The notes beneath the pieces are model-generated. The model did not search any database and was not told the DNA's origin. It worked only from the letters and a program-made list of their open reading frames with translations. From positions 44,433-108,432 of the forward strand of contig JAURQH010000048.1 in the NCBI GenBank assembly GCA_030836185.1: a stretch of DNA of 64,000 nucleotides. Reading direction: 5' to 3'. This DNA comes from Planctomycetota bacterium. Its GTDB lineage: Bacteria; Planctomycetota; Planctomycetia; Planctomycetales; Planctomycetaceae. How positions within the stretch are numbered: the first letter of the stretch is position 1; the number at the start of each line of letters is the position of its first letter. Below are positions 1 to 64,000 of this stretch, piece after piece. Both the position numbers and the translations under genes were made by a program.

Positions 1-234
1 GATTCGTATCTGTGTACTTCCCGTCTGGTACGGCCCCGGTTCTGGCTGATCGTTTCCCATATCATATGCCGCGAAGACAGTTGCATAAAACACAAATCGT
101 CCTGTCTCGGGATCATAGATTACATCTTCGGGGATGTTTCGTTTTAATCCCAACAACATCGAGTCATTGGTCCGAAAAAACTGAATATCAACGGGATGTG
201 TTCCATCGTCTCCTCGAATTTCCCCCGTCAACAT
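1..234 (-). CDS. hypothetical protein, N-terminal fragment (gene continues beyond the left edge of the window)
   Basis: The minus-strand frame is open from ATG at 234..232 (MLTGEIRGDDGTHPVDIQFFRTND...) down to base 1 with no stop. Its ATG shares one base with the TGA stop of the upstream gene (TGATG), suggesting translational coupling. It is absent from the ORF track because it is truncated. No family recognised. Confidence 0.4.
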   Translation of the reverse strand, partial: MLTGEIRGDDGTHPVDIQFFRTNDSMLLGLKRNIPEDVIYDPETGRFVFYATVFAAYDMGNDQPEPGPYQTGSTQIRI

Positions 235-1385
235 CACTTCGACGTACCCATCTCCGTGACCAGAACTTGTTGAACTCGGTCGTCTGATTCGGGCCATGCC
301 GATTTCGGACGAAACTCGACTGGATGATCAGCATCAACCATGAGTTGCTCACCCACGGGGCCGCCACAAGCACGTTTACATCCAGCCAAGAATGTTCGCC
401 GGTGCTCACTGGCTGCTTCTTCGCTTCGCCCAATTTCGGAAATGAAGCGTTCATCTCCGAGCAACGCCATCGTTGTGGGTAGAAGTTGTTCGGATTCGGC
501 CAACCACAATAGAGTCTCATGTCCTGAACCATGATGTTCGCACATAAATACAGAGAGGCGAGAGAGTTGATCCTGCAAAGCGGTTGCTGTTTCAGGCTTT
601 TTTGTTTCCAGCCGTTTCAATAGCTGAGGATATTCCAAGAGTGAAACGGCTGCGATGGCCAACTCTTCGCGATTAAACTCCGCCGATGCTTCGGCCAGTT
701 TTTCCGCAGCCTGTTTCCCCAGTTTCAAATCGTACAGAATATATAGTTTGAATGTACGTTCGGATTTTGAACTCAATATCGCATCCAGAATCTGATCTTC
801 ATAGGGTTTAGCTTGAACTCCATAGGCCTTAATCAAATCAAACATCGTCCATGAATTGCTAAAAGCGTCATCACTCAGTTTCGAAATAAGAGAATCGATG
901 ACATCTTTAAGTGGAGGTAAATGATTCAGGGCTTCTTGGCTCACATACCAGATCACACTTGGGTCGTTGCTATTCAATCCAATCGTTAAAGCCCTGATCA
1001 CATCAGGATGTGGGCCGTTGGGGGAACAGATCGCCATCGCCGCCGCTTCTCGGACTTCGGGATCATCATCAACAAGACCTCGCTGGATCGCCAAAGCTAT
1101 TCGACTGATGTCTTCATCGGACAGTTCTTGAATTTGCTTCACATTCGACTCGGTCTCAATCGGCGTACCGGAAAAGCCCAAGTCAGTCACTTCGCTGGGT
1201 GGACTCATCAGGTCCTCTAATTCTTGAAAGGCTTTGAGACGTCGGCTAGCGAGTAAGGATTCGGTTCTCGAGATAATTCTCCCAATCTCATCCGTGCCAT
1301 GGGATGGCCCCCCGAATCGTGTGGAGAGAACAATCAGCACAGCCAGAGACAAACCAACTATCGCTTTTGATCGATTATTTTTCAT
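234..1385 (-). CDS. secreted HEAT/armadillo-like repeat protein (hypothetical)
   Basis: 383-aa ORF with an N-terminal hydrophobic signal-like segment (AIVGLSLAVLIVLS). Helical repeat segments such as DDDPEVREAAAMAI and SNDPSVIWYVSQEAL resemble HEAT repeats. No specific family recognised. Confidence 0.55.
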   Translation of the reverse strand: MKNNRSKAIVGLSLAVLIVLSTRFGGPSHGTDEIGRIISRTESLLASRRLKAFQELEDLMSPPSEVTDLGFSGTPIETESNVKQIQELSDEDISRIALAIQRGLVDDDPEVREAAAMAICSPNGPHPDVIRALTIGLNSNDPSVIWYVSQEALNHLPPLKDVIDSLISKLSDDAFSNSWTMFDLIKAYGVQAKPYEDQILDAILSSKSERTFKLYILYDLKLGKQAAEKLAEASAEFNREELAIAAVSLLEYPQLLKRLETKKPETATALQDQLSRLSVFMCEHHGSGHETLLWLAESEQLLPTTMALLGDERFISEIGRSEEAASEHRRTFLAGCKRACGGPVGEQLMVDADHPVEFRPKSAWPESDDRVQQVLVTEMGTSK

Positions 1386-1636
1386 ATCGTGATTTAATTA
1401 GTTCAAGACTTAAAAAACGGAAGAACTAAACAGAAGCAAACTGGATGGGTTCAGTTTACCGGAATTCATAAGACCGACTCAAGGTTTTCCACTTCATCCA
1501 ACAGCCAACTATTCAATCACGAAGTCCGATAAGATCAGTCATTTGCGCCCTCAACCCCGGCTTTCTGCTTTCACTCAGTGCCAATGCCAATTAAGATACA
1601 CGCGAGGCGGAACACTCGAAAACAGACGGTTGTATC

Positions 1637-2371
1637 ATGAAACTGATCCTGCTCGGCACTGGTGGATACCACCCCAACAACGTCCGCCATACCGCCTGTC
1701 TCATGCTCCCCGAACTCGGTCTCATCTTTGACGCGGGGACCAGTTTCTTCCGCGTACCCGAAAGACTGCAAACGGACGAAGTGCAGATTGTCCTTTCGCA
1801 TGCTCATCTCGATCACATCTGCGGCCTCACGTTTTTCTTGCCGACTCTGATCAAAGGTGATGTCTCATCAGCGACGATTTACAGCGACGACAAGACGCTG
1901 AACGCCGTCGGTCAGCATCTCTTCAGCGATGAAATTTTTCCGATTCTGCCTGATTACAATTTTGAGACGATTCCTGAATCATTGGAAGTTGCACAGGGCG
2001 GACGATTGACTCACTTCGTGCAAGAGCATCCGGGAGGTTCTCTCGGATTCCGTGTGGATTGGCCCGATCGATCATTCGCCTATTTGACAGATACGCACTG
2101 TACCGGGACGGCGTCCGAATTTGTTCGGGGCGTCGATCTTTTGATTCACGAAAGCAATTTTCCTGACGGCTACGAGGAGTTTGCCAAGAAAACAGGACAC
2201 AGCACCCCAACACCGGTCGCGAATATGGCGAAAGAAGCCGGGGTCGGTCGCTTGATTCTGACGCATCTCGATCCGACACTGGAAGGTAACGACCCGCTCA
2301 ACCTTTCCACGATCTGCGAAATCTTCCCTCACACCGAAGTCGCCACCGATCTCATGGAAATCGAGTTTTAA
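1637..2371 (+). CDS. MBL-fold metallo-hydrolase (RNase Z/BN-like)
   Basis: 244 aa with the HxHxDH motif (SHAHLDH). Downstream metal-ligand-like segments are LIHESNF and LTHLD. Size fits the short RNase Z/BN class. Confidence 0.8.
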   Translation: MKLILLGTGGYHPNNVRHTACLMLPELGLIFDAGTSFFRVPERLQTDEVQIVLSHAHLDHICGLTFFLPTLIKGDVSSATIYSDDKTLNAVGQHLFSDEIFPILPDYNFETIPESLEVAQGGRLTHFVQEHPGGSLGFRVDWPDRSFAYLTDTHCTGTASEFVRGVDLLIHESNFPDGYEEFAKKTGHSTPTPVANMAKEAGVGRLILTHLDPTLEGNDPLNLSTICEIFPHTEVATDLMEIEF

Positions 2372-2396
2372 GAGACACAATCGAAGACGCTCCAGA

Positions 2397-3341
2397 ATGA
2401 CACGACTCCACAAAGATCTGATTTCTTCTCTGCGCGAGCCGGAGAACGGCAATCCATTGTACATCGCCGAAGACAAATTTCAGACTTCCCGAGGACTGCC
2501 TCTCGGCAAAGTCGTCGAGGGGATTCCACGGTTTGTCAACGATGAACACCTGAAGTCATTTGGGCTGCAATGGAACAAATATGAAGTGGCTCACGACGAT
2601 GAAGACCGTGCCACCTTTCAAGCCAAAACGGGGTTCTCTCTGAAGGAGATGAAGGGAAAGCGTGTTCTCGATGCTGGTTGCGGGGGAGGGCGGTACTCCA
2701 AGATTTGTGGCGAGGCGGGAGCCATCGTCATTGGAGCCGATCATTCGTCAGCCGTCGAGAAAGCCGAGAAACTCTGCGGACATCTGGATCGTGTCCATTT
2801 CTTGCAGGCCGACTTGAAGCATCTACCGCTCCAACACCAATCATTTGATTACGTGTTTTCCATTGGGGTGATGCACCACGATAAAAAGACAAAGGCGGTC
2901 TTCGACGCCGTCGCCAAGATGGTCAAACCGGGAGGAAAATATGCCGTCTGGTTGTATCGCAAGAATCAGTGGTGGCAGGAAGCGATTAACAATCGGCTAC
3001 GCGATAAAACGACAAGCTGGTCCACCGAGAAGCTGGAACAGTGGTCGAAACGCGGAGCCAAACTGGGCGGCATGCCCATTCTCAACAAAACGCTCAACAA
3101 AGTGGTCAACTTCAGCGCTCACCCGAATGAAGAAAATCGAATCTGCGATACATTCGACTGGTACGCTCCCGAATATCAACACCATCACACCGTCGAGGAA
3201 CTCTCATCGTGGTTTCTCGACGCTGGCTTTGTCGACTTGAAAGCCTTGCCGCCAGAGAAAAAAGGGTTCCTCTATCGCTGTGCCTATGAATGGAATTTAC
3301 TGATCGGTAGCGGCGTGAACGTGATGGGTAAGAAGAAGTAA
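2397..3341 (+). CDS. class I SAM-dependent methyltransferase with Trm112-like N-terminal segment
   Basis: 314 aa with the SAM-binding motif I VLDAGCGGGRY. Downstream elements GADHS, FLQADLKHLP and MVKPGG are present, and the N-terminus carries a Trm112-like IPRFV segment. Confidence 0.8.
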   Translation: MTRLHKDLISSLREPENGNPLYIAEDKFQTSRGLPLGKVVEGIPRFVNDEHLKSFGLQWNKYEVAHDDEDRATFQAKTGFSLKEMKGKRVLDAGCGGGRYSKICGEAGAIVIGADHSSAVEKAEKLCGHLDRVHFLQADLKHLPLQHQSFDYVFSIGVMHHDKKTKAVFDAVAKMVKPGGKYAVWLYRKNQWWQEAINNRLRDKTTSWSTEKLEQWSKRGAKLGGMPILNKTLNKVVNFSAHPNEENRICDTFDWYAPEYQHHHTVEELSSWFLDAGFVDLKALPPEKKGFLYRCAYEWNLLIGSGVNVMGKKK

Positions 3342-3356
3342 TAATTCGACGAGATT

Positions 3357-5036
3357 CTATTCTATTTCGATCACGTTATTTTCGATCACGCCTCCCTCAC
3401 CGTCATACGAAATCACTTTGGTCTTTGATTCCGTTGAGACCGCAATGTTTCCAGTCAAGGTCGGAGGAATGGCAGGCTTCTGAACGACGATTGCCGATTT
3501 GAAAAAGTGACTGATTCTATTGTCATTCGCTGAGACATTGGCATCGGAAGCAAACAACCCATGCCGCCAGGAATCAAACTGATTTTCTGTCATCACCACT
3601 TCGGAACCAGGCAGCGCCCAAACACCAAAGTTGGGCGGCCCCACTTTGCGAAGCGTTGTTCCCTGAAACTGATTCTTTTGCAAAATGACTTTCCCGGCTA
3701 CCCGAACCCCGGCGACTCCACCTCCCGAAATGTGATTATCTATGAGAGTCGCGGTTGACCCTTTGTGAACCATAATCACGGGAGGTAAACCCTCGCCATT
3801 TTCGAAAGAATTGCCAGTCATCATCACGTGCCACCCCGCATTAATCCCGACCGAGACTTTACCGTTATCGGCGACTCGATTCCGAATCAGAATGGATTCA
3901 CCAGAATCTGTGTTTTCAAATCCGATTCCTGCCATTTTGTTGTGATGACAATTGTTCCCAATCAGAATAGTATGAGCGCCATCTTGCTGACCAATTCCCA
4001 CACGCTCATTCTCGAAGCATTCGTTTCCGACGATGGTTGGAGTGGCGTGTGAGTTGGCACCAATACCGACAAGTTTGTTGCGATAGCATCGGTTGTTACT
4101 GATCACCGGACCAGATTCTTCACTAGCTCCGATACCGGCCATATCATTTTCGTAGCATTCGTTTTTGTCGATGACGGGCCTCGTATCGTGATCGGTGCGG
4201 ACGCCAATACCGGCTCTCCGATTTTTGTAGCATTTGTTTCCCCGCACAACAGGGCAAGCTCCTTCGCTGATCCCGATTCCGGCACGAATATTCTGATAGC
4301 ATTCGTTGTTAATCACCAGCGGACTGGCATCATCGTGACCGATCCCGGCATAGAAATTTTCGAAACAGACATTCTCTTCAATCCGAGCAGACGATTTTCT
4401 CATTGAACCGATGCCGCCACCCATGTTCCGATAGGTCACATTGCGATAAATGTGTGGAGAGACTCGATACCCTTCTTTCCCCATGATCGCGATTCCGGAA
4501 TAGCCGACGTGATGTACGATATTGTGCTGAACGGTACATTTTTCAACCCCAATCACACTGATGCCGGCAGTTCCCGGCTCACCGATCTCTTCGTGAGGTT
4601 GTTCGTTTCCTTGGGTGGCATGATGATGTTTCCATTGCTCATCGTTGTATTTCCCGACTCCCGTGACCGTGAAACCGTCGAATGTTGATCCTTCCGCCAT
4701 GCTGACTCCGGGCCCTTCCGCACCTTCAAAGCTGCCGTCAACAATCGTGGCTTCCGCACGTGCGAGACCGAGCTTTCCTCTCTCATTCTCCCCCACACTT
4801 TGGACAATCAATCCTGGTTTAAGCTGAATTCTTTCGCGATAGGTTCCCGCTGAGACTAGAACGGTATCTCCCGATTCAGCCGCATCAATTGCCGCCTGAA
4901 TGGTTTTGTGATCCTGCGGTACGAGTAGCGTTTCGGCGGAAAGCTGCTCGGGAAACCACAGAGACGCAATGACTGCTAGACAGAGCAGAGTGAATCTTTG
5001 ATTTTGAATCTGAGTCCGAACGCTGGAAGTATTCAT
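3357..5036 (-). CDS. right-handed parallel beta-helix repeat protein (secreted)
   Basis: 559 aa with a signal peptide. It carries a long series of tandem ~23-aa repeats of the form N.C(Y/F).N..AGIG (NECYQNIRAGIGI, NKCYKNRRAGIGV, NECYENDMAGIGA, NRCYRNKLVGIGA, NECFENERVGIGQ), typical of NosD/pectate-lyase-like beta-helices. Confidence 0.7.
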   Translation of the reverse strand: MNTSSVRTQIQNQRFTLLCLAVIASLWFPEQLSAETLLVPQDHKTIQAAIDAAESGDTVLVSAGTYRERIQLKPGLIVQSVGENERGKLGLARAEATIVDGSFEGAEGPGVSMAEGSTFDGFTVTGVGKYNDEQWKHHHATQGNEQPHEEIGEPGTAGISVIGVEKCTVQHNIVHHVGYSGIAIMGKEGYRVSPHIYRNVTYRNMGGGIGSMRKSSARIEENVCFENFYAGIGHDDASPLVINNECYQNIRAGIGISEGACPVVRGNKCYKNRRAGIGVRTDHDTRPVIDKNECYENDMAGIGASEESGPVISNNRCYRNKLVGIGANSHATPTIVGNECFENERVGIGQQDGAHTILIGNNCHHNKMAGIGFENTDSGESILIRNRVADNGKVSVGINAGWHVMMTGNSFENGEGLPPVIMVHKGSTATLIDNHISGGGVAGVRVAGKVILQKNQFQGTTLRKVGPPNFGVWALPGSEVVMTENQFDSWRHGLFASDANVSANDNRISHFFKSAIVVQKPAIPPTLTGNIAVSTESKTKVISYDGEGGVIENNVIEIE

Positions 5037-5075
5037 GGTTGCCTCTCCTCCGAAAAGATAATTTTATGAACAGCC

Positions 5076-6458
5076 TTATTCCTGATTCTTCAAATCTTCT
5101 CGCCAATCATACGCTTCGGCAACAACTTCACGATGTAAATCGAGCATTTGCTGTTTCATCTTCTCAAGTCGGTCCGGCTGTTGACTGGCTAAATCGTGCT
5201 CCTGTCCCGGATCGTTGCGCAGATGATAGAGTCGAAAGTTGAGCAGTCCGGTTTTCTTGATGTCTCCAATGAATTCTTCTTTGAACATATTCTGTTTGGG
5301 GAGATCAATTTCGGGGTCGGCAATTAAACAGTAATCGCCATCACGAATCACACAAACTGGACGAGACGGATTGTAGAACCAGTACAGCGGCTTCTCACGC
5401 ACCAGTTTTTCACCAGTAAACAATGGCTGTAAAGGAACGCCATCCAGAATACGATCAGTGGGAAGCTTGGCACCGGTCGCTTTGCAAATAGTGGGTAACA
5501 AATCGACGAGTCCGGCAGGTGTATCAGTCACTTGCCCCGGCTTGATGTGTCCGGGCCAACGGATGATCCCCGGTTCGCGTATTCCACCTTCCCACAATTG
5601 CGTTTTACGCCCCTTGAGATTGCCATTACTGCCTGCCATGTAACTACCATTATCGGAAGTGAAGATGACCAACGTATTGTCGTCGGCCCCCATCTCTTCG
5701 AGTGTTTTCATCAGCCGACCGACGGCGATGTCCATATTCTCGATGCAGCCGTAATACTGCGGGTTCTTTTTCCCTTTGTGCCGCGCGGCCAGTTCGGGAG
5801 GAGCGGCGACTTTGGCATGCGGTTCATGAAACCAGACATTCAGAAAAAACGGGGCATCTTTGTCTCGCTTCTCGTTCAGCCATTCAATCGCCTGGTCGGC
5901 CACAATTTGACACGAGTAACCGGGCACTTCACCCAGCGCTTTCCCGTTCAAAACAAAGTTATTGGGATCACGATGAGAGGGAATTGCATTATTTCCTGTT
6001 GCCATCCAATGGTCGAAACCATGATCGCCGGGGTTTGGTTTGTCTCCCGATCCTTCTTCCAAGTCGTAACCTAAATGCCATTTTCCGATATGAGCGGTTG
6101 AGTACCCCTCTGTTTTGACAAGCTCTGCAATCGTGGTTTCTTCGGTTCTCAGATGCATTTCGTGAGACGTGTGAATCCAGCTATAGATCCCGGCCCGGAC
6201 AGAAAATCGCCCTGTCATTGTTGCTCCGCGAGAGGGAGAACAAACGGCACACGCCGCATAGAAATCGGTGAACCTCATCCCCTGCGAGGCAAGTTTGTCC
6301 AAATTGGGAGTCTGAGTCTCTGGACTGCCATAACAACTCAAATCGCCGTAACCAAGATCATCGGCCAGCATCAACACAACATTTGGCCTCTCGGCCTGTG
6401 CCGACAACAAGGAGCCCAGCACAAGCAAACAAGAAACCCCAATCGACGAAATTCGCAT
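5076..6458 (-). CDS. arylsulfatase (formylglycine-dependent sulfatase family)
   Basis: 460 aa with a signal peptide. N-terminal PNVVLMLADDLGYGDL is followed by the sulfatase signature CSPSRGATMTGR (C-x-P-x-R). Confidence 0.9.
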   Translation of the reverse strand: MRISSIGVSCLLVLGSLLSAQAERPNVVLMLADDLGYGDLSCYGSPETQTPNLDKLASQGMRFTDFYAACAVCSPSRGATMTGRFSVRAGIYSWIHTSHEMHLRTEETTIAELVKTEGYSTAHIGKWHLGYDLEEGSGDKPNPGDHGFDHWMATGNNAIPSHRDPNNFVLNGKALGEVPGYSCQIVADQAIEWLNEKRDKDAPFFLNVWFHEPHAKVAAPPELAARHKGKKNPQYYGCIENMDIAVGRLMKTLEEMGADDNTLVIFTSDNGSYMAGSNGNLKGRKTQLWEGGIREPGIIRWPGHIKPGQVTDTPAGLVDLLPTICKATGAKLPTDRILDGVPLQPLFTGEKLVREKPLYWFYNPSRPVCVIRDGDYCLIADPEIDLPKQNMFKEEFIGDIKKTGLLNFRLYHLRNDPGQEHDLASQQPDRLEKMKQQMLDLHREVVAEAYDWREDLKNQE

Positions 6459-6546
6459 GACGACTCACTTTCTTCAGCGCAAAAAAACATTCAGAGATAA
6501 TCTTTACCTCTGAATGAGAATAACCGAGTCGGATTGTCGATGCGAA

Positions 6547-7050
6547 TTATTTCTTCACAGCCTCAAGAATGGCCTCTGCAGACGGACGTTTGGTTTTCTT
6601 GCCAGCAAGAATCGTCTCGACAGTTCCATCTTTACCGATGATGTACGTCGTAAATCCCGTAGTGCTGTAATCGGCGGTCTCTTTGGCCCCGAGATCGAGC
6701 AACAACGGGAACTCTGCATTCGCCGTTTTCTGTGATTTGATCAATCCTTCTGCTCCCTCTCGTTCCTCACGAAAGACGACAATCACTTCTCCACCCGCTT
6801 TGGAGATGTCTTCGTAATGATTGGAAAGATCTTTCAATTGACCCATACAAAACGGGCACCAGTGTGCGCGGCTGAAAACAACCACCAGTTTCTTCTCTCC
6901 CACCCAATCGGATAATTTGACGGTTTCTCCCTCGATGTTGGTCGCTTGAAAATCGGGAGCTTTACTGCCTTGCTTGACTTCATCTGCGTGTGAAAGATTC
7001 GTAAGCAGTGCAAAAGTGGCGAGAAACAGACATGTCTTCAAGAGTCTCAT
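6547..7050 (-). CDS. thioredoxin-fold peroxiredoxin/redoxin (AhpC/TSA-like), secreted
   Basis: The track ORF 6547..7335 is trimmed to the internal ATG at 7050, which is followed by a signal peptide (MRLLKTCLFLATFALLTNLSHA). It has a thioredoxin-fold WCPFC active site. The upstream 95 codons have no protein-like character. Confidence 0.75.
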   Translation of the reverse strand: MRLLKTCLFLATFALLTNLSHADEVKQGSKAPDFQATNIEGETVKLSDWVGEKKLVVVFSRAHWCPFCMGQLKDLSNHYEDISKAGGEVIVVFREEREGAEGLIKSQKTANAEFPLLLDLGAKETADYSTTGFTTYIIGKDGTVETILAGKKTKRPSAEAILEAVKK

Positions 7051-7183
7051 AAAAAATCCTTTACTTGAGAAAGCGATGTGGGACATGATGGATACCTTCA
7101 TTGTACACACACCAAACTGCAAGTCGGTGAAGCAAGATACAGTTTCTCTTATACATTCATAATTCCACACACAGATACAAATC

Positions 7184-7672
7184 ATGAGTCTTACAATCAA
7201 ACGGATTCTCTGCCCGACCGATTTCAGCGAAACCGCAGGACGGGCTCTCGAATATGCCTGCTCGTTGACTGAGAAATTCAATGCGGAACTGCATGTTTTA
7301 CATGTCGTTCGCGACTTCGCGTCGGAATGGCCCATGTATGGAGAAGGGACCGTGTTCCCCGGCTATCTTGAAAACATTGAGGAACATGCACAAAACCTGG
7401 AAATCGCCGCTTTCAATCAACTGGGGGAGCTTCTTTCTCACGAATGGACCGCAGCACATAATGTGACATTCGCAGTCGAGCACGGAAAAGAGTTCGTCGA
7501 GATTGTCCGCTTCGCCCGTGAGTTACCTGCCGATCTGATTGTCATAGGCACGCACGGTCGCGGCGTCATTGCCCATACGCTGCTCGGAAGCATCGCCGAG
7601 AAAGTCGTGCAGAAAGCATCCTGTCCCGTCCTGACGGTGAAACCGGACGGACATCAATTTGAATTACCCTGA
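7184..7672 (+). CDS. universal stress protein (UspA family)
   Basis: 162 aa starting IKRILCPTDFSE. The C-terminal ATP-binding-type motif is DLIVIGTHGRG....LGSIAEKVVQKASCPVLTV. Confidence 0.85.
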   Translation: MSLTIKRILCPTDFSETAGRALEYACSLTEKFNAELHVLHVVRDFASEWPMYGEGTVFPGYLENIEEHAQNLEIAAFNQLGELLSHEWTAAHNVTFAVEHGKEFVEIVRFARELPADLIVIGTHGRGVIAHTLLGSIAEKVVQKASCPVLTVKPDGHQFELP

Positions 7673-7713
7673 TTCTTTTCACATACATACTTTCACATTC
7701 TCAGGAATCCATC

Positions 7714-9099
7714 ATGACTTCAACGGACACCATAAAACCAGAACCTTTTTCTTCGTCACGACGTATGTTTCTGGGGAGTACCTTTGCCGCATCGATGGCG
7801 GCGACCATCGTTCCCCGTCACGTTCTCGGCATGGGTTACCTTGCTCCCAGTGAAACGATCAATATTGCCGGCATCGGAGCTGGCGGAATGGGCGGAGGAG
7901 ACATCAACAGGCATGCCGGCAACGGTGCCAATATTGTCGCTTTGTGCGATGTCGATGATCGACGCGCTGCGGGAACCTACAACAAGTTCCCCAAGGCGAC
8001 CCGCTACAAAGATTTTCGCATCCTGCTGGAAAAAGAAGAGAAGAATATCGATGCCGTCACGGTCGGCACGCCGGATCACATCCATGCCCCGGCATCTTTG
8101 ATGGCAATCAACATGGGCAAGCATGTCTATTGTCAGAAGCCGATGACTCATACACTCCACGAAGCGCGTGTCTTGACCAAAGCTGCCGAGAAGGCGGGCG
8201 TCGTCACTCAAATGGGAAATCAGGGACATGGAGCCGAAGGAGCACGACTCACCAACGAATGGATTCAGGCAGGACTCATCGGCGATGTGACCGAAGTGCA
8301 TGTCTGGTCGGATCGTCCCGGAGGCTGGTGGCCACAAGGTGTCGAGAAACCGACCGAAACACCTGCCGTCCCTTCAGAACTCGACTGGGATCTCTGGCTC
8401 GGCCCGGCTCCCGAGCGTGCTTATCACTCCGATTACGTCCCGTTCAAATGGCGTGGCTGGTGGGATTTTGGAACTGGCGCATTGGGCGACATGGGCTGTC
8501 ACATCATCGACCATCCGTATTGGGCCCTCAATCTGGGAGCCCCCGACACCGTCGAAGCTCGCAACACCATCGAAGGTTCGCGCATTGGAAAGAAAGATTG
8601 GAACTTCGAGACTTACCCCAAAGCTTCGATGATTCACTACAACTTCCCGGCACGCGGCGATCTGCCACCGGTCAAAATGACCTGGTACGACGGCGGCTTG
8701 ATGCCGGCCACTCCCGATGAAATGCCCGCCAACGAATCGCTCCCTTCAAACGGTGCGCTCTACATCGGCAGCAAAGGGAAAATGTATCACGGCTCTCACG
8801 GCGGCAAACCGCAAGTCATCCCGGTCGAACTCCGTGAAGCCGCAAAAGCGATCCCGAAAACGATCCCTCGCTCTCGCGGCCATTACGAAGAATGGTTTGA
8901 TGCTTGCCGAGGGGAAGGGGAGACCGTTTGCCACTTTGGTTACGCTGGCCCCATGACCGAAACGGTGTTACTTGGTGTGCTCGCGCTGCGTGCTCCCGGC
9001 GAACGCTTACACTGGGACTCTGCCGAGATGAAAGTCACCAACAAGCCGGAATTGAATCAGTTCGTCAGCAAGGAATACCGCAAAGGCTGGGAGATTTAA
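7714..9099 (+). CDS. Gfo/Idh/MocA family oxidoreductase with TAT signal
   Basis: 461 aa with a twin-arginine-like leader (SRRMFLGSTFAASMAA). The Rossmann motif is INIAGIGAGGMG. The architecture is typical of periplasmic planctomycete Gfo/Idh/MocA proteins. Confidence 0.85.
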   Translation: MTSTDTIKPEPFSSSRRMFLGSTFAASMAATIVPRHVLGMGYLAPSETINIAGIGAGGMGGGDINRHAGNGANIVALCDVDDRRAAGTYNKFPKATRYKDFRILLEKEEKNIDAVTVGTPDHIHAPASLMAINMGKHVYCQKPMTHTLHEARVLTKAAEKAGVVTQMGNQGHGAEGARLTNEWIQAGLIGDVTEVHVWSDRPGGWWPQGVEKPTETPAVPSELDWDLWLGPAPERAYHSDYVPFKWRGWWDFGTGALGDMGCHIIDHPYWALNLGAPDTVEARNTIEGSRIGKKDWNFETYPKASMIHYNFPARGDLPPVKMTWYDGGLMPATPDEMPANESLPSNGALYIGSKGKMYHGSHGGKPQVIPVELREAAKAIPKTIPRSRGHYEEWFDACRGEGETVCHFGYAGPMTETVLLGVLALRAPGERLHWDSAEMKVTNKPELNQFVSKEYRKGWEI

Positions 9100-9124
9100 A
9101 AACTGACGCAAAGTCAGAAGATAG

Positions 9125-9146
9125 CCCTTGAGCGCAAGCTCAAGGG
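9125..9146. terminator. perfect 9-bp hairpin between convergent genes (possible terminator, no U-tract)
   Basis: CCCTTGAGC-gcaa-GCTCAAGGG lies between the stop at 9099 (+) and the stop at 9195 (-). Smaller hairpins flank it. There is no T-run, so intrinsic termination is uncertain. Confidence 0.35.
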
Positions 9147-9194
9147 ATGCGTGCGAGGCATCCTCATCCCTCCTAAGCGATCCGAATCACACAA

Positions 9195-10253
9195 TCACTC
9201 TTTGTGATCAGCTTCGTAGTGCATGCGAAGAAGATCGGCACCGAAGTCGCCGTCGAAGTCACGCCAAACCGCGTGGACGTGGTTCGCTTCATTCTGAGTG
9301 CAATCGTATTCGAACAAAAAGATCGGTGTTTGAATGCGATAGTAATGGCCTTCTCCTGGTTCAGTACCACCCATCCAGGCAAAGCGAACATCCTTGGCCG
9401 TGAACAGGTTCTTGCGTTCTTCCATCTGTTTTACGATTTCCAGACGATACTTGGTCGCATACACCTTGATCAGATCATTCAATAATTTCTGCTGATCGGC
9501 GTTCAGTTCATCCTGACTAATTCCCATGGTCGGCGTGAACAATCCCTTATCGACGTTACGATCTTGAGCGGTGAAAATGTCTTTGTGAGCTTCTGCCGCG
9601 ATGATCGCTTTTTTCTGTTGCTCAGCCGATAACGATTTCACCAGTTCACGAGCTAAGTCTTCTTCCTCGGCCAATGCTTTGAAGCCTTTGAAGGCTCCTT
9701 CTTTGACCATCGCCGGATTGGAACCAAAGAATGACGGCGTGACCGATAACAGCTTCCCTTTGACAATCGTGATGTTGATCGACAAATGATGTCCTTCATA
9801 ACGCCATGACCAAGTCCCTTTGGCGGAAGGCTCACCAAAGATGGAAACATAATACAACGCCGGGTTGCGGATCGGATTTTTCTCTTCCATCTCGTGAAGA
9901 ATCTGTTCGAGACTCATCACGGTCTGCACCTGCATGAAGCCTTTGTGGCTGAGTGCCGAGGAGACCAAGCCGCTCGCGAGTGCTTTCTGAGCACCATTCA
10001 TTTTGGTGAGTGGCAAGCCGAAGCGTTTGCCAGCAGGCTTGATGAATTTATCCGGCACGAAGTACCAGCCTTCGCGTTTGTCGTCTTTCCACTCAAAGTG
10101 AGCAGCCGCAGTTTGCTCCTTATCGAGCGACTTAAGAAACAGATTGGCGGCCTTCGCCATCTCTTCAGCCGGGTCGTGAGCCTGAACGGTGGTTCCGACA
10201 AAGGAAACAGCCATCGCAACAAGGAGGGCAAATTTGGCGGGCTTGTGCAACAT
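9195..10253 (-). CDS. DUF3500-like secreted protein
   Basis: The track ORF is trimmed to ATG at 10253, giving a signal peptide (MLHKPAKFALLVAMAVSFVGTTVQA). Motifs WRYEGHHLSINITIV and NHVHAVWRD match my recollection of DUF3500. The family assignment is from memory only. Confidence 0.6.
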   Translation of the reverse strand: MLHKPAKFALLVAMAVSFVGTTVQAHDPAEEMAKAANLFLKSLDKEQTAAAHFEWKDDKREGWYFVPDKFIKPAGKRFGLPLTKMNGAQKALASGLVSSALSHKGFMQVQTVMSLEQILHEMEEKNPIRNPALYYVSIFGEPSAKGTWSWRYEGHHLSINITIVKGKLLSVTPSFFGSNPAMVKEGAFKGFKALAEEEDLARELVKSLSAEQQKKAIIAAEAHKDIFTAQDRNVDKGLFTPTMGISQDELNADQQKLLNDLIKVYATKYRLEIVKQMEERKNLFTAKDVRFAWMGGTEPGEGHYYRIQTPIFLFEYDCTQNEANHVHAVWRDFDGDFGADLLRMHYEADHKE

Positions 10254-10430
10254 GGGTGGGACTCCAGTGGGTCTATCGTGTGTGAAAATACGCGAGGCGT
10301 TGATTGTCGAAAGATACGGGGCAAGTTGCAACTGTTTTCGGGCTTTGGAGAAGAAACTGGCAAGTGGAAATTCGTTGGTAGGCTAGTGTGAGACAAGCGT
10401 AACCGGGCACCATGTTTTGCAGAGCGCACG

Positions 10431-10471
10431 AAAAAACCGCACGCGAGCAAATGATTGCTCGGTGCGGTTTT
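10431..10471 (-). terminator. rho-independent terminator downstream of tRNA-Cys
   Basis: The stem CCGCACGCGAGCAA / TTGCTCGGTGCGG has 13 bp with one bulge and a 4-nt loop. On the minus strand it is followed by TTTTTT. It also has a T4 run on the plus side, so it may work in both directions. Confidence 0.7.
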
Positions 10472-10484
10472 GGAGTGCTTCAAG

Positions 10485-10557
10485 AGGCGCCGCCCGGATT
10501 CGAACCGGGGAATGACGGATTTGCAATCCGTTGCCTTAGCCACTTGGCCACGGCGCC
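10485..10557 (-). tRNA. tRNA-Cys (anticodon GCA)
   Basis: The reverse complement folds by hand into a cloverleaf. Acceptor stem is GGCGCCG/CGGCGCC, anticodon stem ACGGA/TCCGT with loop TTGCAAA (GCA), and T-arm CCCGG-TTCGAAT-CCGGG. The discriminator is U and CCA is not encoded. Confidence 0.92.
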
Positions 10558-10933
10558 CTCCCTTACGGGTTATACCGAATTGATCGGATATTCGGACAAT
10601 CTTCTGAAGTCTTTTTGTGTCAGGATCTTGGAGAACTGAAAAATTCCCGTTTTCGGTCGCTTCCCATGTTCTCCGATTCACAAATGCTAGCTCTTCTCAC
10701 ATCATCATTCAAGAATCTGGAAAACAGAAAGGTGACAAAGAACAGGAAAAACGGGCAATCCTTGCCGGTTATCGGCCAAACCACATGTTCTCACGTCGTT
10801 CGAGAAAAAAGGACCAACGGGCGTGGATTCACAGCCCCGCTCACAGTAGCATCAGGGATTGCGACCGCTTTCGGGTCGATATACGCTTTCTGACTTTGAT
10901 TCCCGACACAATTTATCCACTAATGGTTCATCT

Positions 10934-11746
10934 ATGACTGACTCAAACGGCAATATCAACGAAACTGAAGAACAACTGATCCTGACCGCTCAAACGGCTG
11001 TTAGTTCCTGTAACTGGGTGGTTGGTGAATGTGCGGCAAAGTGGACGAAAAAATATGCCAAAGGACGGACCGATGCCGATTTCGCGACTGAAATCGGACT
11101 CACTCCCGATCAAGTTTTTCAACGCCGTCGTGTGTGGGAAACTTTTGGCGATGTCTACACAGAATACGCGTCCCTCAAATGGTCACACTTTTACGTCGGC
11201 CTGAATTGGGATGATGCTCCCGAGTGCCTTCAATGGGCCGAAGATAACGACGCCACCGTCGCCGAGATGCGTGCCTGGCGTCGTGCCGTTCAGGGAGAAG
11301 ACCTGACCGAAGAAGCTGTCGATCAACAATACAGCGAATGGGGTGGCGACCCGCATGTCGTGCATGTCCCCTTCGAGAACACGCTCGTCAAAGACCCGGC
11401 TGACATGCCGACTCCCAGTGGCGAAGGCAATCGTCTTCGCACTGCGGGTCAACCTGCTGAAACAGTTGGCGCTCATGCACGCGAGTCTCAAGGAGGCGAA
11501 GAATACGCTCCCTTCAAACAGGGTGGTACCACGGTTCCCGGAAAAGAGCAGGGCGTGGCGACAGAAGTTCCTCCTCACGAACAAGCCGAGCAATTGGTCA
11601 AAAAGCTGACGGTCGCACTGGAGCGGTTTGAGAAGGAAGTCTCGCCAACGGTCGCTCGTGAAATGACAAAGCTGGACGACAAGATGCGTTCACGATTGCT
11701 GAAGGCACTGCACGAAGTGAACAGTCGCATTTCAAAAATCTATTAG
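10934..11746 (+). CDS. hypothetical protein (Trp-rich N-terminal domain, coiled-coil C-terminus)
   Basis: The track ORF 10859..11746 is trimmed to the first ATG at 10934 (MTDSNGNINETEEQ...). Composition is coding-like and no family was recognised. It ends 5 nt before REPIN copy 1. Confidence 0.5.
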   Translation: MTDSNGNINETEEQLILTAQTAVSSCNWVVGECAAKWTKKYAKGRTDADFATEIGLTPDQVFQRRRVWETFGDVYTEYASLKWSHFYVGLNWDDAPECLQWAEDNDATVAEMRAWRRAVQGEDLTEEAVDQQYSEWGGDPHVVHVPFENTLVKDPADMPTPSGEGNRLRTAGQPAETVGAHARESQGGEEYAPFKQGGTTVPGKEQGVATEVPPHEQAEQLVKKLTVALERFEKEVSPTVAREMTKLDDKMRSRLLKALHEVNSRISKIY

Positions 11747-11750
11747 AATC

Positions 11751-11833
11751 GACGAAAACGTAGCTGGATTCTCAAGAATTCAGACGAAACGCGAGCGACG
11801 TCGATTGTTCTGAACTCTTGCGAGTTCAGCTAC
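11751..11833 (+). repeat. REPIN-like repeat, copy 1 (imperfect 25-nt inverted arms)
   Basis: The prefix GACGAAAAC is followed by left arm GTAGCTGGATTCTCAAGAATTCAGA (11760..11784). A 24-nt spacer containing the palindrome CGACGTCG separates it from right arm TCTGAACTCTTGCGAGTTCAGCTAC (11809..11833). Confidence 0.85.
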
Positions 11834-11858
11834 GGGTGAGGTTTACGGAGCGGTTCCC

Positions 11859-12449
11859 ATGAACGAGCAACGCCGCAAGTCTCTGAGACGATTGCCGCCG
11901 GAGTTCTACCAGAGGCGCGCTTATGTGCATTGGTCTCTCACCATGCAGGATCGAAAGACCGGCTGGCTGACTCCGGTCTTTTATTATAAGTATCGCGAAA
12001 TACTCACACATACCGCGTTTCGTTTTGGTCTCTGCTGCCCGCTTTATTGCTGCATGCCGGATCATATTCACATGCTTTGGGTCGGTATTCACCCAGTCAC
12101 TGACCAACGTCTCGCAATGCGTTATTTCCGCAAGCAGTTAAACCCTGTTCTTGAAATAATGCAGTCGAAGCTCCAACACCAACCTTACGACCACGTATTG
12201 CGCGAGAGTGAATGCGAGCGCAATGCTTTTGAAGACTTAGCAGAGTACATTGCGCGCAATCCCGAACGGGGGAAGCTGGTTGCTCCCGATGGCTATGCAA
12301 ATTACTCTTACACCGGATGCCTCGTTCCGGGGTATCCAGAACTGAAACCCTTCGAAACTGGGTTTTGGGAGAGCTTTTGGAGAATCTATTCGCATCTTTG
12401 CGAGCACGGCCTGCAAGTCAAGCCACGCAAGGATGCGACGAAAACGTAG
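11859..12449 (+). CDS. REP-associated tyrosine transposase (IS200/IS605-like HUH Y1 transposase, RAYT)
   Basis: 196 aa with the HUH motif in MPDHIHMLW. The catalytic-Tyr motif is in AEYIARNPERGKLV (Y...NP). It is flanked by hairpin repeats, and the last codons plus the stop (ACG AAA ACG TAG) lie inside the repeated unit. Confidence 0.8.
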   Translation: MNEQRRKSLRRLPPEFYQRRAYVHWSLTMQDRKTGWLTPVFYYKYREILTHTAFRFGLCCPLYCCMPDHIHMLWVGIHPVTDQRLAMRYFRKQLNPVLEIMQSKLQHQPYDHVLRESECERNAFEDLAEYIARNPERGKLVAPDGYANYSYTGCLVPGYPELKPFETGFWESFWRIYSHLCEHGLQVKPRKDATKT

Positions 12450-12519
12450 CTGGATTCGCAAGAATTCAGACGAAACGCGAGCGACGTCGATTGTTCTGAA
12501 CTCTTGCGAGTTCAGCTAC
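12437..12519 (+). repeat. REPIN-like repeat, copy 2
   Basis: Identical to copy 1 except for G instead of T at 12458 (arm position 13). Arms are at 12446..12470 and 12495..12519. It lies between the convergent RAYT and the RFAP-synthase-like gene. Confidence 0.85.
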
Positions 12520-12556
12520 GAAATTCGATTCGATTTGAGCAAGTTCACGCCTGAGA

Positions 12557-13537
12557 TCAGACCGAAGCATCTTCACCAACCGGCGTAACTTTCGCGCCGG
12601 CATTGAGTGCTGAGACGGTCTTCACGCGACAATCGGACCATTCGGGGCGATCAAGAATTTCGAGCTCCACTCGCTTGGCATGTGCCTCGTGTTCGCAAAA
12701 TGCAAATAAAGACGGCCCCCACGAACTCTGTCCGACTCCCTGTACACTACGAGTCATTAACCAATCGACTAATTCCGCCATGCGGGGGTCGGCATAACGG
12801 CCACCCTGAATGGGGGCAAAGTAATCTCCCACTTTCGCACCGTATTCGTAAATTGCGTGAGAGAATGCCGGGAAATCAGCTTCTTGCAAAGCGGGAAGAA
12901 GCTCCATCAGAACCAGACGACATAAGTGGCTGGTGACTTCCCACGGCATCGGGTCCAGTTCCATGAACGCGGCTTCTTCATCTGTCCCAGAGAGACCGTG
13001 TGAATCCGGGGGAGTAATCAGCAGAATACGCCAATCAGAATTCATGGTGTGATGAGCGACCAAGGTCCCCAAGTCGTTCGGTTGTCGCTTACCTCCATCA
13101 ACAAGAAACCCACCGCATTGAAAGCCGTGAACTCCCAAAGCAGAACGCTTTCCCCGACCGACAAAACTCGCCAACTGCTCCAAAGGATGCTGATAGCCGT
13201 AGAGAGTGTCGAGCCCCTGAGCAATCGACATGGCAAGCTGAGTCCCCGTCCCTAACCCCGAATGCAAAGCCGCATCTGCCTCGACATGAATACTAACGGC
13301 AGGACATTTTTGATCGGTGACATTGTCTCGATAATTGTCACGAGACTGGATCACTTTTTCGTGGAACGCATCGGGGCAATCGACAGAATCTTCGTCCGCC
13401 AAACGGAAGGAGACATCGATCTGCGGCCAGTCGATCATCATACCGATCCCGCCAAAAAATCGACCTCCTTGCCTGCCGTTTGTTAGCGGGCCGAAATGCA
13501 GTCGCGAACCGGTTTGAATGTTCAGGGGATGACTCAT
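12557..13537 (-). CDS. mptG: beta-ribofuranosylaminobenzene 5'-phosphate synthase-like protein (GHMP-kinase fold; H4MPT biosynthesis)
   Basis: 326 aa starting IQTGSRLHFGPL. The GHMP motif HSGLGTGTQLAMSIAQGL matches my recollection of the RFAP synthase family (GLGSGTQLALA). It is adjacent to a DUF447-like gene, as in H4MPT gene islands. Confidence 0.65.
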   Translation of the reverse strand: MSHPLNIQTGSRLHFGPLTNGRQGGRFFGGIGMMIDWPQIDVSFRLADEDSVDCPDAFHEKVIQSRDNYRDNVTDQKCPAVSIHVEADAALHSGLGTGTQLAMSIAQGLDTLYGYQHPLEQLASFVGRGKRSALGVHGFQCGGFLVDGGKRQPNDLGTLVAHHTMNSDWRILLITPPDSHGLSGTDEEAAFMELDPMPWEVTSHLCRLVLMELLPALQEADFPAFSHAIYEYGAKVGDYFAPIQGGRYADPRMAELVDWLMTRSVQGVGQSSWGPSLFAFCEHEAHAKRVELEILDRPEWSDCRVKTVSALNAGAKVTPVGEDASV

Positions 13538-13577
13538 TGGGATGAGAGACGATCAGTCGTTGAGTGAAAATTGTCAG

Positions 13578-14162
13578 TTAGTCTTGAGGAGAAGCACCAT
13601 CATAGTTGGCAATGTATTCCCGAAGCAAATCAAACGCCTCACGTTCTTGGTCGCCTGCCGTTTTCTCGACAATGATCGCCAAACGCTCGACTTCCCGCGC
13701 GATCTCGGCACGTTCGATCATAAACAATCGCGTCGAAAGCACCGCTAACTCCAGAACAGCATGCTTGGCTCTGTTAAACCCCCAGACCTCACGATTGCAT
13801 CCCACATGCAGGACTTGAGTCTCAATCGAAGTACGCTCTGAGGCATCGTCAATCGATGTGACTTCAAACTCATACCAACGACAGGTCTCCGACAATCGAA
13901 CTCCTTCAATGGTTTCAGCAGGGACTGTTTCGGGAGAATTCCGAAATTGATGGGTGGCGGCTTGAGCCAGCAATAAGACATCATCAACGACGTGAAAAAC
14001 ACCAGCACCGTGTCGCTTCAGATTTTGGTACGTCCGTGATGTATGAAATGGACGAAACTGAAATTGCGTGAGTTCGCGATCAACAATCGGCCCCATCGGA
14101 GAGATATTAGGGCTTCCATCTTCGTTCTGTGTCGTGACGATACCTTCAAGAATCAACGGCAT
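13578..14162 (-). CDS. DUF447-like protein (H4MPT-pathway associated, split-barrel type)
   Basis: 194 aa. The N-terminus MPLILEGIVTTQNEDGSPNISPMGP resembles the DUF447 family as I recall it. It lies 40 nt upstream of the RFAP-synthase-like gene on the same strand. Confidence 0.5.
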   Translation of the reverse strand: MPLILEGIVTTQNEDGSPNISPMGPIVDRELTQFQFRPFHTSRTYQNLKRHGAGVFHVVDDVLLLAQAATHQFRNSPETVPAETIEGVRLSETCRWYEFEVTSIDDASERTSIETQVLHVGCNREVWGFNRAKHAVLELAVLSTRLFMIERAEIAREVERLAIIVEKTAGDQEREAFDLLREYIANYDGASPQD

Positions 14163-14244
14163 TTCTACACCTGTCGAGAGACGCGATCAAAGACAGAGAG
14201 TAGCAGGAAAGCCGTTCGGATTCATCACACTCCAACATTCGAGA

Positions 14245-17013
14245 TCAACGAGTGATACCGACATAGAAGGCGAACAACTGTTCTTCGTCGAAATCTTCGG
14301 AGACCAAAGGAATTGCCCAGTCAAAAGCCATCGGAACGGGTCCCATCGCAGGAATTTTCAACCGAATACCGCCACCGACAGTCGCTCGGAAAGAGTTGAA
14401 TCCAACATCTCTTTCCACAGTACCAAAGTCAGAAAACGCAACAACAGCAAATGTTTCATCCGCGGTCACAGGAACCAAATACTGAACAGATCCCAAAGCC
14501 TGAAATTGTCCACCAACCTGAATTCCATTTTCTTTCGGGGAAACTCCTCGGAAATCAAACCCCCGGAAACTCGAATACCCGCCCGCGTAATAGCGCTCGA
14601 AGATCGGCGTGTCATCGCCGGTCCAACCCACGTCACCAGAGAACGATAAGATGTGCTTACCTTGACCGTCGATTCGACTGTATGTTGTAAAGAACTTACT
14701 CGCACTCAAATCGACCCGCGGGTAGTTAAACTCACCAAATCCTTGCTCGTACGATGCCGAGAGGATATGCCCTTCACTGGGAAGGAACGATGAGTCACGA
14801 CTGTCATAGGTCGCATTCACTCGAACTGTCGACAAGAGGTTTGAACCAACCACAGCCAACAAATCATCTGGAGGAGGTGTTCCTCGTGGATCTTCGACTC
14901 TCACATCTTCCAAGCGTAGCGCGACGCCACCCGACCATTCCGGCGTGAATTGATAACCCAGGTTAACTCGACCACCAGTTCGTTGTTCATTCCAGTCTTC
15001 GAGATATCGTTGATAGTAAAACCCGCTCAGCCCCAAACTCACATCTGTGTCGAGGAAATAAGGATTCGTCCAACTTGCGGAATACCGGCTGACTTGGCTT
15101 CCCGGAACAGCCTCTAATCGGAAGGTCTGGCCACCACCTCGAAACGCACGCCCTTCAATAATGTCTTCGACACTGGTCGGAGGGCGGAACAAATCAAAAT
15201 TACGCTCGTCGAGCACAATGTTTCCGACCACACCAGAGTCACTATTCACGCCGGCACCAAACATCAGGCGACCAGTTCGTGCTTCCTGCACGTAAACATC
15301 TAGGTCACCTTCTCGATAAGGCTGCACAAATGGTTGAGGCGGTGAATTAAGTGCTGGCCCGAACGGATCCCCTTGTGGAGAATTATCCCACAACAGGCTC
15401 CCCGGTTGCTCGATGCCATTTTCATAGTTTTGCCCACGAATTGTGGAAGGGTAATCGGCGTCCTGAGATTGTCCGCGGATAACCTTCGGCTCTGCGAAGT
15501 CATCGTTGAGAATCTGCGACAACGGAATTGTGTAAGATGTTTCTTCAACCGATTGACCACGAATAATACCGTTGGGTTGCATAAGTGATCGACTCAAGCG
15601 TGTTTCTTCAATCGGTACAGGACGAAATTTAATGTCAGGCCCACCACCGGGGCCGGCTTCCCATAGTTGTCCCCGATTGACCCTGGCTCGACTCCGACGA
15701 ATTTCAGAGGGGTCGGCCAAATCACCGGGGTACAGAGTAATGGGATTCGTCACCACCGACTCTTTGGTATGCGCCACAGAACGCCCACCATTCCCGACAA
15801 TATGGACATTGACCCGACGAATTCGCCAGACTTCATCCTCATCGACCAGTAACTCCAAATCGATGACGCCGGGTGTTTCTAAAAATTTGGGAACGGCTTC
15901 TACAGTCGCGTTGATACGCCCCATTTTTCCGTATTTCTCTCGAATCTCACTAATATCTTCGTTGAGATTGCGAGTGGTAAAATAATCACCGGGCAAGGTT
16001 TTCATCTCGCGACGAATGGAACCTTCCGAAAGCACATTCATGCCGTTCAGTTCGATGTTTCGTATTCGGTATCGAGGGCCTTCGCTCACTTTGTAGGTAA
16101 TGTAGACACTCTCTTTTTCCGATCCTCTGAACTCGACTGCTTTTTCAATCGTGACGTCGAAGTACCCGAGTGCATTGTAATACGACCTGATTGCCGTCAT
16201 GTCATCGGTGAGTGAAGACGGATCGTACTTCCCACCAAACCATCTCAAAATTCGAGTTTTGGTAAGCAACTTGGTTTTCAGAACGCGAGAGCTGATATCT
16301 TTATTGCCGATAAACTCAACATCGGCGACAGTCACTTTCTTGCCTTCAATAATCTGAAAAACCACTTCCCGCTCGGTTTTACTGGAACCACGCAGCAGCT
16401 TCACCTGAACCGCATTGTATCCCAGACCTTGATATTCCTGTTCGATGCGGCGGGCCGCTTCTCGATTCAGTGCGACATCGTAAGGACTGCCTTTTCGCAA
16501 ACCCGTTAGGACTTCCAAATAGGTGTCGGCATACTTTTCGTTTCCACGAAATTCAACATGCTGAACAATTGGGCGTTCGAGAACTCGAAAAATGACCACT
16601 GGGCCTTTATTGGAATCTTCGACGCGAGGTTCGACACTATAAAACCAGCGAGTGCTGTAAAGTTCTCGCACATCTTCACGAATCTGGCGTGGCGAGAGTG
16701 GACGCCCCGGCTGTGAATTCACTTTTGTAAGAAGTGCTTTCGGCACAATTGTCTGCAAGCCTTCAAATCGAACGTCACCGATAATTTCATCGGTTTCTTC
16801 CAATGCATAGCGTCGGCGTGGCATTGTCGGGCCGCCAAACGAAGGCCCACCCGCTCCCGGAGGAGGTGCACCTGGCTGCGCCATCGCCTCACTCGAAAGA
16901 AAAAGACAAAGCCCGATCACCAGGCAAAACAGACGACAGAAAAATCGCAACTTTCTCGAAGAAATTCGAAAAAGGCGACAACTATCGATTGAGGGTAATA
17001 ATCCAGATGTCAT
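14245..17013 (-). CDS. bamA: outer membrane protein assembly factor BamA (Omp85 family)
   Basis: 922 aa with a signal peptide. It has repeated POTRA-type units (GDVRFEGLQTI, VQHVEFRGNEK, VADVEFIGNKDI, IRNIELNGMNVL, IRRVNVHIVGN). The C-terminal Omp85 barrel carries RYYAGGYSSFRGF and ends in an aromatic-rich strand. Confidence 0.9.
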   Translation of the reverse strand: MTSGLLPSIDSCRLFRISSRKLRFFCRLFCLVIGLCLFLSSEAMAQPGAPPPGAGGPSFGGPTMPRRRYALEETDEIIGDVRFEGLQTIVPKALLTKVNSQPGRPLSPRQIREDVRELYSTRWFYSVEPRVEDSNKGPVVIFRVLERPIVQHVEFRGNEKYADTYLEVLTGLRKGSPYDVALNREAARRIEQEYQGLGYNAVQVKLLRGSSKTEREVVFQIIEGKKVTVADVEFIGNKDISSRVLKTKLLTKTRILRWFGGKYDPSSLTDDMTAIRSYYNALGYFDVTIEKAVEFRGSEKESVYITYKVSEGPRYRIRNIELNGMNVLSEGSIRREMKTLPGDYFTTRNLNEDISEIREKYGKMGRINATVEAVPKFLETPGVIDLELLVDEDEVWRIRRVNVHIVGNGGRSVAHTKESVVTNPITLYPGDLADPSEIRRSRARVNRGQLWEAGPGGGPDIKFRPVPIEETRLSRSLMQPNGIIRGQSVEETSYTIPLSQILNDDFAEPKVIRGQSQDADYPSTIRGQNYENGIEQPGSLLWDNSPQGDPFGPALNSPPQPFVQPYREGDLDVYVQEARTGRLMFGAGVNSDSGVVGNIVLDERNFDLFRPPTSVEDIIEGRAFRGGGQTFRLEAVPGSQVSRYSASWTNPYFLDTDVSLGLSGFYYQRYLEDWNEQRTGGRVNLGYQFTPEWSGGVALRLEDVRVEDPRGTPPPDDLLAVVGSNLLSTVRVNATYDSRDSSFLPSEGHILSASYEQGFGEFNYPRVDLSASKFFTTYSRIDGQGKHILSFSGDVGWTGDDTPIFERYYAGGYSSFRGFDFRGVSPKENGIQVGGQFQALGSVQYLVPVTADETFAVVAFSDFGTVERDVGFNSFRATVGGGIRLKIPAMGPVPMAFDWAIPLVSEDFDEEQLFAFYVGITR

Positions 17014-17319
17014 GCAAACGACTTCCTGATCGTTTCCGGCGTGACGATTGCCGATTCAGTGATTCAAATGGAAGGGAACGACTTCCCCGGAGAGCGTCCG
17101 TGCTCGCCGGGCGAAGGCGTAAACTCACCTTCACCGATCGGATAAGGTATGAACGGGAATTAGTAATGGATAAGTAGAATCCCCACAAGAGGAACCTGAG
17201 TAGAATAAGTCCTGATAATTTGGGGGATTAAGGAAATGCTTTCTCCCACTGACTTCTCCACTTTTTCCCGCTACAATTGAGTTCCCGATTGTCAAATCTA
17301 CAATTTCACCGGACGAACA

Positions 17320-18576
17320 ATGCCCCTCTGGAAGTTTCTCAAACAACTTTTCTTCGGCCACTCGACAGCCACTCAGAGTCCCTCTCAAAACAATTCACGA
17401 AAGCAAAGCCCAGGCGGCAAAACCAAACTTGTCCCCCTTCAGAATCCGCCTCAAAAAACAAAGCTGCCGAACGCTGCTACATCCGACCAGAAGCCTTACC
17501 TCTATGCTCGCAAAGAACCCAGCACGGGACTTTGGATCGATTTGCGAGAGGGAGGCGATGAACAGTTTCTGAGCCGGGAAGGGCTACCAAACTTCACCAC
17601 TCCCGAGGAACTTGCCAACTGGTTGAATATCAAACCGGGGCAATTGGCTTGGCTGACTCATGCATTCGAACCGGGACAGAAAGCAGACTCTGTCGAGAAG
17701 TCTCACTATCACTACCATTGGATCCAAAAACGAAGCGGCGGAGAGAGACTGATTGAATCTCCCAAACCACTTCTGAAACAAGTACAACGGCAGATTTTGC
17801 ACGAGATATTAGACAAGGTTCCCGTCCATCGAAGCTGTCATGGGTTCATCCGAAATCGCTCGATCCTGACTAATGCCAAACCGCATTGCGGTCAGCGAGT
17901 CGTCATTAAATATGATCTCCAAAATTTCTATCCCTCTGTGAGACGGAATCGGATCATCGCGATTTTTCGCGGACTCGGCTACAACCGGGAAGTCTCCATC
18001 TGGCTGGGACGACTCACAACAACCGCGATTCCCAATTCGATCCCGTTCCCGCAAGAGGGACCGAAAGGTTTACGAGACTATCTCTCGGCCCATTTACCCC
18101 AAGGGGCACCCACATCGCCGGCTCTCGCAAATCTCTCTGCGTTTTCACTCGATCTGCGATTACATGGTTTGACCAAGTCCTTCGCAGCCAACTACACCCG
18201 TTATGCAGACGACATCACGATTTCTGGTCCAGATAATTTGATGAAAAGCCTGAAAACACTCATTCCGCTCGTCCAACAAGTGATCCGGGAAGAGCGTTTT
18301 GTCGTTCAGAAAAAGAAACGGAAAGTGATTCGCAACAATCAACGTCAGCAAATTTGCGGCGTGGTCGTGAATCAGCACACCAATTATCCGCGAAAAGAGT
18401 TTGACCGGCTGAAAGCAATCTTGTTCAATTGCGTCCGTTTCGGACCGGGTTCCCAAAATCGCGAGGGAGTTCCGAATTTTCGCGAACATTTGAGCGGACG
18501 AATCGGCTTCGTCAAACAATTAAATCACGGGCGAGGTCAGAAGCTCGAATCACTCTGGCAGCAGATCTCCTGGTAA
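17320..18576 (+). CDS. retron-type reverse transcriptase (RNA-directed DNA polymerase)
   Basis: 418 aa with RT motifs in canonical order. These are WIQKRSGGERLIESPKPLLKQVQRQIL (RT1), RSILTNAKPHCG (NAxxH), VVIKYDLQNFYPSV (motif A), LPQGAPTSPALANL (motif B), YTRYADDITISG (YxDD) and ICGVVVN (in place of the retron VTG). The first ~85 aa are Pro/Gln/Lys/Ser-rich and low in complexity. Confidence 0.85.
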   Translation: MPLWKFLKQLFFGHSTATQSPSQNNSRKQSPGGKTKLVPLQNPPQKTKLPNAATSDQKPYLYARKEPSTGLWIDLREGGDEQFLSREGLPNFTTPEELANWLNIKPGQLAWLTHAFEPGQKADSVEKSHYHYHWIQKRSGGERLIESPKPLLKQVQRQILHEILDKVPVHRSCHGFIRNRSILTNAKPHCGQRVVIKYDLQNFYPSVRRNRIIAIFRGLGYNREVSIWLGRLTTTAIPNSIPFPQEGPKGLRDYLSAHLPQGAPTSPALANLSAFSLDLRLHGLTKSFAANYTRYADDITISGPDNLMKSLKTLIPLVQQVIREERFVVQKKKRKVIRNNQRQQICGVVVNQHTNYPRKEFDRLKAILFNCVRFGPGSQNREGVPNFREHLSGRIGFVKQLNHGRGQKLESLWQQISW

Positions 18577-18601
18577 ACAATTTCATCGTTGGTAAAGTTC
18601 T

Positions 18602-19405
18602 ATGGGGAGCTTCTTTCGAATTCTGGCCAAGCCGGTCACCCGCTTTCTGGTGGGCGTGATCGCGATCCCGTTGTTTCGTTTATTCATGCGTAAAGTCATT
18701 CGGCTTCAGCAACTGGATGCCGAGCTCGAAAAAGATATGGAGCAATGGTTCCGTGGGTCTTTGGTTTTGCTCGTCGCGACTGCCAATATGGAATTTGCAT
18801 TGTTTGGCTGGTTGTATGAACGACCTGAAACGGTTTCAGCACCAAAAACGACGATTTCAAAAGAAGCCGAAAACTTGACAGAGACCGAGGAGCCATACCT
18901 TACAGGTGAGGAAATTGACGAAAACGGGCAGATGAAAAAAATCTCTGCATTGGGCGTCTTGCTGATGGGCTTACGACTACTGCTCGCCATGAGTGTGATC
19001 GAAATGATGCCCGACCAAGAACTCTTTTCGATCATTCATCCCGGCCCTCCCAAAATCAAATACGACAAATCAAAATCACTCTGGCAACACTTCAGAATCT
19101 ATACTTGGCCGATGCTGCGCGGAATTGTTTGCCAGCATCTGAACCGCTCCTCACCCGTGCTGGCAATTTTGTGTGCGATTTTCATGGGTTGGGTCGGCTG
19201 GCTCTGTTACGGATTGGCCATCACCCAATATCTCATCATCGGGTTGGTGACCTCGAAAGACAAAGCCCTCGACGCACTCTCCGAGTTCGACCGTCAGGTC
19301 GCCTTACGACGTCGGGAATTACTGGACGAATTCGATTACATCGAAGAAGAGGTCCAGCGAAAGAATGCCCAAGCCGCGGAAGCGAATACTGCCGAAGACG
19401 AATAG
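18602..19405 (+). CDS. multi-pass membrane protein, putative RT-associated effector
   Basis: 267 aa, starting 25 nt after the RT stop on the same strand. It has four or five hydrophobic segments (FLVGVIAIPLFRLF, SLVLLVATANMEFALFGWL, ISALGVLLMGLRLLLAMSVI, SPVLAILCAIFMGWVGWLCYGLAITQYLIIGLV). The C-terminal tail is acidic and coiled-coil-like. No family recognised. Confidence 0.6.
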   Translation: MGSFFRILAKPVTRFLVGVIAIPLFRLFMRKVIRLQQLDAELEKDMEQWFRGSLVLLVATANMEFALFGWLYERPETVSAPKTTISKEAENLTETEEPYLTGEEIDENGQMKKISALGVLLMGLRLLLAMSVIEMMPDQELFSIIHPGPPKIKYDKSKSLWQHFRIYTWPMLRGIVCQHLNRSSPVLAILCAIFMGWVGWLCYGLAITQYLIIGLVTSKDKALDALSEFDRQVALRRRELLDEFDYIEEEVQRKNAQAAEANTAEDE

Positions 19406-19408
19406 TTG

Positions 19409-19436
19409 TTGACAGAATTTCGCGTACGACGACAAT
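19409..19436 (+). promoter_or_regulatory. candidate sigma-70-type promoter for the downstream frameshifted gene
   Basis: TTGACA (19409..19414), a 16-nt spacer, then GACAAT (19431..19436). An AGGAG Shine-Dalgarno (19457..19461) sits 7 nt before ATG 19469. This is a consensus match only. Confidence 0.3.
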
Positions 19437-19468
19437 TGATGCGATCCTGTCGGAATAGGAGTTCATCA

Positions 19469-20303
19469 ATGCGACTGCAATCACTACTTGTCAGCTTGAT
19501 ATGCTTGATAGTGCCCCCTCAAGGTAAATGCTGAGGATGATCCTCGACTCACGAAAATTCTGGAGAGTTGGAAGACCGCCCCCGAAGGTCTAGAAAGTTG
19601 TCATATCTCAGGTAGGCTTTTTCACTACGACCATGTTTTCGAAAAAGAGAGTCGTGCAGAGTTTAGGATTCACTGGGACCGACGGAAAAAGAGAGAATTC
19701 TCTACATTACCAGCCGAAATATCTCCACTCGCGGTTTCTCAAATTCTCAATCGATGTGGCATACCCTATCAGTTCGAAAAGTCAGCACACTCGAAATTCA
19801 TCTGGTCATTAGACAACACTGTCTCACAAATAGACTGGGAGACAAGAAAAGAAACTCACCTTGGGATTGCCGGGAATGAGTATTACAGTGCCCTTGAACA
19901 CCTTAATTTTGCAATTCATCCCGCTTTAAGCAAACTCACCGATAAGTACGAATGGCAAATTAAAGAAGAAAAAAAAGATTGTTACGAATTAATCGGAGTC
20001 CGACCTTACGCCCGAGGAGAGTTGAGCGTATTTAGCCAAAACAAAGCAAGCAATTCAGAGAACACTCAACAAGTCCATCTCATCGTCAGCAAAAACGATC
20101 ATTCCATTAGGGCGGTCAAGCTTCCAAATCCTGCAAAAACAGTAGAAAAGGTGTTTGTGATAACAAAAAGAGAGTTCAGCCCACGCACCACAACTATTTG
20201 CTTTTTTGATTGGGATAAGACACCACGGAAAACGGCAACTCAGCCTGAAACTTACTCGTCACAAAATCCGCTTTATGCAGTGATTGAAATGCTCCTTCCC
20301 TAA
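19469..20303 (+). pseudogene. secreted hypothetical protein gene interrupted by a +1 frameshift in a C5 run
   Basis: The ATG at 19469 encodes a signal peptide (MRLQSLLVSLICLIVPPQGKC) and stops at 19532..19534. The +1 frame is open from 19512 to 20303 (264 codons) with no ATG/GTG/TTG before 20022. Removing one C from CCCCC (19514..19518) gives a continuous ~277-aa protein with a VNA-ED signal cleavage-like site. Confidence 0.6.
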
Positions 20304-20401
20304 TCATTTACGTAACCGACAACTTACTCGCCGCGAGTGGTCAGGATTGCTAGAATAAGTCTCTCAAATTCAAGAACTGCAATTTCCGATCAGAGACACC
20401 C

Positions 20402-21778
20402 ATGAGCCTTTCTATCACCAAAATTGACTGTTCCCAGGACGCTGCCGAAGATCTCTTCAGTCAGTTACGTGAAAAATTGAGCCCGCGTGGAGACGTCGTC
20501 TCCGAAGCCGGTAAACAGCGCACGATGGAACTGTTTGGCGAGCCACTCTCTCCCCAGCAAGTCGTCGAAAAAATCTGCCGGGATGTGCAGGAAGGTGGAT
20601 TGAAATCACTCCTCGATTACTCGGCCAAACTCGACGGCAAACAGCTCACACTCGAAACGATGCGAGTGTCGGAAGCAGAACTCGATGCGGCACACGAGGC
20701 GGCTGATGACAACTATTTGGAAACCATTCGTCGAATTCGAGAAAGCATCATTCTGTTTCAGAGTGAAATCCTGCCTGAGAATGTGCAAATCATTCGCGAA
20801 GTCGGTAGTGGAGCAGGGGAGATCGATCTCAGGCAACGATATTTGCCCCTCAAACGCATCGGGATTTGTGTTCCCGGTGGTGCTGCCGCGTATCCCTCGA
20901 CGTTATTGATGACAGCCGTACCAGCCCAAACAGCCGGCGTCGCGGAAATTGTTGTCGTTGTACCTCCCACGGAGTTTGGTGGCTATAACACTGATCTATT
21001 GGCGGCGTGCAAAGAAATCGGTGTGACTGAAGTCTATCGTGTGGGGGGCGCCCAAGCGGTGGCCGCCCTCGCTTATGGTGTTGAAGGAATCGAACGGGTC
21101 GACAAAATTGTTGGTCCCGGGAACCTGTTTGTGGCACTTGCGAAGAAACATGTCTTCGGTGAAGTCGATATCGATAGCATTGCCGGACCGAGCGAAGTGA
21201 TTGTGCTTGCCGACAAAACCGCCAATCCTGAATACATCGCCGCCGACCTGATCTCACAAGCCGAGCATAGTCCCGGTTCGGGCGTGTTGATTACCTGGCA
21301 TGCTCCTCTGATTGATGCGGTTCACGCGGCGCTGGAATCGCAGTTAGAAACGCTCGAACGGGGAGATCTTGCCCGTCGTGCCCTTGAAGACTACGGCGCG
21401 TTGATTCTCGCCCGCGATGCAGACGAAGCCGCGCGATTAACGGATTTACTCGCCCCCGAGCATTTGCACATCTCGATGGATGACCCTGAATCAATGCTCG
21501 AACAAGTCCAGAACGCCGGTGCGATCTTCATGGGAAATTTCACACCCGTCGCATTGGGTGACTATCTTGCCGGTCCTTCGCACGTCTTACCAACAGGAGG
21601 GACCGCACGATTCGCGAACGGACTCAGCTCGATTGATTTTCTCAAACGATCGTCGATCATTGGCTATAACCGTGAGGCGCTTGCAGAAGCCGACCGAGAT
21701 CTCAAGTTGATGACCGACAAAGAAGGACTGACCGCTCATTACGCCAGCGCGGCAATTCGCTTGCAACCGGAGCCTTGA
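20402..21778 (+). CDS. hisD: histidinol dehydrogenase
   Basis: 458 aa with HisD-typical segments. These are GICVPGGAAAYPSTLLM, AGPSEVIVLAD, DLISQAEHSPGS and GDYLAGPSHVLPTGGTARF. Confidence 0.95.
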   Translation: MSLSITKIDCSQDAAEDLFSQLREKLSPRGDVVSEAGKQRTMELFGEPLSPQQVVEKICRDVQEGGLKSLLDYSAKLDGKQLTLETMRVSEAELDAAHEAADDNYLETIRRIRESIILFQSEILPENVQIIREVGSGAGEIDLRQRYLPLKRIGICVPGGAAAYPSTLLMTAVPAQTAGVAEIVVVVPPTEFGGYNTDLLAACKEIGVTEVYRVGGAQAVAALAYGVEGIERVDKIVGPGNLFVALAKKHVFGEVDIDSIAGPSEVIVLADKTANPEYIAADLISQAEHSPGSGVLITWHAPLIDAVHAALESQLETLERGDLARRALEDYGALILARDADEAARLTDLLAPEHLHISMDDPESMLEQVQNAGAIFMGNFTPVALGDYLAGPSHVLPTGGTARFANGLSSIDFLKRSSIIGYNREALAEADRDLKLMTDKEGLTAHYASAAIRLQPEP

Positions 21779-22144
21779 TTACGATTGAATGCCGACGATG
21801 GCTTCATCGACAGAATCGTAGAGTGTCCAGAGTTGATCAAGATGTGTGATTTCAATCACTTCCTTACAATATGGCATGAGGCCACTCAGGACAAACTTGC
21901 CTCCGTCTCGTGCCTGCAATCGAGTCCAGGCCCGGAAGATCAACTCGATAAAAGAAGAGCCAAAGAATTTTGTGTGAGAGAGATCCAGCACGACCAGCGG
22001 CGGATCAGCCTCATCAACGGCTTTCAGAATGAGGTTTCGAAGGTCGGTCAGTACCGCTTCATCGAGGTTCTCATACTCCTCGCCCAGCTCAATGACAGTC
22101 ACTTCATCTTGTTGATATACACGTGGTGAGGTGATTTCGGTCAT
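21779..22144 (-). CDS. STAS-domain anti-sigma-factor antagonist
   Basis: 121 aa with the typical SpoIIAA-like pattern VTVIEL.GE...., VVLDLSHTKFFGSSFIELI, followed by a C-terminal L...V..I. Confidence 0.75.
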   Translation of the reverse strand: MTEITSPRVYQQDEVTVIELGEEYENLDEAVLTDLRNLILKAVDEADPPLVVLDLSHTKFFGSSFIELIFRAWTRLQARDGGKFVLSGLMPYCKEVIEITHLDQLWTLYDSVDEAIVGIQS

Positions 22145-22277
22145 AATTACGTCTCAATTTCTGCACAATGAACAGTGGCCCTGTCGATCGACTTCTCTAT
22201 CTTACGATGAGTCGATTGAATATCGCAAGATAGCACCCGGTTCGAGACCGTTTTTTTTCGTTTCCCACCAATTGGTT

Positions 22278-23441
22278 CTACTGGAGAATCACGGGGACTT
22301 CCAGCGGCTGATTCTGACGAAAAATCGTTAAAATCACCCGATCACCGGGACGATATCGGGAGAGTGCCTGGTTCACTTTTGAGGGATGATCGATGAGTTC
22401 GTCCTCAATGGCGAGAATAATATCACCGCTGATCACCTGCTCGTATCGAGTTAATACCATTCCCTGAATACCGGCTTTTTCGGCAGGACCGCCGGGAAAG
22501 ACCGCTATCACCTGAACCCCCAATTGACGGTTTTCCCCCGTCTCGATATTCCTGACTGTTGCTAAAAAATCTGTCGTTTTGACCCCCAAAGTTGGAAGTG
22601 TTTGCAGAGGATTCTTTGACATCTTATCGATGGCATCTCGCACCGTATCAACGGGAATGGCAAAACCAAAACCGGCCGGCGCACGAATGATGGCCGTATT
22701 GACGCCAATCAAACGGCCTTCACTATCCAAGAGAGGCCCCCCCGAATTCCCGGGATTGATTGACGCATCGGTCTGAATGGCTCTTTGAATCTCTGAGCCA
22801 CTCTCCAGAGGCAACAACTGATCGAGACCACTGATCACACCTTTCGTAAGTGTCAAATCAAGCCCCAAAGGATACCCCAATGCAATGACAGTCTGCCCCA
22901 CTTTCAAATCGGCCGATGTCCCAACGGGTATGGGATGCAAACTCTCCGCCGGAGCTTCAATTTTCAGCACGGCGAGATCCTGTTCGGGAGAGGCACCGAC
23001 CACCTTCGCCTCGTAGACCGATTCATCGGCCAATTGCACGGTCGCACCATCGGCGTTTTGAATCACATGAAAGTTGGTCACAATATGACCGCTTTTGTCC
23101 CAAATGAAACCCGTTCCGACTCCCGCCTGGTTTTCTTCGACGGAAAACCGAAAACCGAGACGCGCCTCCAGAGTATATTTCCGGGTTTGAATGAAGACCG
23201 TTGAATTCTTGAGTTCTTCAAAAAGCTGGATCGTCGCCTGTTCGTCTGCTCCCAACTCACCGCGAGGTGTGATCTTGCGGGATTGAAGCGGGCTATTCAG
23301 AGTCCCCGAACGATCCATGTTCTGAAAAACTAACACTCCCACCAACACCATCAGAATCATGACCAACAGAAACTGTTGGGAACCACCGGTCCTCTGGGGA
23401 TTGAATTGGGGATCAAGTTGAGAATCGGGAGAAACGCTCAT
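22278..23441 (-). CDS. HtrA/DegP-family trypsin-like serine protease with PDZ domain
   Basis: 387 aa with an N-terminal TM segment. The catalytic triad context is GHIVTNFHV (His), DLAVLKI (Asp) and GNSGGPLLD (Ser). The C-terminal PDZ has PAEKAGIQ. Confidence 0.85.
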   Translation of the reverse strand: MSVSPDSQLDPQFNPQRTGGSQQFLLVMILMVLVGVLVFQNMDRSGTLNSPLQSRKITPRGELGADEQATIQLFEELKNSTVFIQTRKYTLEARLGFRFSVEENQAGVGTGFIWDKSGHIVTNFHVIQNADGATVQLADESVYEAKVVGASPEQDLAVLKIEAPAESLHPIPVGTSADLKVGQTVIALGYPLGLDLTLTKGVISGLDQLLPLESGSEIQRAIQTDASINPGNSGGPLLDSEGRLIGVNTAIIRAPAGFGFAIPVDTVRDAIDKMSKNPLQTLPTLGVKTTDFLATVRNIETGENRQLGVQVIAVFPGGPAEKAGIQGMVLTRYEQVISGDIILAIEDELIDHPSKVNQALSRYRPGDRVILTIFRQNQPLEVPVILQ

Positions 23442-23620
23442 AAATCCAGTTCTTGCGAGTCATTGAAAGACCCCTTGAGTTTACCGACGATTCCGTCCGA
23501 CAACAAATCCAGTCTGTGAAAGCCCTCAAAAGAGTCTTCTCAAATCCAATTCTCACGCAAAGACCGGGTATTCTGAGCCAATTGGGTCTGTTATGATACA
23601 AAAGCCCTAATTGGAACCTT

Positions 23621-24775
23621 GTGATGAATGACTCTGCTTCAAAATCGGAATCCGTGACGCGACGAGACTTTTTGCGTGTTGGCGGTATGGGAGTGGTCGG
23701 CTTGAAACTGGCTGAAAAAGCCCGCGCCATGCACCCCTCTCATAAACCACGCAATTGTATTCTGATCCAACTTGCTGGCGGCCCAAGCCAATTGGAAACA
23801 TTCGATCCGAAACCCGAAGCACCGCGCGAAATCCGCGGACCATTGCGTTCCATTCAAACATCCATTCCGTCAGTTTCGATCAGTGAGTCGCTCCCGAAAA
23901 TTGCCGAGCGAATGGATCAGATGACACTGATTCGCAGCTTGTCTCACCGGGAAGCCCCCATCCACGAAACCGGCTTACAACTCTTGCATACCGGTCGACT
24001 CGCACGCGGAAACATTCAATACCCCTCGTTCGGCTCGGTCATTAAACGCATCTTCGGAGAAGAAGGGGAAAGCTTCGCCGTTCTTCCCGGCCACCTCAGC
24101 GGAACCGGCGTGAACACGTGGCGCGGACAAGGTGCCGGATTCCTCGGAACAGAATTCGAGCCGGTCATCCCCATTGATCTTCCCGAAGAACGCGAACAGA
24201 TTCGTGCATCGTATGGCAATCATCGTTCCGGAAAATTACTGCTGCAAGCTCGACAACTTGTCGAACGGGGAACACGAGTTGTCGTAGTCAATCTGTACGA
24301 CCAGCTACATGGCGAAATTTCCTGGGATGCTCACGGTCAACCCCCACACAGTCCCACCACGATGAGAGACATTGTGGAAAAGGTTTGTCCACAATTTGAC
24401 CAGGCATTCGCGGCATTGATTGACGACCTTCGACAACGAGGACTGTTCGATCAAACTGTTGTCTTGGCCTGTGGAGAAATGGGACGAACTCCCGTCATCA
24501 ATCCCTTCGGTGGACGTGATCACTGGACGCGAGCGTTTTCGTGTATCGTCGCAGGTGACGGCATCCCACGTGGACAGGTCGTCGGTGCCACAGACGCAAC
24601 CGCCTCAGAGGTGATCGAGCGTCCGGTACAGCTTCCCGAACTCACCGCATCACTTTATCATCTGCTAGGTGTGCCACGAAACACCCTATTAACTCTCGAT
24701 GATGAAAATGAAGTCCCACTGATCGAAGCCGAACCGATGCCCGAACTCGTCGGTGAACAAGTTCAATCGGTTTAA
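23621..24775 (+). CDS. DUF1501 domain protein (sulfatase-like fold, TAT signal)
   Basis: 384 aa with the leader TRRDFLRVGGMGVVG. It also carries LAGGPSQLETFDPKP and GEMGRTPVINPFGGRDHW, which are hallmark DUF1501 segments. Confidence 0.85.
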   Translation: MMNDSASKSESVTRRDFLRVGGMGVVGLKLAEKARAMHPSHKPRNCILIQLAGGPSQLETFDPKPEAPREIRGPLRSIQTSIPSVSISESLPKIAERMDQMTLIRSLSHREAPIHETGLQLLHTGRLARGNIQYPSFGSVIKRIFGEEGESFAVLPGHLSGTGVNTWRGQGAGFLGTEFEPVIPIDLPEEREQIRASYGNHRSGKLLLQARQLVERGTRVVVVNLYDQLHGEISWDAHGQPPHSPTTMRDIVEKVCPQFDQAFAALIDDLRQRGLFDQTVVLACGEMGRTPVINPFGGRDHWTRAFSCIVAGDGIPRGQVVGATDATASEVIERPVQLPELTASLYHLLGVPRNTLLTLDDENEVPLIEAEPMPELVGEQVQSV

Positions 24776-25548
24776 GTGCTTTCGGCAACGCGAACCGACT
24801 CCGGCCACCAAGCGGGCAGGGGAGCAGTGACCGTGACTTCGTCGTAGCGAATGGGGTGTTTGAACGTCAATTCTCGAGCGTGCAAAAGTATCCCCGCGCG
24901 ATCCTCCAGAAGTTCTCCACCATACAGCTCGTCTCCCACAACGGGGAAACCTCTGGAGGCCAGTTGCCAACGAATTTGATGCATCCGACCGGTGATCAAT
25001 TCAATCTGGCAGATTGCATAACCGCCATAATCGCCCGGCAACATCTCATAGTTGAGTTTCGCCTCTTTGGCGGCAGGGTCATCGGGATTGCCGGCGTGAG
25101 TGCGTGCTTCCGTGGGATGCTTCTTCATCCAATCGGTCAGCATTCCCGTCTCTTGTTCAGGGCGAGTCTTCAAGACGGCCCAATAAATCTTTTTGATGCT
25201 TCTTTCGGCAAACTGTTCGGACAATCGAGCCGCACATTTGGAATTCCGCGAGAACACAATGGCACCTGAGACCGGCTTATCCAACCGATGAGGAATACCA
25301 AGATAGACGTTGCCCGACTTTTCGTACTTCACAGAAAGGTACTGCTTAACCCGCGTGACAACTGCATCACCACCTCGTGGTGGCGTGTCGGTCATTAAGC
25401 CGGCGGGTTTGTTGACGACAATCACCGGTCCATCTTCCAGGAGAATGGAGAGTTCATTGCCAGACTTTTGAGATTCTTCGTCGACGACGTTCAAATCATA
25501 TCCAGCTTGTGATGACGCCGTTGTGGAGGTGCCGAACAGGTGGCACAA
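24772..25548 (-). CDS. RluA-family pseudouridine synthase
   Basis: 258 aa with VVNKPAGLMT and the catalytic HRLDKPVSG motif. The true start may be the TTG at 25494, which overlaps the TGA stop of the upstream Fur-family gene (TTGA). Its 3' end overlaps the convergent DUF1501 gene by 4 nt. Confidence 0.85.
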   Translation of the reverse strand: MCHLFGTSTTASSQAGYDLNVVDEESQKSGNELSILLEDGPVIVVNKPAGLMTDTPPRGGDAVVTRVKQYLSVKYEKSGNVYLGIPHRLDKPVSGAIVFSRNSKCAARLSEQFAERSIKKIYWAVLKTRPEQETGMLTDWMKKHPTEARTHAGNPDDPAAKEAKLNYEMLPGDYGGYAICQIELITGRMHQIRWQLASRGFPVVGDELYGGELLEDRAGILLHARELTFKHPIRYDEVTVTAPLPAWWPESVRVAEST

Positions 25549-26000
25549 ACACCGTGGCCTTCGAGTCGATGATGAGACAGCCGAAATCCGAATTCCGCGG
25601 CAATTTCTTCAACCATTTGGCGTATTTTATCGTTCGAGAACTCCGTGAGCTCGCCACATTTTTCACAAATGAAATGGTCGTGCTGAGCGTAACCGTAATC
25701 GTGTTCAAAGACATCCTTGTCATTCTGCCGGGCGACTTTGCGAATCATTCCGGCTTCTTCAAGCAACCCGAGAACCCGATAAACCGTCGAACGACTCACA
25801 CTTCGACCATCTTTACGATGTGAGACACGTTCGATAATGGTATCCGCATCAAAGTGTTCATGATCGGCAAAAACTTCTTCGACAAATATCATCCGCTCAC
25901 GAGTCAGACGCATCCCACGAGTTGTGAGATACTCCTGAAACTTTTCGGTGGGACTGATGGCAACATCAACAGAACTGACTTCTTTCACAGCGGACTCCAA
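25491..26000 (-). CDS. Fur-family transcriptional regulator
   Basis: 169 aa with the winged-helix segment SRSTVYRVLGLLEEAGMI. Metal-site motifs are HDHFICEKCG and H.....C..C. Specificity (Fur, Zur or PerR) cannot be called from sequence alone. Confidence 0.85.
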   Translation of the reverse strand: MESAVKEVSSVDVAISPTEKFQEYLTTRGMRLTRERMIFVEEVFADHEHFDADTIIERVSHRKDGRSVSRSTVYRVLGLLEEAGMIRKVARQNDKDVFEHDYGYAQHDHFICEKCGELTEFSNDKIRQMVEEIAAEFGFRLSHHRLEGHGVCATCSAPPQRRHHKLDMI

Positions 26001-26042
26001 TTGGTGTAGAGCGATGGGCTCGACCTTTCTTCAAGGTGTGGT

Positions 26043-26327
26043 CTATTCAGATTCAATTTCTTTAAGCAAATTCCCAAGTGCCGACTCCAACTTCTCAGGA
26101 GTCTCGTAAACTCCCGCTTTGATGTCTGCTTTGATCCGATCAAGCCGCGCTTGATGCAAATCAGAGGATTGATCCAATTCTTCCATCATTTTGGCGGCTT
26201 GCGAAATTTCAACGCCGTCTTTCGGTGCCACGGAATCTGACTGAGTCGTTTCCTGAATCGAGCCGGCTTGTTGAGTCGGTTGAATCGGAGTCGACGAGCG
26301 GATTGGGCTGGGTCCGTTCACGTCCAT
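26043..26327 (-). CDS. flgM: anti-sigma-28 factor FlgM
   Basis: 94 aa. The N-terminus looks disordered, and the C-terminus RLDRIKADIKAGVYETPEKLESALGNLL matches the FlgM C-terminal helix pattern. Confidence 0.65.
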   Translation of the reverse strand: MDVNGPSPIRSSTPIQPTQQAGSIQETTQSDSVAPKDGVEISQAAKMMEELDQSSDLHQARLDRIKADIKAGVYETPEKLESALGNLLKEIESE

Positions 26328-26508
26328 GGTTGCTCCCTCAAAGTCTTAACTGAACACGATTTATTATACAAAGCGTGTCTAACACTAGCAAAAAATGCCA
26401 GTTGGGATCAACCTCCGTCTGAGAGAATCACTCCTCCTGCCGAGTTGGAACAACCGACTTAAACACTTTGGACTGTTGAAATTACGAATTCTCAGCTAAT
26501 TTCAACAA

Positions 26509-27594
26509 TCAACGGTAGGCATAGGGATGGGACTCCTGCATTTTCACATTCGCCAAACCCGTTGACATCGCCTCTTTCACAGCCTTGACTGAATCCTGAA
26601 TCTCCTGCTCGGAGATATCCAAATGTGTACAAGCCCGAATACGTTGATTCCCCAACGCCAACACTTTGACTCCCCGGCTGAGTAGCGCCATCACCAGTTG
26701 CTCCGCGGTTCCGGCTGACTCTTCGACATCGAAGAAGACCAAGTTTGATTCGACTGCATCAAGGTCGATATTCAAACCGTCAATGCCGCTGATTTGTTCT
26801 GCCAACATGCGGGCATGTCGATGATCTTCAGCCAGTTTGTCAATGTGATGATCGAGAGCATAAATTGCGGCGGCTGCCCCAATGCCCGCCTGTCTCAACG
26901 ATCCCCCCAAAATTTTTCGCCCTCGTCGCGCGGTGTCGATGTCTGCCTGAGAGCCAACCAATATCGAACCAAACGGACAACCAAGCCCTTTGGAAAAACA
27001 AATGGAGATGGTGTCAATGTGAGGGACCAACTCTGCCGGTTCATAGCCTCCCCCGACGCAGGCGTTAAAAAATCTCGCGCCGTCGAGATGAGTTTTATAG
27101 CCTTGCTGTTGTGACCATTGTGAAACACTTAAAAATTGATCCAATGGCCAGACCCGTCCACCACCTTTGTTCGTCGTATTTTCAAAACAAACCAAACGGG
27201 ACATCGGAAAATGCTGATCGACCGGATGTAGGACTGATTCCACATCAGCCACCTCGAACATCCCACCCACTCCACTAAATATCCGACAGGTCACACCATG
27301 CAGAACCGCCGGAGCACCACCTTCGTAGTTGGCGATATGGCCATCTTGATGAATCAATAACTCGTCACCCGCTCGGCAGTGCGCCCATACTCCCAACTGA
27401 TTCGATTGCGTTCCCGAACAAGCAAACAAGGCCGCCTCTTTACCGAGCAGTTCGGCCATTCGCCGTTCGAGTTCGTTGACAGTCGGGTCTTCACCCCACA
27501 TGTCATCGCCAACTTCCGCCGAGGCAATGGCCTCTCGCATGCCGTCCGTCGGTTTGGTGACCGTGTCGCTACGCAGATCAATCGATTGAATCAT
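26509..27594 (-). CDS. ltaE: low-specificity L-threonine aldolase (PLP-dependent)
   Basis: 361 aa with the N-terminal IDLRSDTVTKPT.GMREA. It also has GTQSNQL and the PLP-lysine context CFSKGLG. Confidence 0.85.
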   Translation of the reverse strand: MIQSIDLRSDTVTKPTDGMREAIASAEVGDDMWGEDPTVNELERRMAELLGKEAALFACSGTQSNQLGVWAHCRAGDELLIHQDGHIANYEGGAPAVLHGVTCRIFSGVGGMFEVADVESVLHPVDQHFPMSRLVCFENTTNKGGGRVWPLDQFLSVSQWSQQQGYKTHLDGARFFNACVGGGYEPAELVPHIDTISICFSKGLGCPFGSILVGSQADIDTARRGRKILGGSLRQAGIGAAAAIYALDHHIDKLAEDHRHARMLAEQISGIDGLNIDLDAVESNLVFFDVEESAGTAEQLVMALLSRGVKVLALGNQRIRACTHLDISEQEIQDSVKAVKEAMSTGLANVKMQESHPYAYR

Positions 27595-27654
27595 CAGGAT
27601 TCTTTCTATTCTCTTCTGCCGAAAACTGAATGAAGCGAGCGAACGGAAAGAAGT

Positions 27655-28935
27655 CTACCTTCGAACGATTGTTTGTTCCCGGTCGGGACCGACAGAAACG
27701 ATATCAACCGGCACCTCCAAAATTTCTCCCAACGCCTCGACATATTTACGAGCGTTTTCCGGTAAGTCGTCGTAATTGGTGATTCCCGTGGTGTCGGACA
27801 TCCAACCAGAAATTGTCCGGTAAACGGGTTTGGCAACCGCCAGATCATCCAGATGGCTGGGAAAATCAGTGGTCCGAACTCCGTTGATCTCATAGGCCTC
27901 GCAAATCTGCAATTCCTCCAGACCATCGAGAACATCCAGCAGCGCCACGGCGACGGCATCAACACCACTGATGCGAGCTGAATATCCCGCCGCGACCGCG
28001 TCAAACCACCCACAACGACGAGGACGCCCGGTCACGGTGCCGTATTCGTTGCCTGTATCACGAATGTATTGACCAACCTCGTTATCGAGTTCAGTGGGAA
28101 AAGGGCCTCCACCGACGCGAGTCGTGTAAGCTTTGACAACGCCAATCATTCGGCCGATATGTTTTTCCGGGACGCCGCTCCCATTATGGATTCCGCAACC
28201 AGAACTATTGGAAGAAGTCACAAATGGAAACGTGCCATGATCAATGTCCAACAGGCTTCCTTGAGCACCCTCAAACAACAGCTTCTTCCCTTCCTTGATT
28301 GACCGATGCAGAAATGCCGTTGTGTCGGCAACATGGGGCTTCAGCCTCTCGGCGTAACCCAAATACTCTTCTTCGATCTGTTTCGCATCAAAAGGCTCGA
28401 ACTCGGGATCGAGGGCGGCAATGGCCCGATTTTTGAATTCCACAATCGCTGCCAGCTTGTCACTGAAGGTGTCGCGATATAAATCGCCAACACGAATCGC
28501 ATGAGATCGCCCATACTTTTCCTGGTAACAGGTGCCGATGCCTCGCATCGTCGTCCCGATGGCGGCATCCTTGAGGCTTGCTTCAAGCACACGTTCTTCA
28601 GCCAGATGATAAGGCATGATGACGTGAGCCCGATCACTGATCATCAACTGGTTATTCAGTTCGCCCTTCTGGGAGATGATTTGATCGAGTTCTTTGAGCA
28701 GCGCCTGCGGGTTAATCACAACTCCTCCCGCAATAACCGACGTAATTCCTTCATGAAGAATCCCGGCAGGCAGCAGAGAAAGTTTGTAAGTCTTGCCGTC
28801 AAATTTGACGGTATGGCCGGCGTTGTTCCCACCAAGATAGCGGACGACGATATCGTGTTGATCCGTCAACAGGTCGACCACTTTCCCTTTGGCCTCGTCA
28901 CCCCATTGCAAACCGATGACGGCTGTAGCGCTCAC
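27655..28935 (-). CDS. purA: adenylosuccinate synthase
   Basis: 426 aa with [14 protein letters not shown] (P-loop), [19 protein letters not shown] and [14 protein letters not shown]. Confidence 0.96.
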
Positions 28936-29232
28936 GTTGTAAATCCTGATGTGTAAAGTAATTGTGTTCGCGGCTTCGCAGCGCGCATTGAGACGCAGCA
29001 GAACACCTGAAACCGGCGCTCCGCGCAGACGTCAAATGTAACATTTTTCCGACCAGAAAGGGAGTCTCCACCACCCGTTCCGCACATTTTGCAGCGAGAA
29101 ATTTTGGCCTGTTTTCAGGCAACAATCGCCGTAACTCAATAAAGTTCAAATGAACTTCCGTTTTCGGGTGACCACAGCCAGGTCACGCTCGTTTCTACTC
29201 CCGACTCTCCTCTCCATGTCAGGAATTATCAA

Positions 29233-29517
29233 ATGACACGTTACAAAACGACAGTAATTCGTTGCGCAATGATTGCTATGGTCGCCGGACTTTACTTGCA
29301 ATCAACCATGACTCAAAAGGCTGATGCCATTGCCGATGCGGGTACAAGCTCTGGAGCCGCCTGCAACGGTGCCTGCATCGGAGTGTTTGACGATTGCTGG
29401 CAAACTCTCAGTGGAGACCCGTATTACTTTCCTAATTCTTGCTGGACAGCCAAGGATGCTTGTTACGACCACTGCGATGTCTTTGGCTCACCATTCACTT
29501 TGTGGCGGATCTTCTAA
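29233..29517 (+). CDS. small secreted cysteine-rich protein (hypothetical)
   Basis: 94 aa with a signal peptide ending KADA. The ~60-aa mature part has six Cys (AACNGACIGVFDDCW...NSCWTAKDACYDHCD). It stands alone between purA and a sulfatase gene. Confidence 0.45.
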   Translation: MTRYKTTVIRCAMIAMVAGLYLQSTMTQKADAIADAGTSSGAACNGACIGVFDDCWQTLSGDPYYFPNSCWTAKDACYDHCDVFGSPFTLWRIF

Positions 29518-29563
29518 ATCAAAACACAAAAGCATCGCTTAAACTCTGTGCGAAGGAACTGAA

Positions 29564-31303
29564 TCACTCAAGCAACTCGACTTCGGTAAAGTAAGCGCCC
29601 CCCGCTTGACCATCTTCGTTATACAACCACGTGAGAAGTTTTGTTTTCCCTGCGGCAAGATTCATTTCGAATTCGACTCCTTGACTTCCCGGCTCGACCT
29701 TCGATTCTTTTTCCTGACCGGCGATTTGAACTTTGGCACGTAGGGCATTCACGGTTTGATTCGCTTCGATGGGCCATTGCCGGAGAGTCAATCGGTAGCG
29801 CCCGGCCTGTTTCACATCAACCATCCAAGGGCCAGTCACGCGGGGCAGCCGTTTGATTGAGGAAAAATTCCACGGTGGATTGCCGTTAGGCATATACCAA
29901 TCCTGCGAACAAAGGACTGTTCGTTTTTCTGCCGGATTACCAAGGTCAATCGAGACCGGAGTCATGCGAGGAGAGACAGATTCCCAAAAGGGTGTGTAAC
30001 ATGCGCGAAGTGCTTTGACCAAATCGGGGCGTTTTGCAGAGATGTCATGGCGTTGAGCAAGATCTGCGTGGATGTCGTAGAGTTCCTTTCCGTCAATCAG
30101 TCTCCAGTTCTCTTTGAGCACGCATGAGTATTCCCATTTTTGAGGAGAGGAACTGAAGTATGGCCCTCCCTGAAATTGAACGACCAGATGATCGCGGTGG
30201 GGCAGGGCATTGGCATCGCGCAGGCTCTTAGCAAACGATATACCATCAAGAGCGTTCGAATTTGGCAACGGAATCTCACACAGCTCTGCCAAAGTTGGCA
30301 AGACATCAATGTGAGCAGCAAGCGAGTCAAGATCGCGACCGCCGACAAACCCACCAGCAGGCCAATGGATGAAAAAGGGAACGCGATGACCGCCTTCGTA
30401 GACGGAGGACTTCTTTCCCCTCATGCCGGCGTTATAACCTTTGATCGCTTCACTCGTCAGTCCTTCAAACTTCGCTCCATTGGCCGTCCCGTTATCAGTC
30501 ATAAAAATGAGAATCGTATTCTCGGCCAGTTTGAGCGTCTCTAACCGCTCGCGCAGTAACCCCAAGTTGTGGTCGATATTGGCGACCATGCCGTAAAACT
30601 CTGGGCCAGCGCCCCAGTCTGCATGCCCCCGATAAGAGTCACTCCATTTTTTATCAACGCGGTAGGGGCCGTGTGGTGCATTCAATGCCAGATAGAGAAA
30701 AAATGGCTCTGCTTGATTTTGTTCGATAAACTTCAACGACTCGGAAAACCAGACATCGGTGCAATAGCCGTCAAATTTGACGAACTCACCATTTCGTTCA
30801 TAGGTATCATCAAAATAATCGTTGCCCCAGTAATCGGAAGCCTGCCCGACACCGCCACATCGATGCCAAATTGTATGTTGAAAACCGCGATCCTGTGGGC
30901 GATGCGGAGCATTGTCCCCCAGGTGCCACTTGCCACTCATGCCGGTCTTGTAGCCGTTCTCCTCGAACAGATTGGCAATGGTCCGTTCGTCGGTATGTAA
31001 CATGGTGCGTCCCGAACTTGTGCGATACGCGCCGGTTCGAGCGGGATAACGCCCCGTCATTAACGCCGCTCGGGTGGGTGTACAGAACGAACTGACATGA
31101 AAATCGGTGAGCCGGATGGACTCTTGAAAGAGCTGATCCAGATGAGGCGTTTTGAGGATCGGGTTCCCGTGACAAGCCAGGTCACCATACCCTTGATCGT
31201 CGGTCATGATCAGAATGACGTTGGGCCGTTCCGCAGCCGATGAAGAGAATCCAAACCAGTTTGCCAGAAGAATCAGTGTGAACAAACGAAACATCTGATT
31301 CAT
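29564..31303 (-). CDS. arylsulfatase (formylglycine-dependent sulfatase family)
   Basis: 579 aa with a signal peptide. It has RPNVILIMTDDQGYGDLACHGN and the sulfatase signature CTPTRAALMTGR. Confidence 0.9.
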   Translation of the reverse strand: MNQMFRLFTLILLANWFGFSSSAAERPNVILIMTDDQGYGDLACHGNPILKTPHLDQLFQESIRLTDFHVSSFCTPTRAALMTGRYPARTGAYRTSSGRTMLHTDERTIANLFEENGYKTGMSGKWHLGDNAPHRPQDRGFQHTIWHRCGGVGQASDYWGNDYFDDTYERNGEFVKFDGYCTDVWFSESLKFIEQNQAEPFFLYLALNAPHGPYRVDKKWSDSYRGHADWGAGPEFYGMVANIDHNLGLLRERLETLKLAENTILIFMTDNGTANGAKFEGLTSEAIKGYNAGMRGKKSSVYEGGHRVPFFIHWPAGGFVGGRDLDSLAAHIDVLPTLAELCEIPLPNSNALDGISFAKSLRDANALPHRDHLVVQFQGGPYFSSSPQKWEYSCVLKENWRLIDGKELYDIHADLAQRHDISAKRPDLVKALRACYTPFWESVSPRMTPVSIDLGNPAEKRTVLCSQDWYMPNGNPPWNFSSIKRLPRVTGPWMVDVKQAGRYRLTLRQWPIEANQTVNALRAKVQIAGQEKESKVEPGSQGVEFEMNLAAGKTKLLTWLYNEDGQAGGAYFTEVELLE

Positions 31304-31334
31304 GGCAAGATCACTTTATGTTCGGACTCAAATT

Positions 31335-31688
31335 TTACGAGCAAGTCTTATTCTCAAGACCTAGTTTGCGCAGCTTATGAAACATCGCGACAAATCCCTC
31401 TTTGCAAGCATGTGCGAAGCCGTAGGCCACGGCAAGAGCGATTAAGATATCGATCAGCAGTAATTCGTAATGCCAAGCGTCGACACCAGCAAATCCACCA
31501 CGCTCCCTGAACACCAAGGGAAAGCCGATTTGTTCGAACATATCTGTGTGATAGGCTTTCCATGTTCTCGCCAAAGTCAACAAATTCAAACCCACCATGG
31601 CAAGCAATGCGGCCAGAAATCGATAGGCCCAGTATAGACGAGCCGTCTCAGACGAATGGTTTTTGGTCAGATCAGTGGTGTCAGGCAT
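31335..31688 (-). CDS. small membrane protein (hypothetical)
   Basis: The track ORF 31335..31919 is trimmed to ATG at 31688 (MPDTTDLTKN...), because the longer N-terminus reads through REPIN copy 3. It has two or three hydrophobic segments (FLAALLAMVGLNLL, LLLIDILIALAVAYGFA). Confidence 0.5.
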   Translation of the reverse strand: MPDTTDLTKNHSSETARLYWAYRFLAALLAMVGLNLLTLARTWKAYHTDMFEQIGFPLVFRERGGFAGVDAWHYELLLIDILIALAVAYGFAHACKEGFVAMFHKLRKLGLENKTCS

Positions 31689-31742
31689 ATCGGGACTCCC
31701 CCGCAAATTCGAAAAATGACTCGCCAATCTGCAGCAGAAACG

Positions 31743-31820
31743 GTAGCTGGATTCGCAAGAATTCAGATAAAATACCGGGGGGCAAGGTCGAACATCCTGA
31801 ACTCTTGCGAGTCCAGCTAC
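31743..31820 (+). repeat. REPIN-like repeat, copy 3 (same arms, different spacer)
   Basis: The left arm at 31743..31767 is identical to that of copy 2. The right arm CCTGAACTCTTGCGAGTCCAGCTAC (31796..31820) has two substitutions, and the 28-nt spacer is unrelated. It is in the same orientation as copies 1 and 2. Confidence 0.8.
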
Positions 31821-31915
31821 GGACAATGTCGAACACTCTGAACTCTGGTTCGTTGCGGTACGGAGCAATGACTTTCGGAAGCATCCCGTGTGCTTGCGCC
31901 CACGGGCTATCGAAC

Positions 31916-33619
31916 TCACTCCACAAACTCGACCGTCACGTAATACGCGCCGCGGAGCTTGTTATCGCTGCACTCCATCAAGCTCTGCAAAGTCACATTG
32001 CCGACGTTCAGTTTTCGCACAAACTGATAGGCGTTCGCGTCTTCAGTAAGTTCGGCTTTCCAAGCATCATCACCCAACTTAACGCTGATACTCTTTGCAT
32101 CCAGCGGATGATCGACGCCGGGTGCTCTGCGTCGTAAAGTGAAACGATAAAGCCCCGCGCGCTCGGCATACAAATTCCAGACTCCCGAACCGGGAAGATC
32201 TCTTTGGATGTGCGTCTGGTTCCACGGAATCTGCCTTTGATCGACGAGCCAATCGTGAGCCGTGTAGTCGACCGGATTTTGCACTTCTGAACCCACAAAC
32301 AACGGCACAACTTCGTCAAACCGTTCGTCAATTGATTCCCACCATTTGTTGTATTGGTTGGTCAATCGTTTCACGACATTCGGATGACCGGAAGCGACGT
32401 TCGATTTCTGGCCTGGGTCGGCAACAATATCGTAGAGTTCTTTGCCGTTGATGAGTCGCCACTGTTCGGTCATGACGGCCGATTGCTTCCACTTGATCGG
32501 GTTTTCAACCCTTTGAGAGTGGACCGTAATCACTCGTTCTTTCCAGCCCTCCGCTTTGCCTTCCAACAGTGGACGAATCGACTTGCCATCGATGATGCGA
32601 TCTGAGGGGACTTTGAGTCCACAAAAATCAGCCAATGTTGGCAGCATATCAATATGCGCGGTGAGCTGGTCGACATCGCGACCGCCGTACAATTGGCCTT
32701 TCCAATACCAGAAGCAGGGAACACGGTGTCCTCCTTCGTATTCGGAGCCTTTGGCGGCTCGCATGCCGGCATTGAAACCACCGTCTCGACTACCGGCAGC
32801 CGTGCCGTTATCGGTGGTGAAGATGAGCAGCGTATTGTCATCGAGTCCCCATTCGGTCAGTTTCTGACGCATCCGACCGACGTTTTCATCAATGTTAGTA
32901 ATCATGCCGTAAAACTCGGCGCGGGGCGATTTGATGCCCATCTCTTTGTAGGGTTTACTATATTTTTCCGCGACCAAAAACGGTCCGTGAGCAGCGTTCG
33001 TTGGCAGATAGACAAAGAACGGTTTGGACTTACTGTCTTCAATGAAATTCAAGGCATGATCAAAAAAGACATCGGTGCAATAACCGGTCTGTTTTTCGAG
33101 ATGACCGTTGTGCCAATAAGTGTCATCAAAGTAATCGTTACCCCAGTAATCGGGAGTCTGCCCGACTCCACCGCCACCGTGTATGACGACTTCCTTGAAG
33201 CCGCGATCTTGTGGGCGATAAGGATAAGCTTCCCCGAGATGCCATTTACCAAAACAGCCCGTTTGATAGCCGGCATCCAGGAAGACATCTCCCAGCGTCT
33301 GTTCATCTTTGTGCATGATCGACCGCCCCATGATGGTGTGCCAAACTCCCGTGCGAGTGGAATAGCGACCGGTGAGAAGAGCAGAGCGGGTTGGTGAGCA
33401 GGTGGGATCGACGTGATAATCGGTCAGACGAACTGACTCAGAATGGAGTTTATCGAGATGAGGAGTTTTGATTTGCTCATTGCCATGACAGGCGAGATCG
33501 CCATATCCTTGGTCGTCAGTCATGATCAGAATGACGTTAGGTCGTGCCGCTGCTGTGATCGAAGGCATCAACACGCAACAAAATATCGGCAAAGAAATCG
33601 AGCGCAGACGGTCAAACAT
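31916..33619 (-). CDS. arylsulfatase (formylglycine-dependent sulfatase family)
   Basis: 567 aa with a signal peptide. It has RPNVILIMTDDQGYGDLACHGN (the same 22 aa as the paralogue at 29564..31303) and the signature CSPTRSALLTGR. Confidence 0.9.
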   Translation of the reverse strand: MFDRLRSISLPIFCCVLMPSITAAARPNVILIMTDDQGYGDLACHGNEQIKTPHLDKLHSESVRLTDYHVDPTCSPTRSALLTGRYSTRTGVWHTIMGRSIMHKDEQTLGDVFLDAGYQTGCFGKWHLGEAYPYRPQDRGFKEVVIHGGGGVGQTPDYWGNDYFDDTYWHNGHLEKQTGYCTDVFFDHALNFIEDSKSKPFFVYLPTNAAHGPFLVAEKYSKPYKEMGIKSPRAEFYGMITNIDENVGRMRQKLTEWGLDDNTLLIFTTDNGTAAGSRDGGFNAGMRAAKGSEYEGGHRVPCFWYWKGQLYGGRDVDQLTAHIDMLPTLADFCGLKVPSDRIIDGKSIRPLLEGKAEGWKERVITVHSQRVENPIKWKQSAVMTEQWRLINGKELYDIVADPGQKSNVASGHPNVVKRLTNQYNKWWESIDERFDEVVPLFVGSEVQNPVDYTAHDWLVDQRQIPWNQTHIQRDLPGSGVWNLYAERAGLYRFTLRRRAPGVDHPLDAKSISVKLGDDAWKAELTEDANAYQFVRKLNVGNVTLQSLMECSDNKLRGAYYVTVEFVE

Positions 33620-33676
33620 GAAATCTCTTTCCAGTTATTAAAAGCCTCTTGTGAACTGAACACCGCAAACCGAAAA

Positions 33677-34339
33677 CTATTTCTTCTTTTCTTCTTCTTT
33701 CTTCTCAGCGGCGGGCTTTTGTTCCTTCGGTTTCTCTTCTTCCTTCTCGATGCTAACGAAAGCTTCCAATGGCTTGTCGGCAATGAGCGGATAATCGACT
33801 TTATCGACTCCCCGATTGACGTAAGCGTTGGCCAGTGATTTCTCCAGAGCAGACTGACCAGCATCGGTCACTTTCGTCTGCCACAGAAAAACCTTCTTCA
33901 AGCTCTTCATTGATTTGAGAGTTTCAAGCCCCGCATCGGTGATCTCTGTGCCATACAGATTGAGGTATTCAAGGGAATCGAGGCCCGCCAACTGTTTGAG
34001 ACCAGTGTCGGTCACTTTCGTTTTTTCGAGATGTAATTTCTTGAGACTTTTGAGACCTGCGATGTGAGGAAGACCGGCATCGGTGATCTCTGTCCCGCGG
34101 AGATTCAACTCGACGATGTCTGCCGAGCCTTTCAGCAGAGCCAAAGTCTCGTCGGTAATTTTCTTGTCGGAAAGGTGAAACGCAACGGTGAGTTGCGGCG
34201 CATCTTGAGCGACTGGCATCGCTTGCCCACCCGCACTTTCAATCGCCTTGACCAGTTTCGGATCGGCGGCATGAATTGAGGGCAGGGCGGTGGACAAAAC
34301 AAAGGACAAACAAGTCGAGAGCATAATGGTGAATCGCAT
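33677..34339 (-). CDS. secreted leucine-rich-repeat protein with Lys/Glu-rich tail
   Basis: 220 aa with a signal peptide. It has about six 24-aa repeats of the form L..L.L..T.(I/V)TDAGL. The C-terminal tail is EKEEEKPKEQKPAAEKKEEEKKK. Confidence 0.7.
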   Translation of the reverse strand: MRFTIMLSTCLSFVLSTALPSIHAADPKLVKAIESAGGQAMPVAQDAPQLTVAFHLSDKKITDETLALLKGSADIVELNLRGTEITDAGLPHIAGLKSLKKLHLEKTKVTDTGLKQLAGLDSLEYLNLYGTEITDAGLETLKSMKSLKKVFLWQTKVTDAGQSALEKSLANAYVNRGVDKVDYPLIADKPLEAFVSIEKEEEKPKEQKPAAEKKEEEKKK

Positions 34340-34481
34340 GGCGAAATCTCTTCTCCTGGCCGGTCAAATAGGTTGAATTTTGGACGAGGATCGGGCAAGC
34401 CGATCTCTGCATTGAGTATAACGGTAGCGGGCAGTGAATGAAAAGAAATCCGGCGCGACTGATTTAGCACTTATTGCGCAC

Positions 34482-34519
34482 AAAAAAACAGCAACCGAAG
34501 AAATCTCCGGCTGCTGTTT
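34482..34519 (-). terminator. rho-independent terminator for the Gly-rich protein gene
   Basis: On the minus strand the stem AAACAGCAGCCG / CGGTTGCTGTTT (one mismatch) is followed by a T-run (complement of A-run 34482..34488). It lies 24 nt downstream of the stop at 34543. Confidence 0.7.
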
Positions 34520-34542
34520 GGAAAGTTGCGTTTGTCGGCGAA

Positions 34543-34884
34543 TCAGAATCGTAGGCCGATGTTCAAACCACCGCTTCGCAGGCGGAGTCCGCTTTGGTTG
34601 TATCTATTGAATGAGCGGTTGCGGTACCCATTACCGAACGACTGATAGCCGAAATTGTTGTAACTTCGTGGTTGGACGAAATAAGTTGTGCTACGTCGTG
34701 AATACGACCCATATCCACCGCCGCCACCATAACATCCACCGGGAGCAAACGAAGAATTGAATCCCCCACGATTTCCATGTGAGTGTCCGGGACCACCACC
34801 ATGTCTGGGATGAGCGGACGCTGTGGAACTAACGCCAAAAAATGCGACTGCAACAAGCATGGCGGGAAGGGCAATGCGTTTCAT
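34543..34884 (-). CDS. small secreted Gly/His/Asn-rich protein (hypothetical)
   Basis: 113 aa with a signal peptide ending ASA. The mature part is low in complexity (HPRHGGGPGHSHGNRGG, GGGGGYGSY, repeated N/R/Y/F) and ends in F. It has its own terminator. Confidence 0.5.
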   Translation of the reverse strand: MKRIALPAMLVAVAFFGVSSTASAHPRHGGGPGHSHGNRGGFNSSFAPGGCYGGGGGYGSYSRRSTTYFVQPRSYNNFGYQSFGNGYRNRSFNRYNQSGLRLRSGGLNIGLRF

Positions 34885-35231
34885 GATTCTCTCCTAGGAG
34901 TTGTGTCTCAAAGTCGTGCCGCAAAGAAACAAACATTGTTTCAGCATTGCGACCAGGTCTTAAGGTAAATCCGGTTCCCGAGGGATCGCGGACACTCTGC
35001 GCGCAAAGATTTGCAGATTTTTTGACAAATCCGACTCGCACGCCTCCACAAAACGACATATCTCACTACCCTGAAGACACTTACGAGATTCACGCGACAA
35101 AAGATTTTTCTGTCTGTCCATTTCTTACACTCCCAGTGGGGGCAAATCTCTCTCGCAGAGAAACAGCACCTGAGCTACAACTCTCCCACATCGATGCGGC
35201 CCCGCGGCACGACGTAAGTTTCGACCCGATC

Positions 35232-36086
35232 ATGGATTCCTTCAAAATGCCAGCCACAACCCCAGTCCTGCCGCGCGAATCATTCGTGCATCTCATCGGA
35301 CGTGCCGTGACTTCGCTGGTGCAATTGGTGGGAGATATCGGACTGTTTGCTCTGTGCATTGTGCCAAAGCTGTTTCGAGGAGTTCCTTCTTCACGAGTTT
35401 TTGTCCCGCTCTGTTTTCAAATTGGCGTCCGATCCGTCTCGGTGATCATGATCACAGGCGGATTCATCGGTATGGTTTTGGCCGTCCAATCGTTTAACCA
35501 GTTTCGTTTATTGCATATGGAAAACCGTATGGGAGCGATGATCACGCTCTCACTGGTCACGGAACTTGGCCCCGTTTTGGCAGCAACAATGCTCTCTGGA
35601 CGAATCGGCAGTGCCATCGCTGCCGAACTTGGGACTATGAAAGTGACCGAACAAATTGAAGCACTTCGCGCATTAGGTGCAAACCCGGTTCAACACCTCG
35701 TTGTTCCCCGCTTTCTTGCTTGCTTGTTGATGATTCCTCTGCTCACTGCTGTTGCCGATGCCACGGGTATTCTCACAGGGTGGCTTTTCAGCACGGAAAT
35801 CCTGGGGATCAACGGCTTCCATTACTGGCATCACGTCAACAAATTCATCACCGCCTGGGATTTTCTCTCAGGACTGACTAAATCCATCTTTTTCGGCGCC
35901 ATCATTGCGATCATCGCCTGTCACCGAGGATTCCATAGCGAAGGGGGAGCCGAGGGTGTCGGACGTGCGGCAACAGAAGCTTTTGTTTATTCCTTCGTAA
36001 CAATTCTCGTGGTGGATTTCTTCTTGGGTGTATTTTCCAACAACTTGTATTACCTGATCTGGCCGAACCCTCTTGTGACCGGGTGA
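35232..36086 (+). CDS. mlaE: MlaE-family ABC transporter permease
   Basis: The track ORF 34947..36086 is trimmed to ATG at 35232. The ~284-aa product has the MlaE-type pattern: GPVLAATMLSGRIGSAIAAELGTMKVTEQIEALRALG and multiple TM segments. Confidence 0.85.
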   Translation: MDSFKMPATTPVLPRESFVHLIGRAVTSLVQLVGDIGLFALCIVPKLFRGVPSSRVFVPLCFQIGVRSVSVIMITGGFIGMVLAVQSFNQFRLLHMENRMGAMITLSLVTELGPVLAATMLSGRIGSAIAAELGTMKVTEQIEALRALGANPVQHLVVPRFLACLLMIPLLTAVADATGILTGWLFSTEILGINGFHYWHHVNKFITAWDFLSGLTKSIFFGAIIAIIACHRGFHSEGGAEGVGRAATEAFVYSFVTILVVDFFLGVFSNNLYYLIWPNPLVTG

Positions 36087-36098
36087 CGATCTTTTTTC

Positions 36099-36902
36099 AT
36101 GAACTCCAATACTACCCCCATCCTGGAACTCCGAAACGTCTCGCGACAGTTTGGATCGCAGCATGTTCTGAGAGACATTACGCTGGCGATTCATCCAGGT
36201 GAGACATTAGTGATCATTGGTGAAAGCGGATGCGGGAAAAGTGTCACCATGAAGTTGTTGATGGCATTGCTCAAGCCAACTTCGGGAGATGTTCTGTGGA
36301 GCGGGAACCTTGTCAATACGCTGAAAGAACGCGAAATCTCGCAACGACGACTCAAATACGGTTACCTGTTTCAGGGGGCCGCCTTGTTTGACAGTCTCAA
36401 TGTTTTTGAAAATATCGCCTTCGGTTTGAGGCAAAACACAGACCTGAAAGATCAACAAGTCCACGACATTGTTGTTCAACGACTTCAGGATGTTGGCTTA
36501 CCTGAAAATGTCTGTCAACAGAAACCTTCCGAACTGTCGGGGGGCATGAAAAAACGTGTCGGTCTTGCACGAGCCATGGCGTTGGATCCACAGGTCATGT
36601 TCTTTGACGAACCGACAACGGGCCTCGACCCCATCATGAGCGATGTGATCAACGAACTCATCCTGCGAACGGCCCGCCAGCGCAATGTCACCAATGTTGT
36701 CGTGACTCACGATATGCGAACTGTTGAACGTGTGGCCGACCGAGTGATCATGTTTTACCCTTTGGCAAGAATTGGATCCGAAGATTCACAAATCGTTTTT
36801 CGGGGTACCAAAAAAGAACTGTTTGACTGCGAGAACCCGTCAGTCAGCCAGTTTGTTCGAGGAGAAGCGGGTGCCCGGATTGAAGAACTGAACGCCGCTT
36901 AA
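36099..36902 (+). CDS. mlaF: ABC transporter ATP-binding protein (MlaF-like)
   Basis: 267 aa with Walker A GESGCGKS, the signature [14 protein letters not shown] and Walker [13 protein letters not shown]. It starts 12 nt after the permease gene. Confidence 0.9.
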
Positions 36903-36940
36903 TTTCTATTTTCGATTGCAAATAACCAAACTGAATATCC

Positions 36941-38095
36941 ATGAACGAACGCAAACTCCATTTCTGGGTTGGACTCTTCTGCCTCTCCGTCATGACAATG
37001 ATTGGCCTGATGGTCTTTCAATTCGGCAAACTCGGTCAACACTTTCGTCCACGCTACCCAATTGCGATCCATTTTGAAGAGACCCCCGGTCTGTTCAGTC
37101 GATCGCCTGTGATGATGAACGGCCTGACGATTGGAGTCGTCTCTGACGTGGAACTCGACGACCAACGCGGTGGTGTCCTCGTAACTGCTGAGATCGAAGA
37201 GAAGTTCAAACTCCGTCAAGACACTGAAGTTCATCTTAGAAAATCGCTACTCGGAGATGCCTCACTCGAATTCACGCCGGGTTTGAGTGCTGAATGGCTT
37301 GAGCCTGGGGCGATGTTGTCTGGAAACCCACCTTCCGATCCGTTTGAAGTGGTCAACCAAATGCAGACAGAAGTGACAAAAACACTTCGTGCCTTTAACG
37401 AAACATCCACCGAGTGGAAGCAAGTTGCCAGCAACATGAATCGCCTGATCGAAACCAAAGAAGGAAATCTCGATCAGGTTCTGGAACAAACAGTTCTTTC
37501 GCTCAGTGAATTCACACAGACAATGAAGAAAGCAAGTGACACCTTGCTCGTCGCGCAGAGCCTGTTGGGGGATCCTGAAAATCAGGCCAATCTCAAAAAG
37601 ACTCTCGCCGCATTGCCCAGACTGACCGAAGAAACAGGACGTACAATTGCCACGGTCAAAGCGACCGTCGAAACCATCAATCAGGCAGCGGGCAAGATTG
37701 ATCAAAACCTGGCGAATCTGAACGAAGTGACGAAACCTCTGGCTCAACACAGCAAGAGTATCATCATTCGTCTCGACAGTTCACTCGCCAATCTACAATC
37801 CGTCACGAAAGAGCTGGACACCTTCGTCAAATTGACGAACACCGAAGAAGGGTCACTACGAAAACTGGCCGTTGACCCCGAATTGTATGACAATTTGAAT
37901 CGTTCAGCGATTCAGTTAGCAATCCTGCTGAAGAATGCCGACCCACTGGTCAAAGACTTACAAATCTTTAGCGATAAAATCGCCCGCCACCCCGAACTGA
38001 TCGGAGTCGGCGGAGCATTGAAAGGCAGTTCGGGCCTCAAAGACGAACAAGAAGTCGACCAAATCACTCGCAAGCCGGGACTGTTTGGAAACTGA
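36941..38095 (+). CDS. mlaD: MlaD/MCE-family substrate-binding protein
   Basis: 384 aa with an N-terminal TM anchor. The MCE domain segment is VMMNGLTIGVVSDVEL, followed by a long helical C-terminal region. It is the third gene of the Mla-like operon. Confidence 0.8.
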   Translation: MNERKLHFWVGLFCLSVMTMIGLMVFQFGKLGQHFRPRYPIAIHFEETPGLFSRSPVMMNGLTIGVVSDVELDDQRGGVLVTAEIEEKFKLRQDTEVHLRKSLLGDASLEFTPGLSAEWLEPGAMLSGNPPSDPFEVVNQMQTEVTKTLRAFNETSTEWKQVASNMNRLIETKEGNLDQVLEQTVLSLSEFTQTMKKASDTLLVAQSLLGDPENQANLKKTLAALPRLTEETGRTIATVKATVETINQAAGKIDQNLANLNEVTKPLAQHSKSIIIRLDSSLANLQSVTKELDTFVKLTNTEEGSLRKLAVDPELYDNLNRSAIQLAILLKNADPLVKDLQIFSDKIARHPELIGVGGALKGSSGLKDEQEVDQITRKPGLFGN

Positions 38096-38098
38096 CTT

Positions 38099-38590
38099 TT
38101 AGCGTCGCCTAATCGTTCCGCTATTCAATTCATTACGACGCTCAATTTGAAGTAACGAACGTCTAATCCGTTGATCGGCGGTTAAACCGTCATTGGGAGT
38201 TTTCGGCTTCTTTTTCTTCTCTTTAAGTTTGGCCAATGCCTCTTCTTTTTCTTTCTCTTCTTCCTGCTTGGCTTTCTCCGCTTCCTGTTTTTTTGCCAAC
38301 TCACGCTGCTGCAACATCCACTGCTGTTGCAGGAACATCATCCGCTGTTGCTGCTGCATCTGCGCTTGCCGACTTGGTGCCGACAAAAATTGATTAAATC
38401 GCATGAGGTTGAAAAACGAGTTACCGGAAATGCTCACGCTGGGTGTACCCCCGGAAGATAACGCGGAGGGTGCAACAGAAGCCGCAGCGGCAGACGCGCC
38501 TTCGCAAACCTGGCCGTATGATGTCTCACAGAAGCTCAATAAAGAGAGAGGGACGACACATAACAGACTCAGAATTTTTTGCGTGGACAT
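38099..38590 (-). CDS. secreted Gln/Glu/Lys-rich coiled-coil protein (hypothetical)
   Basis: The track ORF is trimmed to ATG at 38590, which gives a signal peptide (MSTQKILSLLCVVPLSLL). The rest is low in complexity (QMQQQQRMMFLQQQWMLQQRELAKKQEAEKAKQEEEKEKEE). Confidence 0.45.
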   Translation of the reverse strand: MSTQKILSLLCVVPLSLLSFCETSYGQVCEGASAAAASVAPSALSSGGTPSVSISGNSFFNLMRFNQFLSAPSRQAQMQQQQRMMFLQQQWMLQQRELAKKQEAEKAKQEEEKEKEEALAKLKEKKKKPKTPNDGLTADQRIRRSLLQIERRNELNSGTIRRR

Positions 38591-38770
38591 CGAGAAAACT
38601 CCGTGATGGGGTGTGAAGGAACTTGTACGGCCCAACGACTTCATAATAGCTGTGCGCCTTGTTTTTTTCCAAAAGTTTTTTTCAGGCTCCAGATTATTGA
38701 AACTTAATCTGCACCTTAGGGTTATATAAACCATACCCTCGTCTTAGTTTATGAATTTCTGGAAGGTTCT

Positions 38771-39883
38771 ATGAAGTCTACTCAAATATTATCGACCAAA
38801 CTTCTGACACCAATCTGTCTCGTAACCCTGATCTGTGCGACAAGTGCGATTGCCGCACAAGTTGCTCAGAAACCAGAAAGACCATTTCTGGACACACTCC
38901 AAGAATTGAATCTTTCAGGGGAACAGAAAAAACAGGTATTCCAATTGCTGCGAGATTACCGTGACAAATACCAAACAGATCAATTCCGCATCAAGCTCCT
39001 GCTGGTTCTCACACCCGAACAAGCCGAAGTTCTCGAAGAATTGAAATCGGCTCCCGGTAGCCGAAAAGTTCCTGACGATATGACTGCCGACCTGGATATC
39101 GTCTATGCCAAACGTCCCGGTAGTGATCCCAAATATCTCTCACTGGATATCTACCGCCCCAAGAAGAGTCCGGGCAAACTTCCCGTCATGGTCATGATTC
39201 ACGGAGGCGGCTGGAGGATCGGCGACAAATCCAATCTTGCCGTAGGCCTCGATAAATCGAAGTATTTTAATCGTCAGGGTTTTGTTTATATCTCTGTGAA
39301 TTACCGACTCACTCCCGAGGTTCAGCATCCCGGACACATTATTGATGTCGCAGAAGCAATTGCTTGGGTTCACGATCATGTTGGGGATTATGGTGGAGAT
39401 CCAGAGACTCTGTTTGTCATGGGGCATTCGGCAGGCGCTCACCTCGCCGCGTTGGTCGCGACCGACCATCGACGACTCAAAAAACACGACAAGCAATTCT
39501 CAATCATTGATGGTGTTGTATTACTCGACGGAGCAGGGTACGACATCCCCGCCAAACTGAAGATCGGAAACTCTGTCGCCAACGCCATGTATCTGAGTGC
39601 ATTCACCAAGGACGAAGAAACGCAACGGGATGCTTCGCCCATCCATCATGTCGCCAACGACAAACGGCACCCCCCATTTCTGATCATTCCCATCGAACGT
39701 CGTGCCGACTCCAACAAAATGTCCACAGACCTGAAAAATGCACTAATAAAGGCTGATACCACAGCTTCCATTCATGTGGCTGAGGGAAAAACACACGGCA
39801 GCGTCAACAACGATATTGGGAACGCAGGGGACAAGCCGACTGCCGCAATCATGAGTTTTCTCAACACCATCATGTTGAAATAG
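38771..39883 (+). CDS. alpha/beta hydrolase (esterase/lipase type)
   Basis: 370 aa with a signal peptide. The oxyanion motif is HGGGW, the nucleophile elbow is GHSAGA, and a later G.H sits in EGKTHGS. Confidence 0.8.
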   Translation: MKSTQILSTKLLTPICLVTLICATSAIAAQVAQKPERPFLDTLQELNLSGEQKKQVFQLLRDYRDKYQTDQFRIKLLLVLTPEQAEVLEELKSAPGSRKVPDDMTADLDIVYAKRPGSDPKYLSLDIYRPKKSPGKLPVMVMIHGGGWRIGDKSNLAVGLDKSKYFNRQGFVYISVNYRLTPEVQHPGHIIDVAEAIAWVHDHVGDYGGDPETLFVMGHSAGAHLAALVATDHRRLKKHDKQFSIIDGVVLLDGAGYDIPAKLKIGNSVANAMYLSAFTKDEETQRDASPIHHVANDKRHPPFLIIPIERRADSNKMSTDLKNALIKADTTASIHVAEGKTHGSVNNDIGNAGDKPTAAIMSFLNTIMLK

Positions 39884-39894
39884 CATGTGAGTAA

Positions 39895-41028
39895 TCAGTG
39901 AGCCAGAGAGATTTCGACATTACTGCCGAAGGGAAGATTGGGCCATGACTTATCGGTTGGCGTGATTTTGAGTTCCGAATAGGATTGTCCATCCTCTCGA
40001 ATCTCGGCAATCTGAGGTGGAATTTCAGAGACAAGACCATGTCGCTTGATCTCGCCAGGAAAGATGACAGCAACTTCTTTCCCAACATGAAACTTTGGTA
40101 AATCGCGAGATCGTACCATGATCGTAACATATTCCTGAGCCCGGTCGAGAATCTCGACCAGCGGCTCTCCCTTCCGAACGTGTTTTCCAGCGGACGCACG
40201 AAAGACACCAACGATTCCATAAGTGGGCGAAAGAATCTCACTCTGAACACGTAACTTTTCGAGTTGATTGCCTTCAGTTTTCGCTAATTTCAATCGGTGT
40301 TGTAGCAACGGAATACCATGAGCGTTACGGACCTGTTCCGTGAGATCGGCACGAATCGACTTGAGTTCAGCGAGACGCTTTTCCAGCAACTCCATTTGTG
40401 CGGAGTAAACCTCGGACGCATTATTGGCTGCTTCCTGTTGTAACATCGCCCGAATCCTGACTTCATCAGGAACTGACAAATCATGCACAAAGGGTTTCAA
40501 GCCTCCGGCTGCCGCAGTTTGAATCGGGGACTGATTACTCAAGAGTTCGGACCAAGCCACATTACTGAAATCGGCCAGATACTTTTCTTTGAGCAAATCC
40601 GCCGACTTTAGTTTATTGCCGTAGATATCATCGTCAATTTCTTTCCATCGCCAACTTAATTCGACGTTAGCCTTGGCTTCTACCTGCTGAAGCTCTAACT
40701 CGAGCAGACGCACTTTTTCCTGGTGAATTTCAATTTGCCGATTAAGCGTTGAGGAATCGAGTTTGAGAAGCCGCTGCCCGGCATCGACCGCATCCCCCGA
40801 ATTCAGAACGAGTGAGATGATTTTTGAATCAATGGGTGCTCGAACAGTTTCTGTGACGGTTTCCAATCGTCCCATCCAAACAAGCTCTGAAGAACTGTCG
40901 AGACAACTGGTCATTCCCAAGCTGCTGAACAATGAGACAAGGCAAACGACCATCATCACCGAACGGGGAGCCGGCAAAGGCTCAACGGTGGTGGCAGAGT
41001 TCGTGTGATTTAGAGAGTTTGAGTCCAT
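39895..41028 (-). CDS. HlyD-family membrane fusion / secretion adaptor protein
   Basis: 377 aa with an N-terminal TM segment. It has lipoyl-like hairpin halves (GDAVDAGQRLLKLD ... ILSPTYGIVGVFRASAGKHVRKGEPLVEI) around a long coiled coil. No cognate ABC or RND partner is adjacent. Confidence 0.7.
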   Translation of the reverse strand: MDSNSLNHTNSATTVEPLPAPRSVMMVVCLVSLFSSLGMTSCLDSSSELVWMGRLETVTETVRAPIDSKIISLVLNSGDAVDAGQRLLKLDSSTLNRQIEIHQEKVRLLELELQQVEAKANVELSWRWKEIDDDIYGNKLKSADLLKEKYLADFSNVAWSELLSNQSPIQTAAAGGLKPFVHDLSVPDEVRIRAMLQQEAANNASEVYSAQMELLEKRLAELKSIRADLTEQVRNAHGIPLLQHRLKLAKTEGNQLEKLRVQSEILSPTYGIVGVFRASAGKHVRKGEPLVEILDRAQEYVTIMVRSRDLPKFHVGKEVAVIFPGEIKRHGLVSEIPPQIAEIREDGQSYSELKITPTDKSWPNLPFGSNVEISLAH

Positions 41029-41324
41029 TCAGACCTCAGAAGGGCAAAAGCAGTCCGGGAGATTGCGGACAGGTGGTCCTTTCTTTCCTATCGGCGTGCC
41101 AAACCCAATGATTCAGGACAAGGGCAGCTCCATCCCATTTCCACTGAGTTCTCATTCTGAATATGCCGCAACGTCGTAATACTCGGTACTCTTTCGCAAA
41201 TCCGCAAACTCAACCAGGCCGGAGAAACTTCGCGCATAACAACTGGACATACCAACACAAACAAAGCACCGTGTGTGTACATAAGAATCGTATTTAACTT
41301 TCAAAGACTGAAAGAAGGGAATCC

Positions 41325-42065
41325 ATGTGTTGGGAACCATGGGATCAAGCCATAGATGAACTGTGCGGTGAAATTTTGATGCGACTGGCGACCGATGAAC
41401 CCCCCGTCGATGCGTTGCATGCTGTCAGATTGCTGGGTTGTGAACTGGCCTATGACCAGTCGCAGATGGGGCGTGCCCGCCAGAAAATGATTGAGGGGCA
41501 GCCGGCGGTTTTACTGAAACCGGACGACCGACCGGAACGCCTGCAATGGGCAACCGCTCACGAGATTGGGGAAATTTTCGCCTGGCAGATCTGCGAACGA
41601 ACGAATGCTTCATTAGAAGAATTGCCGGAAGCATTCCGAGAGCAACTGGCCAATCGCTTTGCCAGCCGCCTCTTGCTCCCCACCGATTGGTTCCGGGCAG
41701 ATCTGCGCATTATGGGGCGAGATTTATTCTTACTCAAAGAGAGATACCGCACCGCAAGCCACGAGTTAATTTCTCGACGGTTACAAGATTTTCACCCCGA
41801 GATCATTGTAACAGTGATCGATCAGCAAGAAGTCAGTTCTCGAAAGAATGGGTTTTCGAGACACCCAGGAGGACTGATGCCGGCAGAACGCGAAGCCGTT
41901 CGGGAATGTCATCAATCGAGTCGACCTTTCAATACTGAGTCTGGCGGTCTGCGTATGGAGGTTTGGCCCATTCACGAACCGGGATGGAAACGGGAAATCC
42001 TCTTCACACTTCCTGGAGTCACGGAAGAATTATCAGAGTATGAGTTCGACCATTCTCCTAGGTAA
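41325..42065 (+). CDS. ImmA/IrrE-like (DUF955) protein with degenerate HExxH
   Basis: 246 aa. It matches the family pattern R.QWATAHEIGEIF ... LANRFASRLLLPTDWF ... ERYRTASHELISRRL. The zinc motif reads HEIGE rather than HExxH. Confidence 0.55.
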   Translation: MCWEPWDQAIDELCGEILMRLATDEPPVDALHAVRLLGCELAYDQSQMGRARQKMIEGQPAVLLKPDDRPERLQWATAHEIGEIFAWQICERTNASLEELPEAFREQLANRFASRLLLPTDWFRADLRIMGRDLFLLKERYRTASHELISRRLQDFHPEIIVTVIDQQEVSSRKNGFSRHPGGLMPAEREAVRECHQSSRPFNTESGGLRMEVWPIHEPGWKREILFTLPGVTEELSEYEFDHSPR

Positions 42066-42187
42066 ACCTTAGACACTGTTGAATCCCGATCAAATTGAGG
42101 TTCGACCAAGAATTTCGTGACTTCATCTGTCGTTCTGCCAACTGTCTGATTACCATGGAATCGTTCAAACATTCAGGAGTCACAGTC

Positions 42188-43189
42188 ATGACACAGACAG
42201 AATTCGTACCCCAAACACGCCGCCAGTTCCTGCAAGCAGGATCGGCTCTATTCGCGGGCAGTCTACTTGGCAATCCCCAATCATTTATTCTCGCACAGGA
42301 AACCTCTCCGGTGAATGCTTTCGCTCAAACACCAATGATCGACACACATCAACATCTCTGGGATCTCGATCTGCTGAATCTTCCCTGGTTGGGTGGTGCC
42401 CCAGAAACACTGAAACGCAGCTTCGTGATGAGTGATTATCTGTCGGCGACAGCAAAGGTCAACATTTCAAAATCGATCTATATGGAAGTCAATGTCGCCG
42501 AGGACGAAAAGGAAAAAGAGGCCGACTACGTCATTGGTTTGGCAAAGTCAGATGACAACCCCATGATCTCGGCGATTATTGGAGGCGTACCTCACAAGGC
42601 TGAGTTTGCAGAATACGCACGCAAGTACGCAGACAGCAAATACGTTTGCGGTGTGCGAAATGTTTTGCATGACCCAGACCGTCCTCAAGGAATGTGCCTC
42701 GAAGAGACCTTTGTCAAAAACATGCAACTGTTGGGCGAACTGGGACTGACCTTTGATTTTTGTATGCGTCCGGGAGAAATCGGTGACGCCGTCAAACTTG
42801 CGAAAAAATGCCCCGAGACACAATTCATCATCGACCATTGTGGTAATATGCCCGTGCAAGGTTTTGAGCCGGCTCTTCTGAAATCATGGCAGGAATCAAT
42901 GAAGGCAGCCGCCGACTTGAAAAATGTCGCCTGTAAAATTTCCGGGATTGTTGTGACCGCGGAAAAAGGAAAATGGACCGCCAAGGATCTGGCCCCTCAT
43001 ATCAACTTCTGCATGGACACTTTTGGGGAAGACCGAATCGTCTTTGGCGGCGACTGGCCGGTTTGCACGCTCTCTGCCACTTATCAACAGTGGGCTGAAG
43101 CACTACTCGATATCGTGAAAGATCGCCCCGACTCGTTCCGCCAAAAACTGTTCCACGATAATGCGTTGAAGATATATGGTGTTTCATGA
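42188..43189 (+). CDS. amidohydrolase-2 family protein with TAT signal
   Basis: The track ORF is trimmed to ATG at 42188, giving the leader TRRQFLQAGSALFAGSLLG. It has IDTHQHLWD (metal-binding HxH), IIDHCG and VFGGDWP, typical of the amidohydrolase 2 TIM-barrel. Confidence 0.8.
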   Translation: MTQTEFVPQTRRQFLQAGSALFAGSLLGNPQSFILAQETSPVNAFAQTPMIDTHQHLWDLDLLNLPWLGGAPETLKRSFVMSDYLSATAKVNISKSIYMEVNVAEDEKEKEADYVIGLAKSDDNPMISAIIGGVPHKAEFAEYARKYADSKYVCGVRNVLHDPDRPQGMCLEETFVKNMQLLGELGLTFDFCMRPGEIGDAVKLAKKCPETQFIIDHCGNMPVQGFEPALLKSWQESMKAAADLKNVACKISGIVVTAEKGKWTAKDLAPHINFCMDTFGEDRIVFGGDWPVCTLSATYQQWAEALLDIVKDRPDSFRQKLFHDNALKIYGVS

Positions 43190-43231
43190 GAGATGTGGTT
43201 CGTGTCATAGTTTTCAGGAAGATTTGCTCCG

Positions 43232-43663
43232 ATGGATTTGTCATTCAAAGCGAACCTGAAGTCATTGATCGTTATTCTCGTGATTGGTTTTCTCGGCTGG
43301 CGGTTTCTTCTGGCGATTTTTCATCCACACGACCGAAATCAACTGACGCTCATCAGCCAACTGCCATTAGAATCAAGTCCCGCGAAAATCGACCTCTCAG
43401 GTGAAATTGAATGGTCTCAAAATTTCAAGGAGACACGCGAGGTCCAAGGAAATTTTCTCTACATCTCACAAATCAATAATATCTGGTCTGGTGGGAAACT
43501 TACGCTAACAGATATTGAGGGCAAGGTGATTTTCAGAGAGAACCTCAGGCCCCCTGGCCGATATTGCGGTAACTATGTCATTTTGCTTAAGCAAGATGGA
43601 AGTTCACAAACGGCGTGGAATCATTTCCCCTTTGAAGATGATACCGATTTGGTAGAAGACTAA
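43232..43663 (+). CDS. membrane-anchored hypothetical protein
   Basis: 143 aa with a single N-terminal TM segment (LIVILVIGFLGWRFLLAIF). No recognisable domain. Confidence 0.4.
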   Translation: MDLSFKANLKSLIVILVIGFLGWRFLLAIFHPHDRNQLTLISQLPLESSPAKIDLSGEIEWSQNFKETREVQGNFLYISQINNIWSGGKLTLTDIEGKVIFRENLRPPGRYCGNYVILLKQDGSSQTAWNHFPFEDDTDLVED

Positions 43664-43676
43664 ATTCAGTTTTCAC

Positions 43677-44192
43677 TCATTCGTTCTTTTGCATTGGCTG
43701 ATCATTGAACAACAACGGCTCCGAACAGAACTTGCACTCAACTTTTTGGTTGAGATACTTGGGAGCCGCACGCAATTCTTGTTGACAATGTGGGCAATCG
43801 GCGATGAATGACTTCAGTTCAATCATGGGCTGAGAGAGATCGAGCAGAAATGACGCTTCGCAATGATTGCAACGCACGTTTTGATTGCGGTATTTATCGT
43901 TAATTCGCAATTCGCGATCACAGATGGGACAAAGTAAATAGAGGCCGCGAGTCTGTGCAGAAGGGCAGGGGGTTACTTCGGGAAGTGGACGATAATCGGG
44001 AATCACAACTGACGGCGGTTCTTGAAGATCTTTATTCAAAATCGTCGAGCAGGACCGACAGCGAATGACATTCGTTGGCACCTCCTCACCACAGGATGGA
44101 CACGCTCCCCCCGGCCAACTTGTCATCGATATCCCCTGTCTGATGAAATTGACAACCGCACCGAAATTGTTCGCTTTATGGCTTTGCTTCAA
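43677..44192 (-). CDS. multi zinc-ribbon protein (hypothetical)
   Basis: 171 aa with four CxxC pairs arranged as ribbons. These are CPSCGE...CRSC, CPICDR...CNHC and CPHCQQ...CKFC. Confidence 0.55.
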   Translation of the reverse strand: MKQSHKANNFGAVVNFIRQGISMTSWPGGACPSCGEEVPTNVIRCRSCSTILNKDLQEPPSVVIPDYRPLPEVTPCPSAQTRGLYLLCPICDRELRINDKYRNQNVRCNHCEASFLLDLSQPMIELKSFIADCPHCQQELRAAPKYLNQKVECKFCSEPLLFNDQPMQKNE

Positions 44193-45471
44193 GACAAATC
44201 AAACGATTGAATGTCCGAAAAAATACTCGCTCACCCGCCACCGATGGCGTGGCATGAGTAGGATCACCCAGTGAGGATGTCCCCAGAAGCTTGAATTCTT
44301 TGGCCGCTGCAATGACCGAAACATTGCCATCTTCATCGGGACAGTAGAGTTTTCCGTCAATACAAATCGGTGACGCGCTGACATCGGTTTTACTGACGCG
44401 CTCGGTCCACAGATTCTTTGAGGTCACCGGATCGACGCAACTGACAATCCCTTTATCAGACCAGAGAAACAGTAAGTTATTGACATAGAGCGGTGTAGGA
44501 ACATAGGGAAGCTCCTTCGTTCGCTTATATTTGATGTGTGTACTTGTCACGTCACCCGTTCCATCGGGGGAAATGGCCCACAGGTCAAATCCTTTTCCGC
44601 CACCACCATCGGTGGCAATAATGTTTCCCGCAGCAAGAATGGGCGAAGCGACCGTCCGTTTGGGAAACTCGGCCGTGGTCCAAAGTTCTTCCCCAGTCAG
44701 AGGATCGTGACCAGTCACTCCCGATGCCCCGCTCACAGTGATTAACTGATCGGGTTTCCCCGGTCGTTCCAAAATCATTGGTGTCGCGTAAGAGGTCTTG
44801 CGAACCTTACGAGGAATCGTCCAAACGGTGTCACCGGTCTGTTTATCAAACGCCATGACGGAACTGCTTCCCATCATGTCTTTGGGCAGGATCACCAGGT
44901 CTTGGTAGAGAGTCGGAGAGACTCCAAACCCATGCTGGCTGGTGAACGCTCCTAGAATCCGCCGCCACTTTCTTTCTCCGTCTAAGGTGTAAGCATCGAG
45001 AATCAATTTCTGATCATCGGCAAAAGCGACAAATAACAATTTCCCGTCAGTGCAGGGGGTACTGGATGCAAAACTGTTTTTGACATGTTTGTGACTGGTA
45101 TTAAATCCAAGTTTCAGAGACCAAATCTCTTTGCCATTTGTGGGATTCAGGCAGAACAATAGCCGTTGTTCGCCGCCATCCTGTGCGCCCGTCTCTGTTG
45201 CCGAGGTGACGAACAATTGGTCCTCCCACACAATTGCCGAACCATGACCACTGCCGGGAAGTTCAATATTCCAAGCGAAATCATCGGCGTCGAATTGTGT
45301 CGGAACACCTTTCAAATCACTCACCCCTGTACCATTGGAACCACGAAAACGTGTCCAGTTGTCTTGGGCATTGAGAGCATGGGTGCTTGCAATCGACACC
45401 ATGAAAGCCGCGGATGCAAAGAGCCATAAGAAACAGCGGTCAATTCGGGAGATCATGAAGAGTTCCTGCAC
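44176..45471 (-). CDS. PQQ-like beta-propeller repeat protein (BamB-like fold), secreted
   Basis: 431 aa with a signal peptide, then NWTRFRGSNGTGV. It has repeated G..(L/I)W...... blades, as in the paralogue at 53584..54843. Confidence 0.8.
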   Translation of the reverse strand: MQELFMISRIDRCFLWLFASAAFMVSIASTHALNAQDNWTRFRGSNGTGVSDLKGVPTQFDADDFAWNIELPGSGHGSAIVWEDQLFVTSATETGAQDGGEQRLLFCLNPTNGKEIWSLKLGFNTSHKHVKNSFASSTPCTDGKLLFVAFADDQKLILDAYTLDGERKWRRILGAFTSQHGFGVSPTLYQDLVILPKDMMGSSSVMAFDKQTGDTVWTIPRKVRKTSYATPMILERPGKPDQLITVSGASGVTGHDPLTGEELWTTAEFPKRTVASPILAAGNIIATDGGGGKGFDLWAISPDGTGDVTSTHIKYKRTKELPYVPTPLYVNNLLFLWSDKGIVSCVDPVTSKNLWTERVSKTDVSASPICIDGKLYCPDEDGNVSVIAAAKEFKLLGTSSLGDPTHATPSVAGERVFFRTFNRLICLEAKP

Positions 45472-45709
45472 AAATGAGTTGTCATCTTTGTCATGAGAAC
45501 ATGAAGTGATCCAGCATGACTCCCCGACAGTCCAACTTCAAGAGGAAGGTTTGACAGAATCAGAGGACTGAGAATTCTTCAAAATTCCAAAAGAATACAG
45601 ATCCGGCAGTGTTCAATTTTGATACACTCACTTTGTGACTTACGAAGGATCATCTTCTCGATATCAACAATTTGTCCAACCTATTTTTTAAGATTGCTAT
45701 CTCGCGGGC

Positions 45710-47743
45710 ATGCCAACACCACATTCTGAAAATCATTCTGGAAAAAATTCCGCTGCTGCCACGTACCTCGTACTTCGCGATGGGACTGCCTGGTCGGAGT
45801 CGTACCAACTGACTCCCGGGCAAGTGACCACAATCGGCCGTTCCACGACGAATCGAATCGTGCTTGCCGATGATCTGTGTAGCCGCACTCACTGTGAAAT
45901 TTTTGTCAGCGATGGCGAGTGGATGATTCGGGACGCCAATAGTCGCAACGGAACTTTTCTGGATGGTGTGCAGATCAATGGCGATCACACAATCCAACCC
46001 GAGCAACTGATCGAGATTGGGAATTCCGACTTAGCGATGGTTTATGACCTCACACAGGAAGTGTCCGTCTTCGCACAATTGGGAGATCTCGAACGGGATA
46101 CAGACCCTGCGATTCATCTGGTATTCGAGGATGAGAACGAGGGGCAGCCCGAAATTATCAGTCGGCGGAGAGAATCTCGCTTTCGTCAGGTGGAGCTGGA
46201 TTCGTCGGCAGAAAGTCAGAATGCCAGTCGTCAAGTCGCCAGATTGTATCGATTGGCAATGGAAATGGCGGCCCAACAAAACATACAACGGTTGTCTGAA
46301 GTGGTCCTAAACGGACTGATGACAGCAACGTCCGCCGATATCGGTGCTGTCTTGCTGATTCCCCCAGAGCTGACAAACCCCATCCCAGGTGACCTGCGAG
46401 TGATCGCCTTCACGAGCGAAGCGGAAATGTCCTACCAGAAAGTCTCCCGCTATCTTTCAGAGACAACTTTTGACACCAAAGAAGCGATTCTCGCCCGAGA
46501 TGTTGCCGATGACTCCAAGTTGGCCACTCGCGACTCGTTGGGCCGAATCCACGCCAACAGCGTGATCTGCGCACCAATTCGTCAGGAAGGACGCATCTTC
46601 GGCTTGATTCACCTGTATTCTACCAATCCCGATAACTCTCTCGATGACGATCAATTGGAATTCACCTTGGCGGTCGCCGACCAAACGGCAACAGCCCTCG
46701 CCTCACTCGACGAAAAAGAGTCACTTGCTGCCGGACTCGAAGACGCACGAGCAGACTTCGAAACCCTGAAAGAACAAATCTCTCAAAAAGGTCAAATCGT
46801 CGGTGATAGCCACTCTGTACAAGACTTGAGAGAGCAGATTGAGCGTATTGCTCCGACCGATGCCACAGTACTCATTCGTGGAGAAAGCGGCGTTGGTAAG
46901 GAACTGGTCGCTCGTGGAATACATGAATTCTCCAACCGCACCGACCATCCGTTTGTGACCATGAATTGCGCTGCCCTCAGTGAAACATTACTGGAAAGCG
47001 AGCTGTTTGGACATGAACGGGGCTCTTTCACCGGAGCCATCGGGCGAAAAATTGGGAAATTCGAGCAGGCCGATGGAGGGACACTTTTTCTGGACGAAGT
47101 CGGCGAAATGGGCCCGGCCATTCAGGCGAAATTTCTACGAGTCCTCGAAGGGCACCCCTTTGAACGTGTTGGTGGGAGCGAACGCATCGAGGTCAATGTG
47201 CGCGTCGTCGCGGCGACAAATCGGGATCTCGAAACTGCCGTCAATGAAAATACCTTCCGCAAAGACCTCTACTATCGACTCCACGTCGTTCAGATCGAAG
47301 TCCCTCCGTTACGATCAAGAATGGAAGACATTCCCTTACTGGCTAATTATTTTCTGGCCCGAGTCGCCTCTCGTAACGGGCAAGAAATGAAAACTCTTTC
47401 GGACGACGCGGTCCGAACCTTGATGAAATATCAATGGCCCGGCAATATCCGGGAATTGCAGAATACTGTCGAAAGAACAGTCATTCTCAGTCGCAATCAG
47501 CTCATTCAGGCAAACGACATTCAACTTTCCGCACTCGATGCGCCGAAAGAAGTGCTTCCTGTCAGCAAAATTGAACCAACAAACCCGGAAGCATCGCTGG
47601 AAGAGATCGAGCAGCAGCATATTTTGTCGGTGTTGGAGGAAACGGGATGGAATAAGTCAAAATCGGCCCAGATTCTGGGAATTGAGCGTTCGACTCTGGA
47701 CCGAAAACTGAAGAAGTACAATGTGTCACGCCCCCCCAAGTAG
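45710..47743 (+). CDS. sigma-54-dependent transcriptional activator with FHA and GAF sensor domains
   Basis: 677 aa with an FHA domain ([24 protein letters not shown]...[12 protein letters not shown]). A GAF-like region follows, then AAA+ motifs ([32 protein letters not shown]). A C-terminal Fis-type HTH ([22 protein letters not shown]) completes it. Confidence 0.9.
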
Positions 47744-48192
47744 AAGAATACGGCGATCCGACGGATCAAAGTCTCGTCATGATAAAGACCCAATAAAGGG
47801 CGACATTGTATAGAATTCCTGATTTCGAGAGAGACGCGAGGAAATATCACCCACTGGTATTCCAGATTCGGGAACTAATAACTTGTCAACGCTACAATTT
47901 CATATTTTGTCGCCGAATTCCAAAAAATATCGTTGACATATTTGCCCATCTGGAAAAAAATGATTTCATCAGCCGGAGATGACATCCACTCGCTGGTTTA
48001 GCAAAAGAGATTTTTGATGTTGCTGACCACGCCGACCGGTTGACAGGGGCTTCCCGCAGTGAAGCCTTACCAGCGAGCAACGCATGAGGCGTGATGAGAA
48101 GTGAGACCAATTTCCGGGATCGTTGTGCATCCCGAACGCGGCAGACGTCGCGAAGATAGAGATACATTTTAGTTAGACGACTTGGAGAAGAA

Positions 48193-48483
48193 ATGTCACA
48201 GGAACTGATGAGTGAAGAAATGGATGTTGTCCTCGAAACCGAAGAACTCGTGAACGAGGAGTCGGAAACAGTGATGGATGAGGTCGAAATCAATGAGGGT
48301 GTTGATTTCGAGGCTCTCGGAATTGATCCTGAAACCCCGACTCAAGCCAAACCGGGTTCTGAAGAAAAAGTGTTGATGCTGTCAGCTCGATATGCAGCCG
48401 GATTGCCTTTGTGGGACAACAGTGATCGCTACGACCACGCTCCCGGTCAATCTGCTCTCAGTGGGTTGAAATTCGAAGCGTGA
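48193..48483 (+). CDS. small acidic hypothetical protein
   Basis: 96 aa with a very acidic N-terminal half. A good Shine-Dalgarno (GGAGAAG) precedes the ATG, and a strong terminator follows the stop. Confidence 0.45.
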   Translation: MSQELMSEEMDVVLETEELVNEESETVMDEVEINEGVDFEALGIDPETPTQAKPGSEEKVLMLSARYAAGLPLWDNSDRYDHAPGQSALSGLKFEA

Positions 48484-48512
48484 ACGCATCACGCGATTCG
48501 AAACACACACCG

Positions 48513-48547
48513 ATCAGTCGATTCTTACAAGAGTCGGCTGATTTTTT
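48513..48547 (+). terminator. rho-independent terminator
   Basis: The stem ATCAGTCGA / TCGGCTGAT has 9 bp including one G-T wobble and a 12-nt loop, followed by TTTTTT. It begins 30 nt after the stop at 48483. Confidence 0.65.
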
Positions 48548-48687
48548 ATGCGCGACAACTTTTATGCGACACAACCCGGTTCAGTTTCACCTTGTGCCGG
48601 AATCGTGATCGATTTCTAAAAAGGCCTGAATCCGCGTGACAAATGCTTTCCAAACGGCCTTCGACCCGTCACAATGTGAACTTACAT

Positions 48688-48728
48688 AACCGGTTGAAAC
48701 TTCTGATTTCAAACCGGTTTCGTTTTTT
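48688..48728 (+). promoter_or_regulatory. terminator-like hairpin in the 5' leader of the 48793 gene (possible attenuator)
   Basis: The stem AACCGGTTGAAA / TTTCAAACCGGTT has 12 bp with one bulged T and a 7-nt loop, followed by TCGTTTTTT. It ends 65 nt upstream of ATG 48793. Confidence 0.35.
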
Positions 48729-48792
48729 GACAGGCCTCTCTGACGGCCATTCCCAACACACACACTTCGATTCACGAAAGATAAAGACACCG

Positions 48793-50010
48793 ATGGCCGA
48801 CATCGCTCAACTTGCCGCAGATGCGCTTTCCGCTGGAAATGGAATTCTTCGACTTTCACCAACCTGGGTTCCTCGGTCATTTTTGCAACCAGGGCGTCGG
48901 CTGAAACTACACCCCAATGATTATTATGCAATGGGCATGCATCGCGGTGGGATTGATGAGCGTTGGTTCGGCTCGACAACAGAAGCCTCCAACGAAAACC
49001 GCGAAGAAGACGAAGGTCTTTCTTACTGTGTCCATAACGGCGAGAAGTTCCTGCTGCGAGATGTCGTCTCGGAACTCAAAGGCCAAATCATCGGCGATAA
49101 TATCTGGAACAAATACGAGCGTTGGCCCGTCTACTCCAAATTCTTTGACAACATGGGCCCCATCCCTCATCACATGCACCAAAATGCTGAGCAGGCCGCC
49201 AAAGTCGGGCAGGAAGGAAAGCCCGAGAGTTATTACTTCCCGCCGCAAATGAATCAGATCGGTAATAACTTCCCCTACACATTTATGGGATTCGAACCGG
49301 GAGTGACGAAGCAGGATGTCGTCGATTGTCTCGACCGCTGGAACGAAGGGGACAACGGCATCCTCGACCTATCCAAAGCCTATCGTCTCAAACCGGGGAC
49401 AGGCTGGTTGATTCCACCATGTGTCCTGCACGCACCGGGATCGCTCGTCACTTATGAGCCACAGTGGGGATCCGACGTTTTTGGAATGTATCAATCGTTG
49501 GTTGAAGGCCGCATGGTCCCACGATCATTGCTGACCAAAGACTTCCCGGAAGAATTCCACAACGATAACCAGTATCTCGTCGATGCCCTCGATTGGGAAA
49601 AGAACGTCGATCCAAACTACAAAGACTCGAACTACATCGAGCCTGTCGTCTCTGAGGAAGGGGATGGCTGGGTCGATAAGTGGATTGTCTACGGAACCGT
49701 TGATGGCGACCAGCTCTTTACAGCTAAGGAACTAACCCTTCAACCGGGAGCCAAATGCACCATCAAAGACAGTGGAGCGTATTCCTGGATCACCGTTCAG
49801 GGAAGTGGCAAGATTGAAGACATGACGCTGCAAACTCCCGTCATGATTCGTTTCGGCGATATGACCGACGATGAAGTCTTCGTGGTGGACTCTAAAGCCA
49901 ACGAAGGGGTCACCTTCGAAAATACCGGCATGGACCCACTGGTCGGCCTCCGATACTTCGGACCCGATGCACAACCAAACGCACCCGCCAACGGTGCCTG
50001 GAAGAAATAA
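48793..50010 (+). CDS. cupin-like protein, possibly mannose-6-phosphate-isomerase-type (tentative)
   Basis: The track ORF is trimmed to ATG at 48793 (MADIAQLAADAL...). His-rich segments GPIPHHMHQ and PPCVLHAPGS resemble type I PMI metal sites. It sits in a sugar-metabolism context (TIM-barrel isomerase and Gfo/Idh/MocA downstream). The product call is weak. Confidence 0.5.
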   Translation: MADIAQLAADALSAGNGILRLSPTWVPRSFLQPGRRLKLHPNDYYAMGMHRGGIDERWFGSTTEASNENREEDEGLSYCVHNGEKFLLRDVVSELKGQIIGDNIWNKYERWPVYSKFFDNMGPIPHHMHQNAEQAAKVGQEGKPESYYFPPQMNQIGNNFPYTFMGFEPGVTKQDVVDCLDRWNEGDNGILDLSKAYRLKPGTGWLIPPCVLHAPGSLVTYEPQWGSDVFGMYQSLVEGRMVPRSLLTKDFPEEFHNDNQYLVDALDWEKNVDPNYKDSNYIEPVVSEEGDGWVDKWIVYGTVDGDQLFTAKELTLQPGAKCTIKDSGAYSWITVQGSGKIEDMTLQTPVMIRFGDMTDDEVFVVDSKANEGVTFENTGMDPLVGLRYFGPDAQPNAPANGAWKK

Positions 50011-50067
50011 TCCCTACATCGTTTTTCATTGACACACACTCTTCATTCAACCCATTGAGGTAACACC

Positions 50068-51096
50068 ATGTCTCACACCAAGCCCAAATTACATAACGCA
50101 ATGTGGCCCGGATTAGTCGGTAAAGAAGAGGGAACCGATCATCCCCCCATCAGCCTCGAACGCATGCTCGAATTGACGGCTGCGGCAGAAGTGCATGGAC
50201 AAAAGTTCGATGGAATTGATTACTTCCTCTTTTTACCACACACCGATCCCGATGCTTCAGATGACGAACTCAAACGAATTGCCGACCTGATTGCTTCACA
50301 CAATCTCTCGGTCGGTTCACTGGTCGCACCGGTTTGGCCGGGAACCGTCGGTGATTCTGCAATGGGTGATCAGGAATCACGTGACAAATTCGTCTTGGCG
50401 GTCGAAAAAGCATGTCGAATTGCCAAAATTTTTAATGAGCATGGCGTGCGCAAAGGGGGCGTCATTCGCATCGATTCCGCAGAATTCGGAATTGAAAAAT
50501 GGCGTGAGAACCCACAAGCCAACACACAGCAAATTGCCGACACCTTCAAACGGGCTGCCAAGATCGCCGCGGACAACGGTGAGCGTTTGGCCGCTGAAGG
50601 GGAAATCTGTTGGGCGGGAATGCACTCTTGGAAAGATATTGTTGATCTGTTGGAAGCAGTCGATATGCCGGAAACCGTCGGCTTCCAGGCCGACCTGGCA
50701 CACACCTATCTCTATCTGATGGGTTATAACGCTCCCGAACATGCGTTGCTCAAAGAAGGTTACTCGGAAGACGAATTCTGGGCCGCATACAAAACCATGA
50801 CCGATGCTTTACGTCCCTGGACGATCGACTTTCATGTCGCTCAAAACGATGGGACAGTTCATGGTTCCGGCTCTCACGATAAAACTGGCAAGCATTGTCC
50901 CGCCGATGACCCGAACGGCAAACTCGATATCGTCAAATGTTCCGGGTACTGGCTCGAAGGAGCGGCCGAACGTGGAATCGATCACATTTGTTGGGACGGT
51001 TGCATGTTCCCGAACGAGATGCTGGAAACTCCCGAAACCTGGAACACAATCCTTGATGCCATGCTGAAAGTTCGCGACGCCCACGGCTGGGAGTGA
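50068..51096 (+). CDS. sugar phosphate isomerase/epimerase (xylose-isomerase-like TIM barrel)
   Basis: 342 aa. Size and pattern ([11 protein letters not shown]..., [21 protein letters not shown]) are consistent with the AP-endonuclease-2/xylose-isomerase-like family often paired with Gfo/Idh/MocA genes. Confidence 0.7.
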
Positions 51097-51132
51097 CTCA
51101 AAAGCGGAAGATTGAAAGCGGAAAGCCCAAAA

Positions 51133-51164
51133 AAATGTCAAATTACAAATGACAAATGAAAAAT
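51133..51164. repeat. AT-rich repeat block upstream of the four-helix-bundle ORF
   Basis: AAATGTCAAATT (51133..51144) and AATGACAAATGAAAAAT (51148..51164) both recur as reverse complements at 51555..51579. Confidence 0.75.
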
Positions 51165-51167
51165 TAA

Positions 51168-51554
51168 GAAGAGACTGATCAAAACGAACCTAAGAAACCA
51201 GAGGCTCCCGTTTTTGATCTTCAGGAACGAACGGCAAAGTTCGGGGAAGAGGTAATCTCTTTTGCCAGATCGATCAATCAAGACGGAGTCTCGACACCGA
51301 TCGTTCAGCAACTTGTTCGATCTGCAACCAGCATCGGAGCCAATTATTGTGAGGCAGACGGTGCTGGAAGTCGAAAAGAATTTCGGTATCGAATCAGTTT
51401 GTGTTTGAGAGAATCAAAGGAAACTCAATACTGGTTAAGGATGATTGGAAAGGCGTGTCCCGACGAAGTTGAAAGCGCAAGAGTTCAGTGGAAGGAAGCG
51501 ACCGAATTATCAAAAATATTCGCGACGATCTATCGCAAGACTCCTGACGTCTGA
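51168..51554 (+). CDS. four-helix-bundle protein (23S rRNA intervening-sequence protein family), no canonical in-frame start
   Basis: The frame is open for 128 codons after TAA 51165..51167, so it is not in the ORF track. The translation ...FDLQERTAKFGEEVISFARSI....VQQLVRSATSIGANYCEADGAGSRKEFRYRISLCLRESKETQYWLRMI... matches the family pattern (SIGANIAEG, S.KEF, RES.ET.YWL). There is no in-frame ATG/GTG/TTG in the first ~75 codons, and nearby ATGs (51149, 51156) are out of frame. Confidence 0.6.
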   Translation, partial: EETDQNEPKKPEAPVFDLQERTAKFGEEVISFARSINQDGVSTPIVQQLVRSATSIGANYCEADGAGSRKEFRYRISLCLRESKETQYWLRMIGKACPDEVESARVQWKEATELSKIFATIYRKTPDV

Positions 51555-51579
51555 AATTTGACATTTTTCATTTGTCATT
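51555..51579. repeat. inverted copy of the AT-rich repeat, overlapping the last stop-codon base of the four-helix-bundle ORF
   Basis: AATTTGACATTT (51555..51566) and ATTTTTCATTTGTCATT (51563..51579) are reverse complements of the upstream motifs. Confidence 0.75.
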
Positions 51580-51650
51580 GCATAACAATGCACAGTTTTT
51601 GATACAAGCATCATCTAAACAAAACATCTACGACCAAGGAACCACACACA

Positions 51651-52784
51651 ATGATCAGAAACATCAACATCGGCCTGATCGGCTACGGATTCATGGGCCG
51701 CACACACTCCAACGCCTATCGTCAGACACCGCAATTCTTTGAATGTGATGTCAAACCAGTGTTGAAGGCCTGTTGTGCTCGCAACGAAGAGAACATCAAG
51801 TCCTTCGCCGAAAACTGGGGCTATGAATCGTACGAAACCGACTGGCGTAAACTTCTGGAACGTGACGACATCGACGCTGTCGATATTTGCACTCCCAATA
51901 ATCTCCACAAAGAGATCGCCATTGCTGCTGCAGAAGCGGGGAAAATGATTCTCTGCGAGAAACCACTGGCGATGAATGTCGCAGAGGGTGAAGAGATGTG
52001 TGCCGCTGTTGAAAAAGCAGGCGTGCCGAACACAGTCTGGTATAATTACCGTCGCGTTCCCGCAGTCACGCTCGCCAAGAAACTGATCGATGAAGGACGT
52101 CTGGGACGCATCTTCCATTACCGTGCTAATTTTCTGCAAGACTGGACCATCTCCGAAGAACTACCGCAGGGAGGAGCTGCATTGTGGCGTCTCGATGCCA
52201 AGGCGGCCGGTTCCGGCGTCACGGGTGACCTGCTTGCTCACTGTATCGATACGGCACTTTGGCTGAACGGTGGAATTGCCGACGTGAACGCGATGACCGA
52301 AACCTTCATCAAAGAACGTGTTCATCAGGAAACGGGTGAAAAGCAAGCTGTCACCATCGATGACGCCTGCTCGTTCATGTGTCACTTCTCGAACGGATCA
52401 TTGGGTTTGTTCGAGTCAACTCGTTACGCTCGTGGACATAAAGCGTTGTACACATTGGAAATCAATGGTGAAAACGCTTCGATTCGCTGGGATCTGCACG
52501 ACCTTCATCGTCTCGAATACTTCGACCATAATGACGAGTCACAAGTTCGTGGTTGGCGTAATGTTCATGTGACGGACACCGATCAACCCTACATGGATCA
52601 CTGGTGGGTTCCCGGACTACAAATCGGCTACGAACACACCTTCATCCATCAAGTGGCCGACTTTCTTCAATCGCTCGCCGATGAGAAGCCATGCGGACCG
52701 ACATTCCGTGATGCCTTGGAAACACAGAAAGTCTGTGATGCTGTCCTGAAATCCGCCGACGATAAAGCCTGGGTCGGGATTTGA
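51651..52784 (+). CDS. Gfo/Idh/MocA family oxidoreductase (cytoplasmic)
   Basis: 377 aa with the Rossmann motif [15 protein letters not shown]. It has the conserved EKP (LCEKPLA) and a C-terminal alpha/beta dimerisation domain. Confidence 0.9.
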
Positions 52785-52838
52785 TAGATATTCCTGCCTC
52801 AGTGTGTATAATGTAGGTCATAAGAAAATTTCAACGGT

Positions 52839-52877
52839 CGACTCGGACAAGAGGTTCGAGTCGCCCGTCTTTTTTTG
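52839..52877 (+). terminator. rho-independent terminator
   Basis: The stem CGACTCG / CGAGTCG (7 bp, 11-nt loop) is followed after 6 nt by TTTTTTT (52870..52876). It lies 55 nt after the stop at 52784. Confidence 0.5.
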
Positions 52878-52957
52878 TGCTTGTCGAAAACGAGTAGAAG
52901 CATCACTCAACAAACGACTCACAAAGCAATCTTCAACATTTGTAGAATTTAGAAAAG

Positions 52958-53446
52958 GTGGAGATCATGGATCGCCAACCCATTACCCGTGAGGGATACG
53001 ACAAAAAACTGGCTGAAATCGAAGCACTTGATGAGCAACTCGATGAATGTACCGAGCGAATTAAGGAAGCCCGCGAAGAGGGCGACCTCAAAGAAAACAC
53101 CGAGTACCACGGCCAACGCGAACGCCAGGGACAAATCCAGGCGCGCATGAACCAAATGAAAGGTGTTCTCGCTAACTGCTATATCGTCGATAAAGCCGAC
53201 ATGCCCAAAGGAGTCGTCACTTTTGGAGCCACAGTGACCGTCAAGAATTTGGATGATGGGCTGGACGAACGCTATGAATTCGTCGGTCCGGGGGAAGAAG
53301 ATTACATGACCGACCCGATGAAAATTCTGACCAACAGTCCGTTGGCTCAGTCAATGCTCAATAAAAAAGTCGGTGATCAGGTCGAGGTGGAAGTCCCGTC
53401 TGGAAAAATGAGACTGGAAGTGACTGAAATCCAGGATCACCAATAA
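52958..53446 (+). CDS. greA: transcription elongation factor GreA
   Basis: 162 aa with [11 protein letters not shown]...L, an N-terminal coiled coil carrying [15 protein letters not shown], and a C-terminal FKBP-like domain ([15 protein letters not shown]). The start may be the ATG at 52967. Confidence 0.9.
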
Positions 53447-53583
53447 TCCCTGCCGTCGAACCAAAGAGTTCTGGAATTTTCACGCAAACCACTGTCCAAT
53501 AGCAGTCCAGAGAGTTTTTCCCCGGTCCCGCCTTCGGCAATCGGACTCGCATACCCGCCTATTCCTTCCTCAGGAGTGAGATC

Positions 53584-54843
53584 ATGTTTCAACGCTGGAT
53601 ACTGACGGTTTTCATCGGTTTATCGACGACAATTCTCACTGCCGAAGAGTGGTCCAAGTTTCGTGGCCCCGAAGGGAATGGACACACCTCCGCCAAATCG
53701 CTTCCCGTCAACTGGTCCTCCACAGAGAATGTGGTCTGGAAGAACGAAAATGTGGGTGAGGGTTGGTCGTCTCCCGTTGTCTGGGGAAACCGCATTTATC
53801 TCACCTGTGCACGCCCTTTAGCAAAAGAAGAAGCCACTGAAGAAAATGCCAATACGCGGGATTTGTTTGCTCTGTGTATCGATGCAAAATCCGGGAAAAC
53901 CTTGTGGGACCAAAAGCTCTTTTCACAAACCCCCGAACTGGCCCAGAAAATCCACAAAAAAAACAGCCATGCCAGTCCCACTCCAATCGTTGATGGACAA
54001 CATGTCTGGGTTCATTTTGGGGCTCAGGGAACTGCTTGTTTGACGATTGAAGGAAACACCGTCTGGAAGCGAAACGATATCCGTTACACCATGCAGCATG
54101 GCAACGGCGGATCGCCCGTCATCGTCGATAACATCCTGTGTTTCAGTTGTGACGGAAGCGACACCGCCTTTGTCATTGCCGTTGATAAGATGACCGGAAA
54201 AACGAAATGGACCAAAGAACGTCCGCCCGTGGAAAACCCACGAACATTTTCTTTCAACACGCCTCTCGTCATCGAAGTCAAAGGACGAAAGCAAATCCTC
54301 TCTCAAGGAAGTGACATCATCACCGCGTTTGATCCTCAATCGGGCGAGGAAATCTGGTGGTTCAATTATGATGGATACTCAGTCATCCCCAAACCGGTTT
54401 ACGCACACGGTTTGGTTTTTCTCTGCACGAGCTATAACAATTCCAAATTGCACGTCATTCGCCCCGATGGCAAAGGAAATGTGACCGAAACGCATGAAGC
54501 CTGGAATGCACCCAAGGTTGCTCCCCACACGCCATCCCCGCTTGTCGTCGGCGATGAACTCTACATGGTCAACGATAAGGGCATCGCGACCTGTCACGAC
54601 GCCAAAACAGGGGAGCAACACTGGCAAGAACGAATCGGTGGGAACTATTCTTCCTCGCCAATCTATGGAGCAGGACACATTTATTTCCTCTCCGAAGCGG
54701 GACTTACGACGGTCATCAAACCGGGCAAGACATACGATAAAGTCGCCGAAAACGATCTCGGTGAACGAACACTGGCATCGTACGGCGTGATCGAAAACCA
54801 TTTACTGATTCGCTCGGCAGAAGCTCTCTATCGAATCAAGTAA
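53584..54843 (+). CDS. PQQ-like beta-propeller repeat protein, secreted
   Basis: 419 aa with a signal peptide, then EEWSKFRGPEGNGH and repeated W blades. It is a paralogue of 44176..45471. Confidence 0.8.
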   Translation: MFQRWILTVFIGLSTTILTAEEWSKFRGPEGNGHTSAKSLPVNWSSTENVVWKNENVGEGWSSPVVWGNRIYLTCARPLAKEEATEENANTRDLFALCIDAKSGKTLWDQKLFSQTPELAQKIHKKNSHASPTPIVDGQHVWVHFGAQGTACLTIEGNTVWKRNDIRYTMQHGNGGSPVIVDNILCFSCDGSDTAFVIAVDKMTGKTKWTKERPPVENPRTFSFNTPLVIEVKGRKQILSQGSDIITAFDPQSGEEIWWFNYDGYSVIPKPVYAHGLVFLCTSYNNSKLHVIRPDGKGNVTETHEAWNAPKVAPHTPSPLVVGDELYMVNDKGIATCHDAKTGEQHWQERIGGNYSSSPIYGAGHIYFLSEAGLTTVIKPGKTYDKVAENDLGERTLASYGVIENHLLIRSAEALYRIK

Positions 54844-54895
54844 GTCGATTCGTTGCCGCAAGCGTCATTCATGTCTGATCTGTAGTGGAGTTTTC

Positions 54896-56179
54896 ATGCG
54901 CACCGTCAAAGAGTTTGGAGCGGTCGGAGACGGAACCACCGACGACACAGCCGCCATCGAACATGCTGTTCAGCAATCTGAGGGGGTCTTGCACTTCCCC
55001 AAAGGTGACTACCTGCTGAAGAAACCAATCACGATCACACTTGATCGAACCGGTTTTGCAGGTATTTCGGGAGAGCAGGGGACCGCACGGATACTGATGG
55101 ATGCCCCCGGCCCCGCGTTTCGATTGTTGGGGACTCACGAAGGAACGGCATCACCGCCCAGTTTCAAACCGAATGTCTGGGACAGACAACGATTCCCGAC
55201 CATCTCTCATCTGGAAATTCACGGCCTTCACCCGGAAGCCGACGGCATCGAACTGATCAAAACGATGCAGACGACCATCCAGAATATGCTGATTCGTCAA
55301 TGTCGTCATGCCATCCATCTGGTCGAACGGAACAGAAACTTCTTACTCGCAAACTCACACATTTACGACTGCCACGCGACGGGTGTCTTCTTCGATCACT
55401 GCAACCTGCATCAAGCGATCATCACCGGCAATCATATCAGTTACTGCAAACAGGCCGGCATTCGACAAGCAGATGGAGATGTTCACAACATACAGATCAC
55501 TGGGAACGATATCGAATACAATTCAGGACTCGGTGAGATCAGCGCTGAAATTTTATTAGAAGCACCGACGGAACAGATCAGCGAATATACAATTTCGTCC
55601 AACACCATACAGGCGACGCGGGAAGCTCCCGGTGCCAACATCTGGATTCGCGGTTCGCAAGAACAAGCTCGTCTGCTTTGTAAATTGATTGCCATCACGG
55701 GAAACGTCATCGGCAGTCGGCAACACACAATTATCGTTGAAGACGCGGCTCGTGTCAGCCTCACAGGCAACACGATCTACGATGGTATTCAGCGGAATGT
55801 GATTCTCAAACGCTGCCAGAACTTTGTTCTTTCATCGAACAGCATCGGTACACGCCCCGTTCGTTGGGACAGCACGGCCATCGACGGTGTGACGCTCGAA
55901 GATTGTAGTCATGGGGTCGTCAATGGGAACACATTCAACGATTGTCGGGCGGGCGAAGCAGAACGAGGAGCCGGCTTGATCCTGCAAAACTGTCGGGCCG
56001 TGAATGTCAGCGGCAACCAGATGGATTCCAAACATGCTCCCGGCATCAGTCTGGTCGACAGCCATGACTGTCTCGTTCAGGGGAACTTGATTTCGCGGGG
56101 AGATCAACAGCCTGCCAGCAGCATTCTGATTGACGATGAGAGTACGACTTCAGAGACTACGAGCTATATGAGCTGGTGA
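54896..56179 (+). CDS. pectate-lyase-superfamily / right-handed beta-helix protein
   Basis: 427 aa with the N-terminal VKEFGAVGDGTTDDTAAIEHAV, typical of Pectate_lyase_3-type proteins. Repeated (I/V).GN.I segments follow. Confidence 0.7.
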   Translation: MRTVKEFGAVGDGTTDDTAAIEHAVQQSEGVLHFPKGDYLLKKPITITLDRTGFAGISGEQGTARILMDAPGPAFRLLGTHEGTASPPSFKPNVWDRQRFPTISHLEIHGLHPEADGIELIKTMQTTIQNMLIRQCRHAIHLVERNRNFLLANSHIYDCHATGVFFDHCNLHQAIITGNHISYCKQAGIRQADGDVHNIQITGNDIEYNSGLGEISAEILLEAPTEQISEYTISSNTIQATREAPGANIWIRGSQEQARLLCKLIAITGNVIGSRQHTIIVEDAARVSLTGNTIYDGIQRNVILKRCQNFVLSSNSIGTRPVRWDSTAIDGVTLEDCSHGVVNGNTFNDCRAGEAERGAGLILQNCRAVNVSGNQMDSKHAPGISLVDSHDCLVQGNLISRGDQQPASSILIDDESTTSETTSYMSW

Positions 56180-56183
56180 TTAT

Positions 56184-56435
56184 TTACGGCAACCAAGGAA
56201 AAAATTGGTGATACCAATCGAAAAATAATTTTGCTCCTTCGACGTTTTTATAAAGCCATTCAAGCGGATAGTAGAAATACTTCAAGACACGAATCGAGCT
56301 AGGTACGGCTTGAACAATCAGATAGCAAAACGGAACACTGAGTGAATAAAGAACGAGCAGAACAACACCGCAGATGAGTACAGGAACGAGAGCTGATTTT
56401 TGCTTTTCAGTCTCTTCTTTCTGATCCTGTCTCAT
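56184..56435 (-). CDS. small membrane protein (hypothetical)
   Basis: 83 aa with two hydrophobic segments. It lies directly upstream of alaS on the same strand. Confidence 0.4.
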   Translation of the reverse strand: MRQDQKEETEKQKSALVPVLICGVVLLVLYSLSVPFCYLIVQAVPSSIRVLKYFYYPLEWLYKNVEGAKLFFDWYHQFFPWLP

Positions 56436-56459
56436 CGGGGATACCTGTCATTACTCTAA

Positions 56460-59090
56460 TCACAACTTCGATTGGTAATATTCCAACCCCGCTTTGAGAG
56501 CCTCTTCGATCTTGTCGGGGAAGCGACCACCCGCTTCGGCCATATCGGGACGACCACCGCCTCCTCCTCCGACAATCTTTGCCGCCGCTTTGACACAATC
56601 GGACGCGCTGAGCCCTTTGTCTAACAAGTCCTTGGTGACGGCGGCATTCAAGGCGACTTTGCCATCACTCTCTCGGGCAATCAAAATGGCAGCCGACTTG
56701 GCCTTGCCGCGCAGCTTGTCCATAAACTCGCGGACGGCGTTTTTGTCCATCGGGGGCAATTGGTGTGCAATAATTTTTGCATCGCCTATGGTGGTCGCAT
56801 TGGCGACAATTTCGTCGATTTCTTCAGACGCAGAGGCTGATTGCACCTGCAGCAATTCTTTACGCAGAGTCTTCAACTCTTCCTGCATAGTATTGATTCG
56901 TTCGGGAAGATCCTCCGCTTTGTTGGCTTTCACCAACTGTAAAGTGTTCTTGAGAATCGACTCCTGCTCGCGGGCCCATTGAACGGCTTTCGGTCCCGTG
57001 ACGACCGAGATTCGTCGCACTCCCTTGGCAACAGGCTCTTCCGCAAGAATTTTACAAAAGCCAACCTGACCGGTGTTGGCCAGATGAGTTCCACCACACA
57101 GTTCAACGCTGAAATCGCCCATTTGTACGACACGCACTCGGTCAGGATACTTTTCACCGAATAACGCCATCGCACCCAGCTTGCGTGCATCTTCCAAGAA
57201 CATCATGTCAGTCTGGACACTCTCGCCCAATGAGACACAGCGGTTGATCTCATCTTCAATCTGCACAAGTTCTTCCGGGGTGACAGCCGACTTATGCGAG
57301 AAGTCAAACCGCAATTGATCCTGTTCCACTTTGGAGCCACGTTGGACGGCATCGTTCCCCAAAGTGATATGTAATGCGTGATGCAGCAGATGTGTTGCAG
57401 AGTGAGCGCGAAGAATACCGGCCCGTCGTTCTGCATCCACTTTGGCGGTCGCTTTGTCTCCCGTATTGATCGTTCCTTGAGCGAGTCTGCCGAGATGGAG
57501 AATCAACTCGCCGTCTTTTTGCGTGTCTTGTACCACGAACTCGAAGTTCGGTCCTGAAATCACGCCGGTATCACCGACCTGACCACCGGCTTCTCCGTAG
57601 AAGGGGGTCTCTTTGAGAACCATAACAACAGGCGAATCACCCACTTGTTTGGATTCGAGTGTCGGCTGAAGTTTTTGATCGGCAATGATTCCGACGATTT
57701 CACTTTCTGCCTCGACAGAGTCATAACCAAGAAACTTGACGCCTCCCGTATTTGTTTTGAGTGCATCGAGCGGACCTTCGGCCATCACCGAAGTCGCAAA
57801 GGCTCCGGTGCCACTCTCTTTTTTGTGCTGAGCGACGCATTTTTTAAAACCATCGCGGTCAACTATCAATCCATCGCGAGTCGCTAAAGCCTCGGTCAGT
57901 TCAATGAGAAAACCGTCCGTTTGATGGAGGTCGAAGGCGTCTTCGCCTGAGATCGTTTTACCACCAGCCGACTTGATCGACTGGACCAATTTTTCAAACT
58001 TGGCCACACCTCGTTCGACAATGTGCAGAAACTGGTTTTCTTCTTCCTTGATCGAATCCATGACCGCTTTGCGAGTTTCTTTCAACTCAGGGTATGGCTT
58101 GCCCATAATTGCAATCACGGAATCGACAAGAGTGTAAAGAAAGGGCTCGTCACGACCGAGCAAATAGCCCTCTAACATGGCTCGCCGCAGCAATTGACGA
58201 ACAATATAGTTTTCTTTCTCGTTGCCCGGTTCGACACCCTCATGAATGCAAAACGTGACCGCGCGAATATGATCGGCAATACGCCGTAGAGGACGACCGT
58301 GAGGTGCGTCGAACTCGTACTTCAAACCAACGACATCACCGGCTGCTTCGCAGAGCTGCCTGAGCGTATCGATCTCGAAGTTACTCTTTTTGCCTTGCAG
58401 AACCGATGCAGTTCGTTCCAGCCCCATGCCGGTATCGATGTTCTTTTTGGGAAGCGGCTGCAAGTTGTCGGGGGGATCGCCCACACGATTGAATTGCGTG
58501 AAGACGAGATTCCAAATCTCGACTTTTTCGCTGCCCTCAGGATGAAAATAAATTTCGGAGCAGGGGCCGCAGACTCCATCTGGTCCCTGAGAAGGAGCCG
58601 ATGCTGGCCAGAAGTTTTCGTCTTCCTCTTCTCGGCTGATTCTCTCGGGGGGAAGACCGATTTCTTTATTCCAAATGTCGAATGCCTCGTCGTCATCTTT
58701 ATAGACGGTGACGGAAAGTTGGTCGGGATTGATTCCCAGCCATTTTTTGTCAGTCAGAAATTCCCAAGCCCAGTGAATGGCTTCCGTTTTGAAATAATCT
58801 CCAAACGAGAAATTCCCCAACATCTCGAAGAACGTGTGATGGTAGGCCGTCACACCCACATTGGAAATATCACCCGTCCGCAGACATTTCTGACTGGTCG
58901 TGGCTTTCGTAAATTCAATTTCACCAACACCCAAAAACTGATCCTTGAATTGATTCATTCCGGCCGGCGTAAATAACACCGTGGGATCATCTTTCGGGAC
59001 CAACACATCAGTGGGGCGTCGCACACAACCTTTGGAAGCAAAGAACTCCAAATACTTCTCTCTCAGTTCATCAGTTTTCATCGTCGGCAA
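56460..59090 (-). CDS. alaS: alanine--tRNA ligase
   Basis: 876 aa with class II AlaRS segments [28 protein letters not shown] and [10 protein letters not shown]. The editing-domain HxxxH is [11 protein letters not shown]. The C-terminus is a DHHA1-type domain with a GGGGG.P segment. Confidence 0.97.
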
Positions 59091-59103
59091 TTCAATTACA
59101 GGT

Positions 59104-60687
59104 TCAAGGGGTTGGGGTTGGTTCAGGATTGATCATCGACACTATGACTTCTCGACCATCAAGCATTCGAAGGGAAACCTCTCCCTCCAAATTTTGTAAC
59201 ACTTCATGAAACTCAGCAGGCTTTTTGACATCCCGACCGTTGACGGATCTCACAAACTCTCCGCTTTGCAGTCCTGCCAAGTCTGCCGGAGAATCGGGAG
59301 TAATATCTCGAATCAGGACAGCGTCAGGGTAGGCCAAGGTTCGATTGATAAAACGATTTCTGCCGGTCGGGTAGTCAACGTCCATCCCTCGCCAGCGGGG
59401 AAACCGAGGTTTGGTAACAATCATTTCTTCGTCATTGATAACGGGCCATTTCCCCAAGGTGACAGTCACTATTCTCGGTCTCTGAAAGTCATTTCTCCAG
59501 ATTTTTAACCGAGCTTCTGTTTCGGGTGCCAAAAGAGAGATCTCTCGCATCAGATCACGACGGTCAAGAACAGGCCGACCTTCGATGTTAAGAACAAGAT
59601 CTCCGCGGCGAAGTCCTGCACGCCCTGCTGGTGAGTTATTGAAGACGGTCATCAGCATCGTTGCAGAAGGTTGCCCCAAGGGAAGATTTCGGTTGGCCAC
59701 TTCTCGTGGAGAGACATTTTGTGGATTCACACCGAGAAATCCATATTCAACTTCTTGGCCTTTCGCGAGCGTTTCGAAGATGCGAACAAATCGTTCATCC
59801 GCGGGAATGGCATAACCGGCAGAGGCCTCGAAACCTTCGATGGCAGCGAGAGATGTCGTCAAACCGACGAACTCCCCCTTCAGGTTGAGCAATGCACCAC
59901 CGCTCGTTCCCAAGTTCAACTTCATATCCAGTTGTAATAATGTCCCAGTGTGATGAAGAATTTCTTCAGCATTCGCAGTGAATGTTTCTGGTTGAGGAGG
60001 GAGCTTCGGGTGGCGAGCGGTATTACTGATGATTCCCCACGAGGCAGAAGCCGAACCATCTTTTGCAATCGCATATGGATTGCCCAGACCGATCACAATC
60101 TGACCTTTTCTGATTTTCAGATTGTCGGCCAATTTCAATGGTTGCAACTGATCGGGAGTCAGTCCCATACGCTCAAAATCAATTTCCAGAACCGCGAGAT
60201 CACTACGAGGATCGGCGGCTTTGATTGTTGAGTAATAGCTATGACCACCTTTGACTCGCACGAACAATTCGAGGTTTGCGTTGGCCGGGTTCTCACCACT
60301 CACCGGACCACCTTTGACAACATGGTAGTTGGTCAGAATGTAGCGGGAATTTGGATCGTCCCGCAAAGACAACACAACACCCGCTCCAAAATCATTGGGC
60401 TGAAAGTCTGGCGACTCGGGATTTTCACGAGCCTCTTGATCACGCTCGCGCCAATTAAATCGACCGAATGGATTTCGTCGAACACCCGGTTCCTGATCTG
60501 GGTTCGTCCGAATCCGTGCGATACTGACCACCGACCCTTCGGCCTCCGCAATCACCTTGACCAACGTCGATTCCAAAGCAATTGCGGCATCGAACTCGGA
60601 CTGAGCGTACGCCGTCCCGGATAGGACCATCGAAACCAAAATCGACAGCCCAATAGGCAGCATGAGAGTAGATTGACGAATGATCAT
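59104..60687 (-). CDS. HtrA-like trypsin-family serine protease with two PDZ domains
   Basis: 527 aa with a signal peptide. The triad context is TNYHVV, DLAVLEI and GTSGGALLN. Two PDZ-like segments are present ([22 protein letters not shown]). Confidence 0.85.
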
Positions 60688-60779
60688 CCGAAGTTTCTTA
60701 TGAATCGGGGATCTGTGACGTATCTATCATAGCTAAAGACTTATCAGAGCAACAGTACGCCGTGTACGCTCTGCGCAAG

Positions 60780-60814
60780 AAAAAACGCCCGGACCGAAAA
60801 GATCTGGGCGTTTT
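60780..60814 (-). terminator. rho-independent terminator downstream of recA
   Basis: The stem AACGCCC / GGGCGTT has 7 bp and a 15-nt loop. On the minus strand it is followed by TTTTTT (complement of A-run 60780..60785). It lies 84 nt after the recA stop. Confidence 0.65.
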
Positions 60815-60897
60815 GAGACCTCTCAAGATTGATGGAAACTTCTTCCCGACCGGTGGCTGGTCTCTCACGAGAAAAAGCTTCTTTCAAACAGAAAGGA

Positions 60898-62049
60898 CTA
60901 CTCTTTGGACTCTTCCTCAACCGACTCGTCTTCGACCGGTTCTTCGCTTTGAAGACTGGGGTCGGCAACACCGCGAGCCACGAGAACCTTACCTCGAATT
61001 TCCAGCATCATCTCGGGGTTCTCTTCGAGAGTTTTTCGGGCATTGTCACGCCCTTGTCCCAATCGAGTTTCTCCATAACTGAACCAGCTACCGCTTCGAT
61101 CCACGATTTTGTCTTCAACGGCTAGGTCGAGAAGATCTCCCGAGATCGAGATTCCACATTCGCCGAGCATGTCAAATTCACAAATGCGGAAAGGAGGGGC
61201 CACTTTGTTCTTGACGATTTTACACTTCATACGAATGCCAGTTGTGGTATCTCCATCCTTTAATGTCGCGATACGTCGAACATCGACTCGACAAGAGGAG
61301 TAGAATTTCAGAGCCCGCCCACCTGGTGTGGTTTCGGGGGATCCAAACATCACACCAATTTTTTCACGAATCTGATTGATGAAGATCACAGTCGTTTTTG
61401 ATTTGGAGATGGCTCCGGTCAATTTCCGCATCGCCTGACTCATCATGCGTGCTTGCAGACCGACGTGGTGGTCACCGATTTCTCCGTCAAGTTCCGCTTT
61501 GGGGACCAGCGCCGCGACAGAGTCGACAACAATAATATCAACCGCATTGGACTTAATGAGCATCTCCGCGATTTGGAGAGCTTCCTCACCATAAGAGGGC
61601 TGAGAGACGAGCAACTCTTCCAGATTCACACCAATCCGTTTCGCCCAACTTGGGTCGAGAGCATGTTCGGCATCGATGAAGGCGGCAATTCCTCCTTCTT
61701 GCTGAGCACTGGCCAGCGCATGTAAAGCCAATGTGGTTTTACCACTTGATTCCGGCCCATAAATTTCAATGATACGACCACGAGGGAAACCGCGTCCCCC
61801 CAAGGCAATGTCGAGTGAAAGCGCACCAGTTGGGATCCCCGGCACTCCACGAGTGAACTCATCACCCGCCAGCTTCATGATCGATCCCTTGCCGAAAGTT
61901 TTCTCGATCTGCCCAACAGCATTTTTCAGAATAGCTCCCCCTTGAGCGTCTTTTCCTGAACCTTTTGCTGGAGCTTTTCCTCCCGATGAACTTTTTTTGC
62001 TTTTGGCCATGCCCTTAATCCTGTTATTAACTGTTGCTGTGTTTGCCAT
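60898..62049 (-). CDS. recA: recombinase RecA
   Basis: 383 aa with [14 protein letters not shown] and Walker [10 protein letters not shown]. It also has [11 protein letters not shown] and VVDSVAAL, plus a Lys/Gly/Ser-rich N-terminal extension and an acidic C-tail. Confidence 0.97.
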
Positions 62050-62514
62050 CGAGAGATTCCTTAATTGAGAAGGGAGAATCAGTTTTCAGAAGTTCCCTCC
62101 CAATCTTTCACTCGACTTGATGAGCATTGTGGGCGGAAAAACTGCATTTGAAAAATGAACACACGAACATAATACTATTCGTACAGTATTCGTCAACCTT
62201 AAACTGAACATTTCGCCACAAAAGGTTATTTATGTTCACTTTTCTGGTTTTTCTCTCATGAGGCGTTAAAAACACCTTCGTCTGCGCATTGTTTGGGCAA
62301 TCCCGTGGGCCATCAGACAATTGACCGTTTTTTATAGCCCACTCTTGAACTTCTTCTGCTTGTGTGCATAACTGAATAGCTGCAAGCCCCGATTTTCATG
62401 CCCATACGGCATAACAATTGCTTGTTTTTCAGGCGTTTGCTCGTTTTCCGAGTTGAGCAATCTCTCCGATTCATAAATCAGCCCATCAGTTGAACGACAT
62501 CTAACGAGGTACCT

Positions 62515-63999
62515 GTGTCTTCCCAGGAGCAAAGCCAAACAGACCACAAAATCAAATCTGCATTCGATCACTATGAAACCGAAGGCTTTTACGACGAAAT
62601 GTTTGTCGAGGATCACACCGCGAGAGATTACTGTCGCCCACTGATCGATCGACTCAAAGAGTTGGAACATGTCGATATCGTCCGTCGACAAAAAGCAGCA
62701 GATCGTTCCATGCTAAGGATGGGCATCACATTCAATGTTTATGGTGCCGAGGAAGGGGCCGAGCGGATCATTCCATTTGATATCCTGCCCCGAATGATCA
62801 CCAATCAAGAATGGAAAATCCTCGACCAAGGATTGAAGCAACGCATTACCGCTTTGAATCTTTTTTGGATGACATCTATAACGATCAAAAAATCCTCAAA
62901 GACAAAGCGATTCCCGAGCATGTCATCATGTCGGCAAAATCTTATCGACCTGAATGTGAAGGACTCCAACCCCCAAAAGGGATTTGGTGTCATATCACGG
63001 GAACGGACCTGGTTCGCTCGGATGATGGCCAAATGTATGTTTTAGAAGACAATCTGCGTTGTCCTTCCGGGGTCTCTTATGTGCTACAAAATCGACAGTT
63101 GATGAAGCAGACATTTCCACAACTGTTTGACCGCGTCAAAGTCAAACCGGTTGACGAATACTCCGGCTATCTTCTCGACTCACTCGAATATTTGCTCGAA
63201 GACAGGTCGCACGACCCCACGGTCGCCGTGCTGACTCCCGGCATGTACAACTCTGCCTACTTCGAGCAATCGTTTCTTGCTCAACAAATGGGTGTACCCT
63301 TGGTAGAAGGACGAGACCTTGTCGTACACGACAGTTTTGTCTACATGCGAACGACCAAAGGGTTCGAAAAGGTCGATGTTCTCTATCGCCGGATCGACGA
63401 CGACTTCCTCGACCCTAAAACATTCCGTAAAGATTCAATGCTGGGCGTTCCGGGACTGATGGATGTTTATCGTAAAGGAAACATCGCCCTCGCCAACGCA
63501 CCAGGGACGGGAATTGCCGACGACAAAGTGGTCTATGCCTATGTCCCCCAGATCATCAAATATTATCTCGGTGAAGACCCGATCATCCCGAATGTGCCGA
63601 CATACGTCTGCTGGGATGAATCACAGATGAACCATGTTATCGAGAACATTGGCGATCTGGTTGTGAAACCGGCAAACGAATCGGGAGGTTATGGCATGCT
63701 CATCGGTCCCCATTCCTCCAAAGAAGAACAGAATGAATTTCGACAGTTAATCAAAGCCAATCCTCGAAACTATATCGCTCAACCAACGCTTAAATTATCT
63801 CGTGTCCCCGTGATTATTGACGATCATCTGGAGGGCCGACATGTCGATCTCAGGCCATTTATCGTTTATGGACGCGATATTTCATTGCCTGCCAGGTGGC
63901 TTGACGCGTGTCGCGATGCGAAAAGGGTCTCTCGTCGTCAATTCCTCGCAAGGGGGAGGTTGTAAAGATACTTGGATACTTGAAGATGAAACAATCTGA
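62515..63999 (+). pseudogene. circularly permuted type-2 ATP-grasp protein gene (DUF404/DUF407-like) broken by two frameshifts
   Basis: Three overlapping track ORFs (62515..63045, 62811..63965, 63817..63999) each carry consecutive parts of one protein. The parts are ...GLKQRITALNLF | LDDIYNDQKILKDKAIPEHV...[16 protein letters not shown] | [29 protein letters not shown]. The frame changes at the T6 run 62861..62866 and near CC 63888..63889, and the two shifts cancel. Confidence 0.7.
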
Positions 64000-64000
64000 C

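Follow-up and report, generated by a model that had tools for sequence, protein, structure and literature searches.

A probable REPIN–RAYT system in a planctomycete genome: a single-copy Y1 transposase gene between two REP doublets

We describe a locus that is very probably a genuine REPIN–RAYT system (a 'REPtron'), in which a single-copy HUH/Tyr (Y1) gene of a distinct planctomycete clade is accompanied by its cognate REP doublets. Nearly all work on REPIN–RAYT systems has dealt with Proteobacteria, and the present locus offers a clean example of a large planctomycete clade. The window, that is, the whole 64,000-nt stretch of DNA analyzed, corresponds to contig C24:44433-108432 of a 5.16-Mb, 107-contig assembly, whose source genome we refer to as G000; positions without a contig name are those of the window. 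The relatives named below are G001 and G002 (same genus as G000), G021 and G030 (same family), and the metagenomic loci P0002, P0004 and P0007.

The locus, its repeats and the encoded protein

A repeat search of the window returned an 85-nt direct repeat at 11750-11834 and 12436-12520 (both on the plus strand), in which 84 of 85 positions are identical and the sole difference, T versus G, falls in the left-arm loop (11772 and 12458). This bore out the original prediction of two near-identical repeats around a 196-aa ORF, the 83 nt claimed for them falling one base short at each end. Repeat, arm and folding analyses define the upstream copy as a REP doublet, or REPIN-like unit. It consists of a 10-nt left flank (CGACGAAAAC, the 10 nt preceding GTAG within the repeat), a left arm at 11760-11784, a spacer at 11785-11808 and a right arm at 11809-11833, the GTAG head of the latter lying on the minus strand and directed at the gene. 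In the downstream copy, the final codons of the gene form the left flank, followed by the left arm (12446-12470), the spacer (12471-12494) and the right arm (12495-12519). The left arm reads GTAGCTGGATTC[T/G]CAAGAATTCAGA and the right arm, on the minus strand, GTAGCTGAACTCGCAAGAGTTCAGA; the 24-nt spacer is CGAAACGCGAGCGACGTCGATTGT in both bracketing doublets. The flanks of the doublet unit comprise ~10-14 nt on the left and GGGTGAGG on the right. The arm pattern, allowing up to three mismatches, occurs six times in the window, as compared to zero occurrences expected from shuffles. A third doublet of the same family, at 31743-31820 on the plus strand, has a 28-nt spacer unlike that of the pair flanking the gene and is one of ~16 dispersed copies.

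The original prediction also had the arms right: they are 25 nt long, inverted around the 24-nt spacer and different at three positions, which form two G-T pairs (one G-T, one T-G) and an A-C pair across the long hairpin. As single-stranded DNA, the doublet is computed to fold into one such hairpin (-25.1 kcal/mol; z = -5.1), with none of 200 shuffles as good, in line with the single-stranded folding proposed earlier. What had been missed is that each 25-nt arm, taken alone, is also a small hairpin with the anatomy of a textbook REP: GTAG is the head, CTGGATTC/GAATTCAG the 8-bp stem, and GCAA the loop. This structure is conserved: in a hand-picked set of seventeen arm variants from five genomes, GTAG was invariant, 99.3% of the cells of the 8-bp stem were paired, and four of the eight pairs were compensatory, a level reached by none of 500 shuffles.

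Between the doublets lie a leader read from the sequence (GGGTGAGGTTTACGGAGCGGTTCCC; 11834-11858, plus strand), in which a GGAG at 11847-11850, 8 nt ahead of the ATG, may serve as a Shine-Dalgarno-like element, and the gene for a RAYT-like Y1 HUH transposase of 196 aa (11859-12449, plus strand), assigned from its ORF, motifs, profile, fold and tree. The TAG stop codon of the gene (12447-12449) is at the same time the TAG of the GTAG head of the downstream left arm. No tnpB-sized ORF adjoins the gene in the window's ORF list; its neighbors in G000 are a 295-aa ORF and a GHMP kinase.

The HUH (here HIH) and Y...NP motifs of the RAYT kind are present as predicted, in MPDHIH (H69 and H71; HUH at 12063-12071) and in EYIARNPER with Tyr130 (12246-12248). 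MPDHxH, QPYDHVL and EYIARNPER are invariant among close relatives; across 49 diverse relatives, no change is seen at Y130, N134 or P135, and H69 and H71 are conserved in nearly all (at least 90%). The only Pfam and NCBIfam matches of the protein are Y1_Tnp (PF01797; 16.8 bits, cut-off 23) and the equivalog REP_Tyr_transpos (NF047646; 23.1 bits, cut-off 80). Given these sub-threshold scores and the divergence of its clade, the protein is not filed under either model. The family is nevertheless large, with 1,247 matches in 90% clusters (some of them named RayT by JGI) and 601 clusters at 50% identity.

Searches of the PDB with the single sequence and then with a shallow profile gave no match; the deeper, 49-sequence profile alone reached 4ER8, the E. 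coli TnpA-REP (2e-10), with IS200 and ISDra2 at ~0.01. All 49 diverse relatives match REP_Tyr_transpos, and five of them match IS200. The AlphaFold model of the protein (pLDDT 93.7) likewise has 4ER8, a RAYT bound to a REP hairpin, as its top fold match (TM 0.59/0.69; rmsd 2.6 Å); IS608 and ISDra2 rank behind it, IS200/IS605 transposases reaching TM ~0.43. Profile and predicted fold therefore support a protein closer to TnpA-REP than to IS200/IS605 TnpA, and the ordinary IS200 TnpA that the original prediction had weighed as the alternative does not fit.

With regard to published classes, RAYT subclasses 2.1-2.8 all have a W[EQ], FQ or W[YH] motif (Quentin et al. 2018, PMC6006769, Table 1). 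Compared by motif only, the triplet DHIH / YD / YIARNP of the present protein is class-2-like (Y---NP) and fits none of the subclasses listed there. The sub-threshold scores, and YD where published subclasses have W[EQ], are features of the protein that count against the REPIN–RAYT reading.

The gene is single-copy in G000, where tblastn returned one match for it, and G021 and G030 likewise have one match each. A 17-aa tblastn match at G000:C15:77956-78006 was considered as a decayed second RAYT and rejected, as a six-frame profile search gave a best E of 0.28, which is not significant. G000 encodes seven further Y1 genes, as does G002. In a tree of the RAYT clade, the seven other Y1 genes of G000 and the 4ER8 segment, the clade stands apart, and another G000 gene (on C82) groups with the E. 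coli TnpA-REP at 98/99 support.

Dispersed doublets in the source genome

The arm sequence is not confined to the three sites that the original prediction had named as the outcome speaking against it. A degenerate arm pattern gave 19 + 18 = 37 matches in G000, as compared to none for a reversed control, so that the REP family far outnumbers its single RAYT gene; the 85-nt unit gave 23 BLAST matches. A fuzzy arm search followed by pairing resolved ~18 doublets and a few single arms, some of them at contig ends. Essentially all doublets are intergenic: 14 of the 18 overlap no ORF of at least 120 aa, and the remaining four overlap the RAYT's own stop codon or spurious-looking ORFs, leaving no real gene overlapped. 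A second arm type (family B, GTAGCTGCGTTCGCAAGAACGCAGA) occurs ~13 times in G000, chiefly as singlets.

Among the ~18 doublets, spacers are mostly 26 nt long and variable in sequence, and the asymmetry of the doublet is constant, a GGATTC...GAATTC arm being followed by a GAACTC...GAGTTC arm. The conservation of this asymmetry, and of the spacer length, among copies fits copying of the doublet as a whole and suggests that the doublet rather than the single REP may be the copied unit.

Most dispersed doublets also share their flanks with the RAYT gene. On the right they carry GGGTGAGGTT, the initial ~10-13 nt of the RAYT leader, and on the left a short stretch resembling the last RAYT codons. 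In a subfamily of four to six copies this left flank reads GAT GAA GCA ACG AAC AGG TAG (DEATNR-stop), close to the C-termini of homologues in P0002 (NEATNG-stop) and P0004 (NEATKT-stop). The earlier idea that the repeated unit includes the RAYT 3' end thus holds in part: the left flank is common to many dispersed copies and to a solo doublet in G002 (see below), whereas beyond ~14 nt the resemblance to the RAYT 3' end is weak (~60-65% identity over 25-29 nt). These sequences suggest that the copied unit retains remnants of the two ends of the RAYT gene. Alternatively, the short left flank may be where insertion or cleavage occurs, a conserved target like that of IS608, and would then lie outside the moved unit.

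An empty-site comparison with G002 resolved seven of 13 dispersed G000 sites. Five are common to both genomes, with orthologous doublets that share spacers and flanks, and two are absent in G002. The sites left over were C24:76175, whose flanks match paralogous places, and five with one or both flanks missing or rearranged. The outgroup G001 has no member of the whole REP family and so gives no direction of change for the site differences between G000 and G002. At both sites occupied in G000 only, the difference is a ~305-342-nt composite containing a doublet; new insertions of a bare doublet were not among the resolved differences.

These composites raise the possibility that the doublets spread chiefly inside a larger MITE-like element moved by another transposase, the RAYT having little or no current role. 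The copy on C49 has terminal inverted repeats (GGTTCATCCGA/TCGGATGAACC), and a 228-nt composite, made up of a 140-nt left part and a doublet, occurs four to five times in G000, its left part being present at least seven times in G002. However, ~12 of the 18 doublets have no composite context, a transposase for the composite was not identified, and a passive passenger would leave unexplained why, throughout the phylum, the RAYT is flanked by doublets whose arms are lineage-specific and co-varying. We hold this reading to be very unlikely.

Relatives, sister genomes and the history of the locus

A scan of species-representative genomes found relatives of the RAYT in at least 393 planctomycete species genomes, the best 80 of which were analyzed as loci. 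Nearly all of these 80 are labeled Planctomycetota (Pirellulales, Planctomycetales, Isosphaerales and Gemmataceae), and cultured strains are included. The label is Deltaproteobacteria in one record and just 'bacterium' in another; two RAYT copies occur in a few of the MAGs behind the 80 loci. The clade as a whole includes cultured Novipirellula, Roseiconus and Rhodopirellula strains, and N. herctigrandis CA13 and R. nitratireducens JC645 (Roseiconus) are examples of cultured relatives.

Among the best 80 loci, 72 of 78 have GTAG hairpins no more than 150 nt downstream of the gene, and 72 of 75 have them no more than 200 nt upstream. The head of the nearest REP points toward the gene in 50 loci downstream and 51 upstream; the single REPs closest to the gene are in inverted orientation and face it with their heads, the arrangement of classical REPtrons. 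The stop codon is a TAG within a GTAG head in 27 of the 80. Doublets stand on both sides in 39 of the 80, with within-locus identities of 50-99%; the two brackets are at least 89% identical in 11 of the 39 two-sided loci (99% here and 97% in locus L046) and below 89% in the other 28.

The architecture of the present locus recurs in its closer relatives. In G021 (71% identity) and G030 (60%), the gene is preceded by a left-arm...right-arm doublet and ends in a stop codon that falls within the GTAG of a downstream left arm, with one or more right arms following; in G030 the stem is altered to GGAAGTC/GACTTCC and the loop to GTGA, still of the GNRA type. The metagenomic loci P0002 (87%), P0004 (76%) and P0007 (74%) have the same layout. 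In P0004, two spacer positions distinguish the brackets, and ~14 nt to the left of GTAG are again part of the repeat. The original prediction had called the direct orientation of the two doublets unusual; given its recurrence in G021, G030, P0004 and P0007, and with doublets on both sides in nearly half of the loci, it is instead the norm of this RAYT clade.

The stem sequence of the REPs co-varies with RAYT lineage among genomes, an observation that bears on whether the hairpins are primarily host regulatory elements, such as terminators, mRNA stabilizers or protein-binding sites, next to which the RAYT lies incidentally. Doublets do occur downstream of genes and between convergent genes, and secondary roles of this kind have been described for REPs in other bacteria (PMC3733652). 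Yet a promoter/terminator scan found no T-tract terminator signature at the units, and Rfam gave no match; moreover, the co-varying repeats are associated with the RAYT clade in 72 of 80 loci, and their copy number and sequence shift between close relatives. A primarily regulatory role, with the RAYT nearby by chance, thus appears exceedingly improbable.

The distribution of the gene itself is patchy. Of 60 relatives searched, three have it, and all of these belong to the ~35 genomes of the same family. G002, G007 and G023 carry 25-169 arms (41 in G002) and no detectable gene of the RAYT clade; the latter two genomes are incomplete, and repeats interrupt assemblies. The expectation that REPs track the clade's gene among relatives was therefore not cleanly borne out, all these genomes carrying other Y1 genes. 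Since G002 keeps such genes, it is free of the RAYT clade only, and not RAYT-free. This imperfect linkage between REPs and the RAYT clade also counts against the REPIN–RAYT reading, as do the seven other Y1 genes of G000, for whose products the REPs are conceivable substrates, and the finding that both resolved occupancy differences between G000 and G002 are composites rather than bare doublets.

Both same-genus genomes, G001 and G002, lack the gene, and its two neighbor genes remain adjacent in each. In G001 these are separated by 25 nt without a REP; in G002, the 138 nt between them contain one solo doublet, whose right flank matches that of the window's downstream copy and whose left flank directly adjoins the upstream gene. 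What G000 has beyond G002 at this site is a clean 686 bp, comprising the leader, the gene, its 3' flank and one doublet. The bracketing doublets of G000, near-identical to each other, are only ~85% identical to the G002 solo doublet, implying a recent duplication or gene conversion that keeps them alike. Either G002 lost the gene through recombination between direct repeats, or G000 gained the cassette at a pre-existing doublet. As judged from the sequence, the 85-nt direct repeats, 686 bp apart, would provide a ready recombination route to gene loss, leaving a solo doublet behind.

The second of these histories leads to the question of whether the cassette (doublet, leader, RAYT, doublet) is an autonomous mobile element instead of a domesticated RAYT, either as an IS200/IS605-like insertion sequence, whose ends are likewise same-strand hairpins, or as an element that inserts at existing doublets and duplicates them. 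The clean 686-bp addition beside a doublet would fit, as would the patchy occurrence of the gene and its absence from both same-genus genomes. The neighbors of the RAYT are unrelated in every genome examined (ribBA in G021, DUF6687 in G030, others in L046 and L047), and the brackets are near-identical in 11 of 39 loci, though doublet spacers elsewhere in G000 vary widely. On the other hand, synteny loss is expected anyway at family-level distances, the G002 solo state is equally explained by deletion between direct repeats, and most two-sided loci have brackets below 89% identity. G000, G021 and G030 hold one gene copy each, the motif is Y---NP and not Y---Q, no tnpB is adjacent, and sequence and fold are nearest to TnpA-REP. 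An autonomous element is distinctly unlikely on this evidence. A related proposal is that the RAYTs of this clade are not fully domesticated and that a cassette of leader, RAYT, 3' flank and doublet homes to existing REPINs, duplicating them. Such homing would explain the near-identical direct brackets, the 686-bp difference, the patchy distribution and the RAYT-end relics on doublets; we consider it unlikely, and favor a REPtron with a single-copy RAYT.

The locus was detected in at least 20 estuarine and marine metagenomes. Four metagenome runs of separate studies were examined; their contigs end at the doublets, and no joint skipping the gene was seen. The gene body is at flank-like depth in runs X1 and X3, and in X3 the upstream right arm and the downstream left arm are linked by one 669-nt contig with no difference; the locus is stable in these two runs. 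In X12 and X14, gene-body depth is roughly half that of the flanks, with values too noisy for interpretation. Nanopore reads, sampled at ~2%, matched repeats only.

Proposed mechanism and comparison with known systems

In the REPIN–RAYT reading that we favor, the cognate sites would be the 25-nt REPs, with their GTAG head, 8-bp stem and GNRA-type loop, inverted pairs of which make up ~76-nt doublets (REPINs) that are predicted to fold as long hairpins when single-stranded. E. coli TnpA-REP and the TnpA of IS608 and ISDra2 suggest, by analogy, an enzyme that would recognize the hairpin of the REP together with its GTAG head in single-stranded form, probably where the replication fork passes, and cleave nearby through Tyr130 and a metal bound by H69 and H71. 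Doublets may occasionally be copied or moved in this way, without duplication of the flanks.

The clade is missed by current Pfam and NCBIfam models at their cut-offs. Its lineage-specific, co-varying REP/RAYT pairs are usable for the study of hairpin recognition, and sister genomes with and without the gene provide a natural comparison. The annotation of planctomycete MAGs is affected in practice, as short-read assemblies are interrupted at the doublets and neighboring genes take stop codons and C-terminal tails from them.

Several features are shared with the E. coli REPtron, made up of TnpA-REP (4ER8) and GTAG-headed REPs or BIMEs: the HUH motif with a single catalytic Tyr, the Y---NP motif, the single gene copy, the REPs with a GTAG head and an imperfect palindrome, and the inverted orientation of the gene-proximal REPs. 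In contrast to E. coli TnpA-REP, with which identity is ~16%, the present protein has YD in place of WE, a Cys-rich CCPxYCCMPDH strand and a conserved ~50-aa C-terminal extension (GCLVPGYPEL...FWxxFWR); its locus differs from the E. coli REPtron in having complete doublets on both flanks and a stop codon in a REP head. As in the REPIN–RAYT system of P. fluorescens SBW25 (Bertels and Rainey 2011, PMC3116915; Bertels et al. 2017), two inverted REPs together form a doublet that folds as a long hairpin, and a single-copy RAYT is flanked by its own REPIN type and accompanied by an extragenic population of diverged copies. The protein belongs to a different clade from the SBW25 RAYTs, however, and there are ~18 doublets here as opposed to the hundreds described for REPIN systems in the portions of the literature used here; likewise, its patchy occurrence without conserved synteny contrasts with the vertical inheritance described there for group 2 and 3 RAYTs.

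With IS200/IS605 elements (IS608 and ISDra2 TnpA), the system shares the Y1 HUH fold and same-strand hairpins at both gene ends, and by analogy would share a single-strand mechanism; as for these elements, no target-site duplication is expected. Whereas IS200/IS605 elements have Y---Q, many identical copies and often tnpB, the gene here is single-copy and its hairpins are dispersed without it.

The closest precedent comes from the same phylum. In the parts of their account relevant here, Di Nocera et al. (2013, PMC3733652) describe GTAG REPs in Planctomycetes and, in R. baltica, several REP families and many tyrosine transposases with flanking repeats in one genome; they also report REPs that overlap transposase 3' ends, with GTAG heads giving TAG stops. 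The present system has these same traits: GTAG-tagged REPs, more than one REP family and several tyrosine transposases in the genome, an overlap with the transposase 3' end and a GTAG-supplied TAG stop. REPtron loss by deletion is already known as well. Planctomycete REP/RAYT systems, a family of which the original prediction deemed worth cataloguing, had thus been reported by 2013; the present analysis contributes the definition of a phylum-wide, sub-threshold clade. The kind of system is already known, and its planctomycete branch is widespread and poorly catalogued; what is added to those parts of the R. baltica account is this RAYT clade, with relatives throughout the phylum and co-varying doublets, together with the solo site in a sister genome.

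C-terminal tails and the RAYT locus in other genomes

On the metagenome contig L046, which carries a relative (P0004; 76% identity) of the RAYT in the window, an unrelated gene of 372 aa lies upstream and takes its final codons and stop (EATKT-TAG) from the doublet 5' of the P0004 gene (L046:1080-1125). The P0004 RAYT itself ends in this same tail. REP units are thus capable of rewriting the C-terminal ends of adjacent genes.

In two low-coverage metagenomes, k-mer depth across the contigs of the RAYT body (window 11847-12411) was roughly half that of the flanks, namely ~4.3 as compared to 7.2-7.5 in the flanking genes in X12, and ~3 as compared to 5.5-7.8 in X14. Two further runs, X1 and X3, showed equal depth for RAYT body and flanks. 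The halved depth in X12 and X14 may reflect either noise or a subpopulation carrying the solo form, that is, a doublet without the RAYT. Such a solo doublet occupies the orthologous site of the same-genus sister genome G002, where it adjoins a GHMP-kinase-like orthologue (C15:48733-49707; L031). This gene contains one in-frame TGA, which could be due to recoding or to a sequencing error, or could mark the gene as a pseudogene.

Composite elements and a second REP type

Family A doublets, the inverted REP pairs flanking the RAYT in the window, also reside within composite elements of 305-342 nt in the source genome, G000 (C18:62042-62383, L010; C49:~18712-19016, L011). Both composites are missing from the orthologous G002 sites, and comparison of these sites between the two genomes revealed no obvious target-site duplication. 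In the C49 element, GGTTCATCCGA and TCGGATGAACC form terminal inverted repeats. A 228-nt composite version is present in 4-5 copies in G000, and its left part in at least seven copies in G002.

A second REP type, GTAGCTGCGTTCGCAAGAACGCAGA, shares an identical head and loop with family A but differs in the stem. Its ~13 copies in G000, mostly single, lie outside the window (C9, C19, C28, C34, C50, C82, C85, C89 and C24:120600), with three in tandem on C50. None of the Y1 genes of G000 is flanked by GTAGCTGCGTTCGCAAGAACGCAGA REPs.

Further Y1 genes and abundant repeats

Several short repeats outnumber family A in G000 at ~40 copies each, including ATTGTTGGTCTACCGC, AACGCTAACTCTGGTA, AAGATTCGGGAAGATT and CTGCAACGTGAGAAAG. 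One Y1 gene located outside the window (C103:1601-1885; motifs NHVH and YVDEAQ) is class-3-like. On either side of it lie directly oriented copies of the hairpin AACCGCACGCTGGCGCGTTGCGGCTGATTTCG and of a second repeat, GGCTGAGTACG(C/T)CGCCTGAAAATTACGCCCCATCAGCCGCAGGGCG. The inverted repeats surrounding the Y1 gene at C23:47969 read GGTGGCTGGGGACGAACG(C/T)AGTGAGCCCCCAG.

Also outside the window, G000 encodes a second, canonical RAYT (C82:32046-32405; motifs DHLH, WQPRFWEH and YIHFNP), with inverted GTAG REPs of another type on both sides (GTAGGGCAGGGGCCTCCCTGCC / ...CCCTGCCCTAC). A related palindrome, GTAGGGCCGGTGGAACCGGCCCTAC, ranks among the commonest 16-mers of the genome (25-28 copies). The tree partner of the C82 RAYT is TnpA-REP of E. 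coli.

What the first reader, a model, noticed from the sequence alone, without database searches (positions are those of the whole stretch)
17320..19405. Retron-type reverse transcriptase coupled to a multi-pass membrane protein: candidate retron-like defence module in a planctomycete
The ORF at 17320..18576 carries the full RT motif series. The variants are the ones I associate with retron RTs such as Ec86: the NAxxH element (NAKPH), LPQGAPTSPALANL, YTRYADDITIS, and a C-terminal region where retrons have VTG (here ICGVVVN). A 267-aa protein with four or five hydrophobic helices and an acidic tail starts 25 nt downstream on the same strand. Known retron systems are tripartite (RT, msr/msd ncRNA, effector), and one described architecture is RT plus a two-TM effector (Ec48-like). 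This locus differs in several ways: VTG is replaced, the RT has a low-complexity ~85-aa N-terminal extension, the membrane partner is larger with more helices, and I could not find an msr/msd RNA. The pair sits between core genes (bamA and hisD). I am not aware of an experimentally characterised retron from Planctomycetota, but I cannot check this here.
Basis: partly seen in the sequence, partly recalled or inferred. Interest (0 to 1): 0.8.

Follow-up and report, generated by a model that had tools for sequence, protein, structure and literature searches.

The report
Chromosomal planctomycete retron lacking its usual RNA
The gene is a genuine retron-type reverse transcriptase from a previously undescribed retron family that Planctomycetaceae inherit vertically at a fixed chromosomal site, but this genome's branch has lost the family's usual template RNA, and the neighbouring membrane protein is a widely conserved gene that often occurs without the reverse transcriptase.

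Summary
ORF 17320-18576 encodes a retron-type RT: YADD, NAKPH, and ICG at the VTG position. All top PADLOC, NCBIfam and PDB matches are retron RTs. A 267-aa, 4-5-helix membrane protein gene starts 25 nt downstream.

The RT belongs to a large, slowly evolving planctomycete clade that falls outside the 13 named retron types. The likely ancestral site is MR_MLE-M50-[ncRNA-RT]-TM-mutL.

In 31 of 42 RT loci I found a ~185-nt upstream RNA that is not in Rfam. It has retron msr/msd hallmarks: an 18-bp a1/a2 stem, two opposing invariant Gs, and a variable long hairpin. Of its 42 pairs, 28 show compensatory changes, and 0 of 500 shuffles reach that.

The window's own clade, rearranged next to bamA, lacks this RNA. 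It carries an unrelated, strongly conserved ~200-nt non-coding element (17003-17200) whose RNA nature is unproven.

The TM gene follows the RT in 39 of 42 loci. It also occurs without the RT in 40 of 80 species genomes, matches no known effector, and is equally conserved there. It is therefore unlikely to be a classical retron toxin. RT and TM are both under purifying selection (dN/dS about 0.05-0.16).

Verdict: a new variant of a known kind, of moderate to high interest.

The parts
17320..18576 (+). Retron-type reverse transcriptase gene, 418 aa. N-terminal conserved motif MPLWKFLKQLFFG at 17320-17358, NAKPH at 17872-17886, YADD at 18202-18213, and ICG (the VTG position) at 18352-18360.
   Evidence: ORF. 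Pfam RVT_1 at 1.8e-20. PADLOC RT_other 8.7e-127, RT_outgroup 4e-120, RT_XIII 9e-103. All PDB hits are retron RTs, with Ec86 at 2.9e-31. Motif coordinates. dN/dS 0.07-0.11 within the clade.
18602..19405 (+). Conserved 4-5-pass membrane protein with a cytoplasmic coiled and acidic tail. It is an orphan family restricted to Planctomycetaceae-like lineages. It is a syntenic neighbour of the RT and possibly its partner.
   Evidence: ORF. No Pfam, PADLOC or NCBIfam hit. 1356 homologues and 60 invariant columns. Only 143 representatives among 1.84e9. AF2 pLDDT 72.8 with no Foldseek match in PDB or BFVD. Hydropathy. dN/dS 0.05-0.16.
17003..17200 (+). Strongly conserved non-coding element and the only candidate for a replacement ncRNA in this clade. 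Predicted hairpins lie at 17009-17045, 17081-17121, 17125-17152 and 17156-17183, with a possible closing stem 17002-17008 / 17218-17224. It overlaps the bamA start codon and SD on the opposite strand. The strand assignment is tentative.
   Evidence: 88% identical to L005 and L091, where adjacent bamA codons are 39-46% identical and RT synonymous sites are saturated. RNAalifold structure. Covariation is insufficient, at 47/500. G.U asymmetry slightly favours the + strand, 295 against 286 of 311 cells. Not related to the R1 RNA in normal or permuted order. Found only in six clade members.
16975..17002 (+). Sigma-70-like promoter match (GCGACA-16-AATAAT) just 5' of the conserved element, inside the first bamA codons on the opposite strand.
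   Evidence: Pattern scan. This is a consensus match only. Six sites were found against 3.8 expected in the region.
17249..17304 (+). Two overlapping promoter-like sites (CTGACT-17-TACAAT and TTGAGT-16-TACAAT) containing a direct repeat CTACAATT. They are conserved in the clade and in L008, and lie 15-70 nt upstream of the RT ATG.

Best explanation
The locus is a derived member of an undescribed, vertically inherited chromosomal retron family of Planctomycetaceae.

Shown: the RT is a functional retron-type enzyme. Its catalytic YADD, NAxxH and V/I-x-G motifs are intact, and it is under purifying selection.

Shown: in most relatives a single promoter-like site precedes a ~185-nt msr/msd-type RNA, followed by the RT. 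This RNA has an a1/a2 duplex, an unpaired invariant G directly 3' of a1 and another 5' of a2, a conserved msr hairpin CUGCGGGG-AUA-CCCCGCGG, and a sequence-variable msd hairpin. Inferred from retron biology: the RT would prime on the 2'-OH of the G after a1 and copy the msd hairpin into a roughly 60-80-nt msDNA.

Shown: the cassette sits at a fixed core-genome site directly upstream of a conserved membrane-protein gene.

Shown: in the window's branch a rearrangement placed RT-TM next to bamA and the canonical RNA is gone. An unrelated, highly conserved ~200-nt non-coding element (17003-17200) occupies its place. Inferred: this element is either a replacement template or regulatory RNA for the RT, or a shared bamA/RT control region.

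Inferred: the TM protein is most likely an independently functional conserved membrane protein. It is probably co-transcribed with the RT (25-nt gap) and possibly modulated by it. It is unlikely to be a classical toxin held in check by msDNA, because half of the related species keep it without the RT.
For: RT class. The top 25 PADLOC hits are all retron RT models. The NCBIfam top hits are retron families, while group II, Drt2 and Drt3 score far weaker. All 14 PDB hits are retron RTs.

Family size and conservation. 5965 proteins match at E <= 1e-10. The RT core is 62-80% identical across more than 100 clusters.

ncRNA. Model R1 hits 31 of 42 RT loci, 12 of which were not in the training set. 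Every hit is on the RT strand, 40-290 nt upstream. There are no hits in the RT-less TM loci. On the model alignment, 95.6% of cells are paired against 77% in shuffles. 28 of 42 pairs carry double changes, and 0 of 500 shuffles reach this. Slid controls pair at 36-44%. Both opposing Gs are invariant. Rfam has no match.

Vertical inheritance. The synteny MR_MLE-M50-RT-TM-mutL recurs. RT presence is mostly consistent within clades of the TM tree. GC content shows no anomaly. dN/dS is 0.06-0.14.

Window clade. There is no R1 hit, even with filters off over all 64 kb. The element is 88% conserved against 39-60% in its flanks.

TM independence. 40 of 80 species loci lack the RT within 10 kb, including one with M50(-) directly next to TM. 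The invariant TM motifs are shared by RT-less Rubinisphaera proteins.
Against: No msDNA or transcript data exist, so every RNA end, the branching G and reverse transcription itself are inferred.

The window-clade element has too little variation to prove a structure (47 of 500 shuffles reach it). It overlaps the bamA SD and start codon, so it may belong to bamA. The sister clade L094/L095 keeps RT-TM with no conserved upstream RNA at all. This raises the possibility that these RTs work without an adjacent template.

RT-TM adjacency survives at least five different contexts, which argues for some functional coupling that my 'mostly syntenic' reading may underrate.

One search shows only that no named isolate of those genera appears among the top 120 hits.
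Confidence: 0.6

Rival explanations
1. This is the first reader's model: a classical tripartite retron defence system. The RT and its RNA/msDNA hold the multi-pass TM protein in check. Phage infection releases the TM protein, which permeabilises the membrane and causes abortive infection.
For: The RT is retron-type. The TM gene lies within 600 nt downstream, on the same strand, in 39 of 42 RT loci and across at least five different flanking contexts. The gap is 25 nt in the window. RT-plus-TM retron architectures are known: Mestre et al. describe clade 3 RTs with 2-TM proteins. The RT has a conserved amphipathic N-terminal motif that could contact a membrane partner.
Against: The TM gene is retained, equally conserved, in 40 of 80 species without the RT. 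For a toxin whose antitoxin is RT-msDNA, losing the RT should be lethal or should be followed by toxin decay. The RT|TM junction has been broken at least three times (L089, L093, L010), about as often as the flanking junctions. TM matches no PADLOC effector model at E <= 1. The locus is not in a defence island and lacks mobility genes. It shows vertical inheritance with strong purifying selection rather than patchy, fast-evolving distribution. The window lacks the canonical ncRNA.
Confidence: 0.25
2. The conserved 17003-17200 element has nothing to do with the RT. It is the 5' leader or regulatory region of bamA on the minus strand. In this model the RT of this clade, like that of L094/L095, has no adjacent template RNA. 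It acts on another RNA in trans or has a non-msDNA function.
For: The element starts at bamA codon 4 and includes the bamA start codon and SD (AGGAAG on the minus strand), read directly. It is found only in the clade where bamA and the RT are adjacent. L094/L095 keep a selected RT (dN/dS 0.06) with only 125-190 nt upstream and no conserved RNA. A separate conserved promoter-like site lies between the element and the RT.
Against: The G.U pattern favours the + strand: 16 G.U cells would become A.C mismatches on the minus strand, against 7 in the opposite sense. No minus-strand promoter-like site was found in 16900-20450. L008 also has bamA next to the RT, with 58% bamA identity, but does not conserve the element. 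Distant bamA loci L024 and L050 lack it too. All of these are weak tests.
Confidence: 0.3
3. The RT is not a retron RT. It belongs to another prokaryotic RT class, such as group II intron, DGR, Abi, or UG/DRT.
For: Weak secondary hits to group II RT (E = 2.6e-12), Drt2 (E = 2e-9) and Drt3a (E = 3e-7) appear. This is expected for any RT domain.
Against: Retron models score 100 or more orders of magnitude better. All PDB hits are retron RTs. NAxxH and the VTG-position motif are present. Relatives carry an a1/a2-type RNA with opposing Gs. There is no intron RNA domain, maturase domain or DGR template/variable repeat; no such repeats were reported.
Confidence: 0.02

Closest known systems
Retron type XIII (RT clade 10 of Mestre et al. 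2020; myxobacterial Mx162/Mx65-like)
   Same: It is the best-scoring named retron type in PADLOC (RT_XIII, E = 8.7e-103). The RT carries an N-terminal extension, and the PADLOC alignment begins at profile position 75. Inheritance is vertical and tracks the host, with chromosomal fixation, as Mestre et al. report for type XIII. A 2026 survey preprint bins 26 Planctomycetota RTs as type XIII.
   Different: The 'RT_other' and 'RT_outgroup' models score higher than RT_XIII. No WH-SWIM (cluster 114) or HEAT/ARM partner gene lies next to the RT; the neighbours are bamA, the TM gene and hisD. The associated RNA matches no Rfam family. I did not compare it directly with Mestre's type XIII ncRNA model. 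The host phylum is different.
Retron-Eco1 (Ec86) RT, the closest solved structure (7V9U, 8QBK)
   Same: The RT fingers, palm and thumb align over residues 130-369 at E = 2.9e-31. NAxxH, LPQGAPxSPxLAN, YADD and the VTG-position motif all fall in register.
   Different: Identity is only moderate. The window RT has about 125 extra N-terminal residues and a ~20-residue insertion at 235-254. It has ICG in place of VTG. The Ec86 effector is a nucleoside deoxyribosyltransferase-like protein (my own knowledge), not a TM protein. Ec86 is a patchy, mobile defence element.
RT + 2-TM retrons (Ec48-like; clade 3 RTs linked to 2-TM proteins in Mestre et al.)
   Same: The gene order is RT followed by a small membrane protein on the same strand.
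   Different: The TM protein here is larger (267 aa, 4-5 helices plus a coiled acidic tail). It matches no PADLOC model. It is conserved in genomes that lack the RT. The RT does not score best to the corresponding types.
Stand-alone (msr-msd)-RT cassettes (branches of RT clades 2 and 11, Mestre et al. 2020)
   Same: ncRNA-RT is the tight unit. It occurs without the TM gene in L089 and L093. Mestre et al. discuss possible 'domestication' for vertically inherited retrons.
   Different: The RT clade and RNA are different, and here a single conserved neighbour follows the RT in 93% of loci.

Membership tests
Retron (RT + msr/msd ncRNA; Mestre et al. 2020 criteria) | RT domain with catalytic YxDD that matches retron RT profiles better than other RT classes | tested here: met
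   YADD is present in 40 of 40 family members. PADLOC retron RT models reach E = 1e-127, against 2.6e-12 for the group II RT model. All PDB hits are retron RTs.
Retron (RT + msr/msd ncRNA; Mestre et al. 2020 criteria) | NAxxH motif in region X, between RT2 and RT3 | tested here: met
   NAKPH at aa 185-189 aligns to NATPH of Ec86. NAxxH is present in all 40 relatives.
Retron (RT + msr/msd ncRNA; Mestre et al. 2020 criteria) | VTG motif in region Y | tested here: inconclusive
   The window has ICG at the position aligned to VTG of Ec86. Relatives carry VTG (28), VAG (5), ICG (4), VCG (2) and IAG (1), and the G is invariant. This is a conservative variant, not a loss of the region.
Retron (RT + msr/msd ncRNA; Mestre et al. 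2020 criteria) | Adjacent ncRNA with a terminal a1/a2 duplex, two opposing Gs, msr hairpin(s) and a long msd stem-loop, assessed in relatives | tested here: met
   R1 hits 31 loci. On the model alignment 95.6% of cells are paired, 28 of 42 pairs are compensatory, and 0 of 500 shuffles reach this. The Gs after a1 and before a2 are invariant.
Retron (RT + msr/msd ncRNA; Mestre et al. 2020 criteria) | Adjacent msr/msd ncRNA, assessed in this window | tested here: not met
   There is no R1 hit with filters off in the locus or in all 64 kb. Rfam finds nothing. The permuted model finds nothing. The conserved element 17003-17200 is a candidate, but its structure is unproven (47 of 500 shuffles reach it). 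It also lacks a clear a1/a2 duplex with opposing Gs.
Retron (RT + msr/msd ncRNA; Mestre et al. 2020 criteria) | Production of branched msDNA | not testable with these tools
   This needs nucleic-acid extraction or RT-DNA sequencing.
Tripartite retron defence system | A dedicated effector gene that co-occurs and co-evolves with the RT and is toxic when unrestrained | tested here: inconclusive
   TM is adjacent in 39 of 42 RT loci. It is also present without the RT in 40 of 80 species. The RT/TM distance correlation gives Pearson 0.79 but Spearman 0.18. TM matches no PADLOC model. Toxicity was not testable.
Retron type XIII | Linked WH-SWIM (cluster 114) protein, with or without a HEAT/ARM accessory protein | tested here: not met
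   The neighbours are GHMP-kinase-like, DUF447, bamA, TM, hisD, STAS and an HtrA-like protease. No such partner lies within the flanks in any of the contexts seen.
Retron with 2-TM effector (Ec48-like / I-B2-like) | Effector homologous to the known 2-TM retron proteins | tested here: not met
   PADLOC finds no family for the TM protein at E <= 1. The topology is 4-5 helices.

The most novel reading that the evidence does not exclude
This is a domesticated retron. The ncRNA-RT cassette became a fixed, vertically inherited core-genome component in Planctomycetaceae and serves a cellular function tied to the adjacent conserved membrane protein, for example in the envelope or membrane. In the window's lineage the RT has switched to a new, non-homologous RNA (17003-17200) or to a template-RNA-independent mode. 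That would be a natural example of retron template replacement, in a lineage where the RT stays under strong purifying selection.
Probability: 0.2. Interest if true: 0.85.

Novelty: new variant of a known kind. Interest (0 to 1): 0.62.

Why it matters
Retrons are usually patchy, fast-evolving defence islands. Whether any have been domesticated for other cellular roles is an open question, raised by Mestre et al. for the myxobacterial type XIII.

This family would give a second, independent case in a different phylum. Several features make it tractable:
- It has a clear ancestral chromosomal site.
- Its RT evolves slowly.
- It has a well-defined new msr/msd-type RNA that is not in Rfam.
- Natural 'experiments' exist: lineages that lost the RT but kept the TM gene, lineages that separated RT from TM, and lineages, including this window, that kept RT-TM but lost or replaced the RNA.

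These contrasts make testable predictions about what the RT needs and what the TM protein does. A cultured host, Gimesia maris, carries the canonical version. The compact new ncRNA-RT pair may also be of interest for retron-based genome editing.

Tried and rejected
1. Rfam scan of the locus. Only two chance-level hits, mir-1549 and a PA5194 thermometer, at E > 1.

2. Generic repeat search for a1/a2 in 16900-20500. Nothing convincing.

3. The Gimesia-type ncRNA model R1 against the window, with default filters and with filters off, over the locus and over all 64 kb. No hit above 13.6 bits.

4. The idea that the window element is a circularly permuted R1 RNA. It was suggested by 'CUUCACCGAUCGG...GGUGUGA' preceding 'CCCCACAAG'. 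The permuted model R2 found no match at E <= 1, so I rejected it.

5. The idea that 17160-17186 is an a1 arm with its a2 arm downstream. An RNAduplex scan gave only bulged, non-conserved partners.

6. A systematic search for conserved long-range 7-mer duplexes in the clade alignment. Only two were found, and neither was terminal.

7. The window-type model R3 against L008, L094, L095, L050, L024 and others. No match.

8. A test of the bamA-leader hypothesis using bamA loci not adjacent to the RT (L024, L050). No similarity, but these loci are too distant to be decisive.

9. Structure-based function for the TM protein. Foldseek against PDB and BFVD gave nothing better than E = 0.7. A profile search of 1.84e9 proteins found no remote relatives.

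10. Apparent RT-TM 'fusion' proteins P0369 and P0326. They are frameshift or gene-call artefacts.

11. A metagenome scan with the RT. It returned only one extra locus.

12. A check of whether RT-less genera keep the RT elsewhere. The last homology search shows no named isolates of those genera among the top 120 hits, which is not conclusive.
Full report
**1. Observation**

The RT is at 17320..18576 (+), 418 aa. The TM protein is at 18602..19405 (+), 267 aa. The gap between them is 25 nt.

All quoted RT motifs are present. In a phmmer alignment to the solved Ec86 RT, NAKPH falls on NATPH and ICG falls on VTG. Pfam RVT_1 matches at E = 1.8e-20.

The TM protein has hydrophobic segments at about 15-33, 53-71, 114-132 and 183-216, and an acidic coiled C-terminal tail. 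bamA (14245..17013, minus strand) is the upstream neighbour and hisD (20402..21778) lies downstream. GC content of RT and TM (0.50) equals the window average.

**2. What the RT is**

The 25 best PADLOC models are all retron RTs. The order is RT_other (8.7e-127), RT_outgroup (4e-120), RT_XIII (9e-103), then types III-A, II-A, XII, XI and others.

NCBIfam gives retron St85, TIR and Ec67 families, all below their curated cut-offs. Group II, Drt2 and Drt3 score far weaker. All 14 PDB hits are retron RTs.

So this is a retron-type RT outside the 13 named types. It belongs to a very large and unusually conserved clade. 5965 proteins match at E <= 1e-10, and the core is 62-80% identical across more than 100 clusters. 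All named members are Planctomycetaceae or Planctomycetota.

VTG is the norm in the clade (28/40). The middle residue varies (T, A or C) and the G is invariant, so ICG is a minor local variant.

The '85-aa low-complexity extension' has structure of its own. It has a conserved N-terminal amphipathic motif (MGLFDFLRRLFFG-like; MPLWKFLKQLFFG here). This is followed by a variable basic, Pro-rich linker, then conserved L.PLRY and PY.FAR segments.

**3. The TM protein and its relation to the RT**

The TM family has no Pfam, PADLOC or NCBIfam match. It has no structural relative in PDB or BFVD. A profile search found no remote homologues among 1.84e9 representatives, with only 143 hits. The family is nevertheless strongly conserved, with 60 invariant columns such as MPDQELFSIIHPGPP, CQHLNRSSPV and QYLIIGLVTS.D.A.D.L..FD.

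A scan of species-representative genomes found 230 species with a relative. Of the 80 best loci:
- 31 have the RT directly upstream.
- 40 have at least 2 kb of upstream sequence and no RT within 10 kb.
- 9 are too short to tell.

Among all 42 distinct RT-bearing loci I collected:
- 39 have the TM gene within 600 nt downstream.
- One (L010) has a two-gene insertion between RT and TM.
- Two (L089, L093) have no TM gene nearby.

The commonest arrangement, and probably the ancestral one, is MR_MLE(+)-M50(-)-[RNA-RT](+)-TM(+)-mutL(+). Variants include:
- Gimesia: ...TM-topA(-).
- The window clade and L008: DUF447-bamA(-)-RT-TM-hisD.
- L094: cyt b followed by RT-TM.
- L095: GATase(-)/RT-TM/SGL(-).
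- RT-less genomes: TPR(-)-TM-mutL, or M50(-)-TM.

RT presence is mostly consistent within clades of the TM tree, with two mixed clusters. Both genes are under purifying selection everywhere tested. RT dN/dS is 0.06-0.14 and TM dN/dS is 0.05-0.16.

I read this as follows. The RT cassette is a vertically inherited resident of a core-genome site. The TM gene is an independently functional conserved gene. The RT|TM junction has broken about as often (three or more times) as the flanking junctions. Adjacency therefore argues only moderately for functional coupling.

**4. The missing RNA is found in relatives**

Aligning the regions upstream of the RT in Gimesia-type loci revealed a conserved ~185-nt block. 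Its parts, in order:
- a promoter-like site, TTGACG-N17-TACGAT;
- an a1 arm (UGGGCAGUGGGUCGCACAA), immediately followed by an invariant G;
- a variable hairpin;
- an invariant hairpin, CUGCGGGG-AUA-CCCCGCGG;
- a long hairpin of variable sequence;
- UUCG.CACAGGA..G;
- an a2 arm (UUGUGCGGCCCGCUGGCC);
- a T-run.

RNAalifold on 19 sequences gave 42 pairs, 23 of them with compensatory changes.

A covariance model (R1) then found the RNA in 31 of 42 RT loci, 12 of which were unseen in training. Every hit lies on the RT strand, upstream of the RT. No RT-less TM locus has a hit.

On the 25-sequence model alignment, 95.6% of cells pair, against 77% in shuffles and 36-44% when partners are slid. 28 of 42 pairs carry double changes, and 0 of 500 shuffles reach any measure. 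The msd-like hairpin covaries at 12 of 13 pairs.

The unpaired Gs flanking the inner end of a1/a2 are invariant. This matches the 'two opposing G residues' of canonical msr/msd transcripts described by Mestre et al.. Rfam has no family for this RNA. At family level the computational hallmarks of a retron are therefore met. msDNA synthesis itself is inferred.

**5. The window's own clade is different**

R1 finds nothing in the window, with filters on or off, over the locus or the full 64 kb. It also finds nothing in the five other members of the bamA-adjacent clade (L005, L007, L090, L091, L092), in L008, or in L094/L095.

Instead the six clade members share a different non-coding block, 17003-17200. 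It is 88% identical to L005 and L091, where adjacent bamA codons are 39-46% identical, the downstream spacer is 52-60% identical, and RT synonymous sites are saturated (pS 0.74).

RNAalifold predicts four hairpins and a weak closing stem. With so little variation the structure cannot be validated: there are 2 compensatory pairs, and 47 of 500 shuffles reach the observed values.

G.U wobble asymmetry mildly favours the RT strand. A promoter-like site ends at 17002, just 5' of the block. Two more promoter-like sites lie at 17249-17304, between the block and the RT.

The block overlaps the bamA SD and start codon on the other strand, so a bamA leader or shared control region is a live rival. I tested and rejected a circular-permutation relationship to R1. 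I also found no relative of the block outside the clade.

The RT in this clade is as constrained as elsewhere (dN/dS 0.07-0.11), and its distance to other clades is typical (core identity about 0.56-0.61). It is therefore not decaying.

**6. Mechanism (best estimate)**

At family level, the ncRNA and RT are co-transcribed. The a1/a2 duplex presents the G after a1. The RT primes on its 2'-OH and copies the msd hairpin into a short msDNA. This is inferred by analogy with retron biology.

What the RT-msDNA complex does in these organisms is unknown. The classical model, in which msDNA restrains a toxic effector, fits poorly with TM genes that thrive without the RT.

I favour a chromosomally fixed, possibly domesticated retron. 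Its link to the TM protein is co-transcription or modulation rather than toxin-antitoxin. In the window's branch either the 17003-17200 element has replaced the template RNA, or the RT works without an adjacent one.

**7. Comparison and novelty**

The closest named group is type XIII, the myxobacterial, vertically inherited type whose RT also has an N-terminal extension. Its WH-SWIM/ARM partners are absent here, and generic 'other' and 'outgroup' models score higher. The closest solved RT is Ec86.

I found no characterised planctomycete retron in the literature. A 2026 survey preprint merely bins 26 Planctomycetota RTs as mostly low-confidence type XIII.

I rate this a new variant of a known kind:
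- an unclassified retron clade with a new ncRNA family;
- core-genome fixation in a new phylum;
- a sub-lineage, this window's, that has lost or replaced the RNA.

**8. Limits**

There are no expression or msDNA data. The trees are simple distance clusterings. Promoter calls are consensus matches only.

Noticed in passing
window 19406-20303: The ~1 kb between the TM gene and hisD is not empty. It holds a frameshifted homologue (27% identity over 225 aa) of a 292-aa secreted protein found at the same position in L091. The signal peptide is in one frame (19469-19533) and the mature part is in the +1 frame, running to 20303. GC is 0.43 against 0.50 for the window. The close relative L005 has only 113 nt at this position.
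   Followed up: partly
TM family (window 18602-19405; P0004, P0009, P0032, P0044, P0064 and others): NCBI names many members of this membrane-protein family 'DNA topoisomerase I', although they have no Toprim or Topoisom domain. In Gimesia the real topA gene lies immediately downstream on the other strand, so this looks like propagated misannotation.
   Followed up: partly
window 17273-17280 and 17299-17306: A direct repeat CTACAATT occurs twice between the promoter-like site and the RT start codon. It is conserved in the clade and in the more distant L008. It could be tandem -10 boxes or an operator.
   Followed up: no
L092:3225-3310 (equivalent to window about 17121/17122): One clade member has an ~85-nt insertion in the middle of the conserved non-coding element, right after the long GC-rich hairpin. 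The rest of the element is retained.
   Followed up: no
L094:3376-3500 and L095:1473-1661: A separate RT-TM clade (RT 76% identical between the two, about 55% to all others, dN/dS 0.06) has only 125-190 nt upstream of the RT. It has neither the R1 RNA nor the window-type element. The two loci share only a GGTATGATCGG motif there. This looks like an RT kept without any recognisable adjacent ncRNA.
   Followed up: partly
L010:7369-10000: In one Gimesia MAG two genes are inserted between the RT and the TM gene. One is a 367-aa protein with a prepilin-type N-terminal methylation motif, which looks like the planctomycete DUF1559 type (recognised by eye; no family scan was run). The other is a 194-aa lipoprotein-like ORF.
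   Followed up: no
window 17320-17358 and 18602-18640: The RT and TM proteins both start with a similar short N-terminal motif, MG/MP-[LSG]-[FLW]-x-[FI]-L, which is amphipathic and hydrophobic. It is conserved across both families. Its significance is unknown.
   Followed up: no
P0369, P0326 (metagenome proteins): Apparent RT-TM fusion proteins in the 50% representative library are gene-call artefacts. P0369 is an RT C-terminus that runs, after a frameshift, into the TM gene. The N-terminal 320 aa of P0326 are low-complexity with no domain.
   Followed up: yes
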